Below are positions 1 through 64,000 of a DNA stretch of 64,000 nucleotides, piece after piece; within the stretch, counting starts at the first letter, position 1, and the number at the start of each line of letters is the position of its first letter. The notes beneath the pieces are model-generated. The model worked only from the letters and a program-made list of their open reading frames with translations, did not search any database and was not told the DNA's origin. Origin of the DNA: Fistulifera solaris (lineage: Eukaryota); contig AP026125.1 in the NCBI GenBank assembly GCA_030295235.1, forward strand, positions 868,001 through 932,000. The letters are read 5' to 3'. The translations under genes were made by a program, and so were the position numbers.

Positions 1-446
1 TGTTGCCGCGATCCAGCGCATCTTCGAATTTGGTACGTCGGACTCCCAATCCCTACGCGGCGGTACACAATGATCATCTCGTCATGGGTGCAGATGGGAG
101 AAATGTGGCCGATTTGACGCGTCGTCTTTTGAAACAGGAGGAAAATGATAATGCGTGGGTGCCCCTGTCCGAACTGGAAGCCTTGCAGCGCTCACTAAAA
201 TGGAGTCACATTTGTCCCACAGGGCCCGATTCCATCCCCACCGTTCCTCATGCTGAATCGGATCCCATGTGTATGACGCAAGCGCCGTCCGTTTACTTTT
301 GTGGCAATGCTCACGCATTCGACACTGCGATCAGCAACGGAACACGATTGGTTTGTGTGCCCAAATTTGCGACAACCGGACAAGCCATTCTGGTCAATCT
401 GGAAAACCTGGATGTCGAAATTCTAAGCTTTGACGCTCAAATCTAA
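1..446 (+). CDS. POLD2: DNA polymerase delta small subunit, 3' part (gene starts before the window)
   Basis: Translation has NLVRRTPNPY, LKWSHICPTGPDSIP, DPMCMTQAPSVYFCGN and RLVCVPKF..TGQAILVNLENL, matching the conserved POLD2/Pol31 C-terminal phosphoesterase-like region. Confidence 0.85.
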   Translation, partial: LPRSSASSNLVRRTPNPYAAVHNDHLVMGADGRNVADLTRRLLKQEENDNAWVPLSELEALQRSLKWSHICPTGPDSIPTVPHAESDPMCMTQAPSVYFCGNAHAFDTAISNGTRLVCVPKFATTGQAILVNLENLDVEILSFDAQI

Positions 447-497
447 TTATAAACAAATTATGAATCTATTACGTTACAATTGCTAACAATACATAAT

Positions 498-2285
498 TCA
501 CTTGCGATATTTACGGAGTTGATTCGCCAGCTCTTCCGGTAGTGACGGTACATGAACGAGACCCACGCTTTTGCTGAATTTGTGAGCAGCGTCCATGATC
601 TCGTCAGCGGATATGTTCCGGCGCGCGTACTCTTGGTAGTAGGCAACCATCGAAAGGTAGGCTGCCTCTGCTTTCGGGGTCAGCGTCGCGTGTCGGCTCC
701 CTATCAAGTGTTTCCCTTTGTCCAGTCGCTCTTGGTCGTTCTGATCCAGAGACAAACTTGCTTCGTGTTGAGGCACGTTCTGCTTGATAAAAGTCTTTTG
801 CAAAACGGATTCAAAGGGCAAGAGCACTTGCAATCCAGCGCCTTCTTTTCCGGCGCGACCCGTTCGTCCGAGACGGTGTAGGTACAGATCCGCACTATAA
901 GGAGCGCCGTACTAGTGGTTGATCATAGATGAGAAAGAGACGTATACACAATTGGATAAACAATCTGCAGCGAAAGGAATGTACCTACCTGTATCACGCA
1001 AGTGACATCCGGATAATCCATACCACGTGCTGTGACATCACTAGTCAACAAAATACCATTCGAGGCACTTCGGAAGGAGCTGCTGACTCGAGATCTAGAG
1101 GATTGAGACATCCGCGAATGAATCTCCCATACTGGACCAATTTCCATCACAGTTGACAAGTACTCGGCAAAAAAATCGTGCAAGCTTGGCAGTCGGGAAG
1201 AAAACAACGAGCTTGAACCTATCCGGTTGATCTGTCATAGCTGACTGCAATAAAAATACAAGTGTGCAAACGTAGTCCTCCATGTTAGTGAGCTGCAAGT
1301 AGGATTGCTTCACTTGACTGTTTGCGCGCTCTCCAGATGCAATGTTGCCTACGCAGTCGATTTTTACGTACTCCTTGGGCAGGTATTGCTCAAAGCTTTT
1401 CTCGACGCTCTTGGGCAAAGTCGCGGAAAATAGAAGCGTTTGGCGTTTCTCCGGTCGAGGCAGCTGAGATGAAATTGTTTTGATGTCCTTCCAAAATCCT
1501 TCGACGAGGCGGTCTGTCTCATCCAACACTATTATGGGGATGTCCGACAGAATGATGTCGCCGAATTTTCTACCCTTGACACGAGTTTCGCGAATATGGT
1601 CTAGCAAACGCCCCGTGGTAGACACCAAAATAGCCGGTTTCTGCTTTGCCCACATGTTCGAATCCCTTCGCATTTGCGTCCCGCCGTACATAGACTGTAC
1701 CGTCCAAATTTTCGGCAAGTACTTCAATAGTCGTTCCGCTTCGTCTCCAATTTGCTGCGCGAGTTCACGAGTGGGTGCTATGATAAGTATTCCGACAGAC
1801 CTTCCGGGAAGAAAAGTGCGAGTGTCGAGCAACCGCTGAATACTTGGCAGGAGAAAACTCAACGTTTTGCCTGTCCCCGTTTTCGCCTTTCCCACGCAAG
1901 ACGTGCCATTTAAAGCGTGAGGCCAACTTTGGGCTTGGATATCAGTCATTTGCTCCAATCCCATTTCGTGTATAGCACGCAGGAGAGAAGGATGTAAGCT
2001 CTTGATTTCATCAAAACGTGTGGAAGTCAAAATAGTGGAATCTTGAAAAGGCGCTGATGCGGGAGATTGTTGTCCCGGGGGTGCGACGGGTACACGAGCG
2101 CCTCGACGAATGGGTTGATTCGGTCTATCAGATCTGACGCTTGGTTGAATGCTGTCTGACAAGAGCGAGAGCAACGAAGCACTTGGATTGACTGAGAGGG
2201 ATTGCGGAACAGATGGGAGAAAAGCGTTGGCGCTTAAGCAGGCTAGGAGCACTAGCAGTACGTGAGCTCCGAAACCATGCCTCAT
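498..2285 (-). CDS. DEAD-box RNA helicase (Mss116/RH31-like), probably plastid-targeted; intron ~912-988 and apparent frameshifts near 1170 and 830
   Basis: Q motif MTDIQ, AKTGTGKT, APTRELA, motif II variant DETD, SAT, ARGMDYP, and YLHRLGRTGRAG after the intron. The N-terminus is a signal peptide followed by ANA-FLP. Confidence 0.85.
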
Positions 2286-2883
2286 CTGTCGAAGCCTACA
2301 AAAAAAGAACGCTCAGTGTAAGATATTGCCAGGTCCGTGAAAACTTTTCCCTTTCAAATCAAGTGTAGCCATCATACAAATGCCTCGTTCTTAATCGACA
2401 TCAAGGTCGTCTCAGCATAACGCTGTAACAATTCTTTCCGACTCGTCATCTAAAAAAGTTTCTAAATCACTTGGCCCAAAACTTTGATTGTGTCAATCAG
2501 TCAGGTAATAACTTACCGCTTAATCCAGAGATGATAGAGCATTCATACAACCATTTTGATGGTTGATATTTGGCATCCACTTTACTTCATTCGAAGGATG
2601 GTTTCATGTTCGATTTTTGTGTTGCTTTTCTTGTTCGATGGTCGAAAAGCGAGGGCGCGCAAGTTATCTCCGGTCCCAGGACAGACGAGCGTCTGATCGT
2701 AGCCCGTGCGGATGTCACGTTTGCGTCCGTCGCATCGTTATTGCACTGCACTGCAAGCCAAGCTGCAAGCGGCAAACAGCCAGCAGCAGAAGGCGAGCTA
2801 TCTCATTGTTAACAACAAAACAATAATAGCAAACGAGATCGTTTGCCATTCTTTCACCGTAACGATATTGAAAGTTATAAAAA

Positions 2884-5800
2884 TATGGATTCTCCTCCCG
2901 GCGCGTCTCCGTTAATGACGGGTAGCATGAACTGGGATCCCGTCCGAAGACGATTATTGGGTGCAGATCTTTCGGATGGATTGTCGGCAGCAACCGAGCT
3001 CCGCGAGAATATAGATGTGGTTCACGGCAAAGAGTTTCCTCTTATGCTCTCTGCTTTATTACCTTCATTTTCCAGTGTTCTTACTCACCGAACAAAGCCA
3101 TCTCCCGACGTGTCTTCGGTCGAACACCGATTTCGTAATACTATTCTTGATATCATATCCAAATTTCCCTGCAATGACGTTCTACGGCCCCATGCTCCGC
3201 ACCTTGTTGCTTTGGCGATCGATATATTGAATCGAGACTATGAAGAGAATGCCCTGCTTGCTTGTCGAATCATTTTTGACCTTTACAAGGTGTATCGTGC
3301 TCTCCCGCAAGACTATGTTCAACCATACGTCGACTACGTGCTAAATGCTTATCGGTCGCTTCCCGTCGCAATGCAAAGAAACTTTGTTTTGCCGACTACA
3401 GCAGTAGCTGAGCCTGCAAGTACGGCGAAAGAAGATGTTAAAGAGGGAACTACGGTGGCAACCCCTGTGGAGGCTGCGGAGACTTCTACGCCTCCTGCCC
3501 CACAAGCACTTGCACTTCGTTCCAATGTTTCCTTTCGTGTTTTGACTGAGTGTCCTTTGATGGTGATGCTTATGTTCCAGCTCTACCCAAAAATACGTCA
3601 ATAACAATGTACCGGTGCTAATTCGGGTGATGATGGAGGCCTTGGCTCTACGAGCTCCAAAACTAGAGTCGTTGACAGGAAACCAGCCTTCTTCTCCCAC
3701 TTCCTCCGTCGATCCACAAGCCAAGCGTTTATACTTCAGTCGAACTCGCGAATTGGTGGGCGCACAAGCGAAAACCCTCTCTTTTCTGACGTATTTGCTA
3801 CGGAGCTTTTCCTCCGAATTAAAAGCGTACGAGGACAGGTTGGCCAGCAATGTGGTGTCGCTCATGTCAATCTGCCCACGGGAGTCCGTGTCAACACGAA
3901 AGGAACTACTTGTGGCGACGCGCCATTTACTCAACAGTGATTTTCGCAAGGGTTTCTTCAAACATGTGGATGTCATGTTGGACGAACGTGTCTTGATGGG
4001 ATCTCAAAATCCCAATGTCGTTTCGGATCAAGCAATGTTAAGGCCACTAGCCTATACGACGCTCTCGGATCTGGTTCAGCATGTTCGGACTAATTTGACC
4101 ATGCCGCAAATATCTCGTGTGGTGACTATTTTTTCGAGGGTGCTCCATGATAGCAGCATGACGCTACCCATGTCTACGCAGTACATAGCTATCCGCACAT
4201 TACTGAGTGTTGTCGATGTGATTTTTCACAACAAAGATCCTAATCCGCAACTCGGAAGGGATATGTTGGTGCGAGCTCTTTCGGCTATGGTTAATAAACT
4301 GTCGTCGCTGTGCGAGAATTTCTGTTTGGAGGATGACTGCGCATACAACCGTTCGAGTAAATGTGTTCTAGGTGATCTCGCACCCGCAGATTCTGTTCGT
4401 GACATTCAAAGTATGATCCGAGCTATCATCGTAGGTCATAAGACAATCATTTACTATTTGAACGGTTATCGCAATCAAAGAGAGAAGATTGGCGATAAAA
4501 AGGATATACGTCCGTCTATTCCTGCGGGGTCCAACGAAGAAGTGTCTTCGGGCCTTTTTAAGCTTACTCACACGGAGGTAGCGCTGATTGATCGTTTCAT
4601 TTCTACAACGTTCCCAGCTGTCAAAATATTGACGATTCCTGATCCGAATCACACCATACTTCCAGCTGAGAAAAGCTTGGTGGATCAACACCGAGATGCA
4701 CTTACATATTTTGCTTCCGCATTCACTACTCTTGATGGGCATAATTTACGGCGGACATTAGGACTTCGCATGGATCTTCTGTTTGATGCCATCGTTGATG
4801 ATCCCACAGTGATGATAGTTCCACGGCATCTACTCGCTGCGAACGGATCAACTAGCTTTGAGTTCTGTAGCATTCTTCTTGATTTTCTCATGGATCATTT
4901 AAATGAGATTTCCTTTTCGCGGGAGTCGGACATTGTGTTTTTGGACCAATGCCCGTCCAATGGTACCCTGGATCCGAAGCAACATGCGGAGAGTGATTTT
5001 AGGCGCTTGACTCAACTCCCGTATGAAGGGGAGAAGGCTAGAGAGAGAAAAAGCAACACCTTACTGCAGCTTTTTGAAAGAGTCCTTAAGTCCTTATCTG
5101 TATTCCCAGATAATGAAGCTGCCGTCCGGCGTCACCTCCGTCGGATAGTTGCCACGTGTCTTCGCAATTCCATGGAGAATGTCGAGGTCTGGCCTGATAA
5201 CAATTGCATGCTGCTCCGCTACGTCTTTCGATCGATTTCAGCTGGAAAATTTGAAGAATCGTATCGTGAATTACTACCTTTGATACCTTTTGTTTTGAAT
5301 GGACTTCATCGAATCATATCGCTTTCGAAGGATTCACTTGTGCTTCGACAGACAGCCATCGAACTTTGTCTAACTATTCCAGCCCGACTCTCGTCTCTTC
5401 TTCCACACCTGAATCTTCTTCTTCGAATCATAATTCCTGCTCTCGAATCGAACTCGGGAGACTTGGTGAATTTGGGGTAAGAAATGTGTTGTTTGTTGTT
5501 CAAATCGATTTGTCGCCCGATTTTTTATCCCTTACGATCAATGTTGCTTGATTAGACTTCGAACCTTGGAATTCTGGATTGATAATCTTAATCCCCTTTT
5601 CCTTTATCCTGAAATCTCGAAAGAAAAAGATATCTTGTCCTGTTTAATGGTTGCTCTTTCGCGGCACCTACGCCCGGCTCCATACCCTTATGGGCTCCTC
5701 ACGTTACGTTTGCTGGGAAAGCTTGGTGGCAAAAATAGGGAGTTTTTGCGTGAGCCGATGAGTCTTCCACCGGGGCCCGAGATGAGTGACAACTATTGCT

Positions 5801-8800
5801 TTGTTAGGTGCAGGTGGAACAAAGCTGATGGTTTTCTTTGTTCTACGCAAAGTGATTTTGCGCTTCCATACCCCCTCGGACGATGTATCCGGTTACTTAA
5901 GTAAGTTGTGCGCGGAATGCCGACAACGAGAATTTCGTAACTTATGTTTCTTCTTTCAGATTGGTAGCACAAGAAGAAATAACGAGAAATCAGCTTAATG
6001 TCGATGATGAAGGAGACGCCCCACGCGCAAGTGTCTCCACTTGGAACGATAGCCAAAAGTTATGGGGCTGTCCGATGTCTGAGGTTGACTTTTCCGCATA
6101 CTCGAGAGACGTTTCGAAGGTTGTCCTATGCGAACTAGCGAAAGCCGCTTTGGATGTCCTTCGCCATTCGTTTTTACATGTCCTTGATTGCAGTGAGATC
6201 AATAACAGTAACGACGCGGAAAGTAACTCAGAAGGCAAACGGAAGATTTTACTGGATTGTCTGTGTGGTTTGATGCTAGCAGGAATGGTCAATTCTCTCA
6301 AGCAAGAAGCCGCTAGTTTAGTTACAGCTAACTTATCTCGAATTCCAGTCGATGAGCTTATCATGAGCTTCTCAGCTTTCATCGTTGTTGCTCCTTTGGG
6401 TTGCGAAAGCATAGTCAAAGAGCTACTTGCAAAGTTTGTCCACATTGAAGGGACAACCCACGACAGTCAACAGGATACTTTAAGCTCATGTCTGGTCAGT
6501 CTCTGCGAAGGCTATGGCAGTTCTCCGTGGTTCAAGCACTGTGCTTTTCAGGCGACAATACTCTTTGTCGTTGACTTGATGGACCAAGCAACAATTCAAA
6601 AGCTCGAGCTGAATCTCGTTAATTCGTCGTTCGTGGCCTTAAAATCTATGCCTCGTGAGCTTTCTAGAAGAGGGGTCGAGGCGGCTTTGTTTGCAATTCG
6701 ACTGTGCTGTCGACTATACTGCCCTAACATTGCGTTCGACGAAAGCACAATTATCTGGGATGGAGATAATACTGATGTAGCTGGAAGGAAGAACGCAGAA
6801 TCCGATGCGGCGTCTCAGAATTGCTGTCGTCCAAATGACGACGCATTTAAAGTCATCTTTCAGTCCATTGCTTCAATGCAGCACCTTGTGCGGTAAGTTG
6901 CTCAAACTTGACGTTTTGGGAGTCTTTGTTTGACACGGAGTATCTGATATTTTGTCTAGATTTACGGCACGATTTGTGTTGGTCAATTTCATTTTGAGAC
7001 CATTTTCAGTGGAACAGAACAATGAATTTGTTGCAGAGCATATGTCTTTCATTACAAGAGTACTTTTCTCTCGATCGCTTCGACTGATGCCTCTGCCTCA
7101 GCAGGCCGGCATTGTCGACGGCCTTACTGTTGTCATCAAAGAGCTTCCAAATCTAATCCCTTTGTCAGACCAGCACCTTCTGGCCTTTTTATCCGAACTG
7201 CTAAAAATGTCATCTGTCGCTGATGGGGAAATGACTGACAATACGCTTGCTAATTCTGTGGTGGACAAGAATGGATACGTTGGGACTACCATTGATCTAA
7301 ACACAGACTTTCGACCGTCTCACGCTTCAGCTTTATTCAATCGTCGCGAGTGCATGGCTCGTTTCCAGAACGCCTGGCTCAATGTCCCAGACGAATGTCC
7401 TGTTGGTGTGGAGCTACGAGTGGCATCGATAAGGCTGTTTCACGTTGCAATAAAAGTTTATACCGACGCTTTTTTTGATGCAGACACCAGCACTCCGATT
7501 GGTAAGACATCGTTTTTTGCATCGAGATCTTATTTTTAACTTACAATTTGTTGTCCTATTTTGAATAGGAAACATTCGTCCCCATGTTGTGAGCCTACTG
7601 TTTCGCTCGCTAGTATCTTTTCCTTTGAGAGCCGTTAATGCTGCTCACAGCGCTCTTGGTGACGTTCTGTCTTTAAGTGTTGTTGCGAAACCAGGTGAAT
7701 CCCTTGACAAGCCACAGTCTCGTCTTCCGAAAGAGTTACTCCAGACGTGTATACGGCCTGTTTTGCTGCATTTACGAGAGTACACTCGTCTCTCCGTGCC
7801 TTTACTTCGGGGGCTCTCGCGCCTACTTGACCTCTTGAGTTCCTGGTTCAACAAAACCTTGGGCGAAAAATTGCTGGACCATCTTCAAAAGTGGGCTGAT
7901 CCCCCACGGATAGTCGGGCATAGCATCTGGAAACAGGGCGCTGAGCCTCTTGTTGCAGCAGGCATAATTGACATATTCGCGTCGCTCCCGCATTCGTCGA
8001 ATTTCGTGGAACCTTTGGTTAAAACCTGTATAAAGCTCGAAGCTGCTCTTCCGGCTTTCAAGGGTAGATTTCTGACGTCGCCTTACCGTGAGCCCCTTGC
8101 CAACTATCTAAACAAGCATCCACAGGTCACTGTCAACTTCTTCTTCCAACGCTTCAAGACACCTATGTATAGCGAGCTTTTTCAGGATCTTTTGACACTT
8201 AATCAGAGTACAGAATTGAGGTTGTATCTTCGGAGCAAACAAAGTTCAGCAATGTTATTGAATGTTTGTTTTGAGCGCCCTCTGGCAATAATAAGAGCGG
8301 AGAAGAGCGTTTCAGCTGGTACCACAAAAGCTTCTCTGGCAACTCATGGGATCCTTTTCCAATCTACTTCGCCCGATCAGTCAGGGATGACGGTAGATGC
8401 CCTCGAAATGCAGTTCCAGGGATTTCGCCTTGTAAATACACTTCTTTCCTACGATCCTGAGTATTTTAGTGAACACAATGACATTGTACGTGCTTTCAGG
8501 TGGTTGTGGAGAAGTAAGGGAAGATATCTTCGGATGCAACATGAAGATCTAGTACCTCCTAGGTATCACGACGAGTCGGCAATGCTTGCTAAGTTCTTGA
8601 TTGCCTACGCGAAATTTGTTCCGAATGAAGACATGGATATTTTATTCGAGTTGATAAGGGTGTTTCTGCAGCCTTCAACAAGCGATTTCTTCGGTGTCGG
8701 TCAGTTTTTGGCAAGAACCGTATCAACTGTTTTGACGCCTGGACAGAAGAGGCAGGTCATACATCGGTTCTTTGCCCTTATAGCCGGGGAGAGCAACGAA

Positions 8801-11800
8801 GAGACGAAGCTGTTGAGTATTCAATTTCTGATCTATCCGATTCTTCGTTCAGCCGGGGTGAAACACAGCGAAGCAGAACTGCCCAATAATTCTGCGGAGA
8901 GCTCAAATTTCGTCGATGCCGACATTGTCGAGAAATTCACACATGAAGTCATCTATCGAAAAGGCTCTCCCATCAACTGTGGGGATAGGTTAAACGTTGA
9001 GCTTCTGAAGCTGCTCAACGTTTTCATCAACCAGTACCCCCACTTTGTCGAACCTTATTGTGATGATATTTTTCAGTTTTGCTGGACCCTAGTGAAAAGC
9101 GAAGATGCTGCGTGCAAGGGATGGGCGCACGTTGTCGTTGCTTGTTTTGTGAAGACGTTTGCTACTCCAGTGAAGATGGTCACCAAAGCATACGAATCTT
9201 TGCTTCGATCTCATCAGCAAGAAGGGAAAGATTTAATCAAAAACGCTCTAGACGTGCTAGTTCCCTGTCTTCCCAAAAGATTGCCGGAGGAGGATTTGAA
9301 AAATGTCATCGAGCAAACTTGTCAGTTATTGCTTGAAGAAGGAAACTCAACCCCCAGTTGGCACATATATGTCAGACAATCGTGAGCAGTCCCAACATAT
9401 TCTTTTCATGTCGAGCGCGAATTGTTGGTTACCTTATCAGCTCGCTTCATCGTCTTGGACTCCCACAAAACACATCTCTGGAAAGTCGTTTGCTGGTTGT
9501 CGACCTTGTGTGTCTGTTGCTTAGTTGGAATGAGAAGCAAAAAGCTGAAATTGGCGGTGAAATTTTGACCAGGGATCAAGGAGAAATTCTTGCCAATTTT
9601 CTCATACGTTTGAGGGTCTTGATTGCAGAGCCACCGGATCCAAGGCATAAATTTGAAGCCACCGGATCCCCGAAGTTGGAACGAAAGGCGAACGAAGTCA
9701 TTGAGCGCCTGCTGGGAAGATGGACATTGTCCCTTAGGCCGACACCATTTGAGAAGGCTATTGTAAAGGACCAGGCTTTTGATGGTCAAATAATAGCATG
9801 TCTCCAATTGCTGACAGTCATCGCTTCGAGTGGCCACCACGTTTTCTTCAAGGAAAATCAATCTTTGGTGAGAGACTTGTTACGGACATCGTTCGTCAAA
9901 GCAAAAGAGAGTGAAAGTGTTCTGGGAACTTTAAAGGCTTTCCTCGAGATGGGAAACACGAACGTGATCGTCGGAAGAGACGTCGTGACCATACTGGATT
10001 CTTTCATATCAGGTATAGTCCATGAACAACGAAAGAAACGTCGCGCATCTGATCATGAACAGGGCTCGACGTCAAAAAGTCGCGACCGCCAAGGAAATGA
10101 CGATGTCTTGGTAAATTCCTTTGCTATATTCATTTTGGAGATGACCTCCTTATTTTGCTTGAATGAGAAGCCTCTTCTCCAAGTTGTCTTACGATCCTTG
10201 GTGTCGTTTGGCAGTATTTTGACTAAAGCTCATCTTTCCGACGCCGCAGCCAAGCAAAGACAGGGGTCTCCAAATAGTCCACATATCACATCCCCTGGAA
10301 GACAATCTCACACACCCACGTCCGGAATTCTCGGCGAAGCCTTTAGAGTAGATTCCAGGAATTCGCCCAAATTTAACCCTATCAAGTCGAAGTTCGCGAA
10401 GGACGGTGAAGCTGGTGCAAGTCAATTGGCTTTAATAGAGATTTTGTCGATACTCGAAAATAGCGAGATCTCTTTCACGTTTACTACAATTCGAAAAGCT
10501 TTGTTTCAGATGATAAGCAACCTGCTGGACTCGAGCGATTCTGCTCAAGTCTTGCTTATTACGGCGCGAATTTCCGGAAAATGGATCATAGGGGATGACC
10601 GTGGTTTGCCCCTCACGACAAAGGAACGACGTTGTTTACTTGGCAAGATCGCGACGATGGACACTACTGCTATCTCTAGTGACCTCGAAGCCCAACCGTT
10701 AAATGACTTCGTCAGCATTTTCATCGAAAAATACAGTAATTCACTCAAAGCGACTGACCGGCTTGACGTGGTAGAACTTCATGTTGCATGTTTGCTTCAC
10801 ACGAATGCGGACGTTCGTCATAGAACATGGAAGTGGCTATCAGGCGGAAATCTCATTACTATTGCTCACTTTTGGGAGTTATTGCACTTGAACCTGGAGG
10901 CACTGGGCGGTCGTTTCTGGATCACAGTCATTGTTGACGTTCTACTCATGTCGTCCTCTGATGATGGTACAGGTCTACTTCAATCACTGCGCACTCTGGC
11001 CCATGCTGATCCCACCCTGAGCTTGGAACTATTCACGTCTCTGCTACAGGCTGTTTGGCAGTACATGCCAACTGATTCTTTGCGGGTAAAAATGACCTCC
11101 AACCTAGAATTGCTTCTCTCGCGTCCTTATCATGCGCAATTTCTCGGTAATGAGGAGACAGAGAACGACAGTCGTTGTTCAAACGCCGTTCGTGCTCTAG
11201 TTAATGCTCTTTACTCCTTCAACCAACTCCTTTGATCGATATGACAGTTCTCGTCGCTCTGGCGGAGTCATATAATTGTTGGCGCGAAGTCCTCTCTATT
11301 CTTGAAATTTACTACGTTGGCCTTCAGGGGCACCCGCTGGGAACGGATTGTCTTCATGCAATGAGGGCTTGTTTTCAACGACTAGAAGAAGATGGTATGT
11401 GGATGGGGATAGCAGCACTCTCTTGCAAATTACCACAAACTCGTCGTGTACTTTCCAAAGAAGTGTACGGAATGGTAAATGAGGCAGTTGCAGGTTACGC
11501 TGGTTTGATGGAGCTTGTTCAGGACGAAAGTTCGCCGATGGAGGTGGATGATTTTGAAATGAGTCTTTGGGAAGATCGTTGGATTGGACTTCAAAAGGAT
11601 ACTTGCCAGTTAGATTTAGTTTCGGAGTATGCCAGTGAAACAGGAAATCCGCATTTAATGTTGGAATGCGCATGGAAAACTCGCAAGTGGGCCGAAGTGC
11701 GTTCTTTGTGCTCATCTGCAAGTTTAATACCGAGCGTTGAAGCAGGTGACCCGCTCGTCAAGTTAAGCGAAACTCTCTTAGCTGTCGCCGATGGAAAGCT

Positions 11801-14800
11801 TAGCGATGTAGAAAACTTGCACGCGCAGACTGCGCAGCTTTGTCTATACAAATGGCAACTCTTGCCCAAGTTGTCGAGTGGCAGTGCATCACATGCATCT
11901 ACGTTACATTTCTTCCACCGCCTTGTTGAAATCAGAGAGTCGGGTCAGATAATGGTCGAAACCAATAATCATTCGAGCGCAAAAACACTTCCAGATTTGA
12001 AGAATCTTCTTAATGCTTGGCGCCATCGTTTACCCTGTGAGTCAGATAAATTATCCGCCTGGGATGATGTTTGTGCATGGAGGGAGCACATGTTTTCGGC
12101 CGTAACCTCTAACTTCCACTGGTCAGAGCCTAACACCCTTGCAACGTTGCACGATCGTCCGTGGACAATCATAAGAATGGCGAAAACGGCCAGAAAACAA
12201 GGAATGCAAGATGTGTCATTGCATTTCCTCAACAAGACATCTGAAGAGCGTTCGATGAACGTTTCAGACGCTTTCCTGAAATTAAGGGAGCAGATTCTTG
12301 CTTACTTCAACCCAGATTCCGAACTTGAAAGACACGGAGGCTTGAATTTAATTAATTCAACAAACCTTTCATTTTTCGACCAGGCGCAAAAAAGCGAACT
12401 GTTTCGACTCAAAGCGCAGTTTCTCTCTTCGCTAGGTTCTAGATCGAAAGCAAATCAGGCATTTTGTCATTCTGTGGAGATTTGTGCAACTCATGCCCGA
12501 GCATGGAACAGTTGGGGTGAATTGTGTTCCTCATTAGGAGCAGTTGCTGAAAAGCAAGCTGAGCAAGGGAGCGTTACAGGTACCACAGAAGACAGCGTGT
12601 CTCAAGACAAAGCGATTGCTGCAAAAAAGGTCGCTCAGTACTTGGCCCAAGCAATGGGTTGTTATCTCGAAGCTGTTCGGATTGATGGTAACGAGTGGGC
12701 CAGAGTTCATCTCCCTAAGTGCCTATGGATGCTAAGTAAGGATTCGACGTCCAGTAATATTTTGAGTCAGACTCTGGAAGACCGCGGCAAATTGATACCT
12801 GCTTGGGTATGGTTACCATGGGTGCCTCAATTATTAACGTGTTTCTACAGACCAGAAGGACAAGCAGTGAAAACTATTTTTTCTGATCTTGTCCGTTGCT
12901 ACCCTCAGGCTGTATATTATCCTCTTCGATCTTTTTACCTCGAGCGTAGGGACGTGGAAAGGGCAAGAAGTTCGAGTGCACAGGAGTCCCACCAAATGGG
13001 ATCAGTTGGATTAGCGGAGGTAATGATGTCTCTCTTACGGAGATCTCACGCTTCTTTGTGGAGCACGCTTGAATCCGTCCTGGAAGAGCTGATTGTAAAA
13101 TTTCGCCCTTCTTATGAAGAAGAACTCCTGTCAACGCTCGTCGCGTTGCTCGAGAGGGCAGAAGCTCAAGTAGGTACCATCGGCAAAAACAGCGACGAAG
13201 AAGGTGTTATTGTCCCTGTTTGGAAGACTTTGGGCCGCATCGCTGTGAAGTTTTTCCGTCCGGTGGATGAAAGTAGTGTGAAGAGAGACGAAAGAGCACG
13301 AAAAACTACTCAGTTTAAGGCTGCGTACAAGGACCAGTTCGAACGAGACTTTGATGTCAAATCGGAAAGTGATGCAGCCCCTGCGACAGAAGGCCAACCT
13401 AGTTTCTCACTTGAAGAACTGCTCGAAAAACTGAGTGCGTGGAAGGAAAAGCTTGAAAATCATGTTCTCTCGATGCCTAAATCGATGTCCCTGATAGAAA
13501 CATCACCCTCGCTAGCAATATTTGGAGTTGGAGATTCTCCAGATTTATGGCCTGGTTCTTGCGACCCTCTGTCTCAAGGAATGAAAGGTGAACGAGACTT
13601 TCTGTCTGACGATGATGCGATGTCTTCGACACCAATCGCATCAACATCATCGTCAGCAGCTGCTGCACAAAAAGCAAGTTACATTTCGTCCAAGGCTGGT
13701 GCCGCAGAAGCAATGAGAGAAGGAGTGGGCGGTCAATATGGCGGTGGATCTTCACGCATTGAGGTTCCTGGTCAATACGCTCCAAATTCGTCTTCTTGGG
13801 CTGACAGTAAACCGTCTCCAGAACTCCACGCAAAAATGATAAAATTTGAGCAATCTGTAGAAGTGTTGCGCCGAAACGACCAATTAGTGAGACGAATTGG
13901 AATAGTTGCCAGTAATGGAAAGACTTACAGATTTCTACTTCAATTTGCAGTCCCATACTGGACAAGGACTGATGAGCGTACCGCCCAAGTTCATTACTTA
14001 GTGGACAAAGTCATTCGAAAAGATATCAGAAGCGTTCGTGCCAACTTGTCGGTCCAGCCCCAAGCAGTCATCCCAGTCGCCCAACGACTGAGGCTGATTC
14101 GCGAGCCGGAAGATAGGATTTCGCTTGATGAGATTTATCGTCAGCACTGCGCGAAAACAGACTTAGACCCCGCAGCTTTGTGTCAAGAACATACAACACA
14201 GATCAAAACTCTACTCATGAGTATAGCTCAAGACAGCGTTGAAGACAAAAAAGATCGTTCTGTAGCTGAGGAGGAAGGCAAGTTACGAATTTTCGATGAA
14301 ATTGCTTCTCGGAAGGGTGCCGAATCAAACATTGTGTCAAGTTACCTCCAGTCAACGATGAAATGCCCGGAATCAATTTTCCAATTTCGACGAAGCTTTG
14401 CGCAGCAGTGGGCAATCAACTGCTTGCTTCAGTTTGTCTTTTCTATCTCTGATCGCTCTCCGACACGCGTAGTAATAGTCGCGTCAAGCGGAGGAGTCCT
14501 TGCACCAGATTTCAGGGTCTCTTACAGCAGTCAAGGATTCATGGAAACGCCACGAGTCCCTTTCAGACTTACATCAAATCTTCTTGATACGATTGGGGTG
14601 TCTTTGCTAGACTCGACGTTTATCACTTCAATTTGTCGAGTCGCCGCAGCCGTGCGTAGTAATCGGCATGATATCGACCCGACTTTACGCCTGTTAATGA
14701 GAGATGATCTCGTGACTTTCTATACGAAATCTATGGCTAAATCAGATTCGCAAACACAAGAAATGGAGAAACAGCTTGGTGATCGCGTCTCTCGTAATGT

Positions 14801-14981
14801 TGCTAACCTTCATTCGAGATTCTCGGAATGCTGTCCAACCCACGGCATTGCAAACAGCGGCAACATTGACGACAAAGAACCAGATGATACCGTCGATGAA
14901 AGAGTTCGTCGTCTATTAGCTTCGGCCCGTAGCCATTCCAATCTTTCTCAAATGCCGAGTAGCTTCCAAGGATGGTTGTAA
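2884..14981 (+). CDS. TRRAP: TRRAP/Tra1 PIKK-family pseudokinase (HEAT-FAT-PI3K-like-FATC); introns ~5477-5556, ~6893-6959, ~7502-7569; apparent frameshifts near 3600, 5900-5950, 9355, 11230
   Basis: Tra1 signatures RKELLVATRH, LRPLAYTTLSDLVQHVR, AIELCLTIPARLSSLLPHL, LRTLEFWIDNL, RLLGKLGG, DAFLKLREQ, WVWLPWVPQLL and VPFRLT, ending MPSSFQGWL (FATC). About 12 kb of collinear ORFs. Confidence 0.95.
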
Positions 14982-15227
14982 GAATCATGCGCAATTGGCT
15001 CATGTCTTGCTCTTGCGAGATATCTATCACGATTAGAGACTTCAAGTGAGTACTCCCAGTATACGGATTGCTTGAACTTACCAAGAGTTGAATCCGGGCG
15101 TATTCTTTGACTAGATTTCAACAACATTCTCAATTCCAATCTCGGCAGACTTGGGTTCTTGCATAAATATTCCTGTAAAAATAGGATACGATTAATCACA
15201 AACCTTAGATCGTACTAAGTGAACTAC

Positions 15228-17572
15228 CTAATTGACCCACGTTTTGCGAGCCATAACGATTTCGTCACCAGCGTCAATATCCTTTGAAGCTACCAAGAAG
15301 AGGTCAAAACTCATACGATGGCGCTCATACACAGGAGAGAACTTCGGACGTTTTCTTTCGGGATGAGGAGGAAGCCAACGCGCAATATTGACTTCGCCTT
15401 CATTCTCCGAGCGGCGAACCAAAACACTACCGCCAACTTCAACGTAATGCTGGTTACTGCCCGAAGCACCGCTTTCGTGTGCATACTCTTCGAAGAACGC
15501 CAATAAGTCAGAAATAACTGAAACATTGTCGCCACCGGCTTCCACATTCCCTTTGAGTCCTTCAAAATTACGAGAATTAATCATGAGGGAGCTAGCCATG
15601 TGCTCCGAAAGGATAAAAGATCCTTTGGGAATGTCAACCGTGGCAAAGAGCTTTGAAACTGTTTCTCCTTTTTCGTCTGTTTCTATCGAAACTCTAAAAG
15701 AGCTCTGCTTTTCATCATCGAGATCCAGTTCAAACAGACCAGCATTTTTATCCATCGTACGGTAAGCACATTCAAAAGGCATTGGTTCGCGTCGACAATA
15801 AACAGTTTCCCAGCCCTTCTTCGGCCACTGATAGGAGCGCTGTGTGGTGCCATCGAAGAAAGTGAGAGCTCTCTTCTTGGAATGAGTTCGCACGATGCGC
15901 TCGTAAATCTGGAAGTCAACCTGGTCGCTGCGCGCATACCAACGGCCACGACAATTAGCGCTCTTACAAGCAATCAAAAAGGCATGGGGTTCCATGAAAC
16001 CACAGTGAGCTTCTTCGTACACAAACATCGCCTCGATAGTCGGATTCGCTTCGATTAGGTTAAACAAGAACTCCCGCTGCTTGTACAAACCGAAATCAGG
16101 ACGTGGATCATCAATGCTCGCCGCGGTACCGATTTGAATGACCAAAATACCCTCCTCCGACAAGCTGTTGATGAGTGCGTCCACGAAACTCTCGTCACTG
16201 TAAAGCTGGTTTGAAATTTCGCTTCCATCCTCTGGGTCGAGTGCGTCCAAGATAATGATATCCAACTCTTTGTACTGAGGCACAACCGAGGACGAAGCCC
16301 CGTATTGATCCACGAACCACTGGCGGCCATCTGTAAATTTGACATCTGCGAGCTTATCATCGAAGCAATTGTCGGCACGTCCCAACAAGTCGGAACAGTC
16401 TGACATGCTGGCAAGGTGCTCCCCGAACGATAGGAATAAGTTCTTCGTCGATTTCGAGCATGATGGCCGCTTCAATTGTTTTATGCTTCAAAACTTCTCG
16501 AAGAGTCGCTCCTTCGCCTCCTCCCAAAATCACGACATTTTTGGGATTAGGGTGGGCGAACATCGCGGGGTGAACTAATGCTTCATGATAGACGTGTTCG
16601 GATGAATAGACAGACTGGATGGTGCCATCCAAAAGAGCAAACGATCGGGAGTCGAGTATTCCGGACTATTCAGCCGAGGGTCTCCCGGAGTCATATTGTA
16701 TTTGATAACGTCTTCATAAGAAGGTGTATCAACGAGCTGCATGCAAAGGGAAATGTGAGCAACGGAATGGAAAAGAAGAAGGCGGTTTCGCGAGTAACGG
16801 TTGAAGAAACGATATTTCTCACCTCGACAAGATCCCAAATATCAACTTGCTGAAACTTGGTTCGACCACTATAGACTCGCTTCTTCGAGTACATTTCCAA
16901 GGGACTTAGGACCCAAAGACTCAAGTCCGAAGAATCCGCCAAGTAGTTCTTTTTGACCTCTTCTTCCGGACGGAATCCTCTCAATTCATGACTCCACTGC
17001 GTGTGAATCTTTTGATCAGGATTCTTGGTGCTTGGGATACCAAAGAGTCGTTCAATCGTCTCAACGGCAGGCAGAAGGGGCTTCGAACCGCACGTAAAGA
17101 GGTCCAGCGTGATGACACCCTCGGCGGGCCAGGTGTGGAACGAAATGTGCGACTCCAGAAGCACGCCCACGCAAGAGACGCCCGAGGGAACAAGAGCGTG
17201 ACAATGATACGATAGCATGTGAAGGCCGGATTCCTTCACTGTGTCAACCATCGCTTTCGACAGACGTTCCTCAGAGTTGAGGAAATCTTCATCGACGTAT
17301 TCAATGTCAACCAGCAAATGCTGACCAGCGGGGAGATGTTTTTCCTCAACGCTAGCAATATCCTCTTCCGAAATCTTAAAGAATTCGTCTCTGACACTCG
17401 GGTTGGCAGGCGATGAATGAATAAGAGTACTCTTCATGTTGTCGTCCAAGACTGGAACGGGCGCGAGGCTCACACCGAGAATAAACGATGCTGCCATAGC
17501 ACACGTGATCGCAACAAGGAAGACACGTATGTCAACCCGATAAAGACGTCTTTGATCATCCGCAGTCGCCAT
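15228..17572 (-). CDS. Multidomain fusion: N-terminal TM segment + bacterial-type S-adenosylmethionine decarboxylase + aminopropyltransferase (spermidine-synthase fold) + SET-like domain; intron ~16737-16822, apparent frameshifts near 16635 and 16410
   Basis: AdoMetDC: GQHLLVD and VGVLLE|SHISFHTWP..GVITLDLFTCG. Aminopropyltransferase: YHEALVHPAM, VILGGGEGATLREVLKH, EID, DIIILD. SET-like: LFATVDIPKGSFI and VASKDIDAGDEIV. Confidence 0.9.
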
Positions 17573-18265
17573 AGTTGATCGTTTTATTAAATAAAGAAAA
17601 AGCCCTATACGACGATTGAATACCAAACAATAAGAATACGGAGGCCAGAAGAAGAGGGGCAGATTATTATTTTTTTTTATCTCGAAGCGTTGAATGCTTG
17701 ATGCTTGATCCTGCACCTCGCACCTTGCCTCGCACTCGCACAATGCGAATGCGAAGCTGGTCCATCCGGATGATGTCGGATCGTACTATCAAGCATAAGG
17801 CAATTTCTGTCGGTTAAACGACGTTGGGAACCTAAATATTAACTTTACTCTCTTGTAAAGTGTATCTTACCATTGGATTTCATAGAGGAACAATATTTCA
17901 CACGTTTACTTTTTTACTCTGCAGCTTACAGTTCGATTATGCGAGTGCACGTGCTCACAGTACTACTGAATCAGTACCGCTAAGATAGATATTACCAGTT
18001 ACAGATTCTACTATATCATGCGTCGTATGCGACCTTTTGCTGTTACTGGTTTAATTCATTCGATACCGGTCTCCGCCAAAACTCTTGTCACTTTGACACG
18101 CGCGCTTTTCTCTTCGAGAGGGACGACGATGGACGATGCGAAATGGACAATGGACGACGCGACCAACGTCTATAACTGCTTACCAGTAACTCATCATTTC
18201 AACAGGCTTCTAGTAGTCACGATCACAAGAATTGCCGTCCACTTGTCGCTTGATTGAGTTTAACA

Positions 18266-18972
18266 ATGTCTATTTTTGAGGACATGAAAGGGCGAGCGAG
18301 ACTGATGTTCAGTCTCGAGTCTCGAGATGATAGTGAAGCGGAAGAGCAGAAACAAGTCGATCGGTTGGAGGAAATATCGGAGTACTGCCCTCAGCTCACG
18401 TTTCAACAGCGATTAATCGGTTTTGCTGTAAGCTTCTCCCTTGGCTGTAAGTACATCTACCTCGTTCGGATGACCTTGTCACCAAGTGGCTTTCCCGCAC
18501 GCCAATGACTCAATCGTTCAACGCCTCATGTTTTCTGCACAGATATGATTGCATTTTTCTCCTTCAGTTTTTTCATCGACTTGGTCGAAGGCAACCCAAT
18601 ACCGTTTGCTTGCAATTATACGGTGGGTCACATACTACAGCTGCTGGCATCGACCTTCCTTTGTGGTCCGAAGCGACAATTCAAAAATATGTTTGATGAA
18701 AAAGGAGACCGACATCTATGGTTTATTTGGGATGTCTCGCATCCACCCTGGTGGTAGTATTCATTCCATTACCGGCGCTTTTGAAGTTGATTGTGCTGCT
18801 CACGTTGATGATAACACAATTCTGCGCATCGAGCTGGTACAGTCTGTCTTACATCCCTTTTGGAAGAAGAACAGCTCTCAGAATAATGCGGAAGATGCTT
18901 GGAATAGAAGAAGGCAACACTTCAACAACCTACAGTAACTTATTTGGAGGAGGAAGTCAAGAGATTGTATAG
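18266..18972 (+). CDS. SFT2: Got1/Sft2-family vesicle transport protein; intron ~18447-18542, frameshift near 18700
   Basis: CPQLTFQQRLIGFAV, FACNYTVGHIL..ASTFLCGPKRQFKNMFD, QFCASSWYSLSYIPFGR. Confidence 0.85.
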
Positions 18973-19941
18973 ACAATCGCTAGTCAGCTGAATGTCATGC
19001 AATTACTGAACATCATAACCTTTCAAACCAGTCATCAGTATGCATTTTCGGATATTATGAGTGTGCATCGTGGTTACAAGTAATTGCGCTCATCATAAGG
19101 TGGCGTCCTGCTAGCGAATGAATTGTTTCATTTCCAAGGTACGGTCTTACTACGACAAAGATTTAAAAAAATAAGCTGATTTAAAGCCTGTAAATTGAGT
19201 CTTGTTAATGAATAGTAGCAGCATTTGAGCTGTAAGAAAAGTGTTTTAGCAAGGAGCTTCATGTGCAATGCTACCCTCGGTTTGTACAAGCAAGGGGAAC
19301 GTCGGAAATCCTCCCGTAAACTTACTTGAAAAATGTTGTCCGGTTTTCGCCAAGACTCGATTTCAGTCACGATACGGGGACTTATGTTTGATTTGTGAAT
19401 TGGGGATGCTTCTTCTGCTTTCTAGATAATACAGCTCATAATATGTCAACTCTCAATTGCACTTGTCGGTCGAGTTTTCCGAGAGCCAAGATACAAGAAA
19501 GGGAAATTATACGACGGAACTTTAAGCATACACCAGTCGTCGAGTTGGAAGTTGTTATATTAGTCCATGTCTTGGCTCTAGAGTTCAGTTTTGTAAGTAA
19601 TGAGCTCTCAGAAGTATAGGAGTAGATGATAACGTTAGTTTCATAAACTAGACCTACTCAATTCTCGCGAAATCCTTCGAAGTTCACTGGTTCTGAACTT
19701 TCCAAGAATTACTATACTGATTAGTGTAGATTACCTTTTCTCATTTTTTGAACTAAAAACGCGGCCCGCCGCCGTTGCCGTTTCGTCGTTTATTCATTCG
19801 GTAAAAAATCATCTCGTCAGACGAACATCACTATTACGTCAATATTCCTGGTCATTTTAGTCATGTTAGCCTTTCAATAGTAATTTCCATCGCTATTTAA
19901 TTAATCATTTTGTGCTGACAGCGACAGTATAACAGAGAACG

Positions 19942-21087
19942 ATGAGCTGCAATACATGTACCATTTGCCTCGATTCAGTAATTGGTGTGCAACCGATCGG
20001 TGCTGCTTATCCCTGTGGGCACGTCTTTCATTTAGAATGCTGGGATGGCTGGGTAGCTTCTCAACACTGCAGACAAGCGAAATGCGCCATGTGCAATCGT
20101 CCATCGGAGGGTTTCTCTCGGCTTTATTTGGACTTTCTCGGCACCAATGACGACAACGTCTCTCTCAGTTCTTGTAGTGAGGCAGGTCAAGAAGAGGACG
20201 AATCATCCGAATGCGAACACGACGAAGCAATAATTGCCACAAATCACGAAGATAGCGCCCAGCAGGATGTCAAAGTCATAGATGGTGGATCGATTCAGAA
20301 TGCTAACTCCGTAGAAGAACCGTCAAACAATGCTACGGGCTTGCACAAGAACGACACAGAGAAATACAAGAAAGTCGCAAAACAACTCAAACAACGCAAT
20401 AAATACTTAGCCGCACAGATAATGGAAAGCAACAAAGCACTCGAAGAAACGAAACAAAGCTACGAGGCCGAATGGGATAAGCGACTGCAGTTCGAAAAAG
20501 AAGTTCAATCCCTGAAGGAACAATACAAGTTTGCACATTTGGCATTGTCAGGTGCGAACTTGGAAGCCGCAGCGTTGAAACGACAACTTGCGGAACGAGA
20601 GTCAAGCTTGGAGACTACAAAGGCTAGCTTGGACTCATTGAAAGCAACCATGGAAAAACTGCAAAAGTCCTACGACGAAAGCTTGAAAAAGGCTCGAGCA
20701 AGCAGCATGGCGGAAGTCCGACAGATGTTGATCGACTATCCAAAAGTAGTACAGGAGAACAGAGAGCTCAAAAATAGGTTAAATGCTGCGGAATCGAAGC
20801 AGTTGAGCAAGGTACCTTCAAAAGCGAGCCACGAGAAGCCACCGGCCATTGGCATGAAGAGGAAAATGGATCTTCTAAAAGAACTTGATCGGAAAACATC
20901 TCTCAAGGCGGCGAATAATGTGACCGATAACAAAGCCGAACAGCGAGAAGCAGAAATTCAACTCTGCCTGCAAAAATCGTCTTGTGCTACCGCGCTTTCG
21001 CGGACGTTACAAGCAAAGCGCCGACGTTCCCCGCTGGATGTGTTGAACAATGGTGGCAACGCGCGACACGCTATCCCTCCACGGTAA
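19942..21087 (+). CDS. RING-H2 + coiled-coil E3 ligase (TRAIP-like)
   Basis: N-terminal CTIC...CGHVFHLECW..W..CAMC, a long heptad-rich region, and a C-terminal D-box-like RSPLDVLNN. Confidence 0.7.
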   Translation: MSCNTCTICLDSVIGVQPIGAAYPCGHVFHLECWDGWVASQHCRQAKCAMCNRPSEGFSRLYLDFLGTNDDNVSLSSCSEAGQEEDESSECEHDEAIIATNHEDSAQQDVKVIDGGSIQNANSVEEPSNNATGLHKNDTEKYKKVAKQLKQRNKYLAAQIMESNKALEETKQSYEAEWDKRLQFEKEVQSLKEQYKFAHLALSGANLEAAALKRQLAERESSLETTKASLDSLKATMEKLQKSYDESLKKARASSMAEVRQMLIDYPKVVQENRELKNRLNAAESKQLSKVPSKASHEKPPAIGMKRKMDLLKELDRKTSLKAANNVTDNKAEQREAEIQLCLQKSSCATALSRTLQAKRRRSPLDVLNNGGNARHAIPPR

Positions 21088-21482
21088 CGTAAATATGATT
21101 TCAAAATCTTTTGTAGCTATCGAGGTGTTGTTGCTACTATTTAACTTTTTCGAGCCCTCAGGTCAAGCAGACGGAAAGAGGGCCACTAAGACCGCCGAGA
21201 GTCTTGCAGTTTCGAGAAGATTCAAACATTGTCGCTGCAAGTGGTCGACTTCATCATCGTAAATGACGCTAATGAGAGGTTCGTGATGTTTTAAGGGATG
21301 AAGAAGCGGAAGTTAGTGAACACTGATTCGTAGTACGGCCTTGTAGCTTGTAGATAACGTAGATTCATGACTAAAATGCAGTCGTGGCTATGTCAATTAT
21401 ACACTTTAGCCTATAGTTAGTGGGAAGGGACTTCGGTTCGAGTTAGACAACATTTTCGCCGTAATCGAATCGCTTCATTCAA

Positions 21483-22726
21483 GATTTCGTCCTTCTTTTC
21501 AACTTCAAGTCAACTTCTTAGGCCTCCATTGAATTTTCATGAACGGAGAAAAGCATTTGCAATGCAGAGTTCGTATTCACTCGTTCTAGATGCTTCGGGT
21601 TGCTTCTCGCATTTTGTACTCTAGGCCAAAGTGTTGGTTTACGGGAACCACGACAGCATCATTTCAGTCATGAACATTATTCTAAAATCTACACGAAAGC
21701 CCATTTGCACGAATTTCGTCCTTCTTTTTTAGCTTCGTAGGCCTCAATTAATTTCATTAATGTAGAAAAGCATTTGCAATGCAGAGTTCGTATTCACTGG
21801 TTCTAGATGCATGCTGGTCGCTTCTCGCATTTTGTACTGTAGGCCAAAGTGTTGGTTTTCGAGAACCACGACAGCATCATTTCAGTCATGAACATTATTC
21901 TAAAATCTACACGAAAGCCCATTGATTTTACATTAATGGAGAAAAGCATTTTCAATGCAGAGTTCGTATTCATTCGTTCTAGATGGTTGCGGGTCGCTTT
22001 TCGCATTTTTTACTGTAGGCCAAAGTGTTGGTTCAGAGAACCACGACTGCATCATTTCAGTCATGAACATCATTCTATAATCTACACGAAAGCCCATATG
22101 CGCGGATTTCGTTCTTCTTTTAGCTTCGTAGGCTTCATTTGATTTTACATCAATGGAGAAAAGCATTTTCAATGCAGAGTTCGTATTCACTCGTTCTAGA
22201 TGCTTGCGGGTCGCTTTTCGCATTTTTTACTGTAGGCCAAAGTGTTGGTTCAGAGAACCACGACTGCATCATTTCAGTCATGAACATCATTCTATAATCT
22301 ACACGAAAGCCCATATGCGCGGATTTCGTTCTTCTTTTAGCTTCGTAGGCTTCATTTGATTTTACATCAATGGAGAAAAGCATTTGCAATGCAGAGTTCG
22401 TATTCATTCGTTCTAGATGGTTGCGGGTCGCTTTTCGCATTTTTTACTGTAGGCCAAAGTGTTGGTTCAGAGAACCACGACTGCATCATTTCAGTCATGA
22501 ACAGCATTCTATAATCTACGCGAAAGCCCATATGCACGGATTTCGTTCTTCTTTTTAGCTTCGTAGGCTTCATTTGATATGACATTAATGAAGAAAAGCA
22601 TTTGCAATGCAGAGTTCGTATTCATTCGTTCTAGATGCTTGCGGGGCGCTTCTCGCATTTTTACTGTAGGCCAAAGTGTTGGTTCAGCGAACCACGACTG
22701 CATCATTTCAGTCATGAACATTATTC
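21483..22726. repeat. Satellite A: tandem array of ~217-bp units (~5.8 copies)
   Basis: The unit start 'atggagaaaagcatttNcaatgcagagttcg' recurs at ~21544, 21760, 21936, 22153, 22370 and 22588. Central copies are near-identical, edge copies diverged, and one unit is shortened by ~40 bp. Confidence 0.95.
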
Positions 22727-22748
22727 AAAGAGCCAGTACTGTACACGA

Positions 22749-23236
22749 CATGAGTAAATGGTAAACCCTGGGGTGAAGATGTGTCTGTTCTCAACCGTTT
22801 TTTACGTGATACACCGTGCTTGTGCGCATGTCAGCATTGGTGTCCCCCATTTTGAATTTTGTCAGGTGCGACATTCGTCGAAAATCGAGCCGTGAAAAAT
22901 TTTCACCGTGTAATTATCACGACGAAATGATCGAACTTTGCATGCCAACACCATTTTCAAAGTATGGTCCTGCCATTAGCCGTCGCAGCAAAATGACTTA
23001 ATTATTTATTTTGGAACGATTTGCGTCGTCGGCTAATGGCAGGACCATACTTTGAAATTAAGGTAACCAAACTAAGATCAGCATTATGCCGTGATGTTAC
23101 ACCGTGAAGTTTCGCTGCAATATTTTTTTGAGCAGCGCGAAAGACTCTGACGACGGTCAAACGTTGAAAAACAGGTGCCACTAGAGACGGGCGAGGACAG
23201 ACTTGTCTTCACCCCAGGGTTTACCATTTACTCATG
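22749..23236. mobile_element. Non-autonomous DNA transposon (MITE), 488 bp, P-element-like termini
   Basis: Perfect 31-bp TIR CATGAGTAAATGGTAAACCCTGGGGTGAAGA (imperfect to ~44 bp). 7-bp TSD TACACGA at 22742-22748 and 23237-23243. No transposase ORF. Confidence 0.92.
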
Positions 23237-23692
23237 TACACGAGGTCAAAAATCACGAATCACGCTTGCAATTTTCAGTCACTAGTGTCAGAGTCATAGT
23301 TTTCGCGGTTCCGTGTTCTTGTTTCTTGTTCGGTGTGATGGAAATGTTCTGCACGCGGCTTCGCCGCTGTAAAACGTGTACTGTACGTAACGTCACGATT
23401 TCTTTGTGTAAGATTCGATTTGCTAGAAAATCTTGAATCTCTTTCCCATTACCCCGGTTAAAAAAGACTCCGTCAGCAAGTCAACATACAATTGAACTAC
23501 CGACAACATTACAGAGTAATTGAAGCCAATGCTCTGTTTAGAAAGTGCGATGATGACGAGTCGGTTGCCTGCGAAAATCATGATTCGATCACCTGGGTTC
23601 TTGAGATCATCATCTGCATCCGTTGGGTTGACATCGTGTCAACCCGCAGCGAAAAAACACCCAATCGATTGCGTCTCCACTCCACTTGTACC

Positions 23693-24601
23693 ATGGATCT
23701 TGTGAGTAACGCTGTTTCACCTAATGTTGTATTTTCTACCCTCCAGCACGCCATTCGTCGCGACGTGTTACAGCCCTACTCCGGAAATAACGTCCCGAGC
23801 ACGATATTCCAGCAGCATCTCATGGAAAGCGCCCTGCTCGATCACCTCGAGCCGCGTGTCATTGCCGATGAAATGGATCTTGTGCAAGCAGCTGAGAGGC
23901 GTGAGCAATATGACAAAATCATTCTTCTATTGCATCACGGCGAGAACTTGGGTCAGGTGCTAGCCGGTCCAGAACAAAACCAAATGAACTACAATTTGTG
24001 GTGCGAAGAAGATCCGGAATCCTTGACCGGTAAAGGGATTGGTCAAGCGTTGACACTCTCCCGTCGCATGGCTGCCTTTTGCAACGAAGACACGCGCCTT
24101 CTTCCTGAGCTTATTGTGGTAGCGCCTCTTCGAAAGGTGTTGCAAACCACATTTATGGCCTTTCCCTACGATACGCCAGCCCACACTATTCGAAACGTCA
24201 AGTGGGTGTGCCACCCGGATATCATTGAAAAGTCATCGGTTTCTCTCCGTGATATAAAATCAGCGTTTGGCGATATCGATTGTTCCCTCTTCTCGGATGA
24301 TCGGTCGGAAGACGTGTGCGCAAACAGAGAAGAATCTCTTCTACAGCGTGCCGACTCTTTTCTCAATTGGCTCAACTCTCGGGAGGAGCGTGTTGTCGTT
24401 GGTAAGCTATTACTCTTGCGTGCTTCTGTCTCATTGCTTTCCGTAACTGACATTTAATCGTTCTTGTTCTTTTCAGTTTCTGGAGACACCGCTTCCATCA
24501 ACACATTGAGTTGCCGCCTCCAGAGTATTCAAGGCACCATTCCACGAGCATTTCATAATGGCGAACTTCGCACGTACGGGGTTCATTTCTCGTACATGTG
24601 A
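23693..24601 (+). CDS. Histidine phosphatase / phosphoglycerate-mutase-like protein with degenerate RHG motif; intron ~24402-24476
   Basis: KIILLLHHGE (normally RHG), SLTGKGIGQA, IVVAPLRKVLQT, EESLLQRADSFLNWL..REERVVVVS. Confidence 0.6.
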
Positions 24602-25578
24602 AGTCGTGATCACAAATCACAAAACCTGTAGCTTTGCACATCTGAAATTTTCTACATCTGCCATTATTAATGAAAACACAAATACCTTTTAACTTTCAAT
24701 AAACGAATATAAATAATACTCCGTAAATTTAAATAATACTCCGTAAATTTAAAAAGAAGTCAAATCTAAATTTTAATTAACTAAGGAGATTGCGTTCATC
24801 GAAAACTCACTGCGACCTTGGGCACGAAGAACGGGCTCGCCAAGCCATCTGGGACGGCAGAAGTGGTTGCGCCAACGTCAGCTTTAAAAGCGGCAATTTT
24901 CGTCGACCCGACGAATGGAGAAATCTTCGCGACATGTCCCATTTTGTCCAGCGCAGCAGGAGCTAGGATGGTGAAACGTAAGGCATTTCACAACAGGGTA
25001 AGAAATGTAGAAGATTATTAGAATGGAACATAGCGCCAATAAACGACATACCTGGCTTGAATACAGAGGCCGACTTCATTGCAGATTGACTCAGTCTAAG
25101 AAGAAAATAAAAGATTTGCAGCATCGTAAAAGTGAGGAACAATATCATGAAATACTCAGCCAAAAGTAAATCAACGCAACTTTTTTCAAAAAAGTGCACG
25201 GCACTCTTCGTACTATGTCAACGTAAATACTTCGTATTTGAAAATCTAACTAAATCCAACAAGTTACACTTATAATGCAAGTGGTAATCAGCGACAAGCG
25301 AGGACTGAACGCAAGCAAAAAGTTTCAGCGATCCGTACCAGGTTTCGAAGCAGCACTACTTACCCCGTCAAGACAGTTTTGTTCGAGATAATGCTGGGGA
25401 TCGAGACCATTCTGTCAAGGCACTAACACTTTACGAAATTATTTGTTCAAAGTCTCCGACGCGAACGTTGTTGGTGTTGTTTGTTCTTGCTTTGACGGTG
25501 CTGCTGCTTGCTTGCACCTGTGTATACATCGTCGTCGTTCGTCGTCAGCGTCGTCCGCATGAAGCGAAGAACAAAGTT

Positions 25579-27377
25579 CCGGGTTCCCCTCTGTCGATAA
25601 AATTCCTTACGGGGGCCTACGTGGACTTCACGTAGACATTCGAAGCGTTGTATCTTCGCTCTTTTTCGACGTTTGCATTTCAAACCGATTGTAATCGACA
25701 ACTCACAGTGTGGATAGACGATGTTAGTTGAGGGTATTATGACATTGCAGTCAAACATACCCGAAAAATGGATGATGTCGAATTGGAAACTATCCGGGTT
25801 ACCCCTCTGTCGATAAATTTCCTTACGGGGGCCTACGTGGACTTCACGTAGACATTCGAAGCGTTGTATCTTCGCTCTTTTTCGACGTTTGCATTTCAAA
25901 CCGATTGTAATCGACAATTCACAGTGTGGATAGACGATGTTAGTTGAGGGTGTTATGACATTATGACATTGCAGTCAAACATACCCGAAAAATTGATGAT
26001 GTCGAATTGGAAATAATCCGGGTTACCCCTCTGTCGATAAATTTCCTTACGGGGGCCTACGTGGACTTCACGTAGACATTCGAAGCGTTGCATCTTCGCT
26101 CTTTTTCGACGTTTGCATTTCCAACCGATTGTAATCGACAATTCACAGTGTGGATAGACGATGTTAGTTGAGGGTATTATGACATTGCAGTCAAACATAA
26201 CCAAAAAATGGATGATGTCGAAATGGACACTATCCGGGTTACCCCTCTGTCGATAAATTTCCTTACGGGGGCCTACGTGAATTTCACGTAGACATTCGAA
26301 GCGTTGCATCTTCGCTCTTTTTCGACGTTTACAATTTCAAACCGATTGTAATCAACAACTCACAGTAGACGATGTTAGTTGAGGGTATTATGACATTTCA
26401 GCCAAACATACCCAAAAAATGGATGATGTCGAAATGGAAACTGTCCGGGTTACCCCTCTGTCGATAAATTTCCTTACGGGGGGCCTACGTGAATTTCACG
26501 TAGACATCCGAAGCGTTGTATCTTCGCTCTTTTTCGACGTTTGCATTTCAAACCGATTGTAATCAACAACTCACAGTAGACGATGTTAGTTGAGGGTATT
26601 ATGACATTTCAGCCAAACATACCCAAAAAATGGATGATGTCGAATTGGACACTATCCGGGTTACCCCTCTGTCGATAAATTTCCTTACGGGGGGCCTACG
26701 TGAATTTCACGTAGACATTCGAAGCGTTGCATCTTCGCTCTTTTTCGACGTTTGCATTTCCAACCGATTGTAATCGACAATTCACAGTGTGGATAGACGA
26801 TGTTAGTTGAGGGTATTATGACATTGCAGTCAAACATACCCAAAAAATGGATGATGTCGAATTGGAAACTATCCGGGTTACCCCTCTGTCGATAAATTTC
26901 CTTACGGGGGGCCTACGTGAATTTCACGTAGACATTCGAAGCGTTGCATCTTCGCTCTTTTTCGACGTTTACAATTTCAAACCGATTGTAATCAACAACT
27001 CACAGTATGGATAGACGATGTTAGTTGAGGGTATTATGACATTGCAGTCAAACATACCCAAAAAATGGATGATGTCGAAATGGAAACTGTCCGGGTTACC
27101 CCTCTGTCGATAAATTTCCTTACGGGGGCCTACGTGAATTTCACGTAGACATTCGAAGCGTTGTATCTTCGCTCTTTTTCGACGTTTGCATTTCAAACCG
27201 ATTGTAATCAACAACTCACAGTAGACGATGTTAGTTGAGGGTATTATGACATTTCAGCCAAACATACCCAAAAAATTGATGATGTCGAATTGGAAATAAT
27301 CCGGGTTACCCCTCTGTCGATAAATTTCCTTACGGGGGCCTACGTGAATTTCACGTAGACATTCGAAGCGTTGCATC
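25579..27377. repeat. Satellite B: tandem array of ~216-bp units (~8.4 copies), each with a palindrome
   Basis: 'ccgggtt(a)cccctctgtcgataaa' recurs at 25579, 25794, 26018, 26234, 26445, 26656, 26873, 27091 and 27301 (spacing 210-224). The palindrome CTACGTGAA-T-TTCACGTAG is present in most units. Confidence 0.97.
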
Positions 27378-27528
27378 ATCTATCATCTTCCACAAAACTC
27401 GCGGCCGCCGTTCTGACAATAATAATACGGAGTACTGAGTATTATTTTTTCTTTAAGCATGCATCATAACTGGTCCGAATGATGATCCTATGATCAGCCG
27501 GAGCTAAGCTAGTGAGCACAAAACATCA

Positions 27529-30500
27529 ATGAGAAAGAATATTGCAGTGCTGTCTGGTCTTTTAGCGTTATGTCGGCCAGTCATCATGTTCAATTTGCTG
27601 ATGAAATTTGGAAGGCATTCGGTGCAACCATGGACGTCGTCTCGCATGAGAATTCACAGAAATCTACCTTCACAGAAAGTTTTTACTCCGCGGATGTTTG
27701 CATCACAGCCATTTCGTGTAGGGGATTTGGTTGTGACAAAGATTGAAGGTTCCGACAACGTTTCTGGGGTGGTAAAAGAAGTCAGAGGCTCTGGGTGGTA
27801 TGAAGTGGAACTCGACAATGACAAGCGAGTCCTCAAATGTCGTGGATCCTCATTATTACGGAGGACAGATCCACCAGCATTGACACTCGAAAACGCATCT
27901 CGGATCGAGCTGCAGGAAGTTTACGTTGCTGATACGCCGCTATGGGACGTTCCGCCCCCAACCACAATATTTGATTTAGATGCAGCAGTGCAACAGCTTC
28001 AATCCGATCCTCCATTGCATCAGCGAGATCTTGAATACCTCAAGCATGTGTCGCATCATATGTCGTACAAGAAATGGGTGGTATTTACCGATTTACATTG
28101 CTATTCAGAGACACTAAACACGACGCTCAAAGTGTTGGACCATGTACACGAATTGGCGATCGAGAGGAACGCCGGGGTTTTATTTCTCGGAGACTGGTGG
28201 CACCATCGTGGTACGCTTCGCGTTGATTGCCTCAATGCAGTTCTTAGTAGCTTAAAAAACTGGACCGTGCCGATGGTGATGATACCAGGAAATCACGATC
28301 AAGTTACTCTGGGTGGCCACATACATGGACTGACGGCACTCGAAAATTCATATCAAGTACGAGATAAGACGGGAAGTGGCAAAACATACCCAGGTCCTCT
28401 CGTCTTTTCCTACCCAACCAAATTTCTGGACGCACTGTTCATACCTCATGTTCGCGATAATGCCATCATGGAGTCGCTCCTCCAGTCATCACTTTCCAAG
28501 AGTGCCGATGCTCTCTTTGTCCATGCCGATACATCTGGCGCCTATATGAATGACTTGATTGTGTCACGTGACGGTATTTCGATATCTCTATTTCCACCGG
28601 ACAAACCAATATATTCCGGTCATTTTCATAAACCACATGTCGTTAAGTCGAAGCGAAATCGATTAGAGTACCTCGGATCGCCGTACCAAGTTTCCCTCTC
28701 GGAGGCTCACCAGCAAAAAGCTCTTATAGTCGTTGATGCCGCAGACAAATGGAACTGTATCGAACGAATTCCAATCGACATCGGAAGAAAGCATTTCCGT
28801 GTAAATAGTATCGATGATTTTCTTCGGCTCCGTCCATCCAACGAGACTAGTGCCGATGGTGCGGTAATACATCCAGGTGATCGTGTTGTCTTGACGCTAA
28901 ACAGGCAAACGTATGCTAAAGCAAAGTTGACCAAGAATGGGGAGGAAAACAAGCAACTTGAGCTTCAAGCGCAAGCTCTCCGATCACACGGTGTTGTCGT
29001 TGAGATTCGAGAAGTAAAAGAGAGTACATCTGGCACAATCACGCCGTTGGCCACTCCGGAAGAGGACTTGGACCCCGCTTCTCTCTGGAATAAATATTTG
29101 GATCAATCACTGAAAGAGGGATCCGTATCTCAGGACCTCTCGGAAGAGCTCAAAGAGCAGGGATTAAAATTGTTGGAATCATTAGCTGATGATGTTACGT
29201 CAATTGGATTTCGTAGCCAGACGAAGCTCTTGTTTGAGTCCGTCTCTGTGGAAGGATTTGGTCCGTTTCAGCAAAAAGTAGAGTACCCGTTAAAAGATCG
29301 TGGCCTCATCTTGTTGCGGGGAGTAAACGAAGATGCTGGATCCGATAGGTAAGTTCTTTGTTTCAAAGCATTCCTGCTCAATTACGATTGCGAGTATCTC
29401 ATTTCATCATGAAGCAGCAATGGAAGCGGGAAGACTTCTTTAGCCGTGTCGATTCTATGGGCTCTCACTGGCACAACGGATCCGCGCCCCTCACAAGACT
29501 ACAAAGTATCCGATGTCGTTAACGACTCATCCAAAGTAAGTGCAACCGATGGATTGAAAAGCCTCCTATCTTGCTGTTCCTGACATATTTCAGTCATCAA
29601 GGGTGATCGTCAATGGAGAACTCAATGGAGTTAAGTTTGCAATCAGCAGGATGAAAACCCTCTCGAGAGGAGGGCTGACATTCATGTTCGGTGGAGATGA
29701 CTTGACTGCCCAATCGGTCCAGGAAACTCAGAAAGTAATTAACGAAAAGCTTGGTATTAGCGCAGAGCTTTTATCGAGGACACTGTTTCATGGACAGCAT
29801 TCACTTAATGGGCTTCTTGAGTCAACAGATACAAAGCTAAAGGATGAGCTTTCTTTGATTGTACCTCTCGACATATGGCAGAAAGCAGCATCCTTGGCAA
29901 GGAAGCAGTCCAGCGCGGCGAGCAAAGTTGAAGCCCAGCTAGACGGCATGATTTCTGTGCGTTCAGCTGATTTGGATAACGCGCGCGGAAAGCTCAATTT
30001 CACTTCAGAACAGATGGAGAACGCGCGATTGAGGAAAGACGCTTCCCTTGCGACGTTGAAGGAATTCGCAGTTGCATTATCTAGTGAAAGTGAAAAGGTG
30101 ACGCAAACCAAATCGTTGGATTCACTGAATAGCGAGCTATTTTCGTGCGAGGCTTTTATCCTCGAATTGGAGAAGGAGCTATCAAGCGCCAAGGTGCTGC
30201 TCGACCAAGACCTGGCTACTTGCGAGGGAGAGATTAAGACGCTAGAAAGCTCGCTTGCAGATTTAGAAGCTTTGGAAAGGAATGTGTATCATGAGCAACA
30301 GGTTATATTGGGTCATCTGGAAGTTGCAAAGAAAGATTAGCCCGCTTGGAAACCATGTGGAAAGTAGATCTCTCACATGGGGTTCCAAAGAATTTTCGCC
30401 TACCTAAGGAGTGCCCTACATGTTCTCAAGCGATCAATGATGTAAACCACTCACATCAGGACGAAAACCTTCAATTGTCCGTTGTCGAAAGCATGACATT

Positions 30501-31468
30501 GGCGTTTATGGAGCACGAAAAAACGATCAGGCAAGCTGAGGAAAGGACGGAGGAGGTCCAAACGACTCGAGACAGGACGAATTCCATGAGAAAGGAGGTA
30601 GGACAAATGATACAAGATAGGGACAAGCGCGCACGAAAATGGACTATTGAAATCGGAGAAATCGAAAGTAACTTGCACCGTGAACGAAATAGGCAGCGAG
30701 AGCTGTCTAAGCAGCTATCGGAACTCGCCTCGTCAATTGATCGCGATCTACAAAAGGCGTCTTTGGAAGCGGCGTTACAGGAAGCGAGTGAGAAAGTTCG
30801 CTACCTCGAAATGACGGTCGATTCGGTTCGAGAACAAGTAACAAAACTCGAAGAAACACTATTCGAACTTAATATACAGAGAGATCAGCACTCGCGATCA
30901 AGTGTGGTCATGTCAGAGCTATCGCAACTCTTTTCACCCAAAGGCATTCAATCCTTTATTCTGAAAAACACTATTGCAGACTTGGAGACGGCAACTCAAT
31001 CCTTTTGACGGAAATCAGTGATGGTACACAGCAATTACATCTGTCATTAGAATCTGGGAGGGAATTTCACGCCGCGCCTTCGTCACAGGCAATGGTGGCA
31101 ACTACATGGAACGCCCACTTGGCTCTCTATCTGGAGGTCAATGGAGACGATGTTCACTTGCTTTGAACTTCGGTTTCGCGGAACTTATTGCAAGAAGAGG
31201 AAAGTTTCGTTCGTCGCTGTGCATTCTAGACGAACCGCTGACGCATTTAGACCGTTCCGGTCGTTCCGACGTCGGGCGCCTCTTGCGTAAATTCGTACGG
31301 CAGTCTCAATCAGGACTGGAAGGTACCGCTCTCGGTTTGTCATTCGAAACGGTCTTAATTATACTCCAAGATCTAGCGGCGGAAGAACTCGAAGAATCAT
31401 TTGACAGTGTGGATCAAGTCATCAAACGAGGAAGTGTGAGCTCTGTTGTAATTGACGGTGGTTTGTAG
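27529..31468 (+). CDS. Single-chain Mre11/SbcD nuclease - Rad50/SbcC ATPase fusion; introns 29349-29417 and 29536-29593; apparent frameshifts near 30340, 31005, 31060
   Basis: Phosphoesterase motifs FTDLH, LGDWWH, PGNHD, VHAD and SGHFH. In the same ORF, VEGFGPF..GLILLRG follows. Then spliced Walker A SNGSGKTS, Q-loop FHGQH, coiled coil with zinc hook CPTC, LSGGQ, and Walker B ILDEP. Confidence 0.9.
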
Positions 31469-32851
31469 TTGATACAAAAGCAAGCCTGACAAACTCGAAC
31501 ACTATTCGCTTTCTTTTGCAGCTTTCGTAGCTTTCTTTTCGGCGTTTCGTTTTTTCGAAAACGACTCCATTTCCCTCGCGTATATCTGAGGGCAGCACCG
31601 GGCGGAAGCTCGGCAACTCAGCAACAAACAGCAAAGAATGCGCCCATCCACTATGCGTCGAAAACCTTTCTCGGAACAAATCGCCCACGGCTCGGTATAC
31701 TGTTGGTGTCAAGCTTTTTACATTTGACGTATTAAAGGCATAATCTCGGCGTGCCATGTCCCACACATGGACATCCACGGGGATCGCTTCTGTTTGCCGC
31801 AAGGAAAACAAAGCGATACAATCAGCCACTTTGCGACCCACCCCAGGAAACTGAATAAGGGCTTCTTGTACATCCAAAGGTGACTTTACACCTCGTAAGC
31901 TATTTAGATACGGCTCTCCGCTGGCTGCTTTTATTTTCTCCATTGTACCTAGCAAATATTTAGCGCGGTAGCCCATTCCACAGACATTGCGTAATTCGTC
32001 TTCACTAGCCTTCGCAACCAGTTGTTCGAAACTCGGAAATGAATAAAAGGTTTCTTCATTACCGTCGCTCGTTCGAAGGGTCAATAGCGGTCTTCCGTAA
32101 GTACGTCGAATCTTCGCCAGCATTCCAAAAATTCTGGGTATGTTGTTGTTGGATGAGCACAAAAACTGACCAAACATTCCCACGGATCTTGGCAAATAAC
32201 ACGCACTCCAGGAATACATGCGGCGATACGCTTCAAGCGACTGCACTCGTGCGACCACTGATCGTATAACACCGATAACGATTGATCTAACTGGAAATAT
32301 TGATACAAGACGTCATCTGTTTTCACAATATCATAATCTGGGGGTGCGAAAAGTACTTTGTAGAGAGTTGTGTCGATCGTCTCGCGCAATAGAAGGACCA
32401 AGTAGTCCGAGGTATCGGGTATGCGGACGGTTCCAATCCATTGTGTTGCGTTGTGAGTCCCCCAAGCCGAAGAACCTACAGGTTCGTCTACGGCTTTCCA
32501 GTGAAAACATTGCCCGGTCGTCAAAGTCGCCGAAGGGCGCAACTCACGAGCAGGTACTTTCAAGTCTCGAAATCCCTCATCGCTGAGTGCGTCCTCTTTA
32601 TCTACGATACGCGGCTCCTGAAAAGGTACAGACTTCTTTGCAATGTCGTTTCGGGGCGGAGATGAAGATACAATTTGATCGGGAGTTACAGTTCTTAGCG
32701 AACGTTTCTTGCCTTTTGTCGGTGTGCGGGGTCCAGCAGCAGCACTAATAACTTTGGCGATACCTCGAGCGGCTCTTGTCATTTTCAGGAAAGCATGTAC
32801 AGAATTGAAGAGCAGGAAGTAGAAAGAGATAGAAAATAGTCGATACTGCAT
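31422..32851 (-). CDS. OGG1: 8-oxoguanine DNA glycosylase/AP lyase; frameshifts near 32165 and probably 31570 (true stop may be ~31500)
   Basis: TLTTGQCFHW, PGVRVICQDPWECLVSF, SSNNNIPRI, GMGYRAKY, FPGVGRKVADCIALFSL, IPVDVHVW, GWAHSLLF. Confidence 0.93.
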
Positions 32852-33330
32852 CCCAGTCAACGCTTATCGAAAAGATACACGCCGTTTGCGGTGTGTAACA
32901 AGACCTCCAGGAAAAGTCGTCTCGCGACTGCCGCAAGGAAAAGGCGCGAGATCTGCCGTCAGACGATAACGGACGGAGTACGTACCGTCACAATGACTTT
33001 ATTTTTAGCTAAAGAATGAATAGTAGAGGAAATACCTATGTAAATATCTCTTCATTATGTACAAATCGCAATACCACGGAATACATATAATAATGAGTAC
33101 CGTAAACAACCTTTACAAGACATAGTGAATACAAGCCATGTCCTTCGATTTATTTCGGTACGGCCGTGTGCTTCGTGGCAGAGGCGCGGGAACCGCGTCC
33201 TTCGAATTATTTGTTGTGGTCGATCCGAGTGCATCATTGCATTCAAGATCTTTTGAATTCTGCATTGTATTCAAAAGTCTACTTTTTATTTTAAGTTCGA
33301 CTCGAAGGGGCATCGCTAGAGTGCTGCACC

Positions 33331-36119
33331 ATGCCCTCCACTCGAAATAGAACGCTTCGTTCTGCCCGCAACGGAAATCAATCGACCCTTGAAGCGCCAC
33401 CGGAACCACTGCAAAGTCGAAACCTGCGTTCGGCAAAAAATGATGAGCTCAAAGCGAAAAGAAGCAACAATATTAATACTGAAAGTGTAAAAGAACCTGT
33501 TGAACAAAAGATAGAGTCAGTTACAGCAATTACTGCAGGAGAAGAAAATGGAAAACGCACCAGTTCAGGCAACAGCAATAATAAAAAGAGTTCATCGAGA
33601 ATTGCTTCGAAAGCAGCTTCGTGGGAGGATCAAGTTTATGATTTTCTGTCGAATAACCAAACAGTAATGCTCGATGAAGACGAAGTTGTTTCTCGAATGA
33701 ATCGCATGGTACGAGCGGCGACGCAACAATTCGATTCGGCCAAAAGTATCATGAATACGGTGGTCAATGACGGAGTACTTTTCGACAGCTGCTGCGAAGA
33801 AGCACAAAACCAGGCTGTAATCGATGACCTTTTAAAGGATATATTCGGTGCGCTGACTACGTTAGATCGTCATGCCATCTCTTGGATTAAAAGAACCGTC
33901 GGAGCATCGGGACGACGACAAAAAAGCAAACACGGTCTTCTTCTGGCAAACACCAAGCGTCGTCTTACTCGTGGGATGACAAAAACATCGGTAGCTGCGA
34001 AGAACGAAGATATTCTTTACAATGCAGTTCGAGAGATCGAACGCGAAAAGAACATCACGAGTCGTCGTGAGTGGAGACTTTCTTCATCTTCGTACAATGC
34101 TGATGACGAAGGCAACCGCTCGAAGGCAAATCGTCTCAAACGACGCACAAATGGAGAACATTCGGTACGATATTACTTTCTATTTTAAAATGAAAACGTT
34201 TTGTGCGTTTCTGACTCCTTGTTTTCACAGACTGCATCATCCAACAAACGAATCCGACACGAGGAACAACTCACGCGTACTTCTCGTCCTGTCGGAGAGC
34301 CCGTCCTTGACCTTACTGCGCTTGAGTTGAGTAAACAAAAGATATTAGGTAAAAGAGACACAGCAACACGCAATAGCAGCTTTGAAGCTTATGTCACACG
34401 ATCCAAGCAGTGGGTGCCATCACAATACATACAGATGGGACTTATGCACAGTCTTCCTAGTTGGAACGAGATGCAAGAATACATTCACAAGATCAATAAT
34501 ATTGGCGTTGAAGTACTCTTAAAGGAGCAAATGAAAGGACCGCTCACGAGATTCTTGGTATGCGAGTATTTTTACAGCGATTTGGATAAGGCCTGGTAAG
34601 TTTGTGCCCGCCCGTTTTGTGTAGCATGTTGCGTGCATCACAAGTTGGGTCTGCTTCTAATTTGTCAACTATTAGGTTTCAAAGTGAAGAAGTCACGGTG
34701 ACGCAAAGGGACCCAGAAGGTTTGCCCAAAACTACCTACTGGGAAGCGTCCAAAATGTGGAAGCAAAAACGACGGGGTAAAGGTAGACGCTTTTCACGAC
34801 ATTTCATTCACGGGGAAATTATTGAAAGAAATAAGTATCGCCAAGCCGTCCGATTCTTCCAGCAGCATGGTGAACTGCTCGACAGCGTTCCTTTTCCTTA
34901 CGTTGTAGCGAAACCCATACCTATTGGTACTTCGATTGCTGCGTGGAACAATGTAAGGCAGATCATATGCCGAGGGAAGGTTGTCAATCATAACGTAGAG
35001 CGCTCTACCTACAGCGTAGATTTTGGCGAGGACGATGCTCACCAGGAAGTCCCTGACAGTCACATAGCCACTCTTGGAGGACCCGAGCAATCCAGAAGTG
35101 CTGCTCTTTATAAAAACTCGAGTCTTTCGCTGCTTGGTAAGTTTTGGAAGTCTTCGATCACTTGTCGACATACAATCATACTAACTGGAATATTGTTTAG
35201 ACGATACAAAAACTAAGGCACAGCTCTTGAATGAACTAAGAAGCCTCGTGCGGTTTGATCCTTCACGGCGTTCGATGTTACCAAAAAAGCCCACTTTGGA
35301 TCGATCCGCGGACAAAGAAAATGTCTCACATGTAAGAGATCAAGTTGCTGAAAGAGAAGCATTGATCTGTATGGCTGATTCAGTCGATAAACTGCTACGC
35401 AAGAAAACTCTACTCCTAGAAAGCCTTGAGGAATATAACGACGATGTTCAAGATTCGAGAGACGAGCGCTATCTATGGCTCAGGGATAATTGCAAAAAGT
35501 CGACGCCTGCCTCAACACGTTGCTGCGTTACGTGGATATGTTTTACGGAAGCGCATTTTTGCCTAATCAGTACGTTCATCTTGCTTCCTCTCCTTTGCGA
35601 ATTGCTATATTATGATGATCTCACTCTTAACCTTCTCGTCACAGACGGGCAGGCCAATCACCACCCACTGCGCCGCGCGATGGATTTAAAGGGGCTCTTG
35701 ACCGCTTACCGCATTTGCTTGTAGTTGATGGCTGGAAAGACAAAGGAGATATATTCGCGGAGCTCTCAATGTTGTCAGCCGATCACTTACTTTCTGAACT
35801 TCATCCAACGCTCCGACCATCACAAATGCATAGCTATGACCACAAAGATGCAGATTGTGAGGATGCCCTGTCGAAAGTCGGTCGTATTTTGCTTTCTTCA
35901 TCGTTAGCATTATCCGGCATCACTTCAAAATTAGCTACTGTAGCCACTTCTGCGAGCGTGAATAATTTTACAAACGAGCAAGAGCAAGAAACTTATTCTT
36001 ATGGTGACGACGATGATGATTTCTTGGCTTCTGCTTATTTGGCGAGACGCGAAGCTCTTTCCGAGTTAACGGAAGCGGCCGCCTTGTTCCATGCGGAGGT
36101 AGCTCTGTCGGCTCTCTAA
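33331..36119 (+). CDS. LIN9/ALWAYS EARLY-like (DREAM complex) protein with DIRP and Tudor-like domains; several introns
   Basis: DIRP-like RFLVCEYFYSDLDKAW|F...W..RRGKGRRFSRHFIHGEIIERNKYRQAVR, followed by Tudor-like GTSIAAW..ICRGKV..YSVDF..EVPDSHI. Confidence 0.7.
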
Positions 36120-36205
36120 CTTTGGTAGTAGTTAATAAAAATTGTTGATTTTGTTGACATATTATTGCGCAGTTGAACATTACGTCGATACATGTTCACT
36201 TTTGC

Positions 36206-37399
36206 TTAATTATCAAGTCTTTGACGCACTTGTTCGTATACGATGAAGAAAATCGCGACAGATGGAGCAATGTAGGTTACTCTTGGCACGACACCCTTTG
36301 CGAAACCTGCTATTCCCTCGTCGCGCCAAATTTTCGACGCACAGGAAAGAACCGTACCTCCATATGCCGCACTATCAGTCATCAGAAGTGTTTTAAAACG
36401 ATCCAGCGGTGCTGTGATAGCTGCTGAAAAAGATCCGGCGATTGCACCACAGATTGCACTTTCGGCGGCATCTAATTGGATCTTTTCGTTCGTGGACTTT
36501 CCTTTCACACTTTTAGATGCACTCTTTGCTCGTCGACTTTTGATACGCAAATAAAAGCTTTTCGTCACCTCATAAGACGTCAATTGCGCGACGCGGAAAG
36601 GAACATCGCGAGCAATTCCCCCAAAGTAGCCCTGATACAATCCTTTGATACCTTTCTTTCTGAGAATGCCCATAAATGCCTCCGCGGTACTTTTGTACAT
36701 GCCTGCTTGGGTCTGTTGCTTTATAACCTCCGACGGACAAAGCCAACCGGAACCCGTCAAGTCCCCTAGTACAGCCGAGAACGCATACAGCAAAACAGGT
36801 TTTGTGTTCGGGAACTTGTTGAGGAGTGCTTTTTGTACATTTCGTACGATCCGAATGTAAGAACTCTATAATTATTCAATGTGCCATGTTTCATAAGAAA
36901 TCATCGAAAGCATATACTGTAAGCTGATGAACGATACAACGTACCCATATGGCACTTGACCGATGAGAGAGCCGGCAACACCCTTGTAGAGACCCTCGAG
37001 TCGGAAAGGATTCGCTTGTTCCATTTGAAGACGAGTCTGTCGTTGACGAGCGAGTCAGGACTAGCAAGTAGCAGCCTTGAACAACGATCCCTCTTTGCTT
37101 ACCTTAAGAGTATCTACTGGATACATGGAGAAAATGGATGAGCATCGGGCGGCCGCCGCGGCGAGCAAGTCGCGCCTTGAATCTCGAATAATACTCACGA
37201 AACTGAGCCAAGGATTCATCTTGGCCGTTTCGGCTTTTGCAGCACCACCGCGTGTTGGAATGGTAGCGGCCGAGTGACATGACGGTCGAACGCTAGCATG
37301 TCGAAACACCGATGGGGCAGTGATGTCTCGAGCCGATGTTGCACCCAAGAAGAGGACGAGAAAGAGAAGCGATTGTCGGTAAATACTACAACGAAACAT
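36206..37399 (-). CDS. Mitochondrial-carrier-family (SLC25, SAM-carrier-like) protein with an N-terminal signal peptide; two introns
   Basis: Three signature motifs (YPVDTLK, CPSEVIKQQTQ, APLDRFKT), GLYQGY, RDVPF. N-terminus LLFLVLFLGATSA-R followed by a TRGGA motif. Confidence 0.85.
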
Positions 37400-37547
37400 G
37401 TTTGGTGTAAACTCTTCCGTTCAACAAGATGTAGTCGACGATCCTTCGCTTTGAATGTACGGTTGTTTGTCCCTTCCTCTCGACAAGAGAGATTGATGGA
37501 AATACAAGTGTTTGCAGAACGAGCGGTGGTTGTTGAGCAGTGTGGCA

Positions 37548-37920
37548 TGTGGTAATTTCACGTTTCCAGAAAATGTGGGGATGTGATGTTTTTCATAACT
37601 CCGTGCGGACGTGGTATTTTCACGTTTCCAGAAAATGTGGGAGTGTGGTATTTCAGGTGTCCAGAAAATGTGGGAAGTGGTAATTTCACGTTTCCAGAAA
37701 ATGTGGAATTGTGATTTTCGAATATATCCAGAAAATGTGGGCGTTTGATTTTTTCACTTGTCCAGAAAATGTGGAAGTGTGGTTTTTCAATTGTCCAGAA
37801 AATGTGGGGGTGTGGTATTTCACTTATCCAGAAAATATGGAAGAGTTGTAATTTCACGTTTTCAGAAAATGTGGGAGTGTGGTATTTCACGTCCCCAGAA
37901 AATGTATGTGGGCGTGTGGT
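37548..37920. repeat. 33-bp minisatellite (~11 copies) in a divergent promoter region
   Basis: 'cagaaaatgtgg..gtgtggtatttcac' recurs at 37567, 37629, 37662, 37695, 37729, 37763, 37796, 37829, 37863 and 37896. Confidence 0.93.
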
Positions 37921-38068
37921 GTCCGTCATGCAGAAAAGATGGAACGCAAAAACGAACCGCGTTGCTTTTCACTTTAATTCTCAAAGACGTAGTCTATGTT
38001 GTCTTTTCTCGCACAAGACAAACTAATTCATTGAATTATAAAAACGAATACATTCATTGCGCAGAAGA

Positions 38069-39335
38069 ATGTCACATACGCCCGACAATGGAGACGATGA
38101 ATTACTCGACACGGGATGTCTCGTGTGCGGAAAAGACGACCATCATGATAAGATACTTTTGTGCGACGCGTGCATGGGCGAGTATCACATGCATTGTTTG
38201 AAGCCAAAGTTGGATAAAATACCGAAGAATAAATGGTTTTGCGGTAAGTGCTGTAGTAATACTGTGATCAAACTACCGTTAACGCAATAAGTGACTCAAT
38301 GACAGCGCCCTTTCTTTAGATATTTGCAAAGGCGGCGTAGGAAAGACCACGGCGCAACTCGAGGAACTAGTTTCGGCGCTCCCTTCCGAATATAAGGCAC
38401 ATTTCGGTGAAATTTGTTGGGCACAAGGTGGGGTCGGATATGGATGGTGGCCTTGCTGTATTTTTTGATCCGAGATGGGCCAAAGGGAAACCTCTGGAAG
38501 AAGCGAAACGTCAACTGGGAAAAAAGTATCTCGTCTACTTTTACATGTGCACGGACTCTCCTTTCGCGCTACTGGCAGAGAATAAAACAATGCGCTGGCT
38601 AGAGGGATTAGCATGCAATTACTACCAAGGCAAGGCCGCCAAGAATTACAGCAAGGACCGATTTGCTTTATTTCAGAAGGCGTTGCTACTGGCGACAACT
38701 GAGTTCGACAAGTCTGTTTCTGAGAGGCACAAATCACTCAATCTTTCTCGTAAACACACTGCATTACCGCAACCAGGTCGTCCGATTCTTTCACTGAGCA
38801 AAGTTCTGTCGAAGCCTGCGGCAACCACTTCTGATTCTGATGCAAAGCGGAAACTGGTTTCCAATGATGAATCATCATCTTCGAAAAGAACCATATTGCA
38901 GCGAGTGGGCACCAAAAACATTATTCCTCGTCCTTCTCGAAACGGAAAAGAAAAGAGAATGACGAAGAAACACTATCAGAATTCAGAGCACGCAGATAGC
39001 TCAGAAGATTCCGAGTTGATTTGTACGGTGTGGCATGTCGCCGACGTTGATAACTTTGCAACGAGCACGCAAGTCGGTTTCGTGATTTTGGCCTCGATTC
39101 AATCATCCACATTTGAGGACGTTCGCACGTGCATTTCCCGTGAAATCGACGTACTATCGAAAACAACATGGCAGTTCTGGGTACCTTTCTTGGGCCCGGT
39201 CAGTCGCGCTCAAGAGCGACTGTTTGGGCCGATTCTGCCTTTTTTGCGAAACGGAAATTGGCCGGCGACACCATGACGGGAGATGGTACGATTCATCATC
39301 CACTTCGTCTTCATGTGATACAATTAGACAAGTAA
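38069..39335 (+). CDS. PHD finger + PWWP chromatin-reader protein; intron ~38244-38319, frameshifts near 38465 and 39255 (3' end uncertain)
   Basis: CLVCGKDDHHDKILLCDACMGEYHMHCL.P.L..IP...WFC. Exon 2 reads FGEICWAQGGVGYGWWPCCIF, continuing FDPRW...YLVYFY. Confidence 0.8.
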
Positions 39336-39439
39336 GGGTCGGAGCAAACATTATAGCGCGAAGTTTCAAACAAAACGTTCTACTTTTATCATTTTTCTGG
39401 CCGGCAAAAGTGCGACGCACACAACCTTTGCTAGTTTCT

Positions 39440-42400
39440 CTAATCGTCCCCTAGAGCAATGAAAACATCCTCGAGTGAAGACTGTGACAGCAAGAACTGA
39501 TTGATACCGCCTTCGTTGGCTGTATCTTCTCCGTAGAGCACGCGGAACACATCGGGTAAATTGATATCCCGGGGTAAGGCTATACGGAGAGTCTTTGCTT
39601 GGCGATTCTGAAGAACAGCATCCTTGTGCAATCGACTGCGTACAAAAGCTAATGCCTTCTCCTGATGCGCTTTGGAGCTTTTGGTCAAGTTCAATTGTAG
39701 CAGATATCCAGAACCAAAACGATCCTTAAGAGCTTGCTGAGTACCAATTACCTTCAAGCGGCCATTTGACATGATTGCTATACGATTGCAAAGCGTATCG
39801 GCTTCCACCATCATGTGCGTCGTAATGATCACGGCGCGATCCGTCGTAGAAAAGGAGTTAATTAAGTTCCATATCGAGTTCCGTGTTGACGGATCAAGAC
39901 CTGGCGAATTAAAATTGTCAAAGCAAACCTTTATAATTAGAGACAAAAATGGTGCACCTCCAATACATGATGCGACGTGATAACGTACCGGTGGTTGGTT
40001 CATCAAGAAGTAGCACTGCCGGCGCACCTATAAGCGAGATTGCAATTGATAACCGACGTCTCATTCCACCGGATAAACGCCCACCCCTTCTGTGATAAAA
40101 TGCAGGTGTTCCTAAACCTACAGCGCAAGCGGTCGAGTGGGCAACGTGTCGTACCTGGTTTATTGGTAAACCTTTTAGCAGCGCGAAATATTCAAGATGT
40201 CTTTGCACTGTTTCTGTGGGGCAAATGATATCGAACTGCGGACAGTTGCCGAGACGTTCGAATACGTTCAACGTTTCCGTAGAAACATTGTATCCCGCCA
40301 CAAGAGCAAGTCCATCTGTGGCGTCGTGAGAACCTGCCCAAATTTTTATTGCTGTTGTTTTTCCTGGAATGCAAGACGAAATGATTCAGTGAATCACATA
40401 AAAATAGGAAGGACAATAAGATCACGACTGTACTAACCTGCTCCATTTTTTCCCAGCAATCCCAGTACTTCTCCTCGTGGCACATGTATATTCAGCGATT
40501 GAAGCGCAATTTTAGGTGGAGCGCCACCAAGACTGGGGTAGATCTTGCGAAGGTTATACGAGAGCACCGGTGGTATGCTATCTCGAGAAACTAGTTCAGT
40601 ATCCACTTCCAGTTCAAGTAGATTGTCCATGTATGGCAAACTGCCTTCGGCCAGCGGTTCGTTGCCGAATCCATCCACCGCTCCATTATCTGCTTCACCC
40701 TTATCAATTAAAACTCGAACAAACGATTCGACGACCGCAGTCTCGTCAACCACTTCTTGAAGGATATCATGAGTTTGTTTTGTATCTTGCACGTTCGCTG
40801 TAATTTTTGCATTGAATAGACAATCCCAAGCTTGTTTTACCTTGCTGCGAAGATGACGGGATGTTTTATTGGGGAAAGAGAACAATGAAACGAAGCAGAA
40901 GCCCATCAGCATCAGAATGAAGGCCCCAATGGCCATAAAGCCCATAAAAGAGAGATATTGTTCTCTTGCAAATGGAAATTCACACACGTCTCCGTCGCAT
41001 TGAACATCGCTTCCCAGAGAGGGTATAAAAACAGAGGTCGCATAGTCCGGTGGATCGGAAACGAAGAGGATGTTACCCAAAAGAGTTGCAGAGATCATGT
41101 GGAAAAGTCCAAGCTGGGGAAGCATAGCAGCATAACTTGGCATACATAAACTTCCTAGAGCATCTGCGTTTACTTGTACACCAATGCAGTTCAAGAAGGA
41201 CGAACCTTCCTTGCTGGTAGTGTCACAAACAGTCTCGACGCATTCGTCGGTAAAACGAGGTGCTAAGAGGAAGTAGGAGATGATTGGAAAGATACCAGCC
41301 AGTAGGCAGGCAGTCGCCACAAGCACCAAAGCAAGCTTATGACCTGGAACGTAAGCGCTAGCGAACACCGCACCAGGGGCTGTCAAAGCAAACATGAATG
41401 CAGCACCAAAAAGCATCCCATAACCACCTGCCTTCCAAGTGGCGTAAATGTAAACGTCAGGATCTTTTACATCGACCACAAAACCTCCTGATATGCGTCG
41501 ATTCCAAGACCATCGTTGTTCGCACGAATCGGTGTCTCCGCAAATAACAGGATCGCGAAAAAGACCGGGCAGGTACATAGCCGTCAGCATGACTAATCCA
41601 AACAGAAATTGTACCAGGAATGAATACAATCCGTACCCACAAATGTAGGACGACTTCAAAAGACCTTGCGCCTTCATCAAGTAGAACAAACCCGTACTAC
41701 GATCGCGATAGATCGGAGTTACAAGCGTGATTATTGTCATGGATAGGAAACATACTGGTCCGACCATAAAGGGTACCGCCGAGGTATTATTTGCTCGGAC
41801 AGTCAAAGTTAGCGCTAAAACTACCAAGGAAGCATGAAAGAACCACCCAGTCCATTTCCCCACCCAATGACGAGAAGATGAAAAGTACAAAAGAGCTACA
41901 GCCTGTTTCCACGTGCTTAACATGGGATGGAAGGCAGCTATCTTGTCTGTGTCAACACCAACAGCTTGCACAGCACCGACAACTTCATTTTCGTAATTAT
42001 CAGCGTCATACGCGTTTCGTCGTGGACAACAACAGCAGCAAGTGTCCACCGCCTCCCTTACAGGCATTTGATCACCTCCGTCGCCCTGCGTTACCTTTAA
42101 AAACACTTCTTCAAGTGAGCTGTTTGAAAATCCCCACTCCTTCACGCCAGAACTGTCCTTGTCGTCAAGCCATCCAACGAAGTCAGCCAAAGCGACTACG
42201 TCGACACCCTCTCTATCATCATTCCCTTTTATCTTTCCTATTTTCACCGTAATGTTTCCAGCATCTCCGCAAGCAAAAGATATGTCTTTGTAAAACTCCT
42301 TAAAATGAGACAACACTCCGTCTTGTGCAGTTCGTACGTTCTCTTTTTCAACCAAAAGAGTGAATTGTAAGGGCGACCCATATTTAGATTTGAGCTCAAG

Positions 42401-44935
42401 GGGTGTGCCATATGCGGCAAGTTCACCTTTTCGCATCACCTGCACAAACCAGTCAATATCAATCTCATCGTAAGACAGACGATATCCAGCACTGATGAGG
42501 TTCGAACATAACTTACAGCTACAACATCCGCTAATAGATCAGCTTCTTCCATCGCATGCGTTGTCAGAAGTACAACTCGACCTTCTTTTATTTCATCAAT
42601 ATGACGCCATACGGCACGCCGACTCAAAGGATCCATGCCTTTGACGTCAAAGTTCACGGGCGTCGAGTTAGAAAACACAGATAAAGTAAAATGTAGATCG
42701 ATTTACACAATGGCTTACCAGTTGTGGGCTCGTCGAGAATAATTAGCGGGCGCCCTCCTATGGTGGAGCATGCCAGAGATAACCTTCGTTTCATACCTCC
42801 TGAAAAGAGGAACTATATTGATTCTGGACAATCTCCAAGTCTACGCTGACAAGCCAGCGCTGCACCATTTCAGGTAAGCTATGCGAGGGGACACCCCGAA
42901 GCCCCGCAAATAACTCCAGATGCTCCTTTGCAGTAAGATCGGGATAAAGAAAATCATCTTGCTTGCAGACGGAAACCAATTTGCGAACCGTGTCGGGATC
43001 GTCTGACACTGAATGCCCAAAGACAAGAATGTCGCCGTCCGTTGCACCAACTTCGCAACCGAGAATGTGTGACAACGTTGTCTTTCCAGCTCCTACAAAG
43101 CGACGCGAATCAGAAATGGAAAGATGTCAAACGGTAGAAACATCTTTAAGTCTTACCGTTGTGCCCGAGTAAAGCCGTTATCTCACCAACAGTCATCGTC
43201 ATTGTCACGCCTTTTAATGCATCAAAGTTCCCATAGCTTTTACGGACGTCGTTGACTTGTACAACATCGCCTTGGACCGAGTCCTTCTCCTTTGAGGGGC
43301 TGAGCCAGTACGAGGGAAGGAGAAAGAAATAAAATTTGCGAGGAGCCCCGTTCTGTTCATTAATCAAATGGGAAAGGGGTCCGCATTGTGAGAATGCGCC
43401 ATGCAATAGCAAGAAAAGAACGTTCTAACATACCCGTCCAGGACGAACTTGTGCGTAGTAGGAGGCCATCAAAGTGTAGATTACCGAGAGGCAAAACATA
43501 ATTCCAAACAAACCGTTGACCGATGGAGTTTCGGTGGGAGACTGCTCCACCACTGCTGGGCAATTTAAAGAATCATCTGCACAAATGTCTTCCAACATGC
43601 TTGATGGAGGACAATTTGAGTATTCGAAACTCGGAGAAAATTTCGTTTCGACGTTTAAAATGGTACCTTGAGGGAAGAGTGTCGAACGGTTATCGTCCTG
43701 AAGGGGAAAGGGCAGGGAAGCGACAGCCAAAGCTTCCGATGACATGGAAGCATGTTCAAGCTCAAACTTGCGATTGGGCATGCCCGTATAGCCTAAAAAG
43801 TTGCTCCACGCACCGGTAAAGTGAACATAAGGAAACCAGAAAAGGATGAAATTACCAACACGTCTATCTTTGTTCCAAATCAATGTCGTGTATCCCGCAC
43901 CGAAATAGCAACCCACAAAAAATTCGCCGTCCGGAAACTCCGACCGATCCGTACGAAAGATTTCGCCTTGGATCTTGCTGACAATCGGGACTTCGCAGGT
44001 TGTATTTATCGCTTGCCTCTCAGTCTGCATGTTGGTCCAAAACAATGACAAGGGCGTGCCATAATTGTGGTTCACATCGCCCGCCGTAAACACAGTTTTG
44101 GTTGAAATAACTTGATGCAGATAGACGGACCATTGAGCCACTAGGATAAGTATAACGAGCCATGTTGCAGTGCCACTTCGCGAGGTTCCACAAAGAGCTG
44201 CCAAGAAGAAGGAAGCGCCGACAAGTGCAATATTCAAAAAAAGGAAAGAGCCAAAGATACCCATGAAAAGACGTTTTCAAAGGCATGAATAGACGATAAA
44301 CTCTTTGCGGTGATAGCCGCTCCAAGAGAATTTACCAACGACGTTAAAATGAAGGGTATCCACCACGACATCCAAAAGACGCTCTCCCGCATTCCAGCTG
44401 CTCTTAACACTCCTAGCATTTGGTTCTGAATATCGACTTGAATAATAACAAGGACCAAGATAGAGTGAAACATGGGGCCAAATGCTGCAATGACAAATTC
44501 CTTCGTTAGAAAATTTTTCCAGAAAACACAATGAACAGAATAAACAGAGCTACGATCGTACCCATGACGGTAACAGGGAATCCTAGGTCCCAATGCATAT
44601 TGTATGAAGTTGGAACTTCGACAAAGCTTCCTCCAAACTCGATTTCGTTCAAATAGTCCTGATGGACCGTTCCGCATCGCGTCAAAGGCACCGTCCCGAA
44701 ATCGACTTCGTACTCATTATTGGAGCTGGTGCTGTAAGCGAGTAGAACCGACCCAACACTGGACAGGCACATTAGGGCCAACTGCACAGGACGACGACTT
44801 AAAAGCAGCATATTTTTCTTGACTGCCACAGTAAGCTGTCGAAACCATGGTACGTGCTCTATCTTTTGTCGAACTGGAAGGCTTGGCAGAACGAGCATCT
44901 TCGATATCTTCTTCTGCGGGCGAGGGGTCTGTCAT
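39440..44935 (-). CDS. Full-length ABCA-family transporter (TMD-NBD-TMD-NBD), multi-intron, several apparent frameshifts
   Basis: NBD1: [50 protein letters not shown]2: [52 protein letters not shown]-terminal SLEDVF. Confidence 0.92.
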
Positions 44936-46710
44936 TTTTCAGACGGTTGCGAATGAAGAACGAAATCGTCAGTCCTCTATCGTTTTCGATTGCGTATTTT
45001 CCTGCTCGTCACTAAACAGGTGCGTATTGCGTATATAGCAATGCTTGTTGCGTGCCTCTTGCTTCCGAATGAATGAATAATTATGCCAACATACACGCAT
45101 ACAAGATGACAATGCATGCATGATTTTTTCCATCGTGTTTTGTCACGGTTTGAATAAACGCGTCTCTCCATCATTGGAGTATACCCTTTAAAGTGTGTGT
45201 GTCTTTTAACATACAGTTACAAAGTATAGTACAGGTTCTACGTGGAGCTGCGTGAGTCCTGGAAGGTGTAAATCTTTTATTAGTCACGAGTTTGAAAGTG
45301 GGTCCAGTCTGTCCGTGCTTCCTCAACGACATTTTCGGAAAGCACTGCGACATCTCAAAAACATGGAGTACCGCTACGAAGTAGACAATACTTTCAAAGC
45401 TAAGATACACCTTCCTCCCACTTTTTGGGCATACTGTGACTAAACCGTGTTTTTTGGCCAAAAAACGCAAGGGGGTTGCCCAGGGAGACACGGGAATGCA
45501 CCTCTGCTTGGTACATTTTTCTACGGGGGCCTACGTGAGTGTACACTTTTTCCCGAACCTTCCAGGAAAAAGTTGGGGCTCATTTCGTTGCAACTTTTGT
45601 CGAGTAAATCGACGACCTTTCGATAAGTTTTGAGTCAATGACTTAAATTCGTAATAACTATCGTAACTCATGGTAGGGTGATCATATGGAGCTAGACGAC
45701 GGCGACAACTGTCGCTGAATTTCCTGTTTCTAGACGGGTTATGATGACACATTGGCGACGACGCGTGATCGACACTTTGTTAATCGAGGGTCGTCGTGAA
45801 GCCTTTTCGCTCCCTTTCCATCGTTTTTTCAATTTGACAACACCGAAAAGTTACCAGCGGAACTTCTAGCAGTCACGCGCGTTTCCTTGGTCATCTCATT
45901 GAACATAAGCGTTTTGTCTGCTCGTCAACGATGCCACGCGCATCTTTACAGCTTTAAATCTGCTAGACGCCGCAAATAGAGAGAACGAAACAGATGATGC
46001 AACAGCTGATTGAAACAAGGAAATCGATTGCTACAAACTGAAAATCGGATGTGTACGTTTTATTCACTATTGTATAACTCCCTGGTAGTTCTTGCGAATA
46101 TCTATCGGGGGCAAATGCCAGTCCAGCTTGAGCAATTTCCTGCTTTCTGCCCGCGTTGCGGACAAAGTGGAAGTCACAGCTATGAACGTTTGGCGAAGTA
46201 GGTCCTCACTCCTGACAGAGAGCCTTCGCAAAGGCACCAACTTTTCGGCCGAGACAGTCGCCGCTTGCGCATCATCGTCGTTAGGGCAGAGATGGCAGTC
46301 GGGTTATACAAAAAACAATGGATCGCGTTGGCCTTTACTGTACCCGCTACACAGACTATTCATGATTGCAATTCAAGTGGAATATCTCGACTACTTTATC
46401 GGTGGTCGAACAGTCGAGGATACTCGTGAAACATGAAAGGAACGCTTACGATGCCTCCTCCTGATGTGGCCTGAATGTCTCATTGCCATGGTTAAGCGCC
46501 AGGTCCTTGCTGGAAGTATCTATTGCAGCAATTTGAGTTGATTCGATTGATGCGTATTGCACACCGCTTATTTTACAAGAAGACTTATTTTCGATCGGGA
46601 GAAAGCTTTTTGACAATTAATTGTAGGTGTAGGTCCTTCATCACATAGACAACGTTAATAATCATAAATCGAGTGATATTAAAACCTAAACATCTTAATC
46701 TTTTTCAATT

Positions 46711-47858
46711 TTAACTAGTGGGTTTAGGAGCAGCGCTTGCCGCATCTTCCTGTCCCCTCTCTCCCAGCCTTCCTGTTTTCCCTTGATCCATTTGTTCGTA
46801 GGTTTGCCCCATGGCTAGACCAGCTGAATTCTGTTTCTCTCCAGGGAGTAATTGTTGCATAGTATGGTAGACGGCATTTATTATTTCATCCGAAGGCGGA
46901 CCCTCTTGATCGGTCCGTAGTCGTGACAAGGCCGTCTCCATGGTCGTAGCCGGAGGGTATCCTGCCACCGCCACCACTTCAAAGGTTTTTCCCACAGCCG
47001 AGGGTGTCGTCAAAGCATCCACCAGAATGCGCGCTACATCTTTTCGATTGATGCGTCCCACTGCCACATCCCCTTGACTGAAGATGGGCCGTGACCCCGC
47101 CGGCCAATCGTCATTGAGACCCGCCGGTCGCACAATCGTGTACGGTACATTGCATTCATTGCATGCTTCGCGCAGTCGTTCTTCGCTTTCTCGCTTGACA
47201 TCCAAAATGCCAAACGGATTGAGTCGAACAATGGGAATGTCGGCGGCACCAACCAGTCGCTTCTTTTTGTCGTCCGACCAAGTGGGTCTTGTGACACCCG
47301 CTGAGCTGCACACGACGAGTTTGGGTAAACCGTCGTTGTTTTTGTTTTTCGATAAGGCTTGAGAAATGTTGGGCAAGGCGATGAGATCAATGGATCGTTT
47401 GGGTAAAGAGCCATTCCCAACAAGGATCGGATTTTATCCATCCACTATTGAGAGGGATTGTTGGAAAAGCCCGTCGCACACCAGATTGTCGCATCGACCC
47501 CTTCCAAGACTTGTTCGAACGACGTTCCGAAATCGGCCTTGACAATTTTCAATTGGGGCGAACTAACGGGGAGTACTTGTCGCGCTTTTTCTTCGTCGCG
47601 TACGACGGCCACGACTTGCGAAACTCCTTCGTTGAGGAGTGTCTGTACGACGACTTGCCCCGTGCGACCGGTTGCACCCGCTACAGCCACACTTTTCACG
47701 ACCGATTTCAATTCTTTGGGTACAAAAGGATTGGTGTCTACTACCGGAGTTGTTGGGGCAGCTGTCGCCACCGTCGAGAGAAAAGGGAACGCATTGAAGC
47801 TGAACGATTCCGTATTTGTGATAGCAATCAGCAACGCAAAGACATGAACCAGCTTCAT
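46711..47858 (-). CDS. Atypical short-chain NAD(P)-binding Rossmann protein (Tic62/NmrA-like), likely plastid-targeted; frameshift near 47420
   Basis: VAVAGATGRTG, VCSSAGVTRP, RLNPFGILDVKRESEE.LR, YTIVRPAGL, QGD...GRINRKDVA, GKTFEV. Signal peptide followed by TES-FSF. Confidence 0.8.
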
Positions 47859-48703
47859 GGTCAGTTGTGTCAATATATAAGTGAACGAATAGCTAAGATA
47901 CTTCTAGTTGGTACCTTTGTAGAATCCTTTTCTCTTTTTGTCGAAACGATAAGTTTGCGTCATGGTTGTCGGAGTGCGGGCGAAATACCTGGTAAGCTTA
48001 TTTTGTTGGTCTCTTGTCAGTCACATTTTTGGCTGCGTCAGTCGTTGTTTATGACGTCATCCTGATTAAAGCTTTCTGTACTATAGTCAAAAGTGTATGT
48101 CAACTTATCCAAGACTGCATCTCAGTCATGAATCAATATTCTCTTGAGCGGCAATGTTACTTACAGTTCGTTCGTTTGCCAATTATTCTGAGCTACATTT
48201 GCCGTTATTTCGATTACATAGGCTTTGAGCAGCGTTTGAATTGGACTCTCCGATGTTTTAACGTCGAAAAGACTACGAAACGTTGTCTTCCGTATTTACT
48301 ATCGACCCAAAGTGTTGGTTCAAGGAAACCACGACTGCATCTTGGTCATGAGTCATGAATCAATATCATTATTATTTGTCTGAGCCAGATTGTCACCTCA
48401 TCAACATTCCCTAGACCTAGCACCAATACGATGATCCACTTTTTCAATATTCAATAACACAGTTAATCATTTTCCGCCTTGTAAGGTGCTAGCCAACACT
48501 TTTACAGTACTAGAGTAACTGGTGGCGGTTGGTGTCGCACTGTAATATCTCAAACAGTGGAGCAAGCAAATGAACCCCAACTCTTGATGAAGAACAAAAA
48601 TGAATTCTTTTGCTAACGACAAAACGACGACACACGCTTTAACTTTGACGACCCTTTCCTTGCAACGAGGAACTAGTTGCAATCATTGCACATTATACAA
48701 AAC

Positions 48704-50068
48704 ATGCGCTTCACAGCTCTATTACCTTTCGTTCTCCATTCGACAACATCAGCATTCTCGACAAAACCTTCCGCAGTTCTAACAACAATGCAGCGGACAT
48801 TTTATCAACGACCCCTGCCCACGTCGTGTACCGCCTTTTCGTCCGAACAGGGAAAACTCTTTTTCCGATCGGCTCTTGAACACAACGGTCTCAAGTCTTT
48901 TTATTCACTCATTGAACAATATTCGACACAAACGGAACCGGCGTTCTGTGGTTTAGCGACTCTGGTGGTGAGCTTGAATGCACTGGCCGTCGACCCCCGA
49001 CAAGTCTGGAAAGGTCCCTGGCGCTGGTATGAGGAAAGCATGCTCAATTGCTGTCTCGATTTGCATATTGTTAAAGAGACGGGAGTCAATTTACGGCAAT
49101 TTGAATGTATGGCGCACTGTCAAGGGTTGGCGACCGAGTTGTATTATACTGACGAAACGGGTTTGTCAGAGTTTCGAAATGCGGTGCGGCGGGCTTGTGT
49201 GGAGGATCATAGGGATGATCCCCATTCATCATCTCCCATTTTAGCAGTCTCCTATTCACGTCGAGTACTTGGACAGACTGGATCGGGACATTTTTCACCA
49301 GTCGCCGCTTACGATCAAGTATCGGATCAAGTTCTCATTCTCGATGTTGCTCGCTTCAAATATGGAGCCCATTGGGTGCCCTTACCACTGCTGTACGAAG
49401 CCATGCAACCATTGGATCCCGATACGAGTCGTTCACGTGGATATTTGCTCCTCTCGGGACCACCGCAACATGCCAAAAATGGTGATGACAAAAACGAACG
49501 GAAGGAAACACTTCAACCGGCTCTACTTTTATTCTCGCCCATGGAACAACGTGATGCTCGACAAGCGTTCAAAAATAGGTTTCTGGTAGATCAGCGGTTG
49601 GAACCTACTTTTGGGCAGATTTTGGACTATTGTACATCGGGTGGAAAAGATTGGGGGAGGTTATGGGAGCTGACTCAGGTACAACTACGACCATGCGTCG
49701 AAGATAACGCAAACGATCAAACGATATCTATACAAGATCTCGTCGACAAAATGGTGGAAATCTTAGAGGATCTTGTCAGATCGGAAAAAGGCCAAGCTTT
49801 CGAAACAGCCCAACCAGTTGAAATGGAGAAGGACGGTTGTTGTCGTAGCAAATGTCGTCCGAATTTCGGACGAACACATCCAGTGACTGCTACTCAGGTT
49901 GCATACTTGGTGTATCTGTCTGTATTGGAGGAGGATAAGCGACGGGGACTTTTGTACTCTGCTGCCGACGCGACTTCTGTCGTCGACGGGGTGGCACGGG
50001 ATCAGTTGTTGCACGAAGCTCATTTGCTTCGAACTGCGCTTGACGTGAGTGATACAGATGTATTGTAA
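48704..50068 (+). CDS. PCS: Phytochelatin synthase (glutathione gamma-glutamylcysteinyltransferase), intronless
   Basis: FYQRPLP, TQTEPAFCGL (catalytic Cys), LNALAVDP..WKGPWRWYEESMLNCC, GQTGSGHFSP (His), LILDVARFKY (Asp), and a C-terminal CCRSKC motif. Confidence 0.95.
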   Translation: MRFTALLPFVLHSTTSAFSTKPSAVLTTMQRTFYQRPLPTSCTAFSSEQGKLFFRSALEHNGLKSFYSLIEQYSTQTEPAFCGLATLVVSLNALAVDPRQVWKGPWRWYEESMLNCCLDLHIVKETGVNLRQFECMAHCQGLATELYYTDETGLSEFRNAVRRACVEDHRDDPHSSSPILAVSYSRRVLGQTGSGHFSPVAAYDQVSDQVLILDVARFKYGAHWVPLPLLYEAMQPLDPDTSRSRGYLLLSGPPQHAKNGDDKNERKETLQPALLLFSPMEQRDARQAFKNRFLVDQRLEPTFGQILDYCTSGGKDWGRLWELTQVQLRPCVEDNANDQTISIQDLVDKMVEILEDLVRSEKGQAFETAQPVEMEKDGCCRSKCRPNFGRTHPVTATQVAYLVYLSVLEEDKRRGLLYSAADATSVVDGVARDQLLHEAHLLRTALDVSDTDVL

Positions 50069-50648
50069 TAGTTAACATCCTTATTTGTTTATTACCACGT
50101 ATGTGAACAGATTACGTTAGGCTTCAAAATAGCTAGAGTCAGATTTTTTTTTGCTAGCTGTGACCTTGCTCTACGTTAGAGTAAAGTATTCGATTTTCAA
50201 ATCCACAAGGATTTGCAATCTCAGTAACTGCACACTGCAAAGCGCTTGCATATATAGCTTACTAAGATTTTTGCAACTAAATAAAGCCATCATATGCTGA
50301 GCAGAACTTTTTTGACCATGTCGCATGCGAGAAACGCCTTGACGGATCCGGCGTTGTTCTGACTCATGACTGGAAATCCAGTCTTGTACTCTAGAAATAC
50401 GGACAACACTCAAGATCATTGTCAACTGGAGGGATCGAAGAGGAAAATAACAGCTACCGCGCAGTACAATGCAATGGAGAATAATTATTTTTTGACAACA
50501 AAAAATTGCAATCATATGCTGAGCGGCAAAAGTTTACCAGGTATCACGTCGCAAGCGAGGAGAACGAAACCGATCCGCTGTCGTTCTGGCTCATGACTGA
50601 AAATCCAGTCTTGTTGAAATACTGAGTCCACTCCGGACTTGGCTCCAG

Positions 50649-50735
50649 CGAAATAAGGCAGTGGTGTAAAATTATGACTACAAGTGTTACATCTACCACG
50701 GAGGCTTCCCGTCTGTACTACACTCGGTTATTTCG
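50649..50735 (-). repeat. 3' LTR (87 bp), preceded on the minus strand by a short polypurine tract GAGGGGA (~50737-50743)
   Basis: Near-identical to 57387-57474. The adjacent + strand 'gtcccctc' reads GAGGGGAC on the minus strand. Confidence 0.9.
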
Positions 50736-51099
50736 GTCCCCTCACGATGAGACCCGAGCTAGGGCTTCAACGTGTCCTTCATAACCGATAAACCCTTATT
50801 TCATGGAAAAACAACATAAAAACCATGACGATTCATTCATCGAATCCATCCTTCATCATGTGGAAAATACATCAAAACCACACATCGACTTGTCCGTGGA
50901 AAATACGTCAAAACCACGTATCAAACTTGAAACTTCAATCACTGTACCTGGACGAAAAACTTATCCCCAGGAGGCTCATCCCATCGGAATAGTAAACATA
51001 ACTACCCAACCAGTGCATCGGGACCTATCGCCTGCATCACTGATGTAAAATACGCTTCACCAGTGGATCTCGTACATTCCCAGCTTGAATCTTCGTCAG

Positions 51100-54000
51100 A
51101 ATATCTGCCAAATTCGTCTTCGTGAGGCTCGTAGGATACATCAACGATACCCATTGCAACTCGGCCACGCATATAGTGATATGCCACCGAATTGGACTTC
51201 TTCTTCAGAACTGATTCAGGAATACTCGAGTTCTTGATCACCGACATATTGTCACCTTTGACAACCGCAGGATCTTCTACCGGCACACCCATCATCTGTA
51301 GTTTGTACCGTAGACCTTCGATTAACTCGACCGCCCGTTTTCATAGCACTAAACTCAGCACCAAATGTCGACGTCTCAATCGAAGTTTGCTTCTTGCTGT
51401 ACCATACTGTCAATGACCTGTTCAAATAGATCAAGACACCTGTACGGGAACGACGAGTAACATGGTCACCTGCCAAGTCAGCATCAACGAAACACGTTAT
51501 TTGCACAGGCTTACCCAATGGCTTTGGACAATCCGTTGGAATCATAGGCTTAGCATCTCGGTAAAAGTCATTCCAATCAGGTCTAGGTTGTCTGGCGTGC
51601 TCGACATACGAAGGATCGAACACAATCTTAGACCTTTCATGTGACCTCAAATATGCAAAGACATGCACAACCGCAGCTAGATGGCCTTTCCTTGGCATCG
51701 CACTGTGAGACGCAAGCATCGAAACTTCACCACAAATATCAACTCTTCCAAGCTCGACCATCCAGCCGTAAAACCCCTATCTGCGAAAGTGATAAAACTG
51801 GATTTCGCCGTCATCGCACTCCCGGCGATATGTCAAGCTCCGGACGGTACTTCGGTGGTAAAACACTTGACGCCTTCTTCGGGTAAAGCCTCATCTCGCT
51901 TTTCCAACCAAAGACAAACGTTTCAGTATTGCTTCCTTCACATATTCATTCGAACTCATCGACCAACAAGGCTTTTCATCACCCGGGAATTGATGCTGAC
52001 CAATCGTCGAACCCAAGTAGCGAAGTCGGCTTGCCTATCGAACCTTCTTTCAGAAGAAAGTGTTGATCAAGCTTGTATAGAATAGCTTCCGGCGCTGCAG
52101 AAACACACAGGATGTCATCCGTATAGACCAATACCAACTCGTAGTAACTAGTCCCATCCGCTTTCTGTGCCGGCCGTATCCATACATCGTTATCCCATTT
52201 CGACAAGGTGTAAAACTCAACGACTCATGCAAACACTCACTCAGATATGACCTCCACGCAGCTCCAGAACTCTTCAGTCCGTAAAGAGCTTTCACGATTT
52301 TCGCCTTTCGACCTTTGAACTGTGGACCAAATTCGGCACCGCAAATAATAAAGATTCGTTCTCGAACTGGTGCATTCAAGTACGCATTTCCAATATCTGC
52401 CGCCATAATGTCCAAATCGTTCAATGCCGCGAAGTAGGAAGGCAATCCGCACGCTTTCTCTCGATACAACACTAGCATAGGTAATCGAGCTCGGCGGATC
52501 CGTCATGTGTCCCCCCTGCTACGAGGGCGGGCCTTCCGTGTGAAATCTGGTTTTATATCAAAAACCATGTGAACCCCAATCTTGGTAAAACCAGCAGGAT
52601 CGGGAGCGTCTTCGTCAAGGATCTGAAACGCCCTTAGCTACCGCGACGCATCTCTTCGCGAACGCCCCAAAAAGTCAGTTCCCGTAGCGCGATCAATCGC
52701 CAATGCTTCTTCGACTGTCTTTGGCAACGCGATTCCATATTTCTGAGTAACACGAAAGTAGCTTAGCCATCGCTTTGATGATCCTGGTCCTTCTCTTGAG
52801 CGTGTAGGGAACCCACCATGAGAAAGCAGGCTCCTCAGCAATCTGTCTCGCAACAGCAAATTCCGCTAACTGTAAAGGGTGAGACTGCTTTAGGTCTTTC
52901 AGTTTCTCCCAAGTAGTAGTGCCATCATTCCATAGACAACACAGCTTCCATCCCTTGGTAGTCCGCTTAGGATACTTTCGGTTGTTGTGGATCACGAATG
53001 CCTCTTCATGCGGAACCGCTGCGACGACTCTTTCTTGTAGTCCACTATTTCCTTTAGGACATAACTCGCGAGCCCATGGTCATCCACTTCGGCATAGATG
53101 GCTTCAGCGATCTGATTCGCATGATAAGCCTCCACTTCACCCGTATCAAATTCAATCTCATACAGAGCGGTATCGAGCAAAGGGTTAGGATGGTACCGGC
53201 CAATAGGATTCCCGTCTTGATCGTGCTTCCGACCTTTAACCGCATCACGACATCGAAAGTCCCCTATGGAAGCATTACCCTTGCTGAGACATATTGATTG
53301 TATGAATCGTAATCAAACTCATCAGCTTCCTTTATCTCGGGAACTTCGGGATCTTGCGACCGGTCGGAACATAGTATTCCAACTCTGGGGTGCGCTCGTC
53401 TTCCGGTATCTCGGTCGGATCCAAGGGCATGGCTCGGTCCTTCAGCTTTTGCTCCAACGTCTGCGTGAACTTTGCCATCAACTCAGCAACGGCTTGGCTA
53501 TTCTGTTCCTCAACTGACAAAGGGAAAACACTTGTACGGGAAATCGGTCGACCAGAAGCGGGTAGGATCCTAGCACATAGGACATCACCGACATCGAAAC
53601 TGGGACCAAGGTATCTTCCAAGATGCTTCCTTTCCATATTTTCGTCTTGAGGCGAGATAAACCAAACCCAATCATACCAACCGAACTCACAAATGTGTGA
53701 AATATCAGCGGTGTCCCCTGTCAAAAGCGTCATGCACTTCACCATCTAACTGTCTTATGGAAAGACAAGAGTGGCTCCGAACATACGCGTGGTAGACCAA
53801 ACATAGGTCCCATAGACAACGTGGGGAATTCGTGCGAATCATAGCACGCCCTATACATCCTTTTCAATTCACGAATGCCGTCTTCAGCGAGGGTTGGCGT
53901 TGTGTGCTTCGATCGGCCTAATGGTCGCTTGCACTCGTTGCGCCTTTCGCTTAAACTCTCCTGCTGTCAACTCTCCGGCATTGTCTGGAATCAAAGTGTG

Positions 54001-56504
54001 AGGGACTCCGACGCTGACGAAACAAGTTGTCAAGCGTGTAATGGGCATCGCTTTTCTTTTCAATCGGGTCCACACATATCCAGTGAAAGGGGGTGCAATA
54101 CACAGCCGCATATTTGTTACCCAGCAGTGAGACACATGTACCGACCAGAATGTCGCAGTACATCTCCGTATTAAGCCGAGGATAACGCAGCTGGTACGCG
54201 AAATGGTTTGAGACGGCAGCGTTCCAGAGACTGTCGAGAAGTCCCGAATTGCCCGTTGGCGTCATTCGCTGGAGCGTTTAGCCGTCTCGAATCCCTATAC
54301 TCCATCGTTTTGCCAAATCTTCGGGTGCGACATATGCTTTCCGGTTCTTCGTTGAGATTGCAGCACTTGTAAGCGAAGCAGCATACGAATCGATGTCAAA
54401 AGCTGCCGAACCGCTCAGCTGAAATCACAGCAATCGAACGAGCTGGCGGGACAAATGTGCGCTCACTTCAGAATCGAACCAAGCATCCTCTGTCCCCCTA
54501 AACGAAGCTCAGAGTCAAGGGAAACACGCAATGAGTCCTCATCATGCGCGTGGTTAGAATCCATAGGATCCCAGAACGACTTCGGAGGTGACGTTTACAT
54601 GGATGCAGTCAACGTCCGAGCTCAGTTCGTTGTCGGTCGGTCGGCGAGTGGGGAAATATGAAATAGTCCCCATCAGTTTCAAAGGAATCTGGAGAGCTGG
54701 CTCAGAAAACAAAATAGAATGGCTCTCCGGGCGACGTTGTTCCGGGAGGTAGGTGTAGGAGAGGAGTTTCATTCACAACGACTTGGTTGTGCCGAAGTTG
54801 AGCGGGGCTGATCAAGTGTCCATGCATGTTTGAAAAGTAGAGTGACTGGTGAAAGAACAAAACGTGGGTTTGCAGCGTCGTGGGGCAATCGTATGCAACC
54901 GCGAACTGTACCAATGGGAACTTTGGTCACTTTCCCAAGAGAACTAATGAATGGTTCCACCGAAACTGTTTCGGCCGGTATCATACACGAGAACCGCTCG
55001 TCTTTACCGAACGAGCAAGTATCGCGAGTGCGAGTCCAATTCAGCTCTACCAGGAGTCTGTTGTCGCATTGCCGCCGCGAACTCGCTGCACCGCCAGTCA
55101 AGGTCGTCGACTCATGCGGTTACCTGTCGACTCAACCACATCGTCACTATCGGAGTCAGCCGTCTCAACAGCTGAAGCATTTCGCCCTCGGACTTAGCCC
55201 TTTCACGAGCATTGCGAACTTCTTCCTGTTTCTCTTTTGGCAACTTGATCCACTCCTTCCATTTGTAGTACGGGACACCATCCTTGCCTTTCTTTGCTTT
55301 TCCGCCCTTTCCTTTACCAGATTTGCCGCCACCTTTCTTGTTGTTACCGCCGCCAGAATTTCTGGTAACCGAAGAAATGTTGCTAGTGGAACCACGGGTC
55401 TTTGCTGCATCTTGCTTCTTTCTATCAACCTGCTCAGCCAAGTAGTTCATCGCGCTGAAGGTACTTTCCAACACAGCATCAGCCCGGACGCTGCTCGACG
55501 CTTCATCTTTAGTTCATCTGCCCAGATGTTGTCTAGAAAGATTCGTACCTTCCTATCTTCAGTCATCACCTCACCCGCCTCTTCCAAGTCCAAGAAAGCC
55601 AAGTTAAGCTTCTGACAGTAGTCTTCAAAGGTGAAGTTACGCCTTTCCATCATAGAAGACTGTCGAAAGGACTCGGTCGGCCTGAGCAATGTTGGGCGCT
55701 TCTGATAAGAATGCCCCATATAGTGAGTCTTCAAGGCAAAATAAGCGCGTCCATCCTTGCTGTAAGCAAAAGGCTTAACCCAATTCCAAGCTGGTCCACC
55801 GTGTGAAACCTGACGAATAACGCCTCCACAGCATCATATTGTCTTCTTCATACTGGTCTCCATCATGGCGAAAGTGACGAACAAGTTCCGACATAGCATC
55901 AGGGACACCGAAACCTGGATCATCAACCCCTTCGATTCCATCGGGATCGACATGCTCCCGCACAAGGTACGACAAAGGCGCACCATAAGCTCCAAGGTGA
56001 TTGCCAAGTACCTCGCCGATGTCTTCAATCGTCTTCCCGAGCGTTTTCCACCTTCAACAACACATCAATCTTAGGAAGATCTTTGTTGGTCTCACGCATG
56101 CGAATGCGCCACGCAAAGTCCAAGCGCTGCCCAATCGAGCAAGAGTTGCAAAGCCAGGAACAAACTCGCGCTGCAAGCGGTGCAAGTGGAAAAGGAAGTA
56201 GCGAAGCTGACGAACACGGAGCTCAAGATTGACTCCGATCGCAATACCACGGTTCGGAATCATCGCGAGGTTGCATCGGTGCAGCCTCCGCTCCAGCCGC
56301 AGGAGGGACAAAGGCTGGGTTTGGAATCAAACCCCCAGGGTTTCAATCTTCGTAAAGATCTCCTGAACGTACTTATCACTCCGGTGCGTCAAGTCGTCAA
56401 ACGCTGGTAATGCCTTGGCCATTGATGGCCTGATGAGCTGCCGCATCCTCAATAAAGAGGACATCACGGAGGTAGTTGTTGAATGCAGCAAGATTGGCTG
56501 CCAT
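51100..56504 (-). pseudogene. gag-pol polyprotein of the copia element, fragmented by many frameshifts in this assembly
   Basis: gag starts MAANLAAFNNYL (56504), FTFEDYCQKL. Protease ELDSH near 55040. Integrase MYCDIL / IPDNAGE / AEDGIRELK. Chromo-like KGWKLCCLWNDGTTTWE. RT ADIGNAYLNA, KALYGLKSSG, LVYTDD. RNase H FVDADLAGD..TRRSRTG, IETSTFGAEF, GDNMSVI, LKKKSNSVAYH. Confidence 0.88.
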
Positions 56505-57375
56505 CGTAAACAAGGAGAAAGGAGAGAAAGTTCACAAATCGGAATGCGAGGGAGATAAAACGTAAACGACGTTTTCTTTTTCTTTTTTGTGTGCGAAACT
56601 GCATCGTCGCTAAAACGTTTGCACGAAATTCGACCCCTTTACTCTCCCTTCGAGAGTGTTGTTTACTGTAGGGAACTCCAGTGTAAAGCGCCAAAAGTGC
56701 CCTTATGTACGTAAGGCCATTGTACACACTAGCCCATACAGAATAATCGTCCACACCCTCATTTAGCTCTGAATCCGTTCATAGTCAAAAAAACAGATCG
56801 GCCTAAACAGTATAGAACACGACCTCGGACAGGCCAAAATACACGCACAACACGATTTCACTTGCGCAACTTCTCGCGAAATCCGACGATGTTGTGCTTT
56901 GACCGCCTCTGGAGGAAAAACATTCCTCCACCATGAGGACTTCGCAACAATCGGGTGAATAATTCACTCATTTATGTATTCTAGCATTAAAGGTGTATTA
57001 GCATGTATACGAGGCGCCCCCATATTTTACCGACAAGTGACATAATCACTGTGGTCCGATGCATCCATCGACAGAGCCAGAACTGTCAATAAAGGAAAGC
57101 AACGGTGCTTCATAAGCGCTAATTACCTCACAAACCCAGCCATCTAATCAAGACATATGATTAACATGATGACTCCATGGGGTCGACCTATACATAAGGT
57201 CATGATCTCACATTTTCATGTGGACAATTGTCGACTTCCGACAACGCCGAGATCATCTCCTTGACCACTCAAGCCCAACAGTTAGTAACACATACATAAG
57301 GAACATTACTCTTACGATATTACCATTGTTTTCCTGTGTATTTCATCGTTTCAGAGGGATTCATCGCGAAACCCC

Positions 57376-57386
57376 GGCTTTTAACC
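57376..57386 (-). promoter_or_regulatory. Putative primer-binding site GGTTAAAAGCC, complementary to a tRNA-Lys(UUU) anticodon stem-loop
   Basis: The + strand reads GGCT-TTT-AACC directly adjacent to the LTR, the same register as the copia/Ty5 half-tRNA(iMet) site (..CAT-AACC). Confidence 0.65.
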
Positions 57387-57474
57387 CGAAATAAGGCAGT
57401 GGTGTAAAATTATGACTACAAGTGTTACATCTACCACGGAGGCTTCCCCGTCTGTACTACACTCGGTTATTTCG
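57387..57474 (-). repeat. 5' LTR (88 bp) with 8-bp terminal inverted repeat CGAAATAA...TTATTTCG
   Basis: Similarity to the other copy starts and stops exactly at these bases. The putative PBS abuts it. Confidence 0.9.
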
Positions 57475-57477
57475 CCA

Positions 57478-57600
57478 GACTCCTCCTCCGGACTCCTCGG
57501 TCCGCTTTAGACTCCTCCTCCGGACTCATAGTCCGCTGTAGACTCCTCCACCAGACTCGGTCTGCTTTAGACTCCCTGGACTCCTCGTCCGGACTCCTAG
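57478..57600. repeat. ~30-bp 'agactcctcctccggactc' minisatellite (~4 copies); a related stub lies at 50625-50648 on the other side of the retroelement
   Basis: Units of 32, 31 and 29 bp beginning agactcc; ctccggact also occurs just left of the 3' LTR. Confidence 0.8.
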
Positions 57601-57984
57601 TTTTTGTAGTCTCTAGAGAGAGAGAGTTCATTGCTGTTCGAAGGCCAGTTTTAATCGGCAGTTTCGCATTTCTTATTTCGTTTTTCGCAATCTTATTTTC
57701 GTATTTCACATTCGTATTTCGTATCCATGGATTTACAGAGAAAATGACAGACGAACTTCTTTATTTTTTACTGTCCTTTATGCGCAAATGCGAAGTGTGC
57801 GGCGTGCGGCCGCGCAAAAATACGAAAATGGGATATAAGTTCGGTTAACCTTAGGCGAAAGTTTACGTTCTGAAAATATCTTTGCAACAAACTCGCAACA
57901 TCGCTCGCATGATGAATTAGTGAAAGACGAGAAGCATCCCTCGTACAAACCAAGTAAACTTCTCCTTCATTTAATTATATCATT

Positions 57985-58922
57985 ATGTCCGCAAGTAAGC
58001 TCATCGTCGACAAGGCCCTTCGTGCCTCCATCAGCCTCGGCTCGTCAAAAATTCCCAGCGAATTGGCAAAATCGAGCGCTGCTTTCCTTTCCAGCGGAGC
58101 AACGAAGGCTACTCTTCCCGACCTTCCTTATGATTACGATGCCCTAGAGCGTAAGTACAATCATTAGCAGACCGATCGTGGGGAATGTTTGAAATCTCAC
58201 TTTTGAAGAATCAATACAGCTGTCATTTCCTCGGAAACCATGACGCTTCACCACACCAAGCATCATAATACATACGTTAGCAACTTGAATGCTGGTATGG
58301 AAAAGCTCGATGCGGCCATCACAGCTGGAGACGTTTCGGGTATTATTGCTTTACAGGGAGCGCTCAAATTCAACGGCGGAGGTCATTTGAATCACACACG
58401 TAAGTGTCAGATCGTTTGGAGAAATGTTTCCGCCTTCTATTGCTCGTCGTGCTCACGTCTTCTATGAATCTTTTGCAGTTTTCTGGGAAAATCTCGCACC
58501 CACTGGTAAATCATCCCGACCCTCTGGTCACTTGGAAGCCTGTATTATCAACTGCTTTGGTAGTGTGGATGCCATGAAGTCAGAGTTGAGCGCGAAGAGT
58601 ATCGCCATTCAGGGAAGCGGATGGGGATGGCTCGGATACAACACTGCCACCGGTGGGTATAATCTGTGAATGAGTTGTGGTGATGCTTCGAATCTGTTTT
58701 ACTAACACTTTCTCTGCATCAGGACGCATGGAAGTTGCCACCTGTGCGAACCAAGATCCGTTGCAGGCAACCACTGGTCTTGTTCCTTTGTTGGGCATTG
58801 ATGTCTGGGAGCATGCATACTATGTCGATTACAGGAACGTCCGTCCTGACTATGTCAAAGCAGTTTGGGACATTGTCAATTGGGATGTGGTGGCGGAACG
58901 CCTGGCTGCAGTGAAGAAGTAG
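57985..58922 (+). CDS. SOD2: Manganese superoxide dismutase (mitochondrial-type), 4 exons; introns ~58151-58219, ~58400-58478, ~58653-58722
   Basis: [64 protein letters not shown]. Confidence 0.95.
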
Positions 58923-59128
58923 AGAGAATCTTCATGATCAAAAACTGCTTATATTTTAATTCATTTATTACACTTCATCGATTAGCAATAGGTATTGAGA
59001 ATTTACTGACACTTGTATACCAAAATACTATTTGATGTGGTAAATCTACATTCAAGGATGTCTCGTCTGCTTTCACCAGAAATACTATTAGCGACTCTGT
59101 AACGCGAAGGATGCCCAGTAAGTCAAGA

Positions 59129-60894
59129 CTAAGTCATTGTTCTATACATCGCCTGTGGTTCGTCTTGGTTCGAGTATCTATTATGATAAAGAGTACGTTG
59201 CCCAAGAGTCTCAGGCATAAAGGCAAACAGCAAGATCGGTATGAAAGAGATACATAGCGATCCAGTCAAACTGGCGACGTGACCGAACTTCTCAACGACC
59301 AGTTGGCCTAAAAAGTTCGAAAGCGTCGCACCAAGTCCAAAACAAGATGCCGTAAGGCCCACTGAAAATGAGAAGGCAATGTAAGAGCCAGAATTAACCA
59401 CCCGAAGAAGCATCAGGGTATTACTCACTCAATACATTGAAGCGGCCAGTACCAAATGTGATATCCGCAACCAAATATGGGTGAATCAATCCCGATAAAC
59501 CAGCACCTAATCCATCCAAGATCTGAGTTGAAAGTAAGTAAGAATCACCGGCATCTTTCCAGAATATTATGAGAGCACATCGAATTGGTAGTGAAAGCAG
59601 ACCGGCCATGAATAACGGCTTGCGACCTACTCCTCGCAGCGTTAACCGATCACCGACGTAAGTAGCGACAGCCATGATTAGTTGCGCCAATACGATCGCA
59701 CCCGCAATCAGCGGTATAGCACTTCGTCTCGGAGCACCGGTTTCATCATCACCACCCATCAGCTCTCCAAGAACAAGAAGGACGTTTGCGTTTGCGAAAC
59801 TAAGAAATAGGTGAGATGTGCGCTTTGTGACGAATCGAATACCAGAGGAACTTACTGAAAAAAGAAACCCGTAAGACAGAGCAATACGGATTTGATATCG
59901 GAAAAGACCACCCAATACGAGGCTGCCTGGGGTGTGCTTCCATTTCCTGCAACTTCTGTCGTTTCATCAGATTCGAGACGCTCAATATGGCCTTGCTCGT
60001 CGAGAGCTATCTTTCCAGCAAACCCTGCGATTCGTGTTTCCACACTATGTGAGCCAATGCAGAGGAATACAAGGATATCGGTACAAAAAACCCACCTCGT
60101 CCCATGTTTTGATCACCCACTGGAAGGAACTGAACGAAAAAGCAAGCCATCAATGCAGACGCCCCCACGACCAGAAAGCAGTACTTGATATCCGGATAGA
60201 ACGTGAAAGCGAAAATTCCAGCTAAGATGGCAGCAGCCACCGACCCGATATGACCAAAAGAAGATTTGAGGCCATCACGGCATCAAAGTGGTTCGGCCCG
60301 AACGTCGATAACGTTAAAGCAGCGAGACAAGGCCCGATGAACGAGGACGTTACTCCTTCAATGACTTTGGTTATGAAAATAAGCATATGATCATTGTTGC
60401 CTTTTCGGACAAACAGAATTGCGGAGGCAGAAGCAGCTGTGAATAGACTCGCTACTGACAAGAAAATACGGCGATCCAATGCCGTTTTGTCGACCCAGTC
60501 TCCCGCCCATGGCTGAATGATGAGAGCAGTGAAACCCATCAAACTCAGTGCGATTCCGACATTTGACTCGTTCCATCCTAGTCCTACCAAATAGATACCT
60601 TGAAAAATCTAGTTTGCAAAGAAGCACGTGTGCAAGGGAAGGAATCAGGGAACTTCATCAGATATTCCTCGATCACAAAATAAGCATATATTATACTCAC
60701 ATTAAGTCCATCACCTTATCAGTCGAACACCGAAAGATTTGTTTATCGTGAGTACCAAGTCGAATCCGAAAAGGTTAACGTACAAGTATTTGTCTGTTGC
60801 TACTCACCAAGCTCGCCCAGTGCGAAACTGACCACGAGGAATGCTATCTTAGGAGAAAGCATACTAAGGGTCGCCAGAGGGCTTTTGTCGACAT
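59129..60894 (-). CDS. MFS transporter, tandem copy 1 (multi-intron)
   Basis: GIYLVGLGWNESNVGIAL, QPWAGDWVDKT, FANANVLLVLGE, GVGRKPLF, QILDGLG, LVADITFGTGRFN, FGLGATLSN. Confidence 0.85.
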
Positions 60895-61435
60895 TTTACG
60901 TGCCCCAGTCTTTAAACCCGAGTGAAATGAGGCCTGTTAATTGATGTTGTGGATTTCAGTGATCACAACAAGCGACAGGCGCCTTCATCGCAAGAGAAGA
61001 ATGAGTGTATTGTTTATCGAAAAATGGCGGCCGATTTTTTTGCAATTGGCGATCGTCTCGACAAGGCGTCTGTCCGGTACTCGGACTATCCGTCGTAGTG
61101 TAGTTGAATTGTACCGGTAAGGCGTACAGGGTTTTATCGGCTAAGAAAACTGAAGCTAGACTAAGGAATCTAGAGACAACAGCAAACAGGAAATGATGAG
61201 AATGTTATGAGGTGTCTTTAGTTTATATATTATGTAAGCTAGCAGCTCAAAACCTTGAGTATAAAGTCCGAAAAGGCTTCGCAGTGGCGCTCTTCTCAAG
61301 TGTTTCACCTCAATAAGGCCAGCATACTCCACTCCAGGTCAGCTCAATAATTGACAAACCAGATAAAGCTGCTCAAACCTCTGATTTGATCTGGAAAGCG
61401 AACGCTTGCAATAGGATTACCAGTGTTGATGAAAT

Positions 61436-62960
61436 TTAAGTAAAACATCGGTACGGAGCTTCGATTTCTTTTTCGGGGGGATGAATGAAATCATTCAATG
61501 GTGTCCGACCACCAAGGGTCTCCGGCATGAAAGAAAAGATTAGAAGAGGAACGAAAGAAATGACAAGTGAAGCAAGCAAACTAGCCTCGTATCCCATAAC
61601 TTGAGCAGACCATTGCCCCAACAGATTTGAAAGAGTAGCGCCCAAACCGAAAGTTGCGGCCGTAAATCCCACTTTACGAAGATTCGCATGTTAGTAAACA
61701 ATCGGGAGATTCATACAACAGACTTCTGAACACTTACTAACAAGATTGAATCGACCGGAGCCGAATGTAATATCCGCCACCAGGAAAGGATGAATGATAC
61801 AAATCAGTCCGAAACCAATACCATCTAGAATTTCTGTGGTGAGCAAGAAGAATGGACCCGCATCTTTGAGCCAAAGGATCAAAGCGCACCGTATTGGTAG
61901 GCTTAAAAGCCCTACCATGAACAAAGGCTTTCGCCCCACGCCTCGTTGGGTCAACACATCAGCAGCATATGTGGCACCGACCATAACACTTTGTGCAATG
62001 ACTACAGCCGAAGCAATCATTGGAATAGAAGTCCGTTTAGGCGCCCCACTTGATGTATCTCCGCCCATGAGTTCGCCCAGAACCAGCAATACGTTCGCGT
62101 TGGCAAAACTGAATAGCAAGTGAGTAAAATTCCGACTGACCTTTGTTCGGGGTAACATCCACACTTACTGAAAGAAGAAACCAGATAGACTAAGAAGCAC
62201 GGTACGCTTGTCCGAGAGCACATCCCGGTATTTTGCTGCCTCGTTAGTCCCATCGCTGCTTCTCGCCTTTTTGACTTCTTGCCATTCTTCTGGGTTCATA
62301 GTGTTCTCCAGATGATTGTCTGTGTCTAGCGCCACCTTTCCAGCGAACCCACGACCTAGCTCGTGATCGCCCTCGGGCAGAAATTGAATAAAGAAAAACG
62401 AAGCCAGGGCAGCGAAACATAACACCAAGAAGCAGTATTTGACATGAGGATAGACAAAGTAGGCTACAAAGCCCGCCACGATGGCCACAACAACAGCGCC
62501 AAGATGGGCAAAAAGTAAATTGGAAGCCATGATGCTATCGAAATGGTTGGGTCCGAAACAAGCCAGTGTCAAAGCCGCTAAACATGGTTCAAAGAAAGCG
62601 GCCGATATCCCATCGATCATCTTGGAAATGAAAACAAGCCAATGGTCCTTGTTTCCTGGAGGGACAAGCAAGACGGAGCACGCCGTCACTGCAGTGACAA
62701 GTGAAACGGCCACCAGAATAAGACGTCGATCAATTGTAGTCCGATCGAGCCAATCCCCCTGCCCATGGCTGTATTATCAAGCAGGTAAAGCTCATGAAAC
62801 CTAGCGCCACACCGACGCTCGATTCATGCCAGCCAAGGCCGACTAAATAAATTCCCTGGAATATACTGAGACCATCGCCTAGCTCACCCAAGCAGAAAGA
62901 TGTCAGGAAAAATGCGACCGTTACAGGGAGAACGCTGAGAGACTGATTCTGAAATGTCAT
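61436..62960 (-). CDS. MFS transporter, tandem copy 2
   Basis: Paralogous motifs LGELGDGLSIFQGIYLVGLGW, FANANVLLVLGE, GVGRKPLF, LVADITFGSGRFN. Shares introns after FFQ and RFNxx with copy 1. Confidence 0.85.
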
Positions 62961-63778
62961 TCTTCTCTATTGGCAATTTTTATAGCCTCTGCTGTGCTGA
63001 ACGCCCTGAAGCTTCTGAAGGACAATTCAAGGTGCTGATCCTTTATTCTTGTGTTGTGTTTAACTCTTGGTAAGCCGCAAAGGCCAGGAATAATGGCGAT
63101 ATGAGAGAAGCGATAGATTATGCAGAAACTTATGGTGAAAATGATGTGTGAAGAGATGCACGTGGGGACTTGGGAGTAGGCCAGCGATGGGCGGGCTTAA
63201 CCGTCATGCTATAAACGGACAAAATACAGTAGCACGAGCCAAAAGTCACATTACAAGAGTACACCAAAGCATTGTCCTTAGGTCTTCGTTGAAGCCCGCG
63301 AAAATGATCTGCAGTATCACAAGTTTCGAAGGCAATAGAATACATAATGATTCAAGTACCGGGTAAGGATCGTTATGATTCCAACGAACATCAACGACCA
63401 AAAACATAAGAAAGTCTCGGATGTAGCTAAGGTTACCAAGGTTAAATGCTATAAAGTTCTCTCGCTTTGCACGGAAGGCCAAGCCTATAACAAGTAGTCA
63501 TGAGACTATCACCAACGCAGCCGGCCAAGGATTCGAGCGCTTATGGTTTCATCAATGGACTTTCAAACGACAACTGACAAGTTCAAACACGGATTACAGC
63601 TCACCTATAAACAATGTAGTTTCTACGTCACGCTAGCTCCCACGCGTATATAATGTCTTTTGTGCAGATTAGATGTGATTGGAAAGGAACCGTAGACCTT
63701 GCGTTCAATCATGAAAGTAAAGTCTGAGATTTTCCAATGCCATGGACTATGCTAAGCCACGAGCCGAGATAAGATCGT

Positions 63779-64000
63779 TTACTTCTTTTTATCGGCTTTG
63801 CTTCGTTTCAGTACTTCCAAGAAGTCAATAAACTCACTGAAAATTGGATACCCGCAGAAGAAAACGAGCAACGACCACTGGATTGTTGCCGAAGTCGAGA
63901 GCTTAACATGTTTGCGTCCAAAGTAAGCAAGAAATGCGACCTCAAATAGGTGAGCGAGAGCGGTGAAATACAGGACATATCTCAGAGCCATACACAGCTG
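63779..64000 (-). CDS. Small membrane protein, 3' part (TMEM254/DUF4499-like); gene probably starts beyond the window
   Basis: ALAHLFEV.....G......TIQW.LLVFFCGYP resembles the HxxE...W....GxxS/P pattern of this family. Confidence 0.4.
   Translation of the reverse strand, partial: QLCMALRYVLYFTALAHLFEVAFLAYFGRKHVKLSTSATIQWSLLVFFCGYPIFSEFIDFLEVLKRSKADKKK

Follow-up and report, generated by a model that had tools for sequence, protein, structure and literature searches.

The locus

The window analysed here is a stretch of 64,000 nucleotides from the genome of Fistulifera solaris, and it carries a Ty1/copia element of 6,826 bp on the minus strand (50649-57474), with two LTRs, PBS, PPT and TSD all present (Table 1). 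A preliminary description of this DNA had reported that two direct repeats of 87 and 88 bp stop at an 8-bp inverted repeat, and alignment of the repeats bears this out: their similarity is bounded exactly by CGAAATAA...TTATTTCG, which form a perfect inverted repeat, and one C in a C-run is the sole difference between them. The CCAG that it had placed outside both LTRs, and the PBS-like site and PPT on their inner sides, are found there as well. These are features of a Ty1/copia element; the usual 5'-TG...CA-3' ends, which are typical of copia elements and not defining, are absent, the ends being CG...CG in all 12 paired copies described below.

Table 1. Features of the element (positions in the window).
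Feature	Position	Strand	Basis
TSD CCAG, left copy	50645..50648	.	sequence; one copy at the empty site in run X1
3' LTR, 87 bp, CG...CG	50649..50735	-	repeat comparison and genome copies
PPT GAGGGGAC, abuts 3' LTR	50736..50743	-	sequence; [AC]GGGGAC after pol in 52/80 related loci
pol: protease, integrase, RT, RNase H; many frameshifts in assembly	51037..55069	-	tblastn of P0003
Probable gag region, approximate boundaries, frameshifted	55100..56510	-	weak PF14223 match and position upstream of pol, from which it is inferred
PBS, 14 nt, directly abuts 5' LTR	57373..57386	-	complement of nt 27-40 of nuclear tRNA-Lys(UUU)
5' LTR, 88 bp, CG...CG, 8-bp terminal inverted repeat	57387..57474	-	repeat comparison
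TSD CCAG, right copy	57475..57478	.	sequence; empty site

All 1,346 residues of P0003, an intact public homologue which is 88% identical to a sister copy over RT-RNase H, are collinear with 55069-51040 in tblastn. The order of domains, protease, integrase, RT and RNase H, is that of copia. RVT_2 (PF07727, E 2.6e-8 in the window) falls on residues 832-1028, and upstream of it lies, in the relatives, an integrase core that matches the integrase of PFV (foamy virus) both by profile (E 3e-4) and by predicted fold (E 6e-9). The gag match upstream of pol (PF14223, Retrotran_gag_2) is weak, with an E of 0.066, below the cut-off. The N-terminal part of the integrase (alignment A2, columns 1-50) has two predicted helices, and the aligned stretch has no His/Cys zinc-binding set. 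A YCATAATY-like motif with at most one mismatch occurs in 22 of 33 LTRs (window 57387-57474 and L110-L189), a raw count, and is perhaps a promoter or a 3'-end signal.

In the surroundings, the insertion lies 580 bp beyond the end of an intact ORF for phytochelatin synthase (48677-50068; PF05023, E 6e-82). The left flank contains a diverged duplication with a spacing of about 225 bp (50268-50614), and the right flank contains GACTCC-rich repeats (57478-57601); one other copy of the family (C7) lies in a similar repeat. A target preference for the GACTCC repeat found no support, a 15-nt piece being found once in the genome.

Copies in the genome and the empty site

A search of the genome with the LTR gave 28 matches, of which 24 make up 12 paired copies with two whole LTRs each. 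In these copies the LTRs are 87-89 bp long, CG stands at all 48 LTR ends, and every copy is flanked by a 4-bp TSD (ttac, ccag, agaa, gagg, aaat, ataa, cggc, agaa, tgag, attc, ccag and ttag, that is, ten different 4-mers). One further match is a solo LTR, again CG...CG, with tttt on both flanks. A TSD of 5 bp or more fails at all 13 of these sites, and matches of 5 to 8 bp occur in none of the 12 paired copies. The remaining three matches belong to two damaged copies: one has no more than 5 bases of its 3' LTR, and in the other, which is older (84-94% identical), the 5' LTR is CG...CG and the 3' LTR is truncated, with CA as its start. The two LTRs are identical in nine of the 12 pairs and one homopolymer base apart in the other three, so that the insertions are recent. 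Thus, none of the paired copies extends to TG/CA termini, and at least 12 insertions have ...CG-3' at both joined ends together with a 4-bp stagger.

The site before the insertion can also be seen. In an independent wetland metagenome, one contig joins 50644 to 57475 and skips 6,830 bases, the 6,826 of the element plus one CCAG (four letters of the contig are ambiguous), so the allele without the element keeps a single CCAG. Since CG ends and the 4-bp stagger recur across 12 insertions and agree with the empty site, these are the very ends that the integration machinery joined. The earlier argument that a chance mutation cannot explain them therefore stands: the family is a real and recently active copia-type element, and CG ends are its working, inherited state.

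Several loci deserve mention. In an older copy, L041 (G000:C33:438100-448000), the 3' LTR is truncated and about 2.3 kb of the interior is duplicated. One family copy hosts a different copia element with a frame of 1,452 aa nested inside it (L039-L040, G000:C7:1011200-1026500). Two further CG...CG LTR types occur in the genome, each once: one of 102 bp near a contig end, with the same Lys PBS (L068, G000:C36:724472-724573), and a solo LTR of 109 bp flanked by ctat/ctgt (L109, G000:C4:391749-391857).

Priming

The nuclear tRNA-Lys(UUU) complementary to the PBS is present at two loci. A tRNA family search gave nothing beyond these two nuclear tRNA-Lys loci, and a plastid-type tRNA-Lys matches 12 nt of the PBS. 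By what is known of copia biology, the 5' half of tRNA-Lys(UUU), with its end at nt 40, would prime the minus strand, and the GAGGGGAC tract would prime the plus strand. One PBS position is C, as in the tRNA, in only two of 13 young copies and T in the other 11; therefore the PBS is seemingly not reset from the primer in each round. The window family would use Lys(UUU) in this way, whereas most of its relatives carry GTTTATCAG-type sites. These we take to resemble the anticodon arm of an Ile tRNA.

End types among relatives

Other families with a 4-bp TSD in the same genome (loci L070-L108) have the ends TG..CA, TA..TA (L073), CA..TG (L074, L075, L097, L098) and AC..GT (L088); one copy in the TG..CA set, L085, has a 5-bp match at its TSD. 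Families with a 5-bp TSD in this genome end in TG..CA, TG..TA, TA..TA or TG..GA. Metagenomes were surveyed through the best 80 of 564 related stretches, several of which are near-duplicates. Where the tract [AC]GGGGAC follows pol (n=52), the LTR after it starts with TG in 25 loci, CG in 11, TA in 6, CA in 6, and AA, GG, CC and AC in one each. Although first taken as a mark of non-canonical families alone, the GGGGAC tract also occurs in TG..CA relatives. After L111, L124 and L145 had been reassigned by eye to CG at a second PPT tract, the C-starting loci numbered 21 (14 CG, 6 CA and 1 CC).

What do the other ends of these LTRs look like? A PBS-like site locates that end in eight C-starting loci, and in seven of them it is G, either as CG (L111, L140, L148) or as TG (L110, L112, L132, L145); the eighth, L141, is a poor match ending in C. 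Among the other loci with a PBS-like site, 26 of 28 end in A; the exceptions are L165 (TG..CG) and L129 (TG..TT), so that a G end occurs in one of 28 loci which do not start with C. Four more C-starting loci look G-ended when judged by the likeness of their inverted repeats alone, a circular criterion, and were left uncounted. In four loci the PBS begins TGTTATCAG, so that the end possibly lies one base further. L110, with an LTR of 89 bp, is the only G-ended metagenome locus with both flanks, and no TSD is seen there. In a distant relative, L122, the inverted repeat of the window family recurs with canonical ends (TGAAATAA...TTATTTCA), on an LTR of 116 bp. No relative was found in the viral contigs scanned, and the 75 matches of a 16-nt PPT-LTR pattern in prokaryote genomes were taken as chance.

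In an RT-RNase H tree of 57 rows, from which L141, L163, L130, L089 and L071 (near-duplicates or long branches) and L178 (too short) had been left out, one clade (98/90) takes in both rows of the window family, every one of the 17 C-starting metagenome rows and three database proteins; its sister group consists of TG..CA elements. The CA..TG family of the genome groups apart, together with L165 (99/89). The state of the start, C or T, changes twice on this tree, compared with at least 11 changes in 300 shuffles, and a constraint that forces all C-starting rows into a single clade is not rejected (p-AU 0.086); hence the C start arose once or twice. LTRs of the clade start with CG, CA or CC and finish with CG or TG. 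The preliminary description had assigned to the lineage an integrase using 3'-CG ends with a 4-bp stagger. Ends and stagger hold for the 12 insertions, the integrase being perhaps specialised for such ends or perhaps tolerant of them, and 3'-CG is too narrow for the relatives: the trait of the wider lineage is an end in pyrimidine-G, not specifically in CG.

A residue in the integrase loop

The loop before the catalytic Glu, where integrase contacts the DNA end, reads mostly EPYSP-W-QNRAE in T-starting elements and EAYTP-N-ANxAE in C-starting ones. Among the 38 tree rows with both traits, Asn is found in 11 of 11 C-starting rows and in none of 27 T-starting rows (21 Trp, 3 Phe, 2 Glu and 1 Arg), and the CA..TG family of the genome also has Asn. 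The residue of the genome's own families was taken from any copy whose frame is intact at this place; the window copy is frameshifted inside the loop, and its Asn was read from L029, L041 and homologues. By profile the residue aligns, with one gap downstream, to Gln215 of PFV, whose counterpart in RSV is Gln151; as the loop is one residue shorter than that of PFV, this match depends on anchoring by Pro-Tyr-x-Pro. According to the available part of one structural account, Gln151 of RSV makes a stacking contact with the G opposite the penultimate C of the viral end, in the base pair that adjoins the terminal A (PMC7955051).

It can be imagined that loss of Trp at this position relaxed a preference for terminal A, and that Asn there goes with G ends. 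We offer this causal link tentatively, as one that has somewhat less in its favour than against it. Loop residue and end type give only two independent contrasts, which is not significant (sign test, p 0.5). Loss of Trp is not sufficient, because the TG..CA sister group already has Glu there, nor does Trp enforce A, because the AC..GT family and L129 (TG..TT) keep Trp and still end in T.

How could the ends have changed?

The element is, we believe with fair confidence, a young Ty1/copia element of a CoDi3/CoDi4-like group with 4-bp TSDs, in a sub-lineage whose joined 3'-terminal base has changed from A to G. By analogy with copia biology, the lineage's own DDE integrase would join 3'-pyrimidine-G ends. 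When the end of one LTR changes, the following round of reverse transcription puts the change into both LTRs. Each end can thus switch separately, and L165, with TG...CG, fits a halfway state of such a switch. A bolder form of the same reading, that an undescribed and widespread copia lineage switched its joined base from the almost universal 3'-A to 3'-G at both ends twice, each time with Trp to Asn in the loop, is doubtful as a whole.

The strongest rival supposes that integrases of the 4-bp-TSD kind barely read the last two bases, so that the G clade is an inherited accident of drift and Asn just a marker of the clade. Much can be said for it: five terminal types coexist among the 4-bp-TSD families of one genome, CoDi3.2, CoDi4.2 and CoDi4.3 add TA..TA, TA..CA and TG..TA, the AC..GT family keeps Trp, L122 has the same 8-bp inverted repeat with TG..CA, and G ends come from only one or two origins. 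Free drift would, however, scramble both bases, while within the clade the penultimate base varies between C and T and the last stays G across lineages about 60% identical in RT-RNase H, and outside it the last base stays A in the 26 of 28 loci mentioned. General tolerance of this kind is a reading to be taken seriously, albeit an unlikely one.

A second rival makes the copies non-autonomous, moved in trans by the canonical integrase of another family. Indeed, pol frames are broken in all 14 stretches and in the window copy examined, with a longest piece in the family of about 325 aa, some indels are common to several copies, and the unrelated nested element has its frame of 1,452 aa. On the other side, short-read contigs from as many as four studies share one reading against that of the window at the 12 indel places inspected out of 90 listed, and this, like the otherwise patchy sharing of indels among copies, fits errors of long-read assembly; homologues at 81-88% identity have whole pol frames of 1,346-1,348 aa, and the ends of the family follow its own RT tree. 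Assembly error is thus a likelier cause of the frameshifts than real decay, and movement in trans is improbable. As for mutation after insertion (for instance TA-to-TG/CA hypermutation) or an assembly artefact as the source of the CG ends, the assembly is indel-rich in these repeats and the older copy has its CA start, but the uniform 48 ends, the paired LTRs differing only in homopolymer length, CpG/TpA ratios without depletion (1.06/0.65 in the element and 1.11/0.63 in the rest of the window) and short-read contigs that break to other flanks at 50649 and 57387 leave it hardly any credit.

With the change from A to G in the sub-lineage as the preferred reading, what would follow? Terminal CA is regarded as nearly fixed for retroviral-type integrases, for a reason described as poorly understood in the accessible text of PMC5659011. 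A clade with G at both ends beside A-ended sisters, with enzymes about 60% identical, supplies material for paired comparison and a candidate residue that can be tested directly, and if the double switch with Trp to Asn were true, it would amount to a natural experiment on the reason for which LTR elements retain terminal CA. There is also a practical side. As the preliminary description had warned, LTR finders that demand TG..CA or LTRs of 100 bp would miss the element, and settings of this kind are quoted in the part of PMC6317226 at hand; annotation by TG..CA or by a 100-bp minimum drops no fewer than 12 whole and recent insertions of a single family, and likewise the CA..TG and AC..GT families of the same genome.

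Comparison with known systems

The nearest known elements are CoDi3 and CoDi4 of diatoms (CoDiI, including Blackbeard), which, as far as the available parts of PMC2806351 and PMC8147415 go, share the copia domain order, a 4-bp TSD and short LTRs with the window family. Their lengths of 6.3-7.7 kb (PMC8147415, Tables S10 and S11) include that of the window element, and CoDi4.2-4.5 come near to it with 6.5-6.8 kb. Some of these families also lack canonical ends: the accessible text of PMC2806351 gives CoDi3.2, 4.2 and 4.3 without TG/CA and a 4-bp TSD for Blackbeard, and PMC8147415 lists TA..TA, TA..CA and TG..TA for CoDi3.2/4.2/4.3 (Table S11) and, for CoDi3/CoDi4 in general, a 4-bp TSD, the motifs TGCA, TACA, TGTA and TATA and LTRs from 112 bp (Tables S10 and S11). 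The 4-bp TSD, which the preliminary description had set against the usual 5 bp of copia elements, is therefore ordinary for the group, since Table S11 already has it, and it also occurs in the TG..CA, TA..TA, CA..TG and AC..GT families here. The difference lies in the ends: the motifs listed for CoDi3/CoDi4 have T first and A last, on LTRs of at least 112 bp, whereas the window family has G at both ends and LTRs of 87-89 bp. No CoDi family is catalogued with CG ends in Tables S10 and S11, and CGCG, CATG and ACGT are absent from the CoDi motifs in the available part of that supplement, where one TTCG entry with TSD TATA looks column-swapped; the accessible portions of PMC5445492 and 10.1101/2025.10.24.684338 contain nothing on CoDi ends. 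Placement near CoDi3/CoDi4 is by likeness and not by a tree with named CoDi sequences. In the literature searched, we found no published report of a CG...CG or doubly G-ended copia element; as Repbase, GyDB and subscription journals lay outside the search, the word undescribed is provisional. The 4-bp TSD is known, and G at both ends is what stands out.

Priming has its parallels, too. In the text available from PMC6317226, priming by half a tRNA molecule, cut in the anticodon stem, is a recognised mode, and a PBS complementary to the anticodon arm is the likeness that the window family shares with it; for FunCo1, an internal tRNA-Lys PBS as in the window family is described in the accessible part of PMC5445492.

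Non-canonical copia elements of plants, as presented in the available portions of the LTR_retriever study (10.1101/137141) and PMC5659011, likewise combine the copia type with non-TGCA ends and short LTRs. The motifs named there are TG..GA, TA..TA, TA..CA, TG..CT, TACT, TGTA, TCCA, TG..TT and AA..CA, with TGTT and AACA as copia ends in the latter source, and the former, in the part at hand, calls the first T invariable. Nearly all of these keep one canonical end, mostly with 5-bp TSDs, and none of those named in these portions starts with C or ends with G, unlike the window family. A whole lineage with symmetrical non-CA ends is found in the errantiviruses of Drosophila, gypsy, ZAM and Idefix, for which the accessible text of PMC5408687 and PMC3601003 gives AGT...AnT. 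These are Ty3/gypsy elements with T ends and sequence-specific targets, whereas the window family is copia with G ends and varied targets; their AGT...AnT ends, as given there, indicate that integrases can shift their end sequence.
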